A stretch of 63,134 nt of DNA, the filler included, from Craspedostauros australis (lineage: Eukaryota), in the NCBI GenBank assembly GCA_030167865.1. It is 5 parts of 5 records of this genome, joined end to end, with 100 filler letters (N's around TTAATTAATTAA, not from the genome) between each part and the next. Parts side by side here need not be neighbours in the genome. Positions count along the whole stretch, not along the records: positions 27,858 to 53,732 come from JALAGF010000147.1; 4 more parts are not named here. One strand, 5' to 3'. Position numbers and translations under genes: made by a program. Below are positions 1-63,134 of this stretch, in pieces; within the stretch, counting starts at the first letter, position 1; each line of letters opens with the position of its first letter. The notes beneath the pieces were generated by a model. That model searched no databases. It was not told the DNA's origin and saw only the letters and a program-made list of their open reading frames with translations.

Positions 1-998
1 CACCCCTTCTCCATTGTATGTAGTATGGAGAGTCTGGTCTCTCGTCCGCGTGGCAACAAAGAGAAAACGTGCAGAGAATATCCGTGACAAACATTCGAAA
101 CAGCTCAGTTGTCAAATGTCAGAGAGCGAATGCAGCTCAAGTTGTTCCATATGTGTAGTAGCTTCAATACCATGGTCAATGCTGACCGATCCGGGTGGTG
201 CCTTACATGTCCAGCGTTCGAAGATAGAACTCTGATTGCAAACATCTTCAATGCTATCGATACCATGATTCGCATAGATGTCTCGATTACTTGTTTTCGA
301 CGAATAGCCAACCTTGAAGCAGGCATCTCACAATCATTGGCCTATTTGTTATTCCACTCAACGATGTCAACCGGTGCAAGAAGTGTGAATGTAGCAATGA
401 GAAGGAGGCCATCGATGTTCTTTGCCATCCAGTACACTCAAAAATAAGAAGTTCAGGTGATTTTACGGAGGAGGAACATGCGATGGAAGTATGATTTTAA
501 CGTGGAGCAGTGCAACCGAGTGCGTGCCTAAGTACGATGTACACTTTTGTGCTAATCAAACTCAGGACTGCGTTTTCAGAAGTCTAACATTGGGTAGACT
601 TTGGGTAGACATTGGTCGTCTGTCGTGCATACGTCAGGTTCTTGAGCATACCGAAGTTTTCGGTGTGATATCCAACTATACGGCAACCTCCTTGTTCCTC
701 AGCTTTCCTCGCGGCGCAGCCAAGTGTCCTTGGCATTGGCATCGGCGTCCACCAACTGCGCCACCAGTACGAACCGCACGCTATTATCATCCACCCGACA
801 ATCATTTGGAGTTCATTCCATTGGTCGAGGAGAGCAGAGTTATGCACAAGTATAATATTATATCTAATAGAATAGTATAATATAATACCATGGAAGCAGA
901 ATAAAGCAAACGAAGAACGGCAGAATCCATGCACAAAGCAACCAAGACGAGAACTGCCAACACCTTTACATTCTCATACTCGCACCAGCACCAGCACC

Positions 999-2498
999 AT
1001 GGTACCGTCTATCCACGCCCGTTCTGCCACCTCCGGAGTGTATGGTAACAAAGCATTCACCATCTGTGTGGTCGTTGCCATCGCCATGATTGATTGGAGA
1101 AAGGCTTCACTGCAATTGAAATCATTAAGTCATGATGACCTCTATTTGGACTCGTACACCTTCCCATCCTCAAACTTGGACTCAGCGAGCTTGGCGGGCA
1201 ACAGCAGCAACGCAAGTCAAGGGGCTGAATCAATGCCTCGATGGACCGGCAACATCACAGAATTCCCTCCATTCATGATGCAGTGGCCAACCGATACGTT
1301 CGGGCCAGATCAATGTAACATTCTGAATACCTCAATTCCATACATCTTCAATATCACTGACTATCCCACATCGTACGATTTGGGGGACGTCTTTGGCGTC
1401 GTCCATGGTAATCTCACCGAAGCCTGGCATCAAGCTGAGATTGCAGCGAAGGAGGGCAATCGTACAAATGGGGACGTGCCACAGGTCCCAGACGCTCCTT
1501 CCAACCAAATCAAGACTGTCGCCTGCAGCTTGATCGATTACAGCGTCATCAGTCAGTTCCCGCATCAGATGCAACACATTTACCCGTGCTGGTCGCTGTG
1601 GCGGCACTTTCCGGGCGCCAAACACTTCTTCTTTCTTCGTCCAAAGCACCTTCAAGGCCTTTTGACTGGCTCCGTCTACAACGCCGGCATAACGAACGTA
1701 TTAAGAGCCAACAATATTTCCATCGTCCCCATGACGATGAAGAACTTCGTACGACAGCACCGGTCCGACGCCAGCGAACTCCTCGTCGCGTACTCACATC
1801 GAGTTGGCGGTTATCGATCGGTTTCCGAAGGTGACATGCAAGATCTTGGAAAGCGGGCCTTGACTTCGAATGGTTTGGACGTCTACACCAAGCAGGGTTG
1901 TGATGCGGCTCACCGGGACGACAAGCTCGCAGCATCGCCACCAGCAGCCTTCAATGATGAAATGAAAGGAAAGAGCGGTTCGTCGGAATATTCCAACCCA
2001 CTCCATCCACCGCGCATTGCTATTGCCAATCGCAGGGACAGGAGGCGGTTGCTTGGCGCGCACAACGTGTCAATTCTGTTGCAAGACGAATTTGGGCTGC
2101 CGTACAGTCCACCAGTTTTCTTCCTCGAGGACATGACATTCAAGCAACAGGTGGAGGCCTTCGCCAGCATTGACATCTTATTGACGCCGCATGGTGCACA
2201 GCTGACATCGGTTCCGTTCATGCCCCATTGCAGCTCACTGGTCGAGGTGCTCCCGCGTGCCTACGATTGGAATGAGTTCTTTGGAACGTTGGCAGCTATC
2301 TCTGGTGTGAATCATTCCTACAAATACCTTGGGACAGATGTGGCCGCGGAAACTGAACCTCTCCGCTCATCCCAAGGACAAGAAATCGCACGCTCAACCA
2401 TTCTGTGCGCGCCAGCAGACCCCATGATAGAAGCCGTCAGGATACAAATGCACCGATGGCAAGAGTGCTGCGGGTTCGCGTGGTCGTCCGTTCGATAG
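999..2498 (+). CDS. Glycosyltransferase family 61 (DUF563) type II membrane protein
   Basis: 499-aa ORF with an N-terminal hydrophobic anchor (AFTICVVVAIAMI) and the GT61 signature region RIAIANR...MTFKQQVEAFASIDILLTPHGAQLT...LVEVLP. Confidence 0.85.
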   Translation: MVPSIHARSATSGVYGNKAFTICVVVAIAMIDWRKASLQLKSLSHDDLYLDSYTFPSSNLDSASLAGNSSNASQGAESMPRWTGNITEFPPFMMQWPTDTFGPDQCNILNTSIPYIFNITDYPTSYDLGDVFGVVHGNLTEAWHQAEIAAKEGNRTNGDVPQVPDAPSNQIKTVACSLIDYSVISQFPHQMQHIYPCWSLWRHFPGAKHFFFLRPKHLQGLLTGSVYNAGITNVLRANNISIVPMTMKNFVRQHRSDASELLVAYSHRVGGYRSVSEGDMQDLGKRALTSNGLDVYTKQGCDAAHRDDKLAASPPAAFNDEMKGKSGSSEYSNPLHPPRIAIANRRDRRRLLGAHNVSILLQDEFGLPYSPPVFFLEDMTFKQQVEAFASIDILLTPHGAQLTSVPFMPHCSSLVEVLPRAYDWNEFFGTLAAISGVNHSYKYLGTDVAAETEPLRSSQGQEIARSTILCAPADPMIEAVRIQMHRWQECCGFAWSSVR

Positions 2499-3029
2499 CG
2501 AACGGGCGGTCCAACGGAACCATACCAATAGCGCCTATTGAATCGGCAAGTAGTAGCTCGTACGATTCCGCACTCTCGATCCGAAAACAAGTTGTCGGCA
2601 TCCTCGAGGCGGCCCGTGGGGGTGGGGTTACGGATTCCAGGATCCCGTCCCTGCGCGCGACCGTCGCAGTCTTCTTGTCCAGGAATACTAATACTCGGAC
2701 GAGTACTGGCGGACATCGCCGTTATCTCAGCTGCGATCTTCGTAATCTCTATCCCACACTCAGGAGTACGATCAAGTTCATATCCAACCGAGTACTTCTA
2801 ATGAATTATGCTCTACGTCTCGTGCACCATACCCGGAGTCTGCTATGCCGTACTACTCGTAGCACGACTGCATCCGCCTTGACAGGATGTCTTCTCTCTG
2901 TTGTGTCAACCGTATCAGAACACGCGGATGGTACACAGTCGCAGGAGTCATCGTAAATTCTACCCATGGAAGATGCGCCATAATGCTCTCGAAACCCCCA
3001 TCCCGACAAACCACATTCGGGAAGTGTCC

Positions 3030-5165
3030 TCAGGTTTTGAACCCTTCTGACTTTCGCTGTTCGTACTCTTCCACTGAAAGTAGGTTGTGCTTTTCAACTT
3101 CCATCGTCTCGTACTCATCGCCGTCAGGATAACCATAATCACCAGAATAGTCCATCTTCAGATTTGCCTTGAGGGGACATTGCGTGCCGATCAACGGACA
3201 GCCCCCCAAATGTTCCCCCGGCGGGCCGTATTTGGCGATGTGTGCATCGTACTCCTCAAGCGTCTCCTTGAACTTGCTCTTCAGTGAGTCGAACCACATC
3301 CACTTGCGATCTGCCATGGGGTCATTTTTGTGCCGTTTCCATTCTGTGCTGATACAGTGAAGGTGCTCATGCAATGCACGCCGTTCCGTCAGCGTGAGGC
3401 CAGTGCTGCTGAGGCCCTCCAAAGACGATGGGTGCATCTTTGCAATGACATCCGGGTCCACCCTTAGCATCATCAGCACGGTGGTGCGTTTCCATTTCCG
3501 CACCATGAGCTCTGGCAGCCGTTGTTTCCGTTTCACTTTCGGTCCACAAACATCATTCACGCTCAGCTCGCGGATGTTGACGGGCATATGGCGTCGGATC
3601 TGCCTCAAGGCTTCGCGGTTCCCTTCTGCGATGCTCATCTCCCATGTATCATTCTTCGTCTGTTGCTCGCTGGCCCACTCCGGTGTCAACACGAGCGCGT
3701 TTTGATATCTGTCCAGGTCATCCGCGAGTCGCACGTACTCCGTCTCGAGCTTCGCCTGTTCCTTTGGAGAATTGTCGAGGCTCATATCCGTCGCAACGAC
3801 CTGGAGCTCTTCACGCAGCTCAAAAATCTTTTGCTTCGCGACTTCGTACGTGATGCTGTCGTCTGCCACTTTCAAACCAGCCAAGGTCAGCTGTTTCTCC
3901 AATGACTTCGAACGCCTGTTCTCGGTGACGATCTCGACCAGCAAATCTTTGTCCACCGCCGAGAGTTTTCTGTTTTCATCAATTCGTAAGCGATGGAGGA
4001 CTTGATCTTGGAGGTCCTCTTCGGTGAGCTGCACCTTGTTTGGTGATGGGGATGACATGCTCATCTTGCTTTTCTGCTTTTTGGTGGCTGAATACAGCTT
4101 GTTTCTGCCAACAGCATGAATGCCTCCCTTTGCCGCAACCGGGCTGGATGCGTACGCAGCCTCCATGTGCTCGTACTGCGCACCAGTGGGGTGCCCGTAA
4201 TCTTCAGAGTAGTAGTCGACAGCAGAATCTGCCTTGACGGGACATTGGTTTCCTATCATACCGCATTTGCCATGCGATCCTGCTGCTCCGTGCTTCTCCA
4301 CGTGCGACTTGTATGCATTCAGCATCTCGCGGAACTTTTGCTTCAGCGATTGGAACCAGAGGAATCGCTTTTCCTGGCTCTTGTCAATCTTCTTGGATTC
4401 CCATATCTCAGCCGTTGACTTCAAGTGCTGATGCAAGGCGCGTCGCTCCGTCAACGTCAACCCTGTCGTTCTCAACCCTTCCAACAGAGACGGGTGCATG
4501 CGCTCAATTGCAACAGGATCCACTCTCAATAGTTGTAGCACGTTCACGCGTTTTAATCGCTTTGCGTACGCCTTTGGCAACGTCTTGCTGGCCGGGCTTG
4601 CCTGTGTCGTGAGCATCTCTTCCGACATGTTGCGGACATTGACTGGGATGCTCTGTCGCACTGCCCGCAAGGCGGCATTATTGTCATCCTCGTTGCTTGC
4701 TTCCCATTCCAGCTCCAATCGCTCCTGCTCTTCTGCCCATTCCTCAGTCATCATCATCGCAGTCGAGTACTTGGTGAGCTGTTCCTCCAAGCCGTAGTAC
4801 TTGGACTTCTGCTGCTGCATCTGATTGGGATCCTCCAGCATGGACCTCATCTCGCGCTGGATGCTCTCTATCTTGGACTTTGCTACCTCGTATGGAATCT
4901 CGTCCGTGACGGGGATTCCATTTTGAGCCAACTGTTGCTTCATCTTCTCTTGGAGTTTTTCGATGGAGTTCAACTCGTCGAGTAATTTCTTGGTGACCTT
5001 TGACTTGGATTGACACGCTTGTTCGCGCAACTGGTCGCGTGGCGTAGCTGTCCTGATATCAGCCCGTGCTTGCATGGGTTGGGGTTGACTCTTGGAATCG
5101 TCAGTCCCTAACCCCGCTGCTGCCGCTGGAATGGACGCCGGGGCCTGAGGTTGATCATGTGCCAT
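3030..5165 (-). CDS. Hypothetical protein built from two copies of a ~280-aa helical domain
   Basis: 711-aa ORF; motifs such as YEVAK.KI, LRVDP..I..MHPS.LEGL..TGLTLTERRALH.HL and C..IG.QCP.KA each occur twice. Confidence 0.8.
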   Translation of the reverse strand: MAHDQPQAPASIPAAAAGLGTDDSKSQPQPMQARADIRTATPRDQLREQACQSKSKVTKKLLDELNSIEKLQEKMKQQLAQNGIPVTDEIPYEVAKSKIESIQREMRSMLEDPNQMQQQKSKYYGLEEQLTKYSTAMMMTEEWAEEQERLELEWEASNEDDNNAALRAVRQSIPVNVRNMSEEMLTTQASPASKTLPKAYAKRLKRVNVLQLLRVDPVAIERMHPSLLEGLRTTGLTLTERRALHQHLKSTAEIWESKKIDKSQEKRFLWFQSLKQKFREMLNAYKSHVEKHGAAGSHGKCGMIGNQCPVKADSAVDYYSEDYGHPTGAQYEHMEAAYASSPVAAKGGIHAVGRNKLYSATKKQKSKMSMSSPSPNKVQLTEEDLQDQVLHRLRIDENRKLSAVDKDLLVEIVTENRRSKSLEKQLTLAGLKVADDSITYEVAKQKIFELREELQVVATDMSLDNSPKEQAKLETEYVRLADDLDRYQNALVLTPEWASEQQTKNDTWEMSIAEGNREALRQIRRHMPVNIRELSVNDVCGPKVKRKQRLPELMVRKWKRTTVLMMLRVDPDVIAKMHPSSLEGLSSTGLTLTERRALHEHLHCISTEWKRHKNDPMADRKWMWFDSLKSKFKETLEEYDAHIAKYGPPGEHLGGCPLIGTQCPLKANLKMDYSGDYGYPDGDEYETMEVEKHNLLSVEEYEQRKSEGFKT

Positions 5166-5458
5166 TCAAAGGGACACACGAATGCAGACGCGCCGTGCGA
5201 GTGGGTGCAATTGCGGAGTGAAAGCATTAACGAATGAGTATGATGTCCCATTGGAGATGCATAGATTCGTGCAGTCCATAAGGAATGTGGCTGTTGGGAT
5301 AGAACACAATCTCAAACACATGCCCACAGTCATCGTCACCACTGGCGGAGCTTCTTATCATCCGCTCTACTCTATCGCACTTCTGTTACTCCATGCAGGA
5401 TTCTTCGGTGGTAATACTCGGTCACAAAAACACTGCTTACCGCATTGGCGAATCCGAC

Positions 5459-8400
5459 TTAATGACTTACGCCGATGACATCTTGCGGATTGGCGAGTTC
5501 GAAACCAATCCCCGTCGAATTGGAAGATGCGGACGACGACGACAATGATGATGACGACGATGATGCAGAAGATGATGACGACGATGATGCAGAAGATGAT
5601 GACGAGGACGATGATCTGGCATCGATGATCTCGACTTCATCATAGTCATCCTCAATGGTTCGTTCCGTCATCTCGACAATCGATTCGTCACCGCTATCAA
5701 GAACTACATCATCTTCTTCCTCGTAGAACTCCGCCCCGTCTTCCACTTCCACTTCATCTTCATCTTCGTCGCTGTCAATCTCGACCTCGTCCTCTCTTTG
5801 GACGGCAGGGTCTCCATTGGTATGGTGTGCTCGTGCTGCAGCCTGGTCCTGCTTCTCGTCGTAGCCAGAGTTGCCGTCGTTGTCATCAAGCATGCCATGC
5901 TCGTGCTCTTCCTGGAGCTGGAGTACAGCATCAATTTGGGATTCGTATTCCTTGCGCTTGATCTGCAACTTGCGCCGTTCCTTCGGTTTCATACCTTCTT
6001 TCTTCAACAACTTCTCGACCTTTTTCAACTTCTTTTCCAACATTGGCAACGAGTGCTTGGGTTGTTGGATGCTGGTGGTGCTGTTCTTGGTTTCGTGGAC
6101 GTCGTCGTATTCCGTCTCTTCGTCTTCGTCGTCAATGTCGGGAAGGCCCGGTAAAATCTCGATTTTGTGCGCTTGGTGTAGAGGCGACAAGGTTTCGGAT
6201 GCGATGGTGGAGAATGAGAATGGCTTCACTGGAGTGCCAGCATGATCATCAATGCCATCGTCGTCGTCACCGTTGTTGCTGTGGCTGATGTCGTTGCCGT
6301 AGTGGGGACGGTACTGTGGCTTCTTGGACGTTGGCATGGACTTGGACTGGTGCACATGGGGGATGGATTTGTGCTCCTCGGCGGAACGTTCTTCCTCATC
6401 GCAATAAGATTCGTCGTCGTCATATTGCCCGTCATCGTGACAGTCATCATCGTATTCATGTTCGTGACTTCCTTTACAGTCGTCCATCATGGCGTCACCT
6501 AGATTCAGTCGATTTTGGACAATCTCCCCTTGCTCCGCCAAGGCGAGCATGCGCTTTGCCTCCTTCTCCAACTCCTCATTCTCTTCCAACCACTGCTCGC
6601 ACTCCAGGATGCGTTCCATGTACTCGTCGCGTTTGGTTTGATACGAATTGAATTTCTTACGATTCATCGTCGCGCTCTTCTCCATCTGTTTCATGAGCTT
6701 GTCGACCTTGCTCAGCTTCTTCTGAAGGAGAATGAGCGTCTGCTGGTAGTTGGCCTTTTGCGCATCGAACTGTTCGGTTGGTCGTTCGACCTCCGGCGAT
6801 ATGGTTTGGACAACCGCCGCTTCTCCCGTGGATCGTTTCGGTGGTTGCAGGATGTCCGGATTTCTTGGATTGGCAGCACTGTTGTTGCTGCTGCTGTTGT
6901 TGTGCTTGGAGGATGAGGAGGATGTGATGGAGGTGGCCGTGTGCGACGCCGTCGTGATGGCTTTGGTGTTTGGGGTTTTACTATTCGTGTCGGTGTTTCT
7001 CAGTGCTTCCTTCTGTCTGGATGCCAGTTTATGACGAATAACTGACTCGGTCGGCGAAAGCAGGGTGGAATCGTCGTTCAACGATCGAGTGGAATGTGGT
7101 TTGTACTGAATGGTTTCTCCAAGGTACGGCGCGTACTGCGTAGCAACGTAATCATCATCTGCGTCTTCTTTCTCATTTTGCTCGTTGCGTCCGTTCCGTT
7201 TCTGGAAGGGCGTTTGACTGGTCTGTGCCTGTCCTCGTACTTCTGTATGTGCGTTCGCGTTTGTATTGGGACGATTTGGGGAGTGGCCGTTGCTCTGCTC
7301 CGGATTGAGGAGCGATCTTTGCGAGTGGTGCTTTTGCAGATGTTGCTGGAGTTGGTTCATGTCGTCGTCGTCGTCGTCGTCGTCGTTGCGGCTGTCGTTG
7401 TCATTCTCGTACCACTGTATCTCATCCTTGTATTGCTTTATCTTGAGCTGGATCTTCTTGTAGTCCGACGCTGAGCATGACTTGAGCTGCTTGTGGCACT
7501 TTGCAAGCTTCTTTTGCAGGATGTCTTTCGAGTGCTTGGGCTTTTTTGGCGTGGAAGCTGGTTTCGAAGGAGCGGTGAAAGATCCGGTGGAGGGCGAGGT
7601 GATGGAGATGGTGTTCGGCGGTCGATGGTTCTTAGGACTCCGGCTGCTCTTGCTACGAGGAGACGACTGCGAGGCCGACGGCAAAGGTGAGATGGGTGAT
7701 TGCATCGCTTTTCTGTTTGCTATGGTGGGCGTTCCGGTCACCTTATCTGATGGCGCCGCAGATGACTTGCGTGTAGTCGACCGTGACTGCTCGGCTTCCA
7801 GTTTGTTCAGCATCGATTCGTACTCCTTCCGCTTGAGGCAGTACTTGCGGTACTCTCTGGAATTGGTCTGCCTGGTCTTTTCCATCTTGGCGATAAGATG
7901 CTGAACTTTTTCGTGCTTTTTCTGGTATGTGATGTACTCCTTCGATTGCACCAGCTGTTGGTGGCGTTGCTCATCGTGATCATCATCGTCATGATTGTCG
8001 TCGGGTTGGTGTTGAGATTGTTTGGCCACGTTGCTGCTGCCATTCATTGCGTATCGATCAATGGGCGTGTTACGATGCTCCACATTATCGTCAATGTCAT
8101 CGTTCTCGCTTCCATTGTCGAAATCATCATTGGCAGTAGCAGCGTTGTGCAGGATGCTCTCATATTCCTTGCGCTTGATACAGTATTGCTTGTACTCTTT
8201 GGAACGCGTCTTGTTGGATTTCTCGAGCTCTGCAATGAGCTTTTGCACCTTTTCGTATTTCTTGCGGTACGTTTTGATTTGTTCCGGCGTCATTTGCCTT
8301 TTGAGTTTGGCTTTGGTTGCCTTGTTGCTATTGTTGCTGACATGGCGTCTTTGCATGGACCGGGATGACGATGGAGCACCGTTATCAGCTTCGTTGGCCT

Positions 8401-9715
8401 GGCTGTGACTGATCGAACGAATGGATATTTCGTGTGGATGGTCATCTTCATTTGTCCGCTGCCGGTGTTGTTGTTGATACTGCGTGCGCCGATCGTGCTG
8501 ATCCTGATGAGAGTCATAATCTGATTCTCTGTCGCTATCGGTGTCATTGCCATTGCCGTTAACGTTGCGTTTGCCATTGTGCCGTGATGGATCGACGCTG
8601 TGGCCCGCGTTGTCGATATCGTCGTTCTCCTGTGCTTCGAGAAAGTCCTCTGTGCGCAAGAGGAGATCCTCGTACTTGGCCTGCTTCCTGGCGAGCTTTT
8701 GGAACTCCTTGAGGATCTTTGGTTTGACTGGGACCTCCATCTGCGCGTCGATTTGACCATGCTCGTTGATCATGTCCTGTATGAGTTTCGTGACATGGTT
8801 GTACTTCTTGCTGTGCTTCGTATAGAATTGCTCCGCCGAGTCGAATCCTTGCTCGGCGAAGAAAGCTTCTGTGAGGGGAGACGAGTTGGAGGACATGGTG
8901 GGGAAGGTGTCGAAGCTGTGAGTGGAGAGATTGAAGGATGCATTGGAATCGAGCGTGAGCCGGTTGTTGGCGTCCGGAGGGCGGCGAGCGTTCCTGTGGG
9001 ATGCCATTTTTTCGTCCGACGAGTCGGGATCGTCGGCGCTATGATTGAGCTCTTCCACCATCTCATCCTCGTCTTCGTCTTCGACATCCTCGTCGTCGTG
9101 GGTGTCACCAAGACGGGTGTCATCGTCGTCATCATCGTCGGCGGCATCGTTGCCTTCAGTTTCGTCATGAACGAGATCCACCATGTATTCTTCCGTGTCC
9201 TCGTGGTAGTCACCGTGGTCAGTCTCGTAGATCTCGCTTTCAAACGAGCTTTCGTCATCGGCCCGTTGCCTCCCGTTATCGTGGTCCCCATTGCGACCAT
9301 TGCGACCTTTGCGGTCATTGTTGCTGTTGGCATCCGCGTCGGTGTCGATGTCGCTATCATTGTCATGATGATGATCGCCACCCTCGTCATCGTGGTCATC
9401 GTAGTCGTCGTGATCATCGTGATCTGTATCATCCATCCCTTCCATGAGATCCTCCAACTCCATGGACTCCTCTTCGGAGGAGGCCCCTCCGTTGCTCGCC
9501 GTCATCTGCTGACGCCGTCGCTCAGCCTCTGCCTCCGCTTCTTCGGCAGCCTGGCGCTCATACTCCTCCAGCTGCTGGATGTACTGGTTGCGTTTCGAGG
9601 TGTACTTCTTGTAGAGCTTCTTGTCTTGGATGGTACCGTCCTCTCCATCGATCAGCTCATCCAGCAGCCGTTCCACCTTCTCCAGCTTGGCTTCCAGGAC
9701 TTCGTAGGACTTCAT
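5459..9715 (-). CDS. Large acidic, low-complexity protein with ~7 dispersed basic helical-hairpin modules
   Basis: 1418-aa uninterrupted ORF; D/E/N/H/S-rich spacers; recurrent KKLxKVxKL...KRxEY module; an upstream exon cannot be excluded. Confidence 0.75.
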   Translation of the reverse strand: MKSYEVLEAKLEKVERLLDELIDGEDGTIQDKKLYKKYTSKRNQYIQQLEEYERQAAEEAEAEAERRRQQMTASNGGASSEEESMELEDLMEGMDDTDHDDHDDYDDHDDEGGDHHHDNDSDIDTDADANSNNDRKGRNGRNGDHDNGRQRADDESSFESEIYETDHGDYHEDTEEYMVDLVHDETEGNDAADDDDDDDTRLGDTHDDEDVEDEDEDEMVEELNHSADDPDSSDEKMASHRNARRPPDANNRLTLDSNASFNLSTHSFDTFPTMSSNSSPLTEAFFAEQGFDSAEQFYTKHSKKYNHVTKLIQDMINEHGQIDAQMEVPVKPKILKEFQKLARKQAKYEDLLLRTEDFLEAQENDDIDNAGHSVDPSRHNGKRNVNGNGNDTDSDRESDYDSHQDQHDRRTQYQQQHRQRTNEDDHPHEISIRSISHSQANEADNGAPSSSRSMQRRHVSNNSNKATKAKLKRQMTPEQIKTYRKKYEKVQKLIAELEKSNKTRSKEYKQYCIKRKEYESILHNAATANDDFDNGSENDDIDDNVEHRNTPIDRYAMNGSSNVAKQSQHQPDDNHDDDDHDEQRHQQLVQSKEYITYQKKHEKVQHLIAKMEKTRQTNSREYRKYCLKRKEYESMLNKLEAEQSRSTTRKSSAAPSDKVTGTPTIANRKAMQSPISPLPSASQSSPRSKSSRSPKNHRPPNTISITSPSTGSFTAPSKPASTPKKPKHSKDILQKKLAKCHKQLKSCSASDYKKIQLKIKQYKDEIQWYENDNDSRNDDDDDDDDMNQLQQHLQKHHSQRSLLNPEQSNGHSPNRPNTNANAHTEVRGQAQTSQTPFQKRNGRNEQNEKEDADDDYVATQYAPYLGETIQYKPHSTRSLNDDSTLLSPTESVIRHKLASRQKEALRNTDTNSKTPNTKAITTASHTATSITSSSSSKHNNSSSNNSAANPRNPDILQPPKRSTGEAAVVQTISPEVERPTEQFDAQKANYQQTLILLQKKLSKVDKLMKQMEKSATMNRKKFNSYQTKRDEYMERILECEQWLEENEELEKEAKRMLALAEQGEIVQNRLNLGDAMMDDCKGSHEHEYDDDCHDDGQYDDDESYCDEEERSAEEHKSIPHVHQSKSMPTSKKPQYRPHYGNDISHSNNGDDDDGIDDHAGTPVKPFSFSTIASETLSPLHQAHKIEILPGLPDIDDEDEETEYDDVHETKNSTTSIQQPKHSLPMLEKKLKKVEKLLKKEGMKPKERRKLQIKRKEYESQIDAVLQLQEEHEHGMLDDNDGNSGYDEKQDQAAARAHHTNGDPAVQREDEVEIDSDEDEDEVEVEDGAEFYEEEDDVVLDSGDESIVEMTERTIEDDYDEVEIIDARSSSSSSSSASSSSSSSASSSSSSLSSSSASSNSTGIGFELANPQDVIGVSH

Positions 9716-10955
9716 GGCTGTCCACCTGTATGGTCGATGCGCGAGCGCCAGCTGCGGGTACGAATACGATCACGAATAGGAGTACGAATATGAATACGAA
9801 TCCGTACGTATGAATAGATCGTATTCTATTATATGGAATAATATTATCGTGTGAGAGGCAATTGCACGATGTACTAGCTCTCGTGGATGGTATTATATTC
9901 TATTAGACCAGTGCATGTACCACACACTTCAGCAACATCAATGCTGTTCTTGCGCCAACGAGTATGATAGCTTGTGTCTGGCGCTTGCGTGTTGGGATTG
10001 CCTCTGGTGGCGCCGATTCTGGTACGCGCCTCATGAAGGGTGGTTTCGCGCCTTGTGCTGTTTTGCGTTCTCCCCTTTTCTGCACTCCACCCTCCCACGC
10101 TCCTTTCTCGTCGTGTCCGTGGTCCGTTTGCGAGGGAAGTCCGCGATTTGGTTTGACTTCGCCGTCTGTCATCTCCCCCACCTTCACTTCACCACCAACG
10201 ACACGTTCCTTTTGTTCCGATTGTTCGCGTTGATCTTGCTGTTGTTGTTGTTGTTCACTCAATCACGGACGGAGAAAAGGCAATCGCGTCATGGAGCCGA
10301 GTGCCAACACTGACTTTGTTCTTCGCCGATGTCTTGCGGTCGGTCGAACACGCTTCGGTTTGGGTTCGCCAATGTTCATGACCGGACCACGATCAACATC
10401 AATCACCAACGACAACTTCTGTAAAAGACTAAAACTGTACCCTACTGTCACCACGACAATCATCCTTCCACGTGTCATATGTTTTAGTCGTGGATAGTGT
10501 TCATTTGTGACGCGCCAAAAACGGTGAACGTGACGCAATCCGCGCTGTGGCATTGCTGTGCCGCTCCTCTTCCACACGACGCAGAGATGCAGAGAGAAGT
10601 GCCAATCACAATCATCATGCAATGGCATCGGCCAATACGACTACTACTTGTTCCCAACAGCTCCTTGCATCTTGATCCATTTGTAATTCTCCACATTTAT
10701 CGGCTCTAGTCGGAGCAGGATCCATCACACCATCACTTGCAGTCCACTGTTCAGACACAAACACGTACACGAAACAATCCCGTCGTCGTCGGCGGCGTCG
10801 TCGAAGCGAGTTCGGACAAGGTGCCAGATTGTGCACGCACACCATTTGCTCTTTTCAATGCAACGGAGCACTCGCAGAGGACTGTGATACTCTTTGCTAC
10901 GACTGCGAATCCGCCGCCAAGCATCAGTCTTCAAAAAGAACAAGAACCTATAGCC

Positions 10956-11903
10956 ATGCCGGCAATTCTCGCCCTCCTGTCGTGGTCCATGTTTGCTGGC
11001 TTTTCGGGCAGCGGGTTGGCCTATCTCGCCAAGATCCGGTTGCCCGTCTACAACTTCCAGATCCAGCAATTCCCTACCCTCGTGCGAGACAAGGCATCAA
11101 CGTCCTCCCTCCTGCCCGCCTACTTTGCGCGCATCGGGGCCAACATCTCCCTCACCAACGACAACTTCGTCCCCATTGACGTGCACGCCATGTCCATCCA
11201 ACTCTACTACCCCACCTGGTCCAACACCTTGCCCAAGCAGCAGTACTACCGCATGGCACACATTCGGGATGAGCGGCAGGAGTACAACGATCCCCTGTGG
11301 AAGATTCAGTCTTCCAGCACCGACGTTGACTTTCATGCAGAATGGAACACGGACGTGGCCAAAACCACCACCACCAACAAAAGCAAGGGCAAGGGCAAGA
11401 GCATCAACGACAGCAAAAATATGACGCAAGAAGATGCTATCCAGTATTTCATTCAAAAAGAAAAGGACAAGCAGGAGAAGTTGCAAACGCGCCGACGGCG
11501 AAGAGAAAAGGACCAACAGCAGCATTCCATGGCCCCGTCGCTCAACGCCTCCGCGTCGGACGCGACGTTATGGAAGATACCGGCGCGCGATCAGTTCTCT
11601 ATCCAGGATCACGTGCTCGTCGATCATCAGATGAGTGTAATGGGTGTGCCGAGGTTGCTGTATGATCTCATCTTTGTGAATCGCGGCGCTCACATCCACG
11701 TGCCCAGTTCCGGCGTGCTTCACATCAAGGCGTTGGGCGCGCCCGCCACAGTGGGGATCGTGTGCGATAACATCTTCCATGTGTGGTCTTTGACGATGGA
11801 AGGATACACCTGCGATCTGGCGGGTCTGCCGCAAGTGGGCGGCTGGAGCGATCCCGCTGCGTACTTTGCGAAGATCGAGCAGAAGCACTACATTATCGTG
11901 TAG
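10956..11903 (+). CDS. LEA_2/WHy-like membrane-anchored protein
   Basis: First in-frame ATG at 10956 opens a hydrophobic segment (MPAILALLSWSMFAGFSGSGLAYL); ANISLTNDNFVPIDVHAMSIQLYY resembles the LEA_2 strand-NxN-strand motif. Confidence 0.55.
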   Translation: MPAILALLSWSMFAGFSGSGLAYLAKIRLPVYNFQIQQFPTLVRDKASTSSLLPAYFARIGANISLTNDNFVPIDVHAMSIQLYYPTWSNTLPKQQYYRMAHIRDERQEYNDPLWKIQSSSTDVDFHAEWNTDVAKTTTTNKSKGKGKSINDSKNMTQEDAIQYFIQKEKDKQEKLQTRRRRREKDQQQHSMAPSLNASASDATLWKIPARDQFSIQDHVLVDHQMSVMGVPRLLYDLIFVNRGAHIHVPSSGVLHIKALGAPATVGIVCDNIFHVWSLTMEGYTCDLAGLPQVGGWSDPAAYFAKIEQKHYIIV

Positions 11904-12425
11904 TGTAGAGCACCGTATGTACGGGCAGAACAATGAACGTGATCGATCACTCTACTGTGGCCGTATTGCGCGAAGCTATCACAATCATGAAGGGCACGGT
12001 GCATCCTAATCCGTGCGAGTCCTTGTACGTCCGCACGATATGATACAATTGACATCGACAACGCTCACCGTCCCAGTATTCTGGTTCATCAGTCATGACA
12101 CGTGCGCCTTGGTACAATCCCATCTGAAATATAATAGAATAGCTCGTAGTGCAAGAGACAACATGTTAATATTGTGACAACTCAGAAGAATGCAAGCGCA
12201 CCGTAAGATCAGAGTAGTCGCATCATGAAAAATAATATTATGCTCTAGAGAGTAATAACTTGTAGTATTACGGCACTATGCGAGTATTCGTGCCGCGGCC
12301 CCCACCTTGTTCATGCATCGTCGGGGTGTCAGGTCAACGGAGGTTGTGAACGGGACGCCAAATGCACGAGATTACCATGTCATAGCAGCTCGTGATTTTC
12401 GTATTGGTAGACACTAAGACGATTC

Positions 12426-15400
12426 CTAAACGGTTGGATTATTGTACGTGGGAAGGGTGTTGATGTGCGTCGCTGATCTTGCTGCCGTTGTGGCGCCTTG
12501 GCCTCCTCCTAGATGTGGCTGAGTTATTTCTGAGGATAGGTAGGGGTGGTCGTCCGTGGCAGTGTCGTGGAAACCACTGGGATCAGCGGCCACATCCGTC
12601 TCCTCGTACGGGTAGCACCCGCAGCAGGCAGTCAATCGTGTCAAGGATGATTGCTGCGATTCCGTCGTCCTCCGTAGCGGTTGGAAGCTGTTTGTGACGA
12701 GGCAACGGAACGCAATGCAAAGGCGAGTAGGTCGGAGCGTGGAAACAGATTGGATGGTTATTGTCAGCTGCAAGTGGAAGATGGCAGCTCGCAGTATACT
12801 CGCAGTTTGGTCGCAACAACAATCCAAATCGCAGAAGGACGCATCAAATTCTTGTCTGTGCCAGCTTCCCCAAAGCTGTGCAACGCGGCAAAAATATGTG
12901 CACACATGCGCCCACGCATTTGCACCCCACGTCAACAACACGGCACAGCACAACGCAGGACGATACGCACCTGACTTCTCCGAACATGGGAATGTTGGTG
13001 ACCCCTTTGCCTTGCACGGAGGTCCATCCGTCCCTTCGCTTCCATCGCAGCTTTCGCGGGTGGACCGCTGCCTGACCACCGTAGAGCAGAAGGCGGCCGT
13101 ACTCGTCACGACTGACAACCCAAGCGCCCATGCCCAGGAGCGTCACGACCATCGGGGCCAGGATGACGACGAGGAGCTTGGTCTCGATTTCCATGGGTAT
13201 AGCCATCGGAATGACTTCTCCCAGGATCACGACCAACACCATAGAAAGCAGGGCCGAGAGGGAGTAGAGGTTGCCCGCTGTGAGTTGCGACTCCGTGAGT
13301 CGGAAGTATCCCACCTGATGGCCGTGGATGATGTAGATGAGGGAGCCTGAGCAGATGGCGAGGACCGAGACGACGGGCGCCACGATGTACCTCCACCGAA
13401 TGACGTCGTCGAAGCCGAAGTCGACCTTGAGGACTGTGAATATCATGCCGCCGAATACGAGCACCCAGCAGAGGACTCTGACGAAGTGCTGTGTCTTGCA
13501 GACGATGCCATCGAGGATGCCACCGATGACGATGATCCAGAGCGGGAAGAATGCGGCGCACAGCGACATCCTGTTGTGGTGGATGAGTCTGAGGTAGAGG
13601 AGGATTTCGAAGAGGAAGAAGCCGAAGGAGATGCAGCCGGTTTTGAATCCGAATTTGAGCGATCTCTGCAGCAGCGGCAGGTACTCCGTTCTGTCGAGGT
13701 GGTCCCTGGAATCCGGACGCTGACGCGAGTCGTTGGCTTCCGCGATGAACAGCGAAAGCGCCTTGGCGGACATGATGTGGCACCAGAAGAGACCAACATG
13801 GGACAACCATGACGGCATGAGGATGAACCAGAATGGTAGATGCGGGAGCAAACGCGTCCATCTCGACATGGCGAACAGCACGGTCATGGCAAATCCGACA
13901 GAGACAATTAGCTGTGTGTGCAAAATGACAGTGCGTGTTGAAGGTGTGTTCGTGATATTGCAACATCCAGATATGTTGTTGTGCGTTGGGGGAAGTGGGT
14001 TGTGGAGGTACGGTGAGAATTTGGCGATGAGAATATCACGTTGGACTCACGCAAACAAGAGCCGAACGAATGAGGACATGTGGATGGACACATGCACACA
14101 TGACACAATACATCACGCTGTCATTGACACTGCGTCCAACACTCACCCACGTCTTGGTCAACGGCTTGAGGACCTGCAACGCTGCCTTACGCACAGCGTA
14201 GACGTCCTCCGGGATTTCCATGAGGGGCGGCATGCCGTGACCATCGTCACCGTCGCCATCCCCACGACCATCGCCACCTCCTACAGCAACTGCGGAACCG
14301 TTCGCGTAGTGTTGTCGCGACTGTGGCATGGAATAGTTCTGATCGTGGGACTGGTGATGTGGATCCGAGATGGAGTCATAGTACTTGTATCCCGATGCAA
14401 AGCCTTCTGCATCACCGTTGCCGTTGCCAGCACCACTTCCAGAGGCTGTGGCAATGTGTTCATCAGGTACTGTTGCGCTGTTGGCAATGCGATTTGGCCC
14501 CACGACGACATGCTTTGTTGGCGGTTGATAAGTTCCGTTTGATCGAACGCGCAAAGTGGTACGATCATTGCTTTCGTTGGTCTTCCGCAAGTGTCGCGAC
14601 TGCTGTTGTTGTTGCTGTTGCTGCTGCCTATGGTGTGTTTCATTGTTCGAATGGCCGTTTTCATGGGCGTGATATGCGTGCGCATACTCATACTCATACT
14701 CGTACCCGTGTTCGTCGTTTGTGCTGTTGTTGTTGTTCTGTTTGGCTGACATGACCGCGTGCGACGTTGGCAGTGATTGCGGCTGATTGGTGGTCATTGT
14801 GTTGGATGGGGCGGCGAGGTTGAGGTTTATGTTATCAACATCGCTGAAGACGGACACGGAGGAGAGTATGGGGGCGTTGCCGATGGGCGCACCGATGACG
14901 GCATTGTCGTTGCTGATGGCGCTGTCGTTGGCATTGTCACCGCCTCGATCATTGGGCGTGTCTGCGTTGTCATTGCTGCGGCTGTTGGCGTTGCTCAGAG
15001 AGTTGTCTGCGTTGTCATTGGTGTAGTTGCTGTTGTTGCTGTAGTTGCTATTGCTGTTGCCAATGACTGGATTGATTTGTTCTGCGGAACCGGTTGCTGG
15101 GACCCTGAGAAGGCTGAGAGAGTTGTTGCCGATGGCGGGATCGTTCGAATGATCGTGGTGATTAGCAGTCGGTTTTGGAGGAGAGTGGTTGTTGGCGACG
15201 GTTTCAGACTGTTCACCCTGAAGCAGGTGATGGTCCATCCTCTGCGAGAACAGCAATGGTGACGATGACGAAGTTCTTCCTTTGCTGTAGCCGTTGATGG
15301 TGCTTCCGTAGTCACGCTGCTGCTTGATACTGTCTCGGATGCCCCCACTGACAGGGTTGCTGGTGCTTGCGACTGTTCTGGGCGTCGGTGAGCGTCTTCG

Positions 15401-15718
15401 GATGCCTGCTGCTCCAACTATTGAACTACTACTACTGCTGCTGCCGCCAATGCTGCCGTTCGCCTGCGTCGGAAGCAGCGGATCCGACTCGCCAACCGAG
15501 CGGTTGACAAAGCCCCTGTCTTCGTGCTTGGCTTTGACCCTGACTTTGTCCTTCGCTCTGTACTTGTCTTTGTCTTTGTCGAAGGAGGAGGAGAGCAAAG
15601 CCAGCGGAGAAGATGGACGAGAGTGCGAACGCGATTGCGAAGGGACCCGACGCAAGCGGTGCTCGAATGGAGCAGGAGCGGAAGCAGAGGTCGTCGAGGA
15701 TCTGGACAGCGATCTCAT
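12426..15718 (-). CDS. TMEM185/FAM11-like multi-pass membrane protein with long disordered N-terminus; 3 exons (15718-14147, 13911-12971, 12687-12426)
   Basis: GT-AG introns 14146-13912 (TGG|gtgagt...cacag|CTA) and 12970-12688 (AG|gtgcgt...aacag|C) join three ORFs in frame; exon 2 has many TM helices with W..(I/V)..P(L/S)W and LKVD motifs. Confidence 0.7.
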
Positions 15719-17145
15719 CTGTCGTCCCGGTCAGGGAATGCTCCGTCGTTGTCTGGTGCGGTGTTGAGGAAGGAGTACGAGCGTGGTGCACCCGTATGCT
15801 GAGTGCACTTGTACTTGTACTTGCGCTTTACTTGTACTTGTGCTTGTCGTTGCGCTCCTATTAGTGCGAGCTACGAGCAACTAGTGGTCATGCAGTGCGC
15901 CTTCACTTCGTGTGACTGTCCGCGCGGCTCCTCTGCGAGCAATTGGAGTGAGTATAGTGTGAGGAGACTTTTGCGACAATCGATGATGGCAATCGACAAT
16001 CGACAATGACAAGTGATGAACGATCGACGCAATCTTATGCCTGTTTGCCTGTCCGAATGGGTTGGACGTGGGACTCAGCGCAAGGTTGTTTTGGTCGGAT
16101 GACTTTTTCGCTGAGAATCTCAACCTGCGTGGCCCTTTTTGCTGTTGTGTTTGCGTCTTTGCTGCGGCTTTGCGCGGGTGCTCGTTGCCTGTCTTTGTTG
16201 TCGTTGCGGTTGTCGATGGATGTGCAGGCACTTCGTTGCTATCGTGTGCAAGTATCGATGCACATGCAACTCCCTTCCGCAATTCCTCTCGCTGTCTTTT
16301 TCTTCGTCTTATTCTTCTCGGAATTCGTTCGCTTCGAGTGTAATGCCGCGCGGATGCATGCAACACAAAAGGTGGTGTGGGATGATGTTGATGGCGGAGG
16401 AGCGAGGTCGGAACGAAGGTCCTTGTCGCTGAGGGCGCGTTTGTCAGTGTAGATCGGCCGCATGGGTGGCTGCACTTGCTTCTTGTGCACGCTTCAGCAC
16501 GATGTCCTTGTCCTCATTCTGGGCGCGAAACACGGCAGTCCTTGCTGCGCGCATTGGACCTGTTTGCACGTTGCCGGAAAATTTCACGCTTCGCGGCAGC
16601 GTTAACCGCGACGAGGTGCCTGCCTTGCTCGTCATTCCTCACCACCTGATCAAATGGCGGGAAGCGCAGGATCGTGTCCGTTGTGGCAGCTTGTGATTGG
16701 TCGAATTTGGCTTGCTACCTCGCGTCGGAACGCTCCACTATCCCACGATCACAAGTAAGACGTGTCCTACATACAGTTTTGTACATAGTGTTCATGGAGA
16801 CTCCGACTCGCAATGACACAAAACGTGTCGCTACGACTCTATCGTCGCGCCTGTCATCTCACACCCCACCAAAACAGATTTTCAAAACCAGTTTTGTCTA
16901 GACTATCAATCGTGCATAGAGAGGTGGGAGAGACGGAAAACGTCAAATCTACCACTGCATGGGAAATGATGCACCAGTACATACTATCCCTTCATGACCC
17001 AGAGATAATTACACTATTATATCGTTTATCTCGACACCATGTTAAATTTTGAACACGTTTGTCCTACCACGGCCTACGTGAAAACTAAATCTGTACCATC
17101 GTTTACTAGTGCTATCGTTGGGAACCACTGAAATTATGTTTTACC

Positions 17146-17430
17146 TTACTTCAACACCTTCCATGGTAGATACCCCCAATGTTCCTTGCAGAAGTGGACT
17201 TCGCACAAACTGAAGATCCGTTTGACCCTTTTTGGAGTGTTTCTTTCGAGGCCAGTAATTTTATTTGTGGCCCCCAAGCAGCAGCAATATTGGCAAAGTC
17301 GTTGCTTACCATCCTTGTCGATTATGTGTCCGTGGTCTTCATACACCCCATGAACATATCCTCGCTTAGTTCTGGTTGGGTACTGCTCATCTTCATCCTT
17401 GTTCATATCTCCTGTGGGATTCTCCCTGCC
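17146..17430 (-). pseudogene. piggyBac-like transposase C-terminal Cys-rich zinc-ribbon fragment
   Basis: QRLCQYC...KRVKRIFSLCEVHFCKEHW resembles the piggyBac C-terminal CRD; cut off upstream by the LTR-like repeat. Confidence 0.45.
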
Positions 17431-18239
17431 TGTTGGCAAGTTCTGTGATTGGAAGCCTACGATCGTGGAAGACGGTGTTGGTTGATATTCGTTCTGTTTG
17501 CTATTTCATTAGTTGAGCACTCTAATCCTCTTGGTGTCTCCGTTCTCTTGCCCAATGCTCTTGGCACGTTAATATGTTTTGTAGATTGGGTCTCCAACTA
17601 TGAGTTGGTGTGAGAGATGCTCTCTTGCTGCTATTTGTATTCTCTCTCTCTCTCTCTCCATATCATGTACTTGCATGACACTATACTTCTCGTTCGATGC
17701 GTATTCCGCATTCGACACTCCTTTCATTCAGTACTGTCTTCTACTCCAAGAGTACTTACCATTTGAACTTCATCTCCCGTATCCATGATCCTGATGTCCT
17801 TTGGTCATCGGATCTTTGCCTCCTGCTCTGACCTGGAGACAGATGTCGACGTGGTGACACGATGACATCCTGTCAACGTCAGTAGGCGTCCTTCTGCTCT
17901 CCAGATGTCATGTTCCATTGGTGATGCAGTAGTCTGTCAGATGATATCGTCATCTGAGGTTTAGTTGGGAAGTACCTTGAGATTCGCTTGGTACCATACG
18001 TCTCCATTGATGGATGGATGGACGATATTTCCAATTCTCTCAGAAATCGTCGATTGGAAATTTCCTCCAGAAAGTCTGCTCATTTTCGTGTGTTCCATTT
18101 CCACTGTAATTCTGACAAATCACAGCATACTATTGACACGAATGTAGTTGTACCGTTCGTACATGAATAAGAGATTAACAGGTGAACGATGCACATATAC
18201 ACGTACATGTCGACATATACTCACATGTACATCTCGACA
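17431..18239 (-). mobile_element. Solo LTR-like element, copy 1 (~809 bp)
   Basis: Reverse complement aligns end to end with 60634-61435; termini TGTCG...CAACA on the minus strand; interrupts the MULE ORF. Confidence 0.75.
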
Positions 18240-19157
18240 GATGTGGTACATGCAACACGTGTGAGTGATGCCCCATCCTACCAACATCGTTTGCACTTCG
18301 CCACTCTCAAGGCCCTTCGCACCATCGCTCATGAGCAGGCGCACGTTTGGAAAGCTGTCCCTCACATGATCAAGGAACCATTTCCAGTTGCTTGCTGTTT
18401 CAACAGGGAGAATGCCAAACGCAAGAATGACGAGTTGGCGTGATGCATCATAAGCAGTCAGGAGGCACATGTAACCCTTCACTGCAGATCGAAGGTGAGT
18501 GGCATCCACACACACCATGCCATCGAAATGAGAGAATGTCTTGATGCTTCCACCAGGTGCACAAAAGACGTGGCGCAATTGCATTCCATCGTCACCATTG
18601 ATGTCACCTTGGACTGGACCAATGTCAACCTTGTACGCTCCTCCACTGTCTTTCTCGGCCAAAGCACCGATGTAGGACCGAATCAATTTGCACTCAGCCA
18701 AGTGCTTCTTGATTGTAACTCCTTTGTCCCTGATGATATCGTAGAGCTGCCCCTTTTTCAGCGTGATGGACAATTCGTTCTTGATCATGTTGCCCAGTTG
18801 CTGACGTCCACCCGCAGCAGGAACTTGATACTTCCCAATGATGTCAGTCATCTCGTCCAAGATGGCAGTTTTGTAGCTTGCCTTGCGGGTACATGTGCCC
18901 TGACAAGCATGGCCAACGAAGTGCGTGATGCGGACCCCTTTGCCATTCTTCAAGAGACGAGCATGGCAGTCGAAGGGACAGTCGGTAGCATCAGAGCACA
19001 CGAGCTTGATTGCATCGCCTGACCTCTTCTTTTGAATGTATCCGGCACCAGCAGGCAAGCTGTGCGACAATACAGCCGCACAAACATGAATGAAGTCCAC
19101 TCCTTCCTTTTCCGCTCCCTTTGCAAGGGTGATGAACGATTTGCTGTTGCTGGACAT
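18240..19157 (-). pseudogene. MULE (Mutator-like) DDE transposase, 3'-truncated
   Basis: MuDR-type CSDATDCPFDCHAR...HAC, then MULE core VCVDATHL...AYDASRQLVILAFGILPVETASNWKWFL...LMSDGAKGL...HTCCMYHI; homology stops at the LTR boundary. Confidence 0.85.
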
Positions 19158-19584
19158 GCTGGTTGTTGAACAGTTTGATGCGATTGTTGTGTTTGCTACG
19201 TTGGATGCGATTTATGTTATGGCTCGGCAGCCTGTTGTTTTGCATGCTCAGATGGATGCAGTGCATTTGTATGGAGCCACTCGATGATACATTTGGTCAG
19301 AACACGATCCATGGCGCAAAGAATCGGAGCAAATGGATGGATGATGCGCATATCTACGACTAAAGTAGGCATTAATTCCCTTCATTGGATGTCACATATT
19401 CGTATGGATTATTTACTTGCATTCTATGATGAGTGTGTCACATTTATATGATGTGGTTTGTCTTTTTCGTGCGTGTTACAGGTAATCTACATTCATGTGC
19501 TAACCTCGGATGTCGACAAGACATCTCTGTGTCCATGGGATGTCGCATCGACATTTGGACGTTTTGACACTTTAAGTAACACAA

Positions 19585-19642
19585 AACAGGCTGGTTGATG
19601 CAAATCGGCACTTCAAAAGGGCTGGTTCGTGAATTTTCTCCC
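19585..19642 (-). mobile_element. Putative 5' terminal inverted repeat of the MULE element
   Basis: Minus strand reads GGGAGAAAATTCACGAACCAGCC...AACCAGCC upstream of the transposase; partner TIR not seen. Confidence 0.35.
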
Positions 19643-19777
19643 AAACAACGCACTCAACGCACAACGCCCTCTTCGGACCATCGCATTCACCTCACAACAA
19701 CTTGGAACATTATTAACATCAATCACAAGAAGAACCAAGGTGACGACTCAAGAAGCAGCATCATCTTCCTGTCAACC

Positions 19778-21240
19778 ATGCCAACGCCTCCAAACACATG
19801 GCTACCGTCTATCCATGGCGTGAACACGAGGCAGAAGCTCGTTTGTGCCATCGGCTTCACGATCGTATTGACGAATTTGAGGTGGTCTCAGCAGACATTG
19901 GGAGCTTTCACAATGCCAACCATTGGTGCCTACAGAGATGCCGTCGTCGACACTTCAACAGAAGCAGTTTCCAGCCACTCTCTTCGATGGAATAGCAACA
20001 TCACGGACTTCCCATCCTTCATGCTGCAATGGCCAACCGATACATTCGAACCAGACCAATGCGATATCATGAACGCTTCAATGCCGTACATCTTCACCAT
20101 CACCAACTATTCTAAATCGTACGATCCGGAGGATGCCTTTAGATCTTTTACGGTAGCATCACTGAAGCATGGAAGCAAGGCGGTGCTTCAATGAAGGAAG
20201 TCAATCGCACGAATTCGACGAACGTTGCCATCGGTCAAGTCAAAACAGTCGCGTGCAGGATAGGCAACCCATACGGGATACGCCACTTCCCACATCTGAT
20301 GCAAAACTTGTACCCATGCTGGCCGTTGTGGAAGCACTTCCCAGACGCTGAACACATCTTTTTTCTTGGCAACCATTCCTCCAAAAAGATGTTTCGTTGG
20401 TCTGTGTTAGGCGCTACAACTCTCAAACTGTTTGAAGCAGAGAACGTTACGTTCATCACCACGCCTCAGCAGCACTACATCGAAGAATTCAAAAATCGCC
20501 CCAACGAGCTGCTCTTTGTCGGGGCGAAGATCGTGAGTGAGCACTGGGATGTTGTGGAGGCAGGTGGTTACCGAGCTCCCCACGAAGACGACATGTCAGA
20601 TTTCAGGACGCATGTCTTGAATCTATTTGGGTTAGGCCGTTACGTCAATCAAGCTTGTGGAATGACTTCCCAGTCTGATGCGCATGAGGCATCTCCAAAA
20701 TTGCTGGGAACCAACGGCAAAGCAGACACGGGCGATGGCTCAAACGCCCCAACACGCCGCCCACCACGCATCGTCATCGCCAATCGTTTCAAAACCCGGC
20801 GATTTCTCCGAGCGCACAACATCTCCATGCTCCTGCAGGGGGAGCTCAATCTTCCGTACAGACCTCCCGTTTTCTACATCGACAACCTGCCAGCCGAACA
20901 GCAACTGGAGTTATTCTCCAACATCGACATTTTGCTGACACCGCATGGAGCGATGCTGGCAAATACACCATTCATGCCTCGTTGCAGTTCAGTGGTCGAA
21001 GTGATCCCGCGCGCCTATCCTCTTGGAAGATACTTTGGATCGCTGGCTGCAATATCCGGTGTCAATCATTCCTATGTCTACCTTGGAGAGGATTTGGTTG
21101 CCGACACTGTAGGTTGGAGAACGCGGGAGTTGCAAGGCCGTGCGCGCTCAGTTCCACTATGCGCGCCAGTGCATGCGCTCATAGAGGCAGTGAAGATCCA
21201 GGTCGATCAGTGGCACCAGTGCTGCGGATTTGCCGGTTAA
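19778..21240 (+). pseudogene. GT61 paralogue of 999-2498 with a -1 frameshift near 20141-20149
   Basis: RWNSNITDFPSFMLQWPTDTF matches copy 1; homology (YGSITEAWKQ vs HGNLTEAWHQ) continues in another frame into ORF 20191-21240 containing IDILLTPHGAML. Confidence 0.8.
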
Positions 21241-21486
21241 GCAGTTGTTGGAGTCCGTCTGTGGCGAGTATGGTAGATACGACTACTTTTATTCATACCA
21301 GTACTCTCTCTCTCTCTCTCTCTCTACTTGCAGAGAGTCTTACACGTGATGGAGTACGAATATGCATCATCTGAGCCATTCATCTTCACTTAAACGCAGA
21401 GTGTGTACTCTCGCACGACGATTGCGTGGTTTGGTGTTGTACTGTGCTATTAATTTTGCTCTACTCGCACGTACCCGTACAGAACA

Positions 21487-23463
21487 TTAGAAACTCCACA
21501 GGAGCTTCTCCTTCGGCAGCTTATACTTCGGCCGCATCGTTGGTCCGTACGTCGCGTTCAGATGGCGCAAAAAGTCCTGGTAGCGCACCCGGTTGTACGC
21601 ATTGTTGTGGTTGCGACGATCGTTGCTCACCACGGAATGATCCAGATGAGACGCCCACACTTGCCGCAGTGTGGCGAACTCGTAACCGTCCAGATGAAGC
21701 TCGATGAACCACGAGAACTTGTTGTATCCATACCCGCGAAAGCTGCTCCAAAGCTGGGGCAGCCGGTTGACCCTGCCATCGTTCCGATCCAGATTACGGC
21801 GGGACGCCAGCACGTACGGCTCGAACTGCAACCTGTACCCGATGTGAAAGTACGGGTCCGACGTCGGCTTGTCCGCCTTCGCAAATCGCTCCCATCTGCC
21901 ATAATTCGTCGGTAGGTGCCCTTGATTCCACACGTCTAGCTTGAATCCCATCATGCTGCCTTCGTGCACGCGGCTCACCACCTCCAGCGGAGTTTGCGGC
22001 AGCGTCGCATCGCCGCCGTCATCTCGGGCGAAGACGGAATAGGCGGGCACGACGAACACCACCTTGCGGGTGCGCAGGGCATCGCGCAGGGGATATTTGC
22101 CTGCATCGAGCTGACGTTGGAATCGTCGGTTGGCTTTGGCGATTTCATCCTTGCTGCGAGTCTCCTTCTTGTCATTGGTGCTGTCTCCCACTTTTGCGGA
22201 TGGCGATGCATGTCGTTCGTGTTGCGTCCCGTCCGCGTACATGTTCAAGTTTGGAACCAAGTCGCCCTTCACGCCATCGGGCCTGTCTGCATTCGGTTCC
22301 GCCGCAACGATGGAATCGCACGAGTACAGCTGTTCATGCATGTTGGGATGGATCCGCCGGATCAGCGCATCGTGTAGATTGGGCGATGGGATCAAGTCCA
22401 CATCCAACCCGACGAAGTAATCGGCACCGCAATGATTCATAGCAAGATTCCGCAGGATGTTGTGCGGATACGACGATCGGATGATCTGTTCGAACTTGCG
22501 CCGCTTCTCGGTTGCGGAAGATGGCGACGTCATCGTCATCGTCATCACGTCCCCGCGAGCTCCACCCTCCATGACGACGTGGAACGAGGCTTGGTTGAGC
22601 AAGAAGGCGGCATCGGATCGTTTTGCATCATTCTCGTCACCATAACTGTGTTGCCATCGAATTCGCAGTTCATGCACGAAGTCCCGGATTTGTTCGACGC
22701 TGGCAATGTGCACAACGATCGACGATGGTCCATTCCAGTACTGCAGCTGCAGCATGAGGTTGGCAAATTTGGGCACGCTCAAATGCGTGCAGAGCACGAC
22801 ATCTTCCGGATGCAAAGTCGGAAGGCTGCGACGCCGAATCACGTTGGGAAGCTCCACTCTTGAGACGTTGAGAAACGCAGTTTTCGCCGACCCCGCATCA
22901 TCCCACTCCATCCGCGCGGATTCGATGGCCTCTGGAACGAAAATGCGCGCGTCGGCATCCTTCCATTTCTCGATGAGGGATTCCTCCAACCGCCGAAAGA
23001 ACTGCTCATCCGGTGGAGGTATTCGCATCAACTGCATGGCGCGTACAGTGTGTGACGATCTTCCCGTGGCATCCCAACTTTCTGTGCGATCCAATGATGT
23101 CCATTTGTCGTCGCCTCGTCCCCCACGGCTCCTCGTTTCATCCATACCATTCGCTACGTAGCTGCCTCCCGTCTGCGATAGCAGCAGCGCACCGTCCAGC
23201 ATTCGATTGCACAGGAAAAAGTAACCATACAAGCCAACGATAAGGATGCCAAGTCGAACTGACATTGCCCGTGATTGGCGATTCTGATCCCCCCTTCGTC
23301 CACCAGCATCCTGCTGCACCGCCATTGGTGAGATTGGCGAGATTGCTGACATTGGTGGGAGTGCATGGCCATCTCCGCTGTCGCCGTAGTCGTTGCGACT
23401 GTCACTGACGCTGATGAAGCCGTTGTTGCCCACATGCCGTCGTTGGAGGCTTTGTTGTAGCAT
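21487..23463 (-). CDS. Glycosyltransferase family 49 (LARGE/B4GAT1-like)
   Basis: N-terminal TM; YPHNILRNLA, DxD motif (GLDVDLIP), VFVVPAY, FEPYVLA, FRGYGYNKFSW. Confidence 0.85.
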   Translation of the reverse strand: MLQQSLQRRHVGNNGFISVSDSRNDYGDSGDGHALPPMSAISPISPMAVQQDAGGRRGDQNRQSRAMSVRLGILIVGLYGYFFLCNRMLDGALLLSQTGGSYVANGMDETRSRGGRGDDKWTSLDRTESWDATGRSSHTVRAMQLMRIPPPDEQFFRRLEESLIEKWKDADARIFVPEAIESARMEWDDAGSAKTAFLNVSRVELPNVIRRRSLPTLHPEDVVLCTHLSVPKFANLMLQLQYWNGPSSIVVHIASVEQIRDFVHELRIRWQHSYGDENDAKRSDAAFLLNQASFHVVMEGGARGDVMTMTMTSPSSATEKRRKFEQIIRSSYPHNILRNLAMNHCGADYFVGLDVDLIPSPNLHDALIRRIHPNMHEQLYSCDSIVAAEPNADRPDGVKGDLVPNLNMYADGTQHERHASPSAKVGDSTNDKKETRSKDEIAKANRRFQRQLDAGKYPLRDALRTRKVVFVVPAYSVFARDDGGDATLPQTPLEVVSRVHEGSMMGFKLDVWNQGHLPTNYGRWERFAKADKPTSDPYFHIGYRLQFEPYVLASRRNLDRNDGRVNRLPQLWSSFRGYGYNKFSWFIELHLDGYEFATLRQVWASHLDHSVVSNDRRNHNNAYNRVRYQDFLRHLNATYGPTMRPKYKLPKEKLLWSF

Positions 23464-24433
23464 GACCGCACACCTCTTGGAATTGCCTCGCTAGATGGAC
23501 TGTGACGCAGATGAGGCAGAATGTCTGCAGGAAGGAGGAAGGTAATAACATTCGGCCGGCGGAAAGAGCAGAGCGCGTGTGGGTCGCACACAGGAGGATC
23601 ATCGCGCAGCCATCAAGAAACAGATGTGCCTGCTCTGTTTTGCATCACGATTCCGAAAAGATACCCTCCGGCGTGACCTGTTCGATTAAAAAGGTGCGAC
23701 ACGTCTTTCTTGTTTCTGCGCAGTTTTTGTCGTCTTCGTGGTTGTTGATCAGTCAGATTGTTGACACGACCAAAACGCTGAATCCGATGAGTCCAACGCT
23801 CCGATGGCGCCATCTGATGGGCAAACAGACGAAAGATCGAATCGTCGCAACGTCATTGAGCGTGCGTACGGCTGTTCCAACAAAGGAGTTCGTTGCTTGG
23901 TGGTGCACACCAGCGGTTTGATCGTTCCCCGCCAAATCTCGACACATCACATCAACTCAGTGCACATCACAACACCGCACATCACATCACCTCAGAGCAC
24001 ATAACATCACGTCGCAGTACAGCACATCATCGGGGAACCACTGCTCTTGGGAACAAGCGAAGAGCCACGAGCTACGAGAGACGAGCAATCGCAGTGTTAT
24101 CATCTTTCCCAAAGCGGCATCGCCTTTTCGTCCTGCTTGACTCGCACATCGGAAGCAAGCGGAGACGACAATTGCGCACGGCTGCGTTGAGTTACTAATA
24201 CGTCCAAGAAGAAGCCCAACACACCACCAACTGATCGATTGGCAGTCAACGAAAGCTTCTCGAATCGGAAGATACTGCTCTCTATTGGTAGAGTGGGCAC
24301 TCGTACTGATACCACGCTCCGACTAACGAACCGAAACTCACATGATCGATTGATCGGTACATTGACTCATTATCGATTGCAATACTCTATCCATTATTGA
24401 CTCGCTCCACGAAGCAACTCGAAATTTCGCAAC

Positions 24434-25174
24434 ATGACATCATCACGATGTGGAGCTGCCACGATGGTGTGCGCAATTATGGCAATTACTTCCACTGCTG
24501 CATTCACAAGCCCCTCTCCGATGCAGCATCGTGGCATCGTGAGCCCGTCAACATTGATCATCGACGCATCCACGCACACGCCCACGCAAAGGCAATGGCA
24601 AAGGCAACCATTCTCGCAACTCTTCGCGGCCAAGACGAGTGACGACGGTGCCAAGGGGGCGACCGCATCCAACCTGCCGGACATCGCCTCCATGAAGGCG
24701 AGGGAAATGAAGGCCGAGCTCGAGTCCTACGGCGTCTCCACAAAGTCTATGTTTGAAAAGTCCGAATTCGAATCAGCGCTGCGCAAGGCACGTGAACAGG
24801 GTAAAACTCCGAAATCCGGTTCCGCTTCTTCCGCCAAGCAGACATCATCCAGCGGTAGCAGTAACGGCACCGGAAAGTCACGACAGGAACGTTACGACGA
24901 GGCCCTTTCGATGGCGTCGAAGATGAAAGTCGGTGAACTGAAGAAGGATCTGGAATCGCGTGGCATCTCCACCAAGTCATTTTTTGAGAAATCAGAATTC
25001 GTCAAGGCCTACGCGACAGCTGTTGCCGACGGCACAGCAAAAAAAGGAGGCTCCCCCGGAGCCGCTTCACAGGACGAGCCCTTCGATCCGTCCTACAGGG
25101 ACGTTTCGGTGAGCAAATTCAATCCACGATCATTGCTGGGACAAAGAGTGATTGATGTTCAAGTGGGAAGATAG
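24434..25174 (+). CDS. Probable plastid-targeted protein with two SAP/HeH-like modules
   Basis: Signal peptide ending TAA-F plus Ser/Thr-rich transit peptide; duplicated MK..E.K..LES.G(V/I)STKS.FEKSEF motif. Confidence 0.75.
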   Translation: MTSSRCGAATMVCAIMAITSTAAFTSPSPMQHRGIVSPSTLIIDASTHTPTQRQWQRQPFSQLFAAKTSDDGAKGATASNLPDIASMKAREMKAELESYGVSTKSMFEKSEFESALRKAREQGKTPKSGSASSAKQTSSSGSSNGTGKSRQERYDEALSMASKMKVGELKKDLESRGISTKSFFEKSEFVKAYATAVADGTAKKGGSPGAASQDEPFDPSYRDVSVSKFNPRSLLGQRVIDVQVGR

Positions 25175-26000
25175 ATAGGTAGGAACGCGCGACCGGTCGA
25201 CGGGGTGGACGTGCAGATTCGGAATTTCTTGTTTCCTCACCGCTCGGCTCGCTCAGCAACCAAAGGTCGACCTTGTGAGGGAGGAGTCGTCTCCTCGCCT
25301 TCCGAATAATCAAACCGTAATCATCCAACAGACGACGATGCCGGAAGTGCTGGGGTCGATAAATTGTAGCTTCCAATCTGCCCCTGTTTTGGCGATCCAT
25401 CCACGTCACCAGGTCAGGCAAAAACAGGCCACTACCAAGCAGACTGTTCGCCAAACAGAGGGTAGATTCGCTTGCGACTGTAGGAAACCAAGCATCGCAT
25501 CGCTCCTTTCGCATTGTTAAGGAGCACACGATCGGTAGTAGCTATGATGTCCACAGTGCCGGTCCCCAATACTATCAGCCGTACTCGACAGGAGATGCAA
25601 GAATTGTATTTGTGGTGACGTCCTGGTTGTCGTCATTATCACCGCGACAGCGCCCCGATTTCAAGCTATTTAAGGAGTGTAGCACCGATACCAACACACG
25701 ATTACTCTAGGATTCGGTGTTATACAATTCAAGCGCCATCAAGCCGCGAAATGCCTGCGATCCTGATACTTCCATCAGCAGCTTACGCATGCAGTACAGA
25801 CTCAAAGAACATGCAATTGTAAAATGCAAATTGAGGGGTTTACTATAGTTCTGTAAGTATTTTTGTTAGAACATGCTATGCTCTTTGCGGTGATGGTTAC
25901 AATGCATGTACCGTACGAGTATGCTCTCTGGCAAGTCAAAGCGGCTGCAATCGTTGCGCCTATGGCTCCAAAGAAGAATGACGTGAAGAGGAGAATGGGA

Positions 26001-26789
26001 TCATGCGCAACGCGCCACGACCGAATCAGTGCGGGCTCGTGCCTGAGGCATGATGTCCGGTCGCCGTGATCTCATTGCCTGTGGTTGGAAGGAGGCTTTC
26101 CGAGATATGTTCGTTTTGTCCGCAGCCCCGGTCGATGACAGTTTGCTGTCAGTCATCCATGTAGTACTGGTAGGCTTGGCAGTCGACGAAGCAGCCGTGC
26201 TGGCAATGTTGCCACTCCTTGTGCCATAGTCGAGACAGCAGTACCTTGCGGCTACCTTGGCGTCTGCGTTGCCAACCAAAGAGGCTTGATGATGACACCG
26301 CTGGGAGACGAGGTGGTACACACGTGCCATGGCCATTGCATCGACCTTCACCGCTGGATGATTGGGACAATGCTCGCACTGTAACGCCTCTTGCTGTGCG
26401 AACACTGCCAGGTAGGCAAGCTCACGTGCATGCTGTAGCTGCAGATGCCGTGGGCCGACCAGTCTCTCCAGTCCACGCGTGCAGTAGCCAGTATCCTTGC
26501 CTGCCTCCATCTTGCGAAGGAGATTGATTGTCTTGTTGTTGATAGTTTCGTATTCGTCAGCCTGGTACCACACACGATGGAGTTCATCCGGTGTGTACTC
26601 GTTGAGAGGCATGGTGTAATGAATTTGCTGGATGGTACTGAAGCGGACTTTGCCACCGTTCTCGTCTCTGGCGATGCCCAGGCTGACTTCTTCCCGATTG
26701 ATGAGACCGACGCTTGGTATGCTTGTGGTGGCCGTGCTCATGGCCGGGCTCGTCCTCGTGTTCGTATTTGTGCTCCCGTTCACGTTCAT
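26001..26789 (-). CDS. Diatom-type hypothetical protein (VRF...WY...RGLE family)
   Basis: KVRFS...HYT...YTPDELHRVWYQADEY...CTRGLE...AVFAQQ...ARVY pattern. Confidence 0.7.
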   Translation of the reverse strand: MNVNGSTNTNTRTSPAMSTATTSIPSVGLINREEVSLGIARDENGGKVRFSTIQQIHYTMPLNEYTPDELHRVWYQADEYETINNKTINLLRKMEAGKDTGYCTRGLERLVGPRHLQLQHARELAYLAVFAQQEALQCEHCPNHPAVKVDAMAMARVYHLVSQRCHHQASLVGNADAKVAARYCCLDYGTRSGNIASTAASSTAKPTSTTWMTDSKLSSTGAADKTNISRKASFQPQAMRSRRPDIMPQARARTDSVVARCA

Positions 26790-26794
26790 TTTGA

Positions 26795-26856
26795 TGTTAG
26801 TGTTAGTGTTAGTGTTAGTGTTAGTGTTTGTGTTAGTGATTGTGTTTGTGTTTGTG
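26795..26856. repeat. (TGTTAG)n / (TGTTTG)n microsatellite
   Basis: Direct hexamer repeats immediately upstream of the 26001-26789 start codon. Confidence 0.85.
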
Positions 26857-27757
26857 ATCAGAACGCTGGCTGGGCGGATACATTGAGATTATGGGATAGA
26901 TGTGGACGCAGAGATCGGTTGAAACTGTTCGTTGATGGCGTGAAAAGGCATGCGTCGTCCTCGCTGGCCAGCGAACGAGTGCGCTGCCGCTACACCATGA
27001 TTGTTTGTCGGTGTTCGTTCCAAGCGCATACACAACGACTCAGGCTGATGATACCAGTAGAAATCCTTCGAATAATGATCATGCAGGCTGTATGGATGAG
27101 TGTGCACGGCAGGGATGAAATCTCATGGAATTCGACACAGCTGTGCCCTCTTCTGGGAGAGACGAATCCGTGGCTTCCTCCACAACGACTTCATTTTGTG
27201 AGAAGTGAAACGGCGAAGCCGCTTCGGTGTTTCTCGTTTGGGTGAGGTGCGTTATGTGTACAAGCTCCCATGGGGGGGAAGGGAAAACGGCGTTTTTTGC
27301 GAATTGCGACGAAGGAAAACGAAAGTCGAAAAGGGATGCGGGCCACCAAATGGCGAAACATTCTTGCGTATTTTCAAAAACAACTTGTGGCTTTTTTGCT
27401 CATTATCATGTTGTGTACGAACTGCATCTTGTTGTTTTTTGGCTTTTTTCATTCTGGTCCACGGATCCTTCGCCTCTTCATGCCATTGTACACATTCGAC
27501 AGCTACAGAGCCAGCATGTTCCCCTCTCTTCGAATGGGGGGTGCGGATGTTGTTGCGACTCTCTTGCCAGTTGACTTGTTGCATTCCAACAGCAGGATTC
27601 ATCTAGGTACGACAAGCAAACGTTGTACATTCTGACTCCACTATTTATGGTATTCTCGTTTGCCTTGCTGAGGCGGTTAACTTGCATCACCACGGCTCTG
27701 TCGTGCAGCCCTTCCACGGGTCCTCATCCCAGTAGTAGTCGGCTTTCTTCGTGCTTT

Positions 27758-27857
27758 NNNNNNNNNNNNNNNNNNNNNNNNNNNNNNNNNNNNNNNNNNN
27801 NTTAATTAATTAANNNNNNNNNNNNNNNNNNNNNNNNNNNNNNNNNNNNNNNNNNNN
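27758..27857. other. Artificial scaffold join (N44-TTAATTAATTAA-N44)
   Basis: Identical 100-nt spacer occurs four times; TTAATTAATTAA gives stops in all six frames. Confidence 0.95.
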
Positions 27858-29572
27858 GGATTGCAATATGGTACCATACCAGACAGATTTCGTCGTGACA
27901 GCGGCGGTCTTCAACTCGAATCTGATGGGTTCACAGCTGACTGTTCGGGTTGACCACTCAGAAGCCGTGGGATCCTTCTGCAGTGAAGAAGGTCAGGAAG
28001 ATTCTGTGGAAGTCTCCATCGACTACACCAGACAGTGAAAATAGACTCCATCGCAAGCACTCGACGCCAAGCTCGCCACTGTTGCTTCAGTACACGCTGC
28101 AACGAGAGAAACGGAGACAGATGTACGGAACCATAGAAGTAGGGCATGCATGACCTGATCATCTTCAGCGATAGCTCCAAATATAGTATAGTACTTGAGT
28201 GTTACACTTTCACGAAGGTCTGCGCCACGTGTATTCCGGCCCTGCAGATCCTTCAACTCGTTGCGATCATCATGAATCAGAGAGTCCACGCCCGTCGCCA
28301 GATCATTTGAAGAGAGTACAATGCTCTGTCCTGGTCGAGCGATGATCGTGTTCATTGCGTTCCCAATAAGTGATTTCGTGCATTCTTAGAGCAGAGTAAG
28401 AGTCGAACAGAGTTGGTGTTTGCGGGCATCGTTGAGTGTCTCTAGCTCCATCGTATCAGACAGAAATTCGATGGGCTCGTTCGACCATTCGCCGCCGGTT
28501 GACAGGCAGACGTAAACTGGCCACGAACGTCACGAACTCTATCCAGTTGAGTCGTGCATGTAATGCCAACGTCAACGACGGAAGAGTCATTGTTCGCTGC
28601 GAAACGACAGAAATCGGACATGATGTCATAAGAAATGATAATGTGTCACCAGTATCCGGATGATAAATGATTTCGATTAAACGGGACCGAACTGTTCGTG
28701 TCGGAGTTTCCACATTCACAGTTGCGATAAGAGGTTGGAAGTGGGAAACGCGAGAAATCATTTGGCGCCAAAGTTTGTTCGTGGTCGCTGCAAAATGCAC
28801 GATTGGTGGCGGCTCGTGATGGCGGGCAGGTGTTGATGCGGAAGCGTCATCCTCGTTGAACCATCATCATCACCATCTCGATCAGCATCATGCGATCACC
28901 TCTCTGCTTCCGTTCGCGACGTGGAGCCGTCTAATCATGAGTAGTATAGATCGTGCCCTCGTCTGGTAGGGTGCTCTACTTTCTTTTCTGGAGAGAGTAA
29001 TAAGATTAGCAATCTTTTTCATTGATCTCATGGCCCTTGTTTGCCACTTTGGCTATCCGTTTTGGCGAACAGAAAGAGGAAAGCAACGCAACGCAACAAA
29101 GGAACTGCAACAATTGATACCAACAACCATCACTGAGACTCCAAGGTATAGGAGCTCGCACCGCCCACGCAGAGTATGCACCATATTCTACACAGAAGAA
29201 GACTAGGGCGACAGCAACAAGAAGGACACCAGGACTCAGAAGAAACGCGAATCCGTCAATTCACCGGTCGGTTGATGCCCTTCACCTTCCTCCTCTGAGT
29301 TTGTGTGGTTTGTGTGATGCGTTGTCGATGTGCACGAAACACACAGAATAGTAGCGTACGACTATGACTATGATTACGAGCCACATACTGGTACCACACA
29401 TCGCACAAACTCGCACAACATTGGGAACTGCGCCGCCACAGAGCAACAACCACGAGTATGCTCCAATAGAAGCTCTCTCTCTCTCTCTCTACAAACGACA
29501 CTGTCACTCACCAAGCAAAGACGATCATTCCAGGCAGCACAGAGTTTGAGAGCATCAATCTCTCTGCATACC

Positions 29573-29636
29573 AACATCCACAATCACATCCACAGTCACA
29601 TTCACAATCACATTAACAATCACATTAACAATCAAC
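29573..29636. repeat. Degenerate 12-bp tandem repeat (CACAATCACATY-like)
   Basis: About five copies just upstream of the 29662 ORF. Confidence 0.7.
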
Positions 29637-29661
29637 TTCAAAGCGAAGACGCGCCACATCA

Positions 29662-30132
29662 ATGAGCATGGCGTCTGCTGTGGTCGATAGCGGCCGTCAC
29701 AGTGATGGCGGGGATGGCCTGAATATTGGCACGGGTAGTGCCTGCGGTGACAGCGCCAGCGAGATGTCATGGGATATGCAGGAGCTGCTGATGACCGAGA
29801 GCCAGGTCGAGGAACAGCGACGGCTGCTGGAGCAGTTTCAGCAGCAGCAGAGGCAACGACAGCGTCAGCAGCAGCAGCATCATCATCTGCAGCAACCCGC
29901 CATGTCGCAACCAAGGCAGTACTACGACGGCATGCCCCATTTCAATGATTCTCAGGACTCCACGGAGATACGCCGAGCCAATCAAATGTTTGCGGTGTGT
30001 GAACCGGACCGCAGTAATACTGCGAGTACTATTGCTACTGTTGGTACTGTTGGTGTTCTAGTAGATCCATCAGCGAGCGCACCTCCACATCAAAATGTTC
30101 GCCCAAGAAGTTCCCAAGGCCGGCAGAGGAGT

Positions 30133-30163
<31 letters not shown>

Positions 30164-33100
30164 GCCCACAGTATCAGTTCCTCCAGCGCTGGATTCGGCG
30201 TCCCAAGAGAACGCGGAACAGCGGCACCACGGGCGCTCCAACTGCGGCCATTGCCGTTCCCGTTGTTGCTCCTGCACCTGGCAACGATATCGCGAGACGC
30301 AGAGGCCAACAGTCGCCGAGAAGCAATCGCCATCCAATCGCACAGCAATCCCATACGAATGCACGAGCGCTCCCGCAATCAAGCACAGCAGCAGCACCGA
30401 CCACATCCGAAAATCGTCCGTCGCGGTCAACAAATGAGTCGCACAATCGTATCAGTCAAGCATCATCAGAAGCTCCACCGCCAGCGGTTGCTCGAGCATC
30501 ATCCAACGCTGGGATCAATAAGCGAGATATCGGAATTGGTATCCCCGTCCAACGTCTGTCCAATCACGCGGGCGATGAGAGCAACAATACCGAAGTATCC
30601 TCGGAGGCTCGATTGCGCATGATGGGAGGGATTCGGTCACAGTCAACCGCACGCCAGCGTGCCTCCGACGATACGAATAGACCGAGAGGCGTCCCTGAGC
30701 ATGTGCATGTAGATGACCCTCGCACTCGGAGCTCACCGCGGAACGAGATCCCCCCACCACCCGCGGCAACGTCACCGGTTGCGACAGAATTGAACCAGAC
30801 GATGATGGAATCCGAAGCCCTGCATCCCACGCAACAAACAACGACCACGCCTTCGAAACGACAGTACCGGCCGTGGGCGAAGATGAAGTTGATCAAGAAA
30901 AGAAAGAACAAGAACAAACCCACGAACAGCAACAGAAACAAGCCCGCGAAGACGACCGGCAATGTCAATGCGGTCGGATCCAATGCTCCGAATGGAGACA
31001 ACAGTGTGACACGGCGAAGAGAGCAATCCTCAGCTGATGCAGCGCCTAACTCGGACTGTTCCAACATGAGCCTTCAGGCGCTGATGTCATCGTTGGCGGC
31101 AATGGGAACCAGCAGAAGCAGCAGGGTGGACGATGACAACACGAGCATGATTTGTAGCGCCGGAGTGCTCCGACATGGGCAGAATGCATCCGCACCCTAT
31201 GCTTCTTCGCGAAATGAAGCGAGGAGTTTGGATCACGGCGATGGCATATCAACCACTGGTCGCACGGTGGCATCCGAGGAAGAGAGAGATCTGTGGTACG
31301 CGGCTGAGATGCATCCGCGGTTGCAGCAGGCCCTTCTGGATTGGTGGTGGTACAGGCGTCACTACCGCCATGCCTTGGTTGAATACCGGCTGCGACAGGC
31401 TCTGCACGGGACTTCCGAAGCCACGCCGCACCGACAGTTCTTGGAGGGCGAGGTTGAACGGCTTGCTGCGGCACGCGAGCGACGGACCAACAATTTGAAT
31501 GGGCGTGGCGAACGTCGACGATTGAATCCATCGTCGCAAGCAAACAACCTTCCTGGTATCCAAGAGAACGATGCGATGGAGACGAACGATGCGAATGCCG
31601 ATGCGATGCACGCTGCACAGCGGTCATCCAGTCACAGTTCGCAGCAACCAGAGAAGGACCGCAAGATGCTCGCTTCTCCGTATGCGTCGAATATCAAACA
31701 ACAATCCACGACATTTGCACCTCCTGAAAGCCAAACGCCGCATGGTGAAGCGCGCCAGTCCAGCGCGGGTGTGTACGAAGGCTATCACATGGGAAATGAC
31801 TCACGTGATGGACGTGGAGCCGCCGCAAGCCAGCAATCAATCCATGGTCGGACTTCGGCATCCTTTCGGCGTGGTGTGCCAGTCAGAACGATGTCGGGAG
31901 ATGCTGTCAGTCCTCCCCAATCACCAAAACGTTTGGAACGTCGTGTTGGCGACACTCGCGCCATTTCTGCTACTGCCACTGCGACTACTGTGGGAAATGA
32001 ACATGACCGAGTTCTCCAAGCACCCAACGCATTTGTCAAAGCAACAACACAGACAACCACGACGACGACGACCATAACTCTCACCAGGGGCACAACGACA
32101 ACGCCAGCAACCGAAACCCTCACTGAGACGAAGATGCAAACGCAGACACAAACACAAACGCACACACAACTGCGATCGATTAGCATGGTCGTTGACGACA
32201 ACAATTCGCAAAATTCGTCCGATAACACTACAGAAGACAGAGACGGAACAAACGCTGAGCATGTGCAATCAACGAAGGCAGCACCTCGTGCCGCCGAACT
32301 CTCCGAATATCATGTGCAGCATGATTTTGACCGCCCAAACACAGTTACCGAAAATGATCACAGCCAGTTGCATCATCCATCCGCCCACCACTCGCCAGTG
32401 AAGATGCGTATGCCGTCCACGTTGCAGATGAATCCGGATGAAGGCTCCTCGCCTATTCGTCAGCGATTTCTGCATGCAGGATTCATGGAGGGTCCATACC
32501 TATCAGGGTTGACTCCGCCTGCACCCATGTCTGGCGTGACCTTGCCATGGGAGTTGAACGAAACGCCCGATGCGTCAGGAATCGAAGATAACGAAGATAG
32601 CGACATGGATGATCACAGTGATAGCATGGATCTTCGCAAAGGATCGTCGTACGAGCAACATCACCAATCGTTGCTTCAGACGCAGGCAGGAACGCAGACA
32701 CAAGCAGGCGATCGGGCCATGCTGCCTACGAGTACGTCGACTGTCTCTCTGTCATCGGGCTCTACATCCGCAGTCAGTCATGAAAGTGGCTCCATCCATT
32801 TGTCCATCGCATCTGACCCGTTGTCGGACACCTTCTCGTCGTCCTCAACTTCGTCGACGCTTGAGGATCCACATCATGTCGCTCTTGGCGGACGCAATCA
32901 AGCAGACGATCAAGAATCTGCTCAGCCGAAACTCCCTGGTCGACGCCGTGAGGGTGATGTGGAAGCGAGGGATGCAAACACCATTACGTCTGGTGATTTT
33001 CTGAGGGACGACGAGATCGAGCTACTCTTGGCGCGGCTTGGACAACAGGGCGAGCCAGTGGAAGGGATTGGGCAAAACTTCTCCACCGAAAACGTGACGA

Positions 33101-34482
33101 GTGAAGTACTTGTTCCGCACTCTGCTGTCGTCCAAGAGTCGGTTCCAGTGCCAATGAATGGCCCAGATTCGACCGAGGAAGAGGTGAATTCTGTGCAGAT
33201 CGACGAATCCGTGACCAGCAGCATCGGGAACGTCGACCTGGCGATGCTGTACAACAGCTCTGAAACAGGACAGGGCAGATCGTCCATCTCGCAGTCGATG
33301 TCGACGTCGACGTCGATGCACACCACAGTGCAAAGGTCTTGGCACAGCGGGATGGAGGGGACTGCATCCACTGGGCATCGGTCACAACAGAACTCCCACC
33401 ACCGCCAGCGGCAGTCTACTCATCGACGCCGCAGAAGGACGATGGGGCTCGAGGACGACCCGCGACCGGAGATCGCACTGACGGAGGAGTCAAGTTCAAG
33501 CCAAGCGGACTCTTCGTTGCTGCAACGGGCCACGTTGATGCCAAAGCTACATCAGCAGATTTCATCGAGCAGCGATGCCATGAGCACTGCAGGCTTGGAC
33601 GCGACCTTCCAATGCCGCTGTTGCTTCGACACGTATCCCGTCAGACCCAACGGAATAGCCTGTGACAACATCCAGTGCCAACCGCACGTATTCTGCCGCA
33701 AGTGCATCCAAAACTTCATTTGGAACTCGAGGGAGACGACCGCATTCCGCAAGGTGAAGCTACTTCAGACGAATGAGGATGGAATGCGGTCGTCGCAAGC
33801 CGCGGGTTCCGACCAGAACCACCAATGGGATCCAATCTGCCAGATTGGCTGTTTCCAGTACCATCACGGTGACCCGAAGAAACCGTGTCCTGGGAAGATC
33901 CAGGTCCATCTGGCGAAGCTGTTCGACCGAACCCAGATGGAACACATCGTGTCCATGATCAACGCCCGCGACAATGCCATCTCCGGCGGGTTGGCTCGTG
34001 TTGATCAGACCGAGCGGCGTCAGTCTACGCAGTTGCGGCACCATGAAGATGATGATAGCCAAGGCGGTGCAGGAGTTGATACGAACCGCCGGACCCCCAA
34101 TCCCATGTCCAGCGCGATCCAGCAGATGCAGCACGCCATGAAGGAAGCGATGACGCAGGTGAGGGTCCGGACATGCCCATCCTGCCAGCAATCGTTCGTG
34201 AAGGAAGGCGGCGGATGCAACAAGATGATCTGCCCCATGTGCCAGACAGCGTCGTGTTTCTGCTGTCGCAAAGTCGTGTCAAAGGACGGATACAATCATT
34301 TCACCAATCTGCGGTATTATGACAAGAAGGATCTCAAGCTGTGCCCTCTGTGGACGGACGATGACATCGACTTGGCAAGAGACCAATCCAGGATGCGGCA
34401 AGAGGTTTTCAGCATCGCCAATCGAGTGTGCGAGGAGGCATTCTCGTCAGGGTCTGCCCAGCCGCCTTTGCCCAAGCGATGA
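29662..34482 (+). CDS. RNF216/TRIAD3-like RBR-type E3 ubiquitin ligase with long disordered N-terminus
   Basis: RING1-like FQCRCCFD...HVFCRKCI...C...C; RING2 KEAMTQVRVRTCPSCQQSFVKEGGGCNKMICPMCQTASCFCCRK...GYNHF...CPLWTD. Confidence 0.8.
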
Positions 34483-34815
34483 TTCCATCCCTCGCAATCC
34501 ATTGCACAGCATGTAATGTAATATAATAGTTCAGGATGATTGGCGGATAACACAGAGGATTGTCCTATTAGTACGGTCAGAGAAAAGGATGGAGAGTAAA
34601 AAGCGATTGTAGTTTGCTAGGTGTTTACTATTGCGCCGCGTTCATTGTGGGTGAACGTCTTCGGCCCTGCGAGTACGTACTAATACGAGTAGTAGTACCA
34701 TGCAATCGCATTCGGTGCTCCGTCCGCTCCATGCAATCGTCGACTTCGTCAATGCGACCGAGTTCCGCGTTGTGTTGTGCAGTCAGAAGCCATCCATCGC
34801 ATCAACCAATGTCCA

Positions 34816-35355
34816 TCAATCCCAGAACGATGCCAGGGCCACTCTGATGCTGAGAAGGAACATGGTGAGCATCATGACCGGCGATCGGAATCGACGCAAC
34901 AGATTCGAAAACAATCGCTTCGCCGAAACGCATTCGGACGATCGTGTCTCCTGCTCACGTCTGGGCGTCCAGTTGGTGTATGCATGGGGCAGCAGGAATC
35001 GATCTTCGGCCCGGAACAGGCATGGGCTGTGTTGGCGTGCTTCTCCCCCTCCTTGTCGCGGCTGGCTGGAGTCCAAGCGTCGCAATGGCGCGTCCTTGTT
35101 GTCGTCGGTATGTTCGGCACGCGAAAGGCAGAAGAGGTCATCCTTCGACAATCCGTCCATCAGCGTGAAGTGCATGCGTGCCGTGGTGCGGCCGAAGCGG
35201 CGCGACGGCGCATGGTTGCGTTGCGGCATCGCTGCATGTTGGAAGGCATCGACCTGCGGCGCTGCGCCGGAACTCGCGAGGACGAAGAGGAGCAGAAAGA
35301 CCGAAGCGGAAGACAGCCGCTGCACGAGGACGGATCGTTGTTGCTTTGTCATCAT
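34816..35355 (-). CDS. Small hypothetical protein with probable bipartite plastid-targeting leader
   Basis: Hydrophobic stretch VFLLLFVLASS, VDA-F cleavage motif, Arg-rich transit-like segment; hydrophobic C-terminus. Confidence 0.4.
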   Translation of the reverse strand: MMTKQQRSVLVQRLSSASVFLLLFVLASSGAAPQVDAFQHAAMPQRNHAPSRRFGRTTARMHFTLMDGLSKDDLFCLSRAEHTDDNKDAPLRRLDSSQPRQGGGEARQHSPCLFRAEDRFLLPHAYTNWTPRREQETRSSECVSAKRLFSNLLRRFRSPVMMLTMFLLSIRVALASFWD

Positions 35356-35413
35356 CGTGTTGCTTTGAGATGTGTTGTGTTTGTGTCGTTCGTGTTGCGT
35401 TGAGATGTACGAC

Positions 35414-35450
35414 TATGGAGATGTATGGAGATGTATGGAGATGTATGGAG
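35414..35450. repeat. 10-bp tandem repeat (TATGGAGATG) x~3.7
   Basis: Direct reading of the sequence. Confidence 0.85.
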
Positions 35451-36038
35451 GTGGGGCTTGGCGGTCCCTCTCCTGGTTGACTTGTCTGCGCACAAAGAAG
35501 ATGCAGAAGGTCCGAACACCTGCTGAACACCTCCTGCTGTGGTCGGCTGCTTCTGATTCCTCCTCTCTCTGCGCCATCGCACACAACCAACCAACGAATT
35601 TCTCGGCGAATCGCCCATCACATCCACTCGCACAAACATCACTGCGCGCACTCTTCAGCCACCCGCTCTGTTCTTCGTGTTCTTTGTTCTCCGCGTTTTC
35701 CGTTTCGAACCGAACACCGATTGACACCATTCAGTCATGAAATCGAAATCAGTCATGAGTGAGTTATGCGTTATTGGACGGTTATAGTTTTGGCGCCATG
35801 AGAACCCTTTCTGTTCCAATCTTCTGCATCAAAGACCAAAGATACTGGTGACAATGACCGATCCCATCGTCGCCGATGACCACTCCCTTGCGCATCGTGG
35901 ATGCAGGAGTGAGAGTGGACGAAGCAGTCGAGCAGAGTGGCATGTGACACAGCAACATTGTAGCATAGCAACATCGCAGCATATTGTAGTCCTCTTGCCG
36001 GATGTACCACAACACTGCGCAAGGCACAAGCATCAGTC

Positions 36039-38180
36039 ATGACGACAGCCTCCGCTGAAAACGAAGACTGCGAGAATGGATGTGCGACTGCCACACCGAC
36101 GATCGGCTTCGATGTCATCCTGCGCGTGGATGGCAGTGATCGCATGGCCAAGCATGGCGACTGCGAGGTGATCGCCGACGGCTCCACATCATGCGATCGC
36201 AGCGAGACGTTCACGCTCATCCGTCTGTCATCATTGTCGCGACAGCGCGGCGCGAGGAAATCAGACGGTGCCAATCCATCGAATGCTTGCGCGCAGGATG
36301 AGGAATCCGCGTTGGCGCAACTGTGGTTGGGACAAGGATCCGGCATCCTGAATCAGCAATGGCCTCGCGGGGGTCCGATTGCTGTGTACCGAGACAAGCT
36401 GCTGTCACCGCCGTTGCCATCCACCGCGACCGCGTCGGAACAAGGAGGAGGCACACATGGCCCGTCGTCGTCGCACTCGGACACTGGAAGCAATTCGATG
36501 CATGCCGAACCACTTCACTGCTGCGATGCGCAGTATGCCCTGCCATGCAGCTACTTGATGATTCGAAATGGAGAAGAATGTATTGGGTAGGTCATGATTT
36601 CGCGTGATGCTTGCACATCGTGTTTCTGCTGGCTATTTGAGGGTTTCAGAGCCAAGGAAGGTATTGCATATACCCATGTAGCTGCCACAGCGACAGCCAT
36701 GCTGTTGTACTCGTATCTCATCGCATGCAACATGCTCCACGTGTTTCGCACTCAACTTTTTCACGTGGCGCCCCGCAGGCATGGCAGACTCACGGATTGC
36801 TTCGAAGGCGCAGGCGGCAACGCTGCCGCCGTCACGTACCTCATGATCCATCCCGAAAACCGAAAGTCCGGGTACGGCAGGATGCTCATGCGCATGCTGG
36901 AAGCGGAAGCCGTGCGATTGGGGTATCACTACATCTACCTGTGGACGCAGACGGCGATCGGCTTTTACGAAAGGCTTGGGTATCAGCACACGCACCGCGT
37001 GTCGCTCTACCGCGCATGCTTAAAATCGTTGGATGTCACACAAATTTCCTCGTTGGAAGGCATGCTGCTGCGGATGCAATCAAAGAACGGCAAGAGTGCG
37101 TCGGCCGCGGCAAGCGCGAAGGCGGAGACCATCACGTTGCTGCCAGATGATGCGCCCGATCAGTCCGCATCGCAAGAAGCCGCTCCCGTGGAAGATGTGT
37201 GGCTCAAGAAGCGATTGGTGGAAAGGGTGGGTGCACAGAGCATACCGCTGATACAACGGAAAGATCAATTGACAAAATATCTGCAGAACTATCCGTCAGA
37301 AAAGGAGACAACAGTGGCCGACAAACCACCGGTGATACCTGCGTCGTTCAAGGTCTGGCTCAATTCCGTCCCATGGCAGCAGCAGATCGGACCTTCCTGC
37401 GGATTGGCAGCATTGCGGATGGTCCGGGACTACTTGCACGAGAGATCACCGTCGACGCAGGATGACAGCAAGGCAGGAGCAACAACAACAACAACACCCA
37501 CGGCTATGCCATCGTTGCTGGATGCTGCTCAATCGCGTGGCTTTTCGTCGGATGGCGAAATCTTTGACATGAACAATCTGCGCACGCTGGCCGAAGAAAT
37601 CTGCGGCATTGACTGCGAGATGAAAGCCATCACGAAATTGGACGAGACGGATACGCAATCGTCGGCGTTGGCCGTCGCTGCTGATATGCTAAGGACGCTG
37701 CAGCAGGATGGTCTCGTTATCCTTCCTTACGATTCCAACTCGCGCACGCGGGCGCCGTGCAACTTGCATGGATTCGGTGCCCATTACGGCATCGTGGTGG
37801 GAATGATCTTGCGCGAAAGAAACAAAGGAACGGTTGAGATTGAAAGTGACGGTGTGAATGACGAGGCATCCAAATGTGCGCTCGTCATCGAAGACGAGAA
37901 CGACATGGCGCCCTTCAAAGCGCTGACTGCACAAGACCTCCTGCCGGCATCACACACGAAAGCCGACTGCATTCGTGACGACAACGGCGCACCATGCATC
38001 CAAACGAATATCCATTTGCTTGTGCAGCATTCCCTCTCGCAGCAGTTCTCCATCGCTCCGTTGGGCACATTCCTCGACAGCAACGCGCAATTGAACGAAG
38101 TCGATAGTTGCAAGTTCTCCGGTGTCAAGCGATTGGATCTGCGCAACAGGTACATGCATTGCCGCGGAATCATTCAATAG
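36039..38180 (+). CDS. NAA80-like GNAT acetyltransferase fused to ACTMAP-like (C19orf54/UPF0692) papain-fold cysteine protease; 2 exons (36039-36586, 36779-38180)
   Basis: Intron 36587-36778 (GG|gtaggt...cgcag|G) restores CIG-HGRL; GNAT motifs ILNQQWPR, RKSGYGRMLM, FYERLGY, WLKKRL; protease motifs QQQIGPSCGLAAL, AQSRGFSSDGEIF, LVILPYD...PC...AHYGIVVG, VQHSLS, SNAQL. Confidence 0.8.
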
Positions 38181-38686
38181 AGCGTGCCTCTTTGATAAAG
38201 CATAATAGAGTAGAGTGGGTGGGTAGGGAGATGCTCTGGGAGATTGAGGTTCTCTGCTGGGTATGTTGTGTTGACAACGATGATCTACGAACAAAAGTCT
38301 AAATTATGTCGACACTAAGGAAGTACATTTGAGCACACAGGACTAACCTGGATACGTGACTGGCATCTTTTCGTTCTCCCATTTCGGCGAATGCTCACGA
38401 CTCGGTGGCAGGCCTCGATTGTGACGGATTGGTGATGGACGAGTCTCCGACAGCAGTAGCTCCATTCTCCCATGACCCATGTGATGATGGACACACTCAG
38501 ACTCAGACTCAGACACCATACTCGTACGCCATGCTCGTACGCCATACTCGTATGCCATCGAGCTTGCGCAACATCGAGGACATGATGAGGTGATGTGATG
38601 CGACGCTTGAGAACTATCCGACATCATCATCATCATCATCAAACCCAGCCTTGCTACAATCGCTCTGGGGCGAAGGTGTCACCGTC

Positions 38687-41242
38687 ATGCCAATGTCCAT
38701 GCCAGCGGCAGCGGAAGATGTTGGTACTATCACCGCCAGTCGCAACGGAAGGGGCTTCAAACGATTCACGGTTTACGCCATCTTTGGTTTGGCTCTAATA
38801 GTCTTCACAGCAACCACGAACCTTCGGATTGTGACGAATTCGAAAGAGGCATTCAATCGATGGCAGCAACAGGAGCAGCAGCAGCCGCATGGCCAGTCCA
38901 ACCTCCATTCGTCTGAATCCGCTGCGCCAGAGAGTTCATTGGAAGCATTAGAATCATCGGACTTCTCACTTGCGAATGCTGATGTGAATCTGCAAGACAA
39001 TGCGATGGTACCGACCATAGTCACCATTCTGTTGGATCATCGATCGCGTGGTGCATCGAACGCAGCGCAGCAGGCGAGCATTCGCAAGCTGGATGAGTTC
39101 CTCTCCACCTTCAGAAATTTGCACGATGATGATGATGATGATGCAGGAAGCGCAAGCAGCCACAACACCAAAGTGCCATTCGGGGCATTCGACAAGTACA
39201 GATCAGGTCTCGTTCACTACCGATTTGCTCAGCGGGTCAATTTCGTCAAGGTGGACAGACTAGCCATGGTCGCGGGCAGTGCGAACTCCGGCTGCCTCCT
39301 GGCGAGTTCTTACATTACGGATGCACACGAGATGGCTCAGCACCAGTATGACCACGCACCGCACTGTCATTTCTTATCGGTAGTGCCGGTTGCGTCAGGG
39401 GGCGTTGCCTATGAGATCGTTGCACCGCGACCTCGCTCTGATGGCACTGTAAACCAACATCCACAAGGGCAGCATTTGCAGGAGCAGCAAGTAGCGTGTC
39501 TCTTGCGTGGAAACCAGCAACATCCGTGGCAACAGCAATCATTCTGGTTCGCGGACACGGCGAGATCACCGATCGCCAACGCCATCCATCGTTTCAACTG
39601 TGCAGGCTATTGGACAAATCGACCATCATCCCAAAGGCAACAGCGCATCACGATCTATCTGCCATCTACCGACGCGGCTTCCGATATCCGCCAACAAATA
39701 CAAGCCACTCTGGCAGAACCTCAAGCGACAACAACACAGCCCGCCGAACGGGAACTGAGCATCGCGTACGTGCAATCGAATGACGTGGTATTCACCTTGA
39801 CGGAAGATGAAGCAAACAATCTGCCGACGACGCGACTTGATTTCGACTATGTCAAATTTCTGCTGAATACCACTATCTCCGTCATCGTCGTTGGAGATGC
39901 CGCTGCCGAACCTGCGTCGAATGTACAGGACACCAACGGACTGCCGCTGGCGGTGCACATCCAAGAGATCCTGGAGGCCGGATCGCTGCCAATCATCTTC
40001 AACATGTCTCCTCAATCGATGCGTTGCCAGTCATTTCCAACGTTGTTTTGTCTGGGTGGGAACACCGATGTTTGTCAACAGAATGGGCCAAAACCAGCTG
40101 CAATACGGTCCGATGACCCAACGCAACAAGGGATCCACGGGACAGTTGGTGGCAGTGACAGCGATGGCATGCAACGACGATCCATCATTCTCGAAGTTCG
40201 GTCAGTCAATGAGCTGCAAACTCAAGTGCGAGGGCTCTTGCAGGATGCGGAACAGATGGATCGATATCAAAAGAGAGTATCGGATTGGTACGAGAACTTC
40301 ATGATCCGCAGCATCTCGCATTTCGAATCCAATTTGATCAATTCGCCATCAAGACGAACTACCTTCGAAACGAAGGCAAAGGGTAGAATGCTTCAGACCA
40401 AGTCGCGCCTGAACGACTACCAAAGTCAAGCCCATCCGCAGCACAAACAGGCTACTCGTACGTTGCCGTTCTGCCTGGAGGCCTTCTACGGCAGATCGAA
40501 CAATCGCATCATCACCCTTGCGAAGGCCATTCACTTCGCCAATCGATACAACACGACCCTGGCCCTCACGGATGAATGGTCGGAATGGTATTCGCAAGTC
40601 TTTGATCCCCGTGACGATATTTTCCATGGATATCATCCGTACGGTAAATGCGGCAGGGTGCTGCGGGGGATACGCATGTACTTCACCAAACTCCCCAATC
40701 CGTTGCCAGAACTGCGCTCGCTGATACCGAAACGGTCGATCCGCGAGGAAGCGGAAGGCATTCTGCAGCGGATCGCATCTACTTTCGGCACGCGGGAACA
40801 ATCGTCAGCAGCGTCATCATCATCGCAAGAGACTGGCCGCTTCATCTCCGTGCATCGCAGAGACCTGGAAGGGACGTGTTTGCGCCGCGCTGGCTGTCTC
40901 GAGTATCGCTCCAAGGCATGCCAGGAGCGCCGACCAGACGACCATCCCTGTTCCACGACAACCGTCCAAAAGATGTGCAAAGTCGTGCAACCGGACATCC
41001 ACAATCCCGACAGCCTTCCCATCATCCTGTTCACGGACGGCCAGCGACCAGAGTATGACGACACCTTTGCGATCGCCTTCAATAATTCCTGGGCATCGTC
41101 CTTCCTCGTGCAACAGTGGGTCATGACGCAGTCGCAGATTCACTACGGCAATCCATTGTCCACGGTCGACGATGCGATTCATCATTGGAGACATGCGAAG
41201 CCTACGGAACCCGCGCAATGCTATCCGGTTCTGGATGATTGA
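38687..41242 (+). CDS. Type II membrane glycosyltransferase: degenerate GT47/RXYLT1-like middle region plus C-terminal O-fucosyltransferase-like (GT-B) domain
   Basis: TM VYAIFGLALIVF; QEILEAGSLPII...YQKRVSDWY; GRSNNRII, FISVHRRDLEG, ILFTDG, QWVMTQSQIHYGNPLSTV. Confidence 0.65.
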   Translation: MPMSMPAAAEDVGTITASRNGRGFKRFTVYAIFGLALIVFTATTNLRIVTNSKEAFNRWQQQEQQQPHGQSNLHSSESAAPESSLEALESSDFSLANADVNLQDNAMVPTIVTILLDHRSRGASNAAQQASIRKLDEFLSTFRNLHDDDDDDAGSASSHNTKVPFGAFDKYRSGLVHYRFAQRVNFVKVDRLAMVAGSANSGCLLASSYITDAHEMAQHQYDHAPHCHFLSVVPVASGGVAYEIVAPRPRSDGTVNQHPQGQHLQEQQVACLLRGNQQHPWQQQSFWFADTARSPIANAIHRFNCAGYWTNRPSSQRQQRITIYLPSTDAASDIRQQIQATLAEPQATTTQPAERELSIAYVQSNDVVFTLTEDEANNLPTTRLDFDYVKFLLNTTISVIVVGDAAAEPASNVQDTNGLPLAVHIQEILEAGSLPIIFNMSPQSMRCQSFPTLFCLGGNTDVCQQNGPKPAAIRSDDPTQQGIHGTVGGSDSDGMQRRSIILEVRSVNELQTQVRGLLQDAEQMDRYQKRVSDWYENFMIRSISHFESNLINSPSRRTTFETKAKGRMLQTKSRLNDYQSQAHPQHKQATRTLPFCLEAFYGRSNNRIITLAKAIHFANRYNTTLALTDEWSEWYSQVFDPRDDIFHGYHPYGKCGRVLRGIRMYFTKLPNPLPELRSLIPKRSIREEAEGILQRIASTFGTREQSSAASSSSQETGRFISVHRRDLEGTCLRRAGCLEYRSKACQERRPDDHPCSTTTVQKMCKVVQPDIHNPDSLPIILFTDGQRPEYDDTFAIAFNNSWASSFLVQQWVMTQSQIHYGNPLSTVDDAIHHWRHAKPTEPAQCYPVLDD

Positions 41243-41785
41243 AGAAAAAGCGCGTGGCCGAGAGTAGGACTACGTACGCAGTGCTGTACCCGCACTCTAT
41301 TGATTTGGACTTTGGAATAGAACAGAAGTGCACAAAAGGCCGCAGAAAACAAATAAATGGAGATCGACGCCTGACGAGTTCGTGCTCATTGCTGGCACTA
41401 CTCGTGGCGGTGAATAATGCCGCATGCGATGAGGGCGTGATTCCGAGGCAATGGAGTATGCGCGCTCGTATGAAGGACCAAAAGATGCAAAACAAGAAAT
41501 AAGACCAAAAGTGGGTTCCGATGTGGACAAAACATGTGCTGCGAGTCACCGAGTGTTGTGACAAGATGGCCTACGAGTTCCGCATTACAATGGAAATGGC
41601 GACTCAACAACCTACGTTTGACTTGACTCACTCAAACGGGAAGGATTTCTGGACTATTGCACATTGCGGAAAACGAGAAATCGCGCTGGCGTGGTGGATG
41701 GCATCTGAACTGTAACCATGCACAACTTTGGACCAACCCATCCTAAAGTTTGGACTGCTCTGTTACCACTACTTTTCACGAATAT

Positions 41786-44700
41786 TTACAGCTCCTGCTT
41801 GATGGCATCATCAGGTTCATCGGCCGCCTCCGGTTTGCCCTTCTCGGCGCTCTTCTCTTTTCCGGTGTCGCCAGCATCGTCGCCGTCGGCGTTATCAACG
41901 GCGTCGGGATCTTCTATACGGTTGGCGGTCCAGTCGCTTTCAAAGTTCACGACGCGGTTGATGCCCCGTGGCATGTCATCCCGCAATTCGCGAACCCACT
42001 TGGCCTTGGTCAGCTCCTTCAGGAACGAATCCGCCAGTTTCTTCCTCTCCAGCGTCGACCAAACGTTGACGGTGGCGTGCGTCTTTCCATCCCACAGCAG
42101 CATGGCGGTGCCGCTGGCATGCTTGGCCACGACGAACAGGGCACTGCCCATTGGCATGGTTTGCTTCACGGTGGCGCCGGTATACTTCTTTTCGAGTGCA
42201 TCCACGAAGGTCTTCTGCACAGCGGCATGGGTTTGGTCGGCCGATCCCAAATTCAGCTGCAGGATCGTCTGTCGACCGAGCGGCTGCTGCGTCATGAACT
42301 GCGTGTTGGAATCGGTGGCGTCGTACGCGGATGGTGGGAAGTTGTGGGGCTGGTACTCACCACGCTCCTTCGCACGAGCCATGCCGCCTTGGATGTTGCG
42401 CACGTTGACGGACATGGATGGCAGAAGCTCACGCAAGTTACTTTCGGCCTCATAAACTTCATTCAGCGCACGCGCATTTCCCGACACGATCATCTCCATC
42501 TTCATGGCACGGTTCGTGTCCTGCAGTTGAAAATCAACGCGGAAGAGAGGATCCATCTTGAGGAAGCGGAAGTGGTTTGTGAGCAGAGCATCGCGCCACT
42601 TCTCTTGCTTGGTTTCTTGCCCCGGCATCAGGATGGTGTACTGGGGCGCCATGAAATGCGTCAAGGCCTTCTGGTTGGAGAGGAAGCTGCGGAAGATCAT
42701 GCCCGTGTGCTTGTCAGCGTTCACATCCAGAACGATAGCGGCGATGTATTCGCCATCCTCCAGCCGTTCGTCGACGAGTTGGAACAAGTCGTACTCGCAC
42801 CCGTACAGCTCTCTGTACAGTTTCTCTCCCACAGAATTGGTGGGCACGTCGCAAAAGAACAAGACGGACTTGACTTTGGTCTCGGTTTCATGGAACCCCG
42901 CTTGTGCTTCGCACGGCGTCGTTGATGACCCGCACAAGATCAGCACGATGTTCTCGTCTTCTCCGTCTTCATCCTCATCAACGTCTTCGCTGTTCAGGTC
43001 ATCCACCATCACCTGGAGGAACGAGTTGCGGATGGTCGTGGCGTTCAGCTCCTCCTTCGCTTGCGGTAGTTGTGCCACCTCGCAGTTGCGGGTGTGCTTG
43101 GTGAGGTCGATGCCAATCTCTTCGCCTTCGTCGGCACCGTAGATGCCAGACACGATGACGCGGTAGCTTGCGACTGCCAGCTGCGCGTTGGTGGCCTTGG
43201 TGATCTGGGTGGCACGATTCTCAAGATCGAGGAGCTGGTTGAACGATTTCCAGAGCATGACATCGACGGCGGCGTACTTTTGCTCAGGCCAGTGTCGAAT
43301 GTTTGCGTATCCTTCCTTCATGATGATGGTCACGCCGTCGGCATCGTGTTCCACCGTGTTTTGAATGGTGAGGCCGACGCTCTCGAGGGCGGTTGTGATT
43401 GCGAGCGTTGGGATGGAGTCACATTTCTCCATGTCCAGCACCAGCAGGATGCCCTTGCTTCTCGACGTCAGGGATGATTTGGTCTTCTTCGACTCCTCGA
43501 CGGCCTGTTCGTAGGCACGGCACTTGCCTTCCTCCGTGGCATTGTTGATGCCGAAGTCGTGGACGAGGTAGAAATGGTCTGGGAGATCGTCGTACTCTGG
43601 TAGGATGAGCAGATCACCATCGAGCTGGTGGTTCACCAATTCCTTGTGGAACAGGTCGATGCCGTTGCTGCCGATCACCATGGTTTGGTCGCAGATCATG
43701 GGGCAGTCGTAGTACTGGAACTCGAGGGAGTAGTCGAAGGTGCGGGACATCTTTTCGAAGTACAGCTCGTTCTTGAGCATGACACCATCCGGCTTGAGGT
43801 ACATGGAGAGCGCCTCAAGAACATCAAGATGATCCGTCACGGTCAGGCTGGCCACTGTCTCGGACAGGTCCACGACGATGAGATCGAACGAGTTGGCCCA
43901 GTCCTTGGGAAGAAGGAGCAACGATTTGGTGGCATCGCCGAACCACCATTGCACGCGCTCGTCATCGAAATGTGGCTGGCTCTGGAACCATTTGAAGGAG
44001 GTTCGCACCACCTGCTGGTCCAGCTCCAGTCCCACCACCACTTCCAGTTCGGGATACTTGAGCACCTCGTGCAGGATCATCGCATCTCCACCACCGATGA
44101 ACATGACTCGCTTGACGGAGTCGATGTAGCGTGCGGCGTAGTGAACGCTGTACTCGTGGTAGTGCGGACGGTAATTGCTGCAGATCTGGACTGTGTCATC
44201 CAGATCCATGCAGATGTTGCCATCCTTCTTTTCGGTCCCGTCCTCGTTCTTTTCCACCTGATAGCAGATGGCTTGGTACTCGGTGGCGAAGTCCTCCGTG
44301 ATTTTGTAGTCCTCAAATCCCAATTGTGCATCCACGTCGCACGATTTACCTTGCTTCTGGAAGCCGTGTGGCTTGGTCTGTGGGTGGTACAGACCCGTGT
44401 AGATGCATGTGACATCGCCATCGTCATCGTCATCGTCGTCACTCTCGTCATCGTCTGCCCCCACATTGTAGCACTTGATGGTTGTGGACTTAATGTTCTC
44501 GATGGCGAGCTTGAGTCCTTCGACGGTGGCGCTGACGTATTGCATGGTACTATTCCATTCTGCATCCGCGACTACCATGTCGTGGCTCTCCTCCCACGCC
44601 TCCTTGCCATCGTCGAAATCAAAGAGCTGCAATCGGTTGAGGCGGTAGAAATTCTCCAGCGCACCTTGGAATTGCTTTCTGGTAGGTTCATACTCCTCGC

Positions 44701-46012
44701 CGCTATTGACGTCGGGCTCGTCATCCTGCAGATCCTCGTCATCCGGATCGTCGATTTCGATCCATTGAAAGTCGATGATCCCATCTTCGTCCTTGCGCAC
44801 GACGAAGCCGTACTCCTCCTCCATGAAAATGAACCGACGTGGGTACTCCTCGATGAATCCGTGATCACGGAATATCTCTGAATAAATCGTTCACAATGGA
44901 TGGAGTGGTGAATGCATCTCATGGCAACATGGTGGGAAACAAGCGTGGAGAGAGATGGCAGAGTATCACGCAGTACGGTCAGAAGAAGCATGTTCATGGT
45001 GCATGTGACACGGAGAAATGACGTTAACACTCATGAGACAGCATCAAACATAGGACATGCACAGGTACGCATGCGTCCATCACTCACCTGGCATACCGTA
45101 GGTCTCCCGCTTCAGACCGCAGGTGTGGCACAGATTGTAGGACTGAATGAGCTCCTCGCCCTTGGAAATGTCCTGCATGGCGACGACCTTGATGGGATCG
45201 ACGTCCGTGCCGCTATCGGTATTATTTTCGTCCAGAACAAAATCGATCTCGACATTGGTGGCGTATCCGTTCTGATGACGGTACCATTCGGTACCTGGTC
45301 GCAGCTCGTTGATCTGACCATGGGCTACGACCCACGCCACGGCCTGACGAATGTCGGACATGGTAATGTCCGCGTATGGGATTTGCTCGCAATGCTGCAG
45401 GAAGTCCTCGACGAACCACGATGTTGCATCGACGGGTGGCAGGCGGTATTCCTTGGGCATGTATTTGAGCTTGTGTCCGATGACGGAGTCGAAGAGAGCT
45501 CTGCCACCCCGGCTCCAGAGGCTTGGGATGGCATGCTCCTTGGCGTTGGTGAAGACGTACTGCACGTACGGACCGAACACGATGTCCTCAATGTCGAGCT
45601 CGAGGTTGTGATCTTGTCGGACCTGATCGAACCTGTCGTCGTAGATCTTGTCGATGGCATTCTTCTGTCGCAGCAGGTAGTGGATGAGGCCGCAGCGGAT
45701 CAGGGCCTTGTCGTCGGTGTTGTTCTTGTAGGTGGCATAATCCATTTGCGCGTCGCCATCGATGATGGTCTCGACTGGCAGATGCAGCAAGACGTCGCCT
45801 TCCTCGATGTCCTCGAGCGCGTACATGCGGCCATCGTCACGCAGTTCCTGGTTTGGGTTGACGTATCCGCCGTTGGCTTGGATCCATTCCACGAGTTCCT
45901 TGTGGTGCACCTTGGGAATGTTGATTTCCTGCGCCCCGTTCACGCTGGTGCAAAGCACGGAGAGGGTCGCCAGGATCGCAAGGGAAGAAACCTTCATGAT
46001 CAGTCTCTTCAT
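41786..46012 (-). CDS. Signal peptide-SET-like domain-aminopropyltransferase (spermidine synthase fold)-two AdoMetDC-like domains; candidate long-chain polyamine biosynthesis protein; 2 exons (46012-45088, 44877-41786)
   Basis: Intron 45087-44878 (G|gtgagt...ttcag|AG) joins the ORFs in frame; SET-like LVEWIQANGG, YALEDIEEGDVLLHLP, VAMQDISKGEELIQSY; APT RVMFIGGGD...GLELDQQV...GDA...FDLIVVDLSE; AdoMetDC-like HWPEQKYAAVDV; ends KQEL. Confidence 0.85.
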
Positions 46013-46724
46013 GGACGGCGGTACGGTCGCTGCTGGCTTGTTGGGTGGCGACGAACGTGTAGAGGATGTAACACGGACGCTGCAATCCAATACAATCCAA
46101 TCCAATGGCGGCGACGAAGACGATGGTATTGAATGCAATAGGGGCCGCCAGCGGGTTTGATTGTGTTTTGAAAGAATACGAAGAGACAGACGAAGTTGTT
46201 GTTGGTCTCCTGATGGAAGAGCAAAATGATACTGCCTTGGGTGTGTGGTGTGGATGGAGAACGTCCGCAAGCTCACTTTTTGGGTGAGTGTGAAGATTCT
46301 CAACGGCTAGATTGTGGGAGTCACATGTCGCACACGACACGCTACCGTTGAGCCAAAACCGACTCGATGGAACCAACGCTGTGTCGACTGCAGGACACAT
46401 GGACAGACTGGATCTGAAAACACGAACCCAAACCATCAACGAGATCCATCCAAGTTGATCTGCTGATGCGAATTTCTGCCGTTCTCTTGCCTCCACATGG
46501 TGTGTGGTGTTGTGTGTTGTGATGCACTTCGGTGTCTGCCAAAGAGGAGAGCAAGGAGAGCTGTGATGGATCTGCATTGCCCCACAAGGACGAAGCTGTA
46601 GCAATACGACCTATGATACCATACAATACAATACTCCATAGCGTAGCTTGTACCAATACTACTATACGTTCGGACAATACGCAAGAGCGGCGAAGCAACT
46701 GATTGGAGACACAAGACCGTCACG

Positions 46725-48848
46725 ATGGGCAAATCGAAGGAGAAGAAGCGCAAGCGCGAGTCGTCGAAGGAGCGCAAGAAGTCCAAGAAGGAGAAAGTCA
46801 GCGACAGCAATGGTGCGGACGCGTCGCTGACTGAGGCGTCGTCGCTGACTGAGGTGAAGCGTTCCAGCTGTGACCAACAGATAGAGGCGACGCAGCACGC
46901 AGAGGTATGCACCGCGACTTCCGTTGTGAGCGATGCCTCACCTCCTCCATCTGCCAATGGAAAGAGCGATGATGCCGATAATGATGACGACGATAATGGC
47001 AGCAATCACAATAATGGCAACAGTGCCATCAGCAAGAAGGAAAGGAAGAAGCAGAAGAAAAGGGAAAGGAAAGAAAAGAAAGCAAGGGAGAAGAACCTGG
47101 ATGCAGAGGATCGTCTGAAGGAGACGGAAGAGGCAGATGGACTAGCTACGACTACCACTGAAAAAGCAAAGAAGAAGAAGCTCAAGAAAGAGAAGAAGAA
47201 GGAAAAGAAGAAGCGCAAAAGCGACAGTTCGAGCAGCGATCCAACATCGCCGCAGTCGAAAGACGAAAAGATCGTCTCCAGTTCGGCGTTGGACTTTCAC
47301 GATGAGCAGATCATCGAGAAGCAGATTCAGCACCAGCCTCACAACATCTCGCTGCTGCTGTTCTACCAGTACGTCGAGCCGCAATGGGACGAGCAAACGT
47401 ACAACGCCATACTGCAAAAGCTCACCCAACTGGGCAAGGACCTCGAACTCACTGGCCGCATGCGCGTCGCGCGTGAGGGACTGAACTGCACGCTCACGGG
47501 GACGTACGACTCCATCATGGACTACTGCGGCACGTTGCGCAACAAGCTCTACCCGCAGTACTTCGAGTCGACGGAGTTCAAATTGACGCACGATCTGCCG
47601 CGCGCCCAGCGATTTCCCAACCTCAAGGTCTTCCCGGTCGTCGAGCTGGTGCACTACGGGTTGGAAGGCAAGAAGGCGCCGCCCATCGCCAGGTACCAAG
47701 GCACGCATCTGGAACCCAAGGATTATCATCAGAAGTTAGGCGAGAGCAACACCGTGATTATCGACGTGCGCAATCATTACGAGGCCGCCATCGGTCATTT
47801 CTGCCCGCCGCAGAACGAATCCGAGAAGGTGGCGGTGCCGGAGAACAGCAATGGAAGTAGCAGCGGTACCAACGATGGCGATGGCGGCAAGGACGCACCG
47901 CCGCCGGAATGGGTGGATCCCAAGATGAGGAAATCCACCGAGTTCCCAGCATGGCTCAACAAGGCGGAGACGAAGGAGAAGCTGAAGGGCAAACAGGTGC
48001 TCATGTACTGCACCGGCGGCATCCGATGCGAACGTGCCTCGGCGCTGCTCAAGTACAAGATGGACAACGATCCTGACATCAAGAACCTCGACATCAAGGG
48101 CGTCTTCCAGCTGCAGGGCGGGATTGACAAGTACTTCAAGGAGTTCCCCGAAGGCGGCTACTGGAAGGGCAAGAACTACGTCTTCGACAAGCGCTTTGCG
48201 CACGCTCCGCCGAAGGTGGACGGCGAGAATCACTCCAAGAAGACCGGCGCGGTCCCCGACAGCAACAAGATCATGGGCAAATGCGAGGCCTGTCGCAAAC
48301 CATGGGACATGTACCGTGGCAAGCGACGATGTCCCACCTGCGGCGTTCCGTCTCTCATCTGCAAGGAGTGCTTCCTGGCCGACAAGGAGGGCCGCCGCAA
48401 ACTGGGGAGGGAGGTGCGATGCGACCTGTGCGTGGAACAGAACATCAAATCCAAGCGAGAATGGCGCGAACAGGAACAGCAAGAGATCAAGGCCTACGAA
48501 CGCGAGCTGGATGCCAAGGGACTGCTGCGACCCGAGGAGGGCAGCACGAAGGTCGCCAATCCCGATAACATCACGCGCCTCCTGCTCAAGAATATGTGCC
48601 GCAAGAAAATGGACGAGGCCACGCTGGTGGATTCCATTCCCGGCATCACGCACCTCGTGTGGCGCAAGGATGGCCGCACGGGGCGATTCATGGGCCAAGG
48701 GTGGATCGAGATGGCGTCGCCGGATGACGCAGCGCGGGCGGTCGCGCGCAGCGGCACCCTCAATCTGTTCGGTCGGCCGCTTTACATGAGTTTCCAAGCG
48801 CCCGGTGGCAAGGACGTGTGGCCTCCACCCAATAGCAGAGTGGCGTAG
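46725..48848 (+). CDS. TSTD2/TrhO (UPF0176)-like rhodanese-domain protein with Lys-rich N-terminus and C-terminal RRM
   Basis: LLFYQYV, GRMRVAREGLNCTL, IDVRNHYEAAIGHF, LMYCTGGIRCERAS, QLQGGIDKY, GKNYVFDKR, Cys cluster, RNP1-like FMGQGWIEM. Confidence 0.85.
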   Translation: MGKSKEKKRKRESSKERKKSKKEKVSDSNGADASLTEASSLTEVKRSSCDQQIEATQHAEVCTATSVVSDASPPPSANGKSDDADNDDDDNGSNHNNGNSAISKKERKKQKKRERKEKKAREKNLDAEDRLKETEEADGLATTTTEKAKKKKLKKEKKKEKKKRKSDSSSSDPTSPQSKDEKIVSSSALDFHDEQIIEKQIQHQPHNISLLLFYQYVEPQWDEQTYNAILQKLTQLGKDLELTGRMRVAREGLNCTLTGTYDSIMDYCGTLRNKLYPQYFESTEFKLTHDLPRAQRFPNLKVFPVVELVHYGLEGKKAPPIARYQGTHLEPKDYHQKLGESNTVIIDVRNHYEAAIGHFCPPQNESEKVAVPENSNGSSSGTNDGDGGKDAPPPEWVDPKMRKSTEFPAWLNKAETKEKLKGKQVLMYCTGGIRCERASALLKYKMDNDPDIKNLDIKGVFQLQGGIDKYFKEFPEGGYWKGKNYVFDKRFAHAPPKVDGENHSKKTGAVPDSNKIMGKCEACRKPWDMYRGKRRCPTCGVPSLICKECFLADKEGRRKLGREVRCDLCVEQNIKSKREWREQEQQEIKAYERELDAKGLLRPEEGSTKVANPDNITRLLLKNMCRKKMDEATLVDSIPGITHLVWRKDGRTGRFMGQGWIEMASPDDAARAVARSGTLNLFGRPLYMSFQAPGGKDVWPPPNSRVA

Positions 48849-49471
48849 CTGCTGCTGATTTGCTCGGAGTTTGCTACGTCCGGGAGGTCCAGCACAGATG
48901 TGTCACCCCAAGACCATCACCGACGACAGGGGTAATAGCTCGCAGAGAAATAGCGTTTTCACACACAAGCATAATATTATATTATATTATATGTATTCCG
49001 TCACACCAGGACAGTCGATTGTTGCTCAAGGTGAATAGAATACTCGCAATGGCAAGAATGTATGGGGTGTCGCTGCTACTCTTCGAAAGGTGCCCGTTAC
49101 TGCTGCGCCGCTGGACTGGACCAAAATGGGTCGAAGTGGGCAGAGAACCCTTGACACCGCCTCTTCGATTTTCGCCCCGAATCTGTTTTCGCGTTGTTCG
49201 GGTTGGAGTCGGAGTCGGAGTTGGAGTTGTGAGGAATTATCACTAGTTTGAATTTGATGCGAACAGATGGCTGACGATTGAAGCGTGACACCAATCAACA
49301 TCTTCCAGGTGGAATGCCTGACACCAATGAATGGATCAAATCAGCGTTTCCACGAACTTCACAAGCGTCGAAGAATCACGCTTCACGACAACACACATGT
49401 GACACGTTTCATAAATTCCAAAAACACAGAATCGCAACGAAGTGTACTCATCCACTGTATTGCATTGCATC

Positions 49472-52400
49472 ATGTCGTCCTTGGCCGTCTCGTCCATTGG
49501 CAAACGCCAACGGCGCACCATCAGAAGCAGCGGCAGCGGCAGCAGCAACAACATCGGCAAGAGCCCTACTACCGACAAGGAAGGCAGGGAGATTCGCAGG
49601 GCATCGCAGCAAGTGCTGGAGGATTTGGAAGAACAATCGGACTTTTTCATGCACAACCCTTCTGCAACCAATCTGCCGCACTTTCTCAACGATGGTACGA
49701 GAATCTGCGACCTGCGCTGGTCGATGAGTGGAGAAAGATGGAGTGCGAGACTCTTGCGATGTATGGGTGGAACCACGGAGGGAGGCATCCGTCGATGGAC
49801 AATGCTGCATCATCGATTCCTTGCTTCGTTATTTTGGCCATTTGGTTGGTCTTGCGTCTTGTGGTGTGTGGTGTTGTGGCGTGCGACGTGGTTGTGTGGC
49901 ATTCAGCAGCATGATATTGAGAACGATGTTGAGAATGATGGCCAGAGCGCTGAAAGGAAATGGCACCACGGAAGGAAGGCAGCACCACTTTGACGTCCTT
50001 CGCCGATGCGGGTGGCAAAGGCAACGACGACAAACGAGTTCAATTACATCTACATCCACGCTCATCCTCACACTCACACTTACGTATAATACTTCGCTTG
50101 GTGACGCACCGCTCGACTACAACTATCGATGTATCACATCGCATCACATTGGATCCACTTCTGCCATGGTTATATTCACGAAACCTCAGAAATCGAATTG
50201 GCGAAGACGCTGGGGGAAGGTGAATTCGGTCTCGTTTCATCCATCGAGGCGTTGCATGCGATCGAATACTGCACCTGCGGAGAATGCCGGACCAGACGGG
50301 AGCAAAAGATGCCGGCGAGTGATCAGCAAACACCGACAGAATCTGATAGAGGGAATGGAGGAATCACAGGCAGTGGCTTGAATGCAACACCAAACGTGCC
50401 CGTCATCGAAGGAATGCACAGGCTGCTGATCAAATCCCAGCATAACACATCATCTAACGGTCAGCATGATCCAAATCAGCAGGCTGAACAACGCAATGCG
50501 TGCGGCTGCAATGAGAATGCAATTGCGAATGCCAACACCCAGCCGAACCAACAACCCACGGAGAATCCGCAGGACGGCAACCAAATGACCAACATCGATT
50601 CTCCCGCAGAGTATGATGCCGGCGATGCCTTATCGGTCGGAGCCACGGCGCCCATGTGCAGCGGTGCTGGTTGCGGAGGACCCAAAGCAATCTCTTCTCT
50701 ATCACCAACGGTGCAGAAGGGTGGGCCTCCCGATGCATCACACATTCACAACATGTTATACCAGCGATATAGCGATATTGAAAGTGCCCCCGTCACAACC
50801 GCAGCTTCTCCAAAAGCAGCAGCAGCAGCAGCAGCCCCACCACCACCAGGGGCAAAACCATCTGCAGTGGCCAGAAGCGTGTCGTCGGCTGTTCCACTTC
50901 CAAAACCCAAATCGATTCTGCTGCAAAAAAGTTCGGAGCGAGTGGGTCGTGGGTCCATGTCTGTGGCGACCCGAGTATCATTCGCCGGCATCAACGAGCT
51001 CGAGAACGGTGGAGCATCCAAATCGATAGAAGAGGAAGCCAACAGACAAACACCACATCAACACACAAGCGCAAGTCCGACTGCGAGCTTGCAAGTCGAG
51101 TCAGAGTGTTGCGAGTCCTCCACCATCTCCACGGCGAATGACGTGGAAGACGCGCAGAACGGGTTATTCTCGCTGGATATGGACAGCGAGCACGACGACG
51201 AGCACGATAACTTGCACGATAACTTGCACGATGATGTGGATGGCGAGGAAGCCGGGTTCAGAGACTACATGGCAACGCACTGCTGGCGCCTGGGACGCGC
51301 GCGGTATGCCATCAAGAAGATACGTCCGGCCTTATTCGAAGGCAACAACAGACGGCAAAAGGAGATGAGGTTGGAAGCCAGCGTGGATTTGGCTTGCGAA
51401 GCCAAGTTCCTTTCCAGCATCGTGCATCCCAACATCGTCCGAATCCGCGGGGTGGTCGGCGAACCTGGCGCATTCCATTTTGGAATCATCATGGACTGTC
51501 TGCAAATGACGCTCGCAGACAAGATCGAAGAATGGGAAGTCGAAGAGGCCGGCGGCACGAAGAAGATCGGCGGCGGCGTACTGTCGGGTTTGCTGCGGTC
51601 CATGCAGAAGGTCAAGGCCAAGACGAATGCCACGAATGCCACGAATGCCAAGCAAACAGGGAAAGGTTCCAAGCAGGATGCCGTCAGCGCCGACATCATC
51701 GCGGACAAGATGTTGGCCATATTCGACATTGCGCGCGCCATGAGGTATCTGCACAAGAACAAGTAAGTTGCTGTGTGTTTTGCTTTGGAGGCGCGTGCAC
51801 TACAAGAGTATTCTCGCACATTTACTCGATAAGATTTGGAATGTGATTTGGAATGGTGCCAGAGCATCAATACAAGACATACTCACTCCATCAACGCTCT
51901 GCACATCTCACTACGTAAAATCTATGGCCGGTTGGTGTTTCTGTCGCCGATTCCGTCAGGATTGTGTTCCGTGACTTGAAGCCCGATAATGCTGCGTTCG
52001 ACTTTCGGGGGGACATCCGGCTGTTCGATTTCGGTTTGGCGAAGGAATTGAAGAAGGCGGACTTACGCAATGCTCCAGACCAATACGAAGCGACCGGGCT
52101 GACGGGCAGCCGTCGCTACATGGCCCCGGAGGTGGTGCTGTCCAAGGATTACGGGCTGTCCGTGGATGTGTACTCGTTTAGCATCGTTGCGTGGGAGGTG
52201 TTGACATGCAAGGCCGCGTACGAATCCATGAACGCCGATCAGCATTTCGAATTCGCCGTCATGAAAAGCAAGCGGCCGAAGATCGGGAACAAGATGAAAC
52301 GCAAGTACTCCCAGCAGCTGCTGGTATTGCTGGAACGCATGTGGTCTGCCAATCCCGCCGATCGTCCGACCTTCAAATCCATCTGCGAGATCCTGTCGTC

Positions 52401-52509
52401 GCTCGTGATGCTGGCCAACGAACGCAGAGGCACGGCATCGTCGTTGGATTCGAACCGTACCAAATTCCTGATGAACCAATCGCTGAGATCCAAGGTTGAT
52501 GGGGTTTGA
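49472..52509 (+). CDS. TKL-like Ser/Thr(Tyr) protein kinase; 3 exons (49472-49694, 50190-51762, 51960-52509)
   Basis: In-frame GT-AG introns 49695-50189 and 51763-51959; LGEGEFGLV, YAIK, EAKFL..IVHPNIV, VFRDLKPDN, DFGLAK, GSRRYMAPE, DVYSF, RPTF. Confidence 0.88.
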
Positions 52510-52708
52510 ATGCGTATCATGGCTCGGATATGGGTAAAGTTATAGTATGCACGGACTGAATCAGGACACGACAACAAACGAATAATAGAAGATGGGGTTG
52601 CGCTTATAGTCGACGCCTGTTTGCTAATGTGCGTTCATGGCGCTGTATTTCGTGCAGAGTCCTCTCCGTGTGCATGGCTGTTGCTGTGACCGTTGCTTCG
52701 AAACAAGC

Positions 52709-53161
52709 TTAATCCAGTCCCTTGATGTCATCGTACCCGCCGGCATTGTACACGGATGCATGGCCTCCGGCCGTCAGCACCTCTTGCGCCTTGTTGGCCC
52801 GATGCCCGCTCTTGCAGTACACGACGATGGGGGTCGTCTCATCGGGAAACAGCTCATCTGCCTTTTGTGCCAACTCCGTGGCATCCTCCCCAGTGCAGGA
52901 CTGGTGTACCCAACGCAGATCTTTCCACGTGAATCGCCCCGAGTCGTCGATCTCCTCCTGAGTGCGCACATCCAGCAGCACGGCCGTCGGTTGGGTATTC
53001 AGCAGCTCCTTCAATTCGGGCGGACGGAGGAACCCGTACTTCGTCGCCCGAGTGTCATAGTCTGGCATCGATGACAGCAGGCACCGTGCTGGCAAGCTCT
53101 TGGTGAGGACCGCGGTGTTGCGGGAGAGTTGAGAGACGAGGGTGCGGACCAACATAGTCAT
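52709..53161 (-). CDS. Single-domain rhodanese/sulfurtransferase, probably mitochondrial
   Basis: Arg/Ser/Leu-rich presequence MTMLVRTLVSQLSR; LLDVRTQEE, IVVYCKSGHRA, VYNAGGY. Confidence 0.85.
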   Translation of the reverse strand: MTMLVRTLVSQLSRNTAVLTKSLPARCLLSSMPDYDTRATKYGFLRPPELKELLNTQPTAVLLDVRTQEEIDDSGRFTWKDLRWVHQSCTGEDATELAQKADELFPDETTPIVVYCKSGHRANKAQEVLTAGGHASVYNAGGYDDIKGLD

Positions 53162-53483
53162 GGGTGGATGTGGATGTATAGAATAGATCGTACAATAATA
53201 CAATGCGATGATGATGTTTGCAGTTGTTCTGATTTTATGATGTACTTTGCCCCTTGAAGATTCCTCGTGTCGTCGGATTTGTGGAGTGTTGCGGAGCACG
53301 GACACGTTCGTGCGCCTCCCCGGAGTATCTGAGAGGCTCTTCTTTTGGCGCCATTTTGTCCGTCCGAATGGCCTCGAACGGCTCCCACGCTCAAACGTGC
53401 GACTGACTCGATTATCAACAAAGAACAAAAAAGAAAGTTCGCATGCTCGACACCTTTTGACACAACACAGGAAGAACACATAG

Positions 53484-53987
53484 GAGCCCGATCAGTGAGT
53501 CGACCTGCACTCCGTTATTGGCGTCTATAAAATTTATCTTGAATATCCCAACCAAGCACATATTCGTAATCCTTGCAGGTCTAATACAAATAATTAACCG
53601 ATGGATTTTTTAGTTAGATCCTATTTTAAGTTTTATACATATTCAAATGTTTTGTGAAGTCGTATGGGTCGACCCCCGTGAACTTCCTAGTTGTTTCGCA
53701 GAAAGTTCGATTATGTTCTCGTGCATTTACCCNNNNNNNNNNNNNNNNNNNNNNNNNNNNNNNNNNNNNNNNNNNNTTAATTAATTAANNNNNNNNNNNN
53801 NNNNNNNNNNNNNNNNNNNNNNNNNNNNNNNNTCCATAAAACTTAAAATGAAACCAAGTAGAATCTGAAAGGGTCCACCATATGTAAATAGACTACGAGG
53901 ATTATGTATATGTTATTAGTTTAAAAATCCCAGAAAAACGACTAGACTCTTCATTTCAAACAGTTGGTCGACTCGCTCGAGGGGCTC
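53484..53987. mobile_element. DNA transposon with long imperfect TIRs (GAG...CTC ends) and 4-bp ATAG target-site duplication, Sola-like; interior lost in assembly gap
   Basis: Left end GAGCCCGATCAGTGAGTCGACC vs reverse complement of right end GAGCCCCTCGAGCGAGTCGACC; ATAG at 53480-53483 and 53988-53991; AT-rich. Confidence 0.7.
53733..53832. other. Artificial scaffold join
   Basis: N-run with central TTAATTAATTAA. Confidence 0.95.
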
Positions 53988-54582
53988 ATAGAGCAGAGTA
54001 CAGCGGATCCAGAAATGCGATTCGTGAAGAACAACAACGTTCAGTTTTGTCGGAGCTGGTTGCGACAAAAGACCGCCAAGATAACATTTAGAAATGAGTG
54101 AAGGTGGTCACGGAGAAAAAAGGAGCATGTCAGTGAACGCGCAAGGACTGGGGTGTGCTCGTCTGAGCCCCCTTGTGTCGCAAGTGGGAACTGGTGGGGA
54201 CTTGTCAACCCACTCCAGCGTTGGTGCGCCAGAGCGCAACTTCTACCAACCATGCAAACAACGAGAGTGCGAACGAAACGGACTCGAGCGCCTCCAATTC
54301 GTATGAATACCACGCACGCACACCGACAGCACTGGTATGAATCTCTTTGTTTTGGAACCAGTCGTCATCGGTGTGGATCACCTTGTTGGACATTGCTGAA
54401 GAGATGAAGGATCGGATGAGCGGCGGGCGGACAAACTAGTAATGCTCCAATTACTTCTCTCCGCACGTGGGTGTGTGCACACACGAACATTGCATGCAAT
54501 ATAGCATTGGTTTTGTCTTTGCCGGCCTCGGTAACTGCGACGATTCCGCCTTCCATCATGCGCTTCATCTCTGCGTCTCTCA

Positions 54583-54627
54583 CTGCATGCTCATGTGCAT
54601 GTGCATGTGCATTTGCATGTGCATGTG
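54583..54627. repeat. (TGCATG)n-like hexamer microsatellite
   Basis: tgcatgctcatgtgcatgtgcatgtgcatttgcatgtgcatg. Confidence 0.75.
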
Positions 54628-55322
54628 GATTTGCGTCTGCGAAAATCGCTTCCTTGCCTTCGACAACATCCACACAACATCTCTCTCATAAAAACAGTCG
54701 ACGAACAGATTGTACTCCGAAGCGCAGCATTACCACACAGCAATCGACAAGCATCGCCAGTTGATCCCAAGCCTCTCTCCGGCCAACGCCAGACATAAAC
54801 CAAAGGTACGTTCCGCTCATCGATCAATTGCAGATGCAGGTTCGCAAGATGACCGACCGTCTGCATGGCGAGGAGCCCGTGACAGGAGGAGGATTCGTTG
54901 GCAGCACTCGTCCTAACAGTCACAGCATGCTGCCTCAAGCATCAGCATCACCGGCAGCAACTGGGGAGAACGCGCTCATCGGATCAGCTGCCATCGTTGT
55001 GGCAAGTGTGATGCGTAATGATGTCACACGTTCCCCACGCTTCTCGTTCCGATCACATGCTTGCTTTGCATGTTGATGGCATACGGTGTCATCATCGCCG
55101 TCTCCGCTCTCTCTACTCTGCTCTGTCCAATACACTGCTGCCACGTTCTGCTGCCATGTCCAACTCAACTCAACCCCACACCTCTCGTACCCCACCGGTA
55201 CGAGTACTCATGCTCCCGCACTCGACGCTGCTATGCACTGCACTGCTCTATCCGTGTCTAACACGAAAACGAATCGCAGCACACAATCCAAGCAACCGAC
55301 GAGCAACAAGCGACAAGCAACC

Positions 55323-58271
55323 ATGATCTACGCGAAGGCAGCCTTCGTCGTTTTTCTCGCTCTCGCTGACACGGCAACGGTCCACGCCGTGCTCCGCGGC
55401 AACAGGACTCCCGTGGATCCAACCAAGGAACTCCGCACGGCGATGAACAAGATTCGCGCCCTCAAGGTCGGCACTGATGACAACGCGAAGGCGGCGAAAC
55501 AAAACAAGGCCGAACGAGAGCCTCCCACAGACAACCCGGATACTCCCGAGACCTCTGCGCCAACTGCGTTGCCGACTGGATCGCCTACAGGCTTGATTTC
55601 GGAGATGCCCTCGATGACACCTGTGGCCCAGCCAACCTCTTTACCAACCTCTCAACCAACTCTCCTGCCAACATCCAAACCATCAGCTCCCCCAGCCGTC
55701 TTCGATTCCGCCATCAAGGTCTATTGCCGGCCAGATGGCGATACTGATCTCACAACAGAAGAGAGAAGCTCCAAGACCATCATCTGCAATGCGAGCAAGC
55801 CATCCTGCCGCGAGGCCGTGACTGCTGTGAAGGAATCCGAGCAGCTGCAGAACTTCTTCGGATGCGCAGGAGACCTCGGTGAAGGAGCCGCACGCAAGCT
55901 CTTTAACAAGTACGCATCCAACGTCGTACTCGCTGGTCAGTTGGCGTTGGTCGCTGCCACCAACCTGATTCTCATCACTGAACGCCCGGATGCCATGAAT
56001 GCAGCATGCGCGGCCATCGCTGCGATGCAATCGCCTGCCGTCGCAGATCCATGCTGCCAAGGATCCTCAGGATGCACATCGGGCACCGGTTCCGCCTCCA
56101 ACTCCCCTCCATTCATGACCGTCGCCATCACGGCATGCACAGGCGACAGCGCATGCAAGGACATGGGCCCCAATCCCCTCATCCTCGATTCCTCCTGCAC
56201 TGGAGACAGTGCATGCGAGTTGATGAATGAGAACGAAATCAACCCGTCCATCACGGGAGTCACCTTCGTCAGTGAGATGGCATGCACCACCCCTCAATCT
56301 TGCGAGGGAGTGGGACGTCGTTCTCATGGTGATGTCACCATCCAGGCTGGCGCATGCATTGGGTCAGAGGCATGCAATTCCGCTGGCCGTCGTGTGGAGC
56401 AATCATCACCTTCATATCGCTTCCGCAGCCACATCGACATTGGCCCGAATGCGTGCGTCGGCAGCAATGCCTGCAAGGATGCCCACTCAACCGTCAACCA
56501 TGGTATTGGTGGCAAGTATGCAGGCAGCCTGACCATTGGTGCTGCTGGCTGTGCCGCCGATGGGTCATGCGAGAAGATGGGCTTCAATGACATGATGAGA
56601 ACCGACCTCGTCGTCCCTCCTGGTGGATGTGGCAGTGTCGAAGGCTGCAGGGGGTGCATGACGAAGACGGAGTGCAGCCCCGATGAATTCTACTTCATCA
56701 GCGATGTCGATGGGGCCTGCCCAAAGGGAGGCAGCAGCTCCGGTGGCAATCCCACTGGTGATAAGGTCGATGAGTACTGCATTGGCAAGGACACCTTGCC
56801 CACAGAATCTCCGACCTTTTCTCCCACTCCTTTCCCAACACCTCTCACGTCCAGTCCAACTAGGGCCCCATCCAACTCGCCGTCTCGGACGCCCTCATAT
56901 TTCCCGTCAGACACTCCATCGCGAGCCCCGTCTGAGATGCCGTCCGCACAGCCCTCCCAACTTCCATCCGAGGAACCGTCAGGTATCCCAAGCTCACCCC
57001 CGTCAAACACACCATCGCAAGTCCCTTCTGAGGTGCCGTCCACACAGCCCTCCCGACAGCCGACCTCACCACCATCCACCCAACCATCTGACATGCCGTC
57101 CGCACTCCCATCCACACAGCCATCTGACACGCCATCAATTGCACCAACCTCATCGCAAGAGCCTACAAGAACAAGCAGCCCAACCTCATCGCAAGAGCCT
57201 ACAAGAACAAGCAGCCCAACCCCGCCCCCCCTCCCATCCTTGACTGTTGGATGCCTCTCAAAACCGGGTGATGACACATCGATGTTCAATCCTACTTCTG
57301 GTAGCGTATTGTGCAAAGATGCAACAGGCACATGCGCTCAATTTGTCTCTATGGTCGATGCTCTGACTGAGGGGAAGCGCAAGATGATTTCCAGTATCTT
57401 CGGATGCGATGATAAAGACCCTCCAGAAGCCGTGGCGTTGGAAGTGGCGCAGGAACGCTTTGACACGATCAACAACGACGAAAGTGTGACCACCGCATTG
57501 TTGACGATCGTGAACGAGGACAAGAAGCTCTTCACTGGCAGCACGTCTGTGGTCACAACTGCATGCAATGGCTCATGCTGCAGCGGTGATACTGCTTGCA
57601 CCAATGATTCTGATGATCCTGGTGTCATAACGGTGAGCTCAGGGTCATGTGAAGGAGATGACGCATGCAAATCCATACGTTCCAACGCAATCATACTTGA
57701 CAGTTGCAAGGGACAAAGTGCCTGCATGTTTTTCGGCGTTTTCGACGAAGGTCCGCCACCTACTGGTGTCGAAGTCGGATATGGGGTGATCGGACCAAGA
57801 GCTTGTAGTGCAGAAAGCAGTTGCATTGCTATTGGAAATCGCATTGTGGGCAATATACGAGTGGAAGAGGGAGCATGCGATGCAAAAAAAGCATGCAATA
57901 GAGTTGCGCTTCGCGCCAGCCAAGAGCCTAGCGAGGTGAATCCGGTCGTGGCAAATGTTTTCATCGGAAAGATGGCGTGCCAAGGAGAGAACGCTTGTGA
58001 TGGCTTGCATCGCTCCACAAACAACAAATTGGCAGGAAGCCTGATCATCGAAGACGGTGCTTGCTCGGGCGATTACGTGTGCGAGGGTGTTGGCAATAGT
58101 GACGAAGCAACCAATGACATCATCATCAGAGAAGAAGTTTGCACGACAGCCGACGACTGCAACCAATGCGCCCAAGGAACATTGTGTGCTTCAGACGCAG
58201 AAACGTACGTAATCGACGACGCAGAGGCGGATTGCCCTGAACCAGAGCCATCTGCCTGCGCAACTCTCTAA
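55323..58271 (+). CDS. Secreted Cys-rich protein with two homologous AC-x-G-xx-AC repeat modules and Pro/Thr/Ser mucin-like stalks
   Basis: Signal peptide MIYAKAAFVVFLALADTATVHA, LRG and RAL motifs, PTxxP(S/T) tracts, many (A/S)CxGxxAC repeats in two blocks. Confidence 0.8.
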   Translation: MIYAKAAFVVFLALADTATVHAVLRGNRTPVDPTKELRTAMNKIRALKVGTDDNAKAAKQNKAEREPPTDNPDTPETSAPTALPTGSPTGLISEMPSMTPVAQPTSLPTSQPTLLPTSKPSAPPAVFDSAIKVYCRPDGDTDLTTEERSSKTIICNASKPSCREAVTAVKESEQLQNFFGCAGDLGEGAARKLFNKYASNVVLAGQLALVAATNLILITERPDAMNAACAAIAAMQSPAVADPCCQGSSGCTSGTGSASNSPPFMTVAITACTGDSACKDMGPNPLILDSSCTGDSACELMNENEINPSITGVTFVSEMACTTPQSCEGVGRRSHGDVTIQAGACIGSEACNSAGRRVEQSSPSYRFRSHIDIGPNACVGSNACKDAHSTVNHGIGGKYAGSLTIGAAGCAADGSCEKMGFNDMMRTDLVVPPGGCGSVEGCRGCMTKTECSPDEFYFISDVDGACPKGGSSSGGNPTGDKVDEYCIGKDTLPTESPTFSPTPFPTPLTSSPTRAPSNSPSRTPSYFPSDTPSRAPSEMPSAQPSQLPSEEPSGIPSSPPSNTPSQVPSEVPSTQPSRQPTSPPSTQPSDMPSALPSTQPSDTPSIAPTSSQEPTRTSSPTSSQEPTRTSSPTPPPLPSLTVGCLSKPGDDTSMFNPTSGSVLCKDATGTCAQFVSMVDALTEGKRKMISSIFGCDDKDPPEAVALEVAQERFDTINNDESVTTALLTIVNEDKKLFTGSTSVVTTACNGSCCSGDTACTNDSDDPGVITVSSGSCEGDDACKSIRSNAIILDSCKGQSACMFFGVFDEGPPPTGVEVGYGVIGPRACSAESSCIAIGNRIVGNIRVEEGACDAKKACNRVALRASQEPSEVNPVVANVFIGKMACQGENACDGLHRSTNNKLAGSLIIEDGACSGDYVCEGVGNSDEATNDIIIREEVCTTADDCNQCAQGTLCASDAETYVIDDAEADCPEPEPSACATL
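57144..57221 (+). repeat. Exact 36-bp in-frame tandem duplication (PTSSQEPTRTSS x2)
   Basis: ccaacctcatcgcaagagcctacaagaacaagcagc occurs twice in tandem. Confidence 0.9.
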
Positions 58272-58605
58272 ATATCACATATCCACGGTGATTTTTCGTC
58301 GCGATAATGGACCCAAGATGCGTCAGGACGCAAATTTCGAGACAATTTTCGATCTTTTGCGTCAGGACGCAAATGGAGAATTAGTGCGACAATTTAACAC
58401 GAGGGATAAATTACATCGGCTTGTTGGACTCAGCGCCACAAAACTCTCTCCTTCTTGTGTTGATTTCCTTCGTGTTATTTTCTTAGCTCTTGTCTCGTAT
58501 TATTTTTGCGCAGTGTTCAGTGTTCTCTGCATCAAGCACATACTCTAGAGGATGTTGTCGTTTGCAGTGATCATGAAGATACCAACTCTAGTTTGTTGGT
58601 ACCAT

Positions 58606-58705
58606 NNNNNNNNNNNNNNNNNNNNNNNNNNNNNNNNNNNNNNNNNNNNTTAATTAATTAANNNNNNNNNNNNNNNNNNNNNNNNNNNNNNNNNNNNNNN
58701 NNNNN
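58606..58705. other. Artificial scaffold join
   Basis: N-run with central TTAATTAATTAA. Confidence 0.95.
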
Positions 58706-60110
58706 CCCAGACGCGTATCTTTGTGCCATCGATGGCGTCGTGGTCAAATTGGTTGAGAAGTCGAGGAGAGACGATGCCGCCGACTTTCGGCACAAACGCG
58801 CCCCCCACACGATCGTCATCCAAGGCGGAAGCCAGACGAGCATGGGAGCCTTTGTTCTATATGAATGATAGTACTATGTATCAGGCCGCCAAATTTTCCA
58901 GAGCGCATCGTCAGTAAACACAAAGTTCCTTCGTCGCACGTGCATCGCTTGGGCTCGCACAGGCATGGGCCAAATGGCGGGCTTCGTTCGAGCGGAATGG
59001 TCGGAGTTGTGGCATCTTGGTGTCCCAAGCGACACCTTCATGACTAGACTCCGTGTCTCGTGTTAAGTGTAAACATGTCCGAACGGAGAAGTGATGAAGA
59101 AGGTCAAGCCGGAACGGCCAACGATGATCTGCTCTCGCTTCAGTACGTCCGTTTGAATCCCCGAGATTCTCTCTGCGACATCGGAGGCGATATTTTGACA
59201 GGCCAATCAGCGTTCACGGATCAATTGAACAGAAAAGAGGCGCGACCAATCTCAGACGCGCTTCCCAAGAGTGGTTTTTTTACGCGCTACAAACATGAAA
59301 TGACGAATTTGGCGATCAAACTGACATCTGATTCCGTTACCTTGTCCGGTGGTCTGCTTAAGCCCTCCATAGTTGTGTCTCATGTGTTCGGATCCACCCG
59401 CGGGATTTTGTCAACGCCAGCGTCAAGTTGGGTTCGTGCTCTCGTTTTGTGTTCTCTCTGTGTGCTTGCCGCTGAAATTGTGGCGAGGACCACGCGCGAG
59501 ACGCAAACCCACGCAATCGTAAATTTGGGGCAATCGTTTGCCACCGCGCAAGGAATATGGCGATGGTGGTCTCCCACCGCGTCTTTCGTCAACCCGCTAG
59601 TGGAAGGACCATACCATACCACACAGCACTCCACAACGCATCGAGCAGTACTCGACTGCACATCTTTCCCACCTTGTTGGTAGCTCTGACTTGACTGCTG
59701 CTTCGCACATCGTCGCGACAAAGAGCACAAGCACAAGCACAAACAAACACAAAGACATCCAAGAGCGGCCTCTTCCTCTCACAAAACTTGATCATCTCAC
59801 AATCCAAACCGACAAGCAACCACAACCAGCTGCACAACAAACAACAGGTAAGAAGACATGCAGCACTCTCCACCCCCGACAGTGACTACCGTTGCCATCG
59901 CGGCTGAAGCAAGTTGCCATTCCAATGACAAACACAACCATCATGGCGGTGGCAGCGGCAACGGCAGCAGGGCCATGGCAGATCGACTTCAACATCGCAG
60001 ACGTCCACACGGTGGCGCAGACAATCGCGGCGCAGACCATAGTGATGAGGGGCACCAAGGACCAACGTGATGCTTGGTTTGGCGAAGTCATGGAGCAGCG
60101 CCCGTGGTGA

Positions 60111-60210
60111 NNNNNNNNNNNNNNNNNNNNNNNNNNNNNNNNNNNNNNNNNNNNTTAATTAATTAANNNNNNNNNNNNNNNNNNNNNNNNNNNNNNNNNN
60201 NNNNNNNNNN
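60111..60210. other. Artificial scaffold join
   Basis: N-run with central TTAATTAATTAA. Confidence 0.95.
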
Positions 60211-60633
60211 GCAGGTGCAATTGATGTTGGCGGCAGGCGGAACAATGACCCCATGTCTGAGCGCGAACTGTGGGTGTTCTTTGGAATTATGCTCATGGGC
60301 AAGCTCAATTCGACCATGAAGCTTTGGGGCGACAGGATGAATGAAGGTTTCTGTGAGGGCAGGAATGTCACGACACACATGCCTTTCCATCACTTCCAAA
60401 ACATCTGCGAGCACTTCATCCCGTACTTGTTCTCTGACCTGGCCAGGCAACACAAGGATAAATGGTGGCAAATCCAACCTGGGGTGGAGTTGTTCAACAA
60501 GCGTTGGCGCGACACCATCATTCCAGGCCAGGTAAAAGTCATGGACGAAAGCATGACCGCATACAAGCCCCGTCTGTCGCCCACCGGAAACCTTCCCCAT
60601 CTGACGCACATTCCACGCAAGCCAGAACCGCTT
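60211..60633 (+). pseudogene. piggyBac-like (DDE_Tnp_1_7) transposase fragment truncated by LTR
   Basis: ELWVFFGIMLMG...MPFHHFQNI...DKWWQIQP...PGQVKVMDESMTAYK...HIPRKPEPL. Confidence 0.8.
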
Positions 60634-61435
60634 TGTTGAGATGTACATGTGAGTATATGTCGAGATGTACGTGTATATGTGCATCGTTCACCCATTATTC
60701 TCTCATACGTGCTTGGACGGTACAACGACATTCGTGTCGATAGTATACTGTGATTCGTCAGAATTACAGTGGAAATGGAACACACAAAAATGAGCAGAAT
60801 TTCTGGAGGAAATTTGCAATCGACAATTTCTGAGAGAATTAGAAATCTCGTCCGTCCATCCATCAATGCAAATGTATGGTACCAAGCGAATCTTGAGGTA
60901 CTTCCCAACTAAACCTCAGATGATGATATCATCTGACAGACTGCTGCATCACCAATGGAACATGACATCTGGAGAGCAGAAGGACGCCTACTGACGTCAA
61001 CAGGATGTCATCGTGTCACCACGTCAACATCTGTCTCCAAGTCAGAGCAGAAGGTGAAGATCCGATGACCGAAGGACATCAAGATCATGGATACGAGAGG
61101 TGAAGTTCAAATGGTAAGTACTCATGGAGTAGGAACCAGTAATGAATGAACGGAGTGTCGGATGCAGAGTACGCATTCAACACGGAGTATCGTGTAGCAG
61201 AAGCATACGAAACTAAGAGAGAGAGAATACAAAGAGTAACGAGAGAGCATCTCGCGTGCCAACTCATAGTCGGACGATCGAATCTACGAAACAGACCGAA
61301 GTGCCGAGAGCACCGGGCAAGAGAACGGACACTGAGAGGATCGGAGTGCCAATGAAATGAAATAGCAAACAGAATGACTATCAACCAACACCATCTTCCA
61401 CGATCGTAGGCTTCAGTGAGCGGAACTTGCCAACA
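60634..61435 (+). mobile_element. Solo LTR-like element, copy 2 (~802 bp)
   Basis: Perfect TGTTG...CAACA inverted termini; colinear with reverse complement of 17431-18239. Confidence 0.75.
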
Positions 61436-63134
61436 CACACTCTGCTCTCCTTCAAAGGTGCTCAGCGTCAATCGATATCGCCATCAGCATCGTTATAATA
61501 AGTGATGTTATCTTGCATGGAGCACTTCACACCGCTCTACTTCAATTCACCACTATGTCCGACTTCATGACCACCATCTCATCTTCGTTGATCACGTTTG
61601 TTCTACTGTTGCTTGTTGCTTGTTCAGGATGGTGAGTGTTACATGAAGTAGATCGTCGGTTGCATGATGCCGACGACAATATCTTGCAGCGCAGGGGCGG
61701 CGTACCCATGGATCTCTTCGCTGAAGGCTCATCTTCCATGCCGTCGTTCTACCATGCAACGCTTGGCTTCTCGCCTGGAGCGCATAAACTAAGAGCAAGA
61801 GGAGCTGTCACCGTTGTGCATGCCACTGCTGCTGGAGGTACTCAGCGTGCGTCCGAAGTTTCGGTTCGACATCGCATGCTGATGCAACGGTGGAGGTGAT
61901 TTCGGTGCGTCCAAGGGCGCGAAATCGTTCCTGGAGGCCCAACGCGATCTACCAGATGTCGAACGCGAGGTAAATCTGGAACGATGCGATCGACATCTAG
62001 CGGTATTGATCTTGCAGCGACGGACGCGGCTGGATGAGTCGAGTTCTGTGACGATTGTGACGGCGAAAGCCAATCGCTTTCATTCCACTCGTTCGGTAGA
62101 TCGATGTGGGCTCGCTGGCCGCTTTTCGACGAGCTGCTCATGATGCAGAAGATGCTGATGTTCAAGGAGATTGGAGATTTCTGGTTGTCCGACACATTTT
62201 GCATTCACAGCTTACATGGTAGTATCATATGTAGTCGTAGTTATCTCGCTCATCCCTCAAGGGGATCGTTTCAAGCATGTCCAGCGATGACTGATTGAAC
62301 GAATACTCACCATCGCAGGCTAATTCATTCATGTTGGTGGCATTGTTGCGGTGAGCTATTGTAGTTGTGACCAAAATCGTGGATCATTTGGAGCTGCTCG
62401 AGGGTGACTTCATGACTCCCATGAGGATAGTGAAAACAGAGTTGACCAAGGAAGAGAGGGGGGGGGGGGGTGCCTCCGGAGGCTGTGGTGCCATCGGGAC
62501 CGACAAGGGTGATCATTCCGTGAAGCACAAGAGTCCACCGAGCTGACGCTTGTCTCTCTCTTGCATCGTTCTTGGCCAATCATGCTGCTGCTGCTGTTGG
62601 TGTTGCTCTTGTTTGTGCTGTGGGTGCTGTGCATGATATTCATTGATTTGCTGAGTTGCTTGTGTCTGAGTTGTTGGTGATTCTGATGCAGATGCTGATG
62701 TGTGAGATGAGGACTGGTGGCAACGAAGAGACTTGAGGATCTCGCATGATGAGGACGCCACAAGATGGATGGGATTCATCGCCAATGCTGAGAGTAGCAT
62801 CCATTTACATGTGAACACCCTGGCGCGATCGTTTGGATATTGCGCAGGCGTTCGCCACGAGAAATCGATCTTGTTCGGCATCTTCAGGGACGTCGCAGGT
62901 TCTCAACTACAAAAGTGTCTTCTGTTGTGGAGGGACCATGTTGTGTTGTGGTTGCAAGCATCTGTGGATGTTGGTGCTCTCGTCTATCGATGGCTCATGG
63001 GACAACCACTGTGGCAATATGAGTGATGGAATGCTGGAGTATCGGCATATGGATGTCAGGAATCGAGGGTACGACTCTGTCGGAAAGATACCCATGATTG
63101 CCGCAACTCCCAACATTATTTGTCACACCTTTGG

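Follow-up and report, generated by a model that had tools for sequence, protein, structure and literature searches.

The question that this locus raises is whether the diatom Craspedostauros australis carries, in a single polypeptide, the two enzymes that mature the N-terminus of actin in animals, where ACTMAP strips the acetylated first actin residue and NAA80 then acetylates the acidic residue so exposed, as described in PMC11735805 and PMC13557074. A sequence-only reading of the window, by which we mean the whole 63,134-nucleotide stretch of DNA analysed, had proposed that one spliced gene joins an NAA80-like GNAT acetyltransferase to an ACTMAP-like protease. Profile matches and structure models support that reading as to domain identity and fusion. 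The gene structure, the identities of both domains, the conservation of the catalytic residues and the wide occurrence of the fusion in one fixed order could all be established, and they are presented below together with the function that they may imply.

The gene has the following parts.

36039-38180, plus strand: whole gene, two exons, with a product of 649 amino acids
36039-36586, plus strand: exon 1, containing the start codon, an N-terminal stretch of low conservation and, from about 36321, the first half of the GNAT domain; its last residues are ...ECIG
36587-36778, plus strand: intron of 192 nt, GT..AG, beginning GTAGGT and ending CCGCAG
36588-36590, plus strand: in-frame TAG inside the intron
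36779-38180, plus strand: exon 2, with the second half of the GNAT domain, a linker, the ACTMAP-like peptidase domain and the stop
38178-38180, plus strand: stop codon TAG of the gene

In the unspliced DNA, an ORF at 35964-36590 is closed by the TAG at 36588-36590, and an ORF at 36591-38180 is the next in the same frame. Removal of the intron joins the two, as had been proposed, into one frame of 649 amino acids whose sole stop is terminal, and the junction (marked by a slash) reads ...NGEECIG/HGRLTDCF.... There is no stop between the GNAT and peptidase domains, the frame being continuous over 36591-38180, which agrees with the original claim on this point; the peptide strings that had been quoted in its favour are likewise all present in the translations. 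Retention of the intron as a coding form was considered and rejected because a stop lies right behind Gly183. A signal-peptide-like N-terminus is not visible in the exon 1 translation, which begins with an acidic stretch, and the 649-residue product would be cytosolic.

Support for the splice comes from homology. In an alignment of 40 homologues, 111 columns show conservation of 90% or more, and the spliced protein matches 106 of them, G183-H184-G185-R186 over the junction among these; conserved columns in exon 1 are L104, Q107, W108, P109, Y117, L168, S171 and Y172. Genomic DNA is intronless in the metagenomic relatives L001, L002, L004 and L005 and runs through the junction in one frame without stops, an example of this uninterrupted stretch being ...CAGHGRLTECFENAGG...; the alignment of another metagenomic relative, L006, also crosses the junction, yet contains three stops in the HSP. 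The metagenome scan yielded 25 loci with the alignment A2 as query and no match with a single protein as query. From the conserved columns and the colinear intronless relatives, we consider the predicted splice supported, and the match of the observed features exceeds chance. In addition, one public 860-nt contig, presumed to be RNA-derived, is identical to the window over 37278-38137, an interval that spans neither the intron nor the domain boundary of this locus.

The N-terminal half is a GNAT domain. A Pfam search with exon 2 returned Acetyltransf_7 (3.7e-10) and Acetyltransf_1 (2.4e-9), with several GNAT families matching over residues 12-72. Three features of this half are used in what follows.

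36360-36362, plus strand: Trp108 of QQWPR, which aligns with Trp36 of Drosophila NAA80 (DmNAA80); the column is Trp in 155 of the 155 relatives covering it
36861-36878, plus strand: RKSGYG, an R/Q-x-x-G-x-G motif, by which GNATs bind acetyl-CoA, assigned from the Pfam GNAT matches and conservation; among 228 aligned rows, R is found in 200, the first G in 203 and the second G in 217
37200-37217, plus strand: WLKKRL, which in the model forms the final beta strand of the GNAT, behind a low-confidence insertion; across 56 fused proteins its W, K and R hardly vary

The more specific claim was that this half is closer to NAA80 than to other GNATs. In a single-sequence search of the PDB with exon 2 alone, YpeA (9e-5) came ahead of Drosophila NAA80 (3.3e-4). 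Because exon 2 holds just half of the GNAT domain, we built a profile, A1, from 40 full-length fused homologues. Compared with 177,635 PDB sequences, this profile placed Drosophila NAA80 (5wjd, 6.5e-11) and human NAA80 (6nas, 1.7e-9) on top, followed by a Bacteroides fragilis GNAT (2.3e-6), ordinary GNATs (2e-3 or worse) and NAA20 (0.04), and its alignment to both NAA80s spans the entire GNAT fold, the xQWPR helix included. With an AlphaFold model of the relative P0007 (pLDDT 76.6), the top five Foldseek matches were all NAA80 entries (1e-8 to 5e-8), GCN5 being next at 1.6e-6. The preference for NAA80 thus holds in the profile search and in Foldseek, as obtained with the family profile and the model of a relative. 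For the GNAT half, the ESM Atlas places NAA80 clusters of arthropods and chordates nearest.

An AlphaFold model of exon 2 (56-row alignment) reached a mean pLDDT of 82.6 and a pTM of 0.84. NAA80 chains align over residues 1..146 of this model, and the WLKKRL strand, residues 140-145 of P0002, lies in a block with a pLDDT of 95. Since WLKKRL is modelled as the final GNAT strand, the peptidase domain would follow the GNAT domain almost directly.

Residues that contact the substrate are known from the DmNAA80 structure. Goris et al. (PMC5924903) describe W36 as touching substrate residue 2, which is bound by W36 and R43 (alpha1-alpha2), and K73 and S88 as binding residue 3; we use the numbering of that paper, which equals the chain index +9, as verified on A42/R43. 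Besides the Trp36 match, Lys73 aligns with Arg186 of the window protein, the Arg of GHGRL, and human NAA80 likewise has Arg. Ser88 corresponds to Tyr203, in a column that among 228 rows is Tyr in 86, Ser in 84 and Phe in 37, and Glu87 corresponds to Thr202; the equivalent of R43 is ambiguous, falling in a gapped loop that the conserved Tyr117-Arg118 adjoins. The differences at S88 and E87 and the ambiguity at R43 speak against an actin substrate. It should also be said that the substrate specificity of a GNAT is not fixed by family matches.

The C-terminal half had been read as a peptidase of the ACTMAP type, with catalytic Cys and His residues, and its features are these.

37347-38177, plus strand: ACTMAP-like papain-fold cysteine peptidase domain, assigned from Pfam PF21646, fold and ESM Atlas
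37383-37385, plus strand: Gln385, Gln in 260 of 260 covered rows; five positions ahead of the nucleophile, and presumably the oxyanion-hole residue, by analogy with papain-like peptidases
37398-37400, plus strand: Cys390 (GPSCG), proposed catalytic nucleophile, Cys in 260 of 260 covered rows and invariant in 56 fused proteins of four groups
37731-37733, plus strand: Asp501 (LPYD), Asp in 261 of 261 covered rows; possibly a third catalytic or a substrate-binding residue
37782-37784, plus strand: His518 (AHYG), proposed catalytic base, His in 258 of 258 covered rows

The codons of the putative catalytic Cys and His are located exactly where they had been placed, in columns that are invariant where covered. 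Kinship with ACTMAP, which had been argued from motifs, is borne out by Pfam, over kinship with the C39 peptidases: on exon 2, ACTMAP-like_C (PF21646) matched at 7e-19 with 68.8 bits (cut-off 27), over residues 200-343 of P0002 and profile positions 4-121 of 121, whereas Peptidase_C39 (PF03412), which has only the fold in common, remained below its cut-off (13.6 bits vs 22, E 0.059). PF11814 (DUF3335) gave no match to exon 2 with E<=1. In the ESM Atlas, the clusters closest to this half, with a score of 0.97, consist of chordate ACTMAP-like proteins.

An ACTMAP structure was not found by sequence in the PDB, either in the exon-2 search or with the A1 profile (177,635 sequences). The exon-2 model has a papain-type fold, and VIA-align matched it to Alr0975 (2btw, Z 14.6), the C39-like 3erv (13.3), the PCAT1 peptidase domain (12.8) and UfSP1/2 (about 11.7), these peptidase matches covering model residues 150-466 or thereabouts. 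This papain/C39-like fold agrees with the description of human ACTMAP, in PMC13367750, as resembling bacterial cysteine proteases and having C132 as its nucleophile. Cys390 is probably the equivalent of that residue, judging by the Pfam match. By profile, by modelled fold and by predicted catalytic residues, each half appears to be a match to its family at the level of a member.

Having characterised the two halves, we turned to how widely they occur together. The same architecture was sought in other proteomes and found in diatoms and well beyond. Both a GNAT family and PF21646 are carried by 84 of the 96 first matches, according to precomputed Pfam annotations. Two domain HMMs of our own assigned both domains to 221 of 272 database proteins, the peptidase only to 44 and the GNAT only to 7, in a set that contains near-identical copies, such as eight entries from Toxoplasma strains and the 15 members of a cluster with the peptidase only, and in which many single-domain rows come from gene calls that are short or truncated at the N-terminus. 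The order, GNAT followed by ACTMAP, is the same in all 221 fused proteins. When 1.84 billion representatives were searched exhaustively with a profile, 1596 matched at E<=1e-3, 697 at <=1e-10 and 199 at <=1e-30, and the best 150 of the 1596 were taken from this search.

Diatom carriers include Epithemia, Cylindrotheca closterium (whose protein bears the UniRef name "Actin maturation protease"), C. fusiformis, Nitzschia, Mayamaea and Bacillariaceae MAGs. Other carriers are the haptophyte Chrysotila carterae, the coccidians Toxoplasma gondii, Hammondia, Besnoitia and Cystoisospora, and the hydrozoans Hydractinia symbiolongicarpus and Hydra vulgaris; a Neospora entry has the peptidase only, and among the matches listed the named carriers in Apicomplexa are confined to coccidia. 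The sequence-only reading had seen in the fusion an extension of the pathway to stramenopiles; the fused architecture does occur in diatoms, but the other carriers show that it is not special to stramenopiles. It had also held that the two are separate genes in animals; because the fusion is present in Hydra and Hydractinia, that statement fails for some animals and cannot be made for all. As to whether there is one product or two mRNAs, complete MMETSP/EukProt transcript ORFs of relatives are fused, which favours a single product here. A FastTree phylogeny (LG+gamma, midpoint root), built on 441 columns and restricted to the 126 proteins that are nearly full over both domains, places the window protein within a diatom clade, beside P0023, and contains several deep clades of fused proteins without named members.

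These data bear directly on two ways in which the locus could be less than it seems. Two adjacent genes, or a pseudogene, could be linked by an open frame and a GT..AG that both arose by chance, and the sole public contig, in bridging neither the intron nor the domain boundary, would allow for this. Such an origin is difficult to reconcile with a frame that is continuous over 36591-38180, with the retention of 106 of 111 conserved columns, with intronless relatives that are colinear over the junction, and with 221 fused relatives that include complete transcripts, and we give it almost no credence; the breadth of the fusion and the complete transcripts of relatives exclude an artefact of gene modelling. 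The protein could alternatively combine a generic GNAT with a generic C39-like or papain-like domain of bacterial type, without being specific kin of NAA80 and ACTMAP. DUF3335 papain-like proteins are, according to PMC10318531, often joined to GNAT domains, exon 2 alone ranks YpeA over Drosophila NAA80, and the third profile match is the Bacteroides GNAT. With the complete GNAT profile, however, NAA80 is ahead of that protein by about four orders of magnitude and of ordinary GNATs by about seven, and it is also first by fold, in the Foldseek search with P0007; on the peptidase side PF21646 is matched, DUF3335 gives no match with E<=1 and Peptidase_C39 falls short of its cut-off. We regard a generic fusion as very improbable.

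Comparison with known systems sharpens this assignment. NAA80/NatH (NAT6) is the animal actin N-terminal acetyltransferase, with an orthologue reported in Dictyostelium (PMC5924898). The diatom domain resembles it in having the GNAT fold, in its top profile and fold matches, and in the shared Trp of xQWPR, basic residue of GH-x-R-L and FY motif; it differs in being the N-terminal domain of a larger protein, in a long insertion, modelled with low confidence, ahead of the last strand, and in having Thr-Tyr where Drosophila has Glu87-Ser88. With ACTMAP/C19orf54, the animal actin maturation protease, the diatom peptidase shares a PF21646 match above cut-off, the nearest ESM Atlas clusters, a papain/C39-like fold and a Cys nucleophile, but it is fused behind a GNAT, and the stretch separating its His strand from its VQHS strand carries a variable insertion. 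The plant pair AMPP2 and GNAT7, as presented in PMC13557074, is alike in logic, in that an aminopeptidase works first and a dedicated N-acetyltransferase second on a single protein of very high abundance, RbcL; in that case the aminopeptidase is unrelated, the GNAT is plastidial, the genes are separate and the substrate is in the plastid. Bacterial DUF3335 (PF11814)-GNAT proteins, described in PMC10318531 as being of unknown function, likewise combine a GNAT with a papain-like domain in a single chain, whereas the diatom protein lacks a PF11814 match and its GNAT is NAA80-like.

What might such a protein do? On balance we think it probable that this one spliced gene encodes a cytosolic bifunctional enzyme for the trimming and subsequent re-acetylation of actin. 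The ACTMAP-like domain (Gln385, Cys390, His518, Asp501) would act first and cut the acetylated first residue from new actin, this being either Ac-Met or the acetylated residue that remains after Met removal. The NAA80-like GNAT would act second, using acetyl-CoA to acetylate the newly exposed acidic residue, and the fusion would provide equal dosage and proximity of the two activities. We infer in this proposal the activity of both domains, actin as the substrate and the coupling of the steps by fusion. A single compact unit is hinted at by the invariable order of the domains, the conservation of the strand at their junction and the high pTM obtained for exon 2. A complex prediction of the GNAT part against the peptidase part of P0007, run without controls, scored 0.00 and has no weight either way. 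The proposed function of the fused protein is well motivated; a tie to diatom gliding or silica morphogenesis, which had also been suggested, is speculation.

Actin N-termini outside animals lend indirect support to actin as the substrate. Actin of the rhizarian Paulinella is reported in PMC9237673 to be acetylated at Glu3, and Dictyostelium, which has an NAA80 orthologue, processes its actin (PMC5924898). One haptophyte actin begins MADDEV (Table S2, PMC5924898). In the same table, Drazic et al. score the haptophyte E. huxleyi, Plasmodium and Tetrahymena as being without NAA80, an observation that counts against the actin reading.

Both domains could also be active on something other than, or in addition to, actin, trimming and re-acetylating the N-termini of another protein or proteins. 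In vitro, NAA80 accepts many Met-Asp/Glu peptides, and its specificity in vivo is attributed to cellular context in PMC5924903; the window protein has Tyr at the position of DmNAA80 Ser88, where its relatives are divided between Tyr, Ser and Phe (86, 84 and 37); and, as PMC13557074 reports, plants trim and acetylate RbcL with unrelated enzymes. Against this, actin is the only substrate that PMC11735805 gives as known for the two animal enzymes, which are the nearest characterised relatives of the two halves, and the simplest explanation for a fixed-order fusion of exactly these families in distant eukaryotes is a substrate that is universal and common to both. We therefore consider a different substrate unlikely, and retain actin trimming and re-acetylation as our preferred reading.

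The actin maturation pathway has been regarded as an animal trait: a 2025 review of N-terminal acetylation calls NatH and the actin cleavage step exclusive to animals (PMC11735805), and a 2026 paper on Rubisco calls the pathway animal-specific (PMC13557074). The excerpted text of that review makes no mention of a fused NAA80-ACTMAP protein, and no fusion is described in the excerpts of the literature naming both ACTMAP and GNAT. Literature searches that paired actin maturation protease with diatom, and TgAct1 with N-terminal acetylation, returned no paper. The suspicion that the fusion had gone undescribed is thus upheld for the literature searched, although the combination is already visible in public domain annotations; the novelty lies in the architecture and in where it occurs.

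As for its history, we tentatively raise the possibility, to which we attach somewhat less than even weight, that NAA80 and ACTMAP were fused in a single ancient event, predating the split between animals and the SAR/haptophyte lineages, and that the separate genes of bilaterians are products of fission. Trimming and re-acetylation would then be an old eukaryotic trait and no animal invention, one for which diatoms, haptophytes, coccidia and hydrozoans use one polypeptide.

The conserved fusion of kin of exactly these two enzymes, in lineages from diatoms to hydrozoans, would constitute independent evolutionary support, of the Rosetta-stone kind, for the two enzymes sharing one substrate, and the likely origin of the pathway would shift far back in eukaryote history. 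The Glu3-acetylated actin reported for a rhizarian in PMC9237673 would be explained, and genetically tractable organisms would offer single-gene handles on the N-terminal maturation of actin.

The fused architecture of the Craspedostauros australis protein, an NAA80-like GNAT domain followed by an ACTMAP-like peptidase, also occurs in hydrozoans. Two of its database relatives, P0236 of Hydractinia symbiolongicarpus (503 aa) and P0243 of Hydra vulgaris (472 aa), are fused in this way, and both are labelled as uncharacterized proteins. The NAA80 and ACTMAP genes are therefore not separate in all animals, and on this one point, that they are separate genes in animals, the sequence-only reading does not hold for hydrozoans. 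The fusion is likewise present in coccidian parasites (P0134 and P0217 of Toxoplasma gondii, 779 aa, together with P0227, P0135 and P0173), where the database label is only "acetyltransferase, GNAT family protein". Limited searches found no Plasmodium entry.

Other open frames in the window include the following.

876-2495 (+), glycosyltransferase-like
18123-19211 (-), MULE transposase domain (1.1e-10)
20143-21237 (+), glycosyltransferase-like
21490-23490 (-), glycosyltransferase-like
38594-41239 (+), 882 aa, immediately 3' of the fusion gene, without a Pfam match at 1e-5
41789-44890 (-), 1034 aa, longer than is usual for the spermine/spermidine synthase family, whose domain it carries (1.4e-17)

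Of the three glycosyltransferase-like frames, all within the window's first third, two belong to GT61 and the other to GT49. The filler joins between parts (27758-27857, 53733-53832, 58606-58705 and 60111-60210) hold four pairs of N runs, each run 44 bases long.

When the profile built from 40 full-length fused homologues was run against 177,635 PDB sequences, the third-best match was a Bacteroides fragilis GNAT (PDB 9y12, 2.3e-6), with an alignment that spans the whole fold and includes the first-helix Trp. This profile match hints at NAA80-type relatives in bacteria.

Tyr203 of the window protein (codon 36837-36839) occupies the column of Drosophila NAA80 Ser88, which contacts substrate residue 3. 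Among the 228 aligned rows of the fused family, this column holds Ser in 84, Tyr in 86 and Phe in 37, a split that may separate subgroups whose substrates differ in their N-termini.
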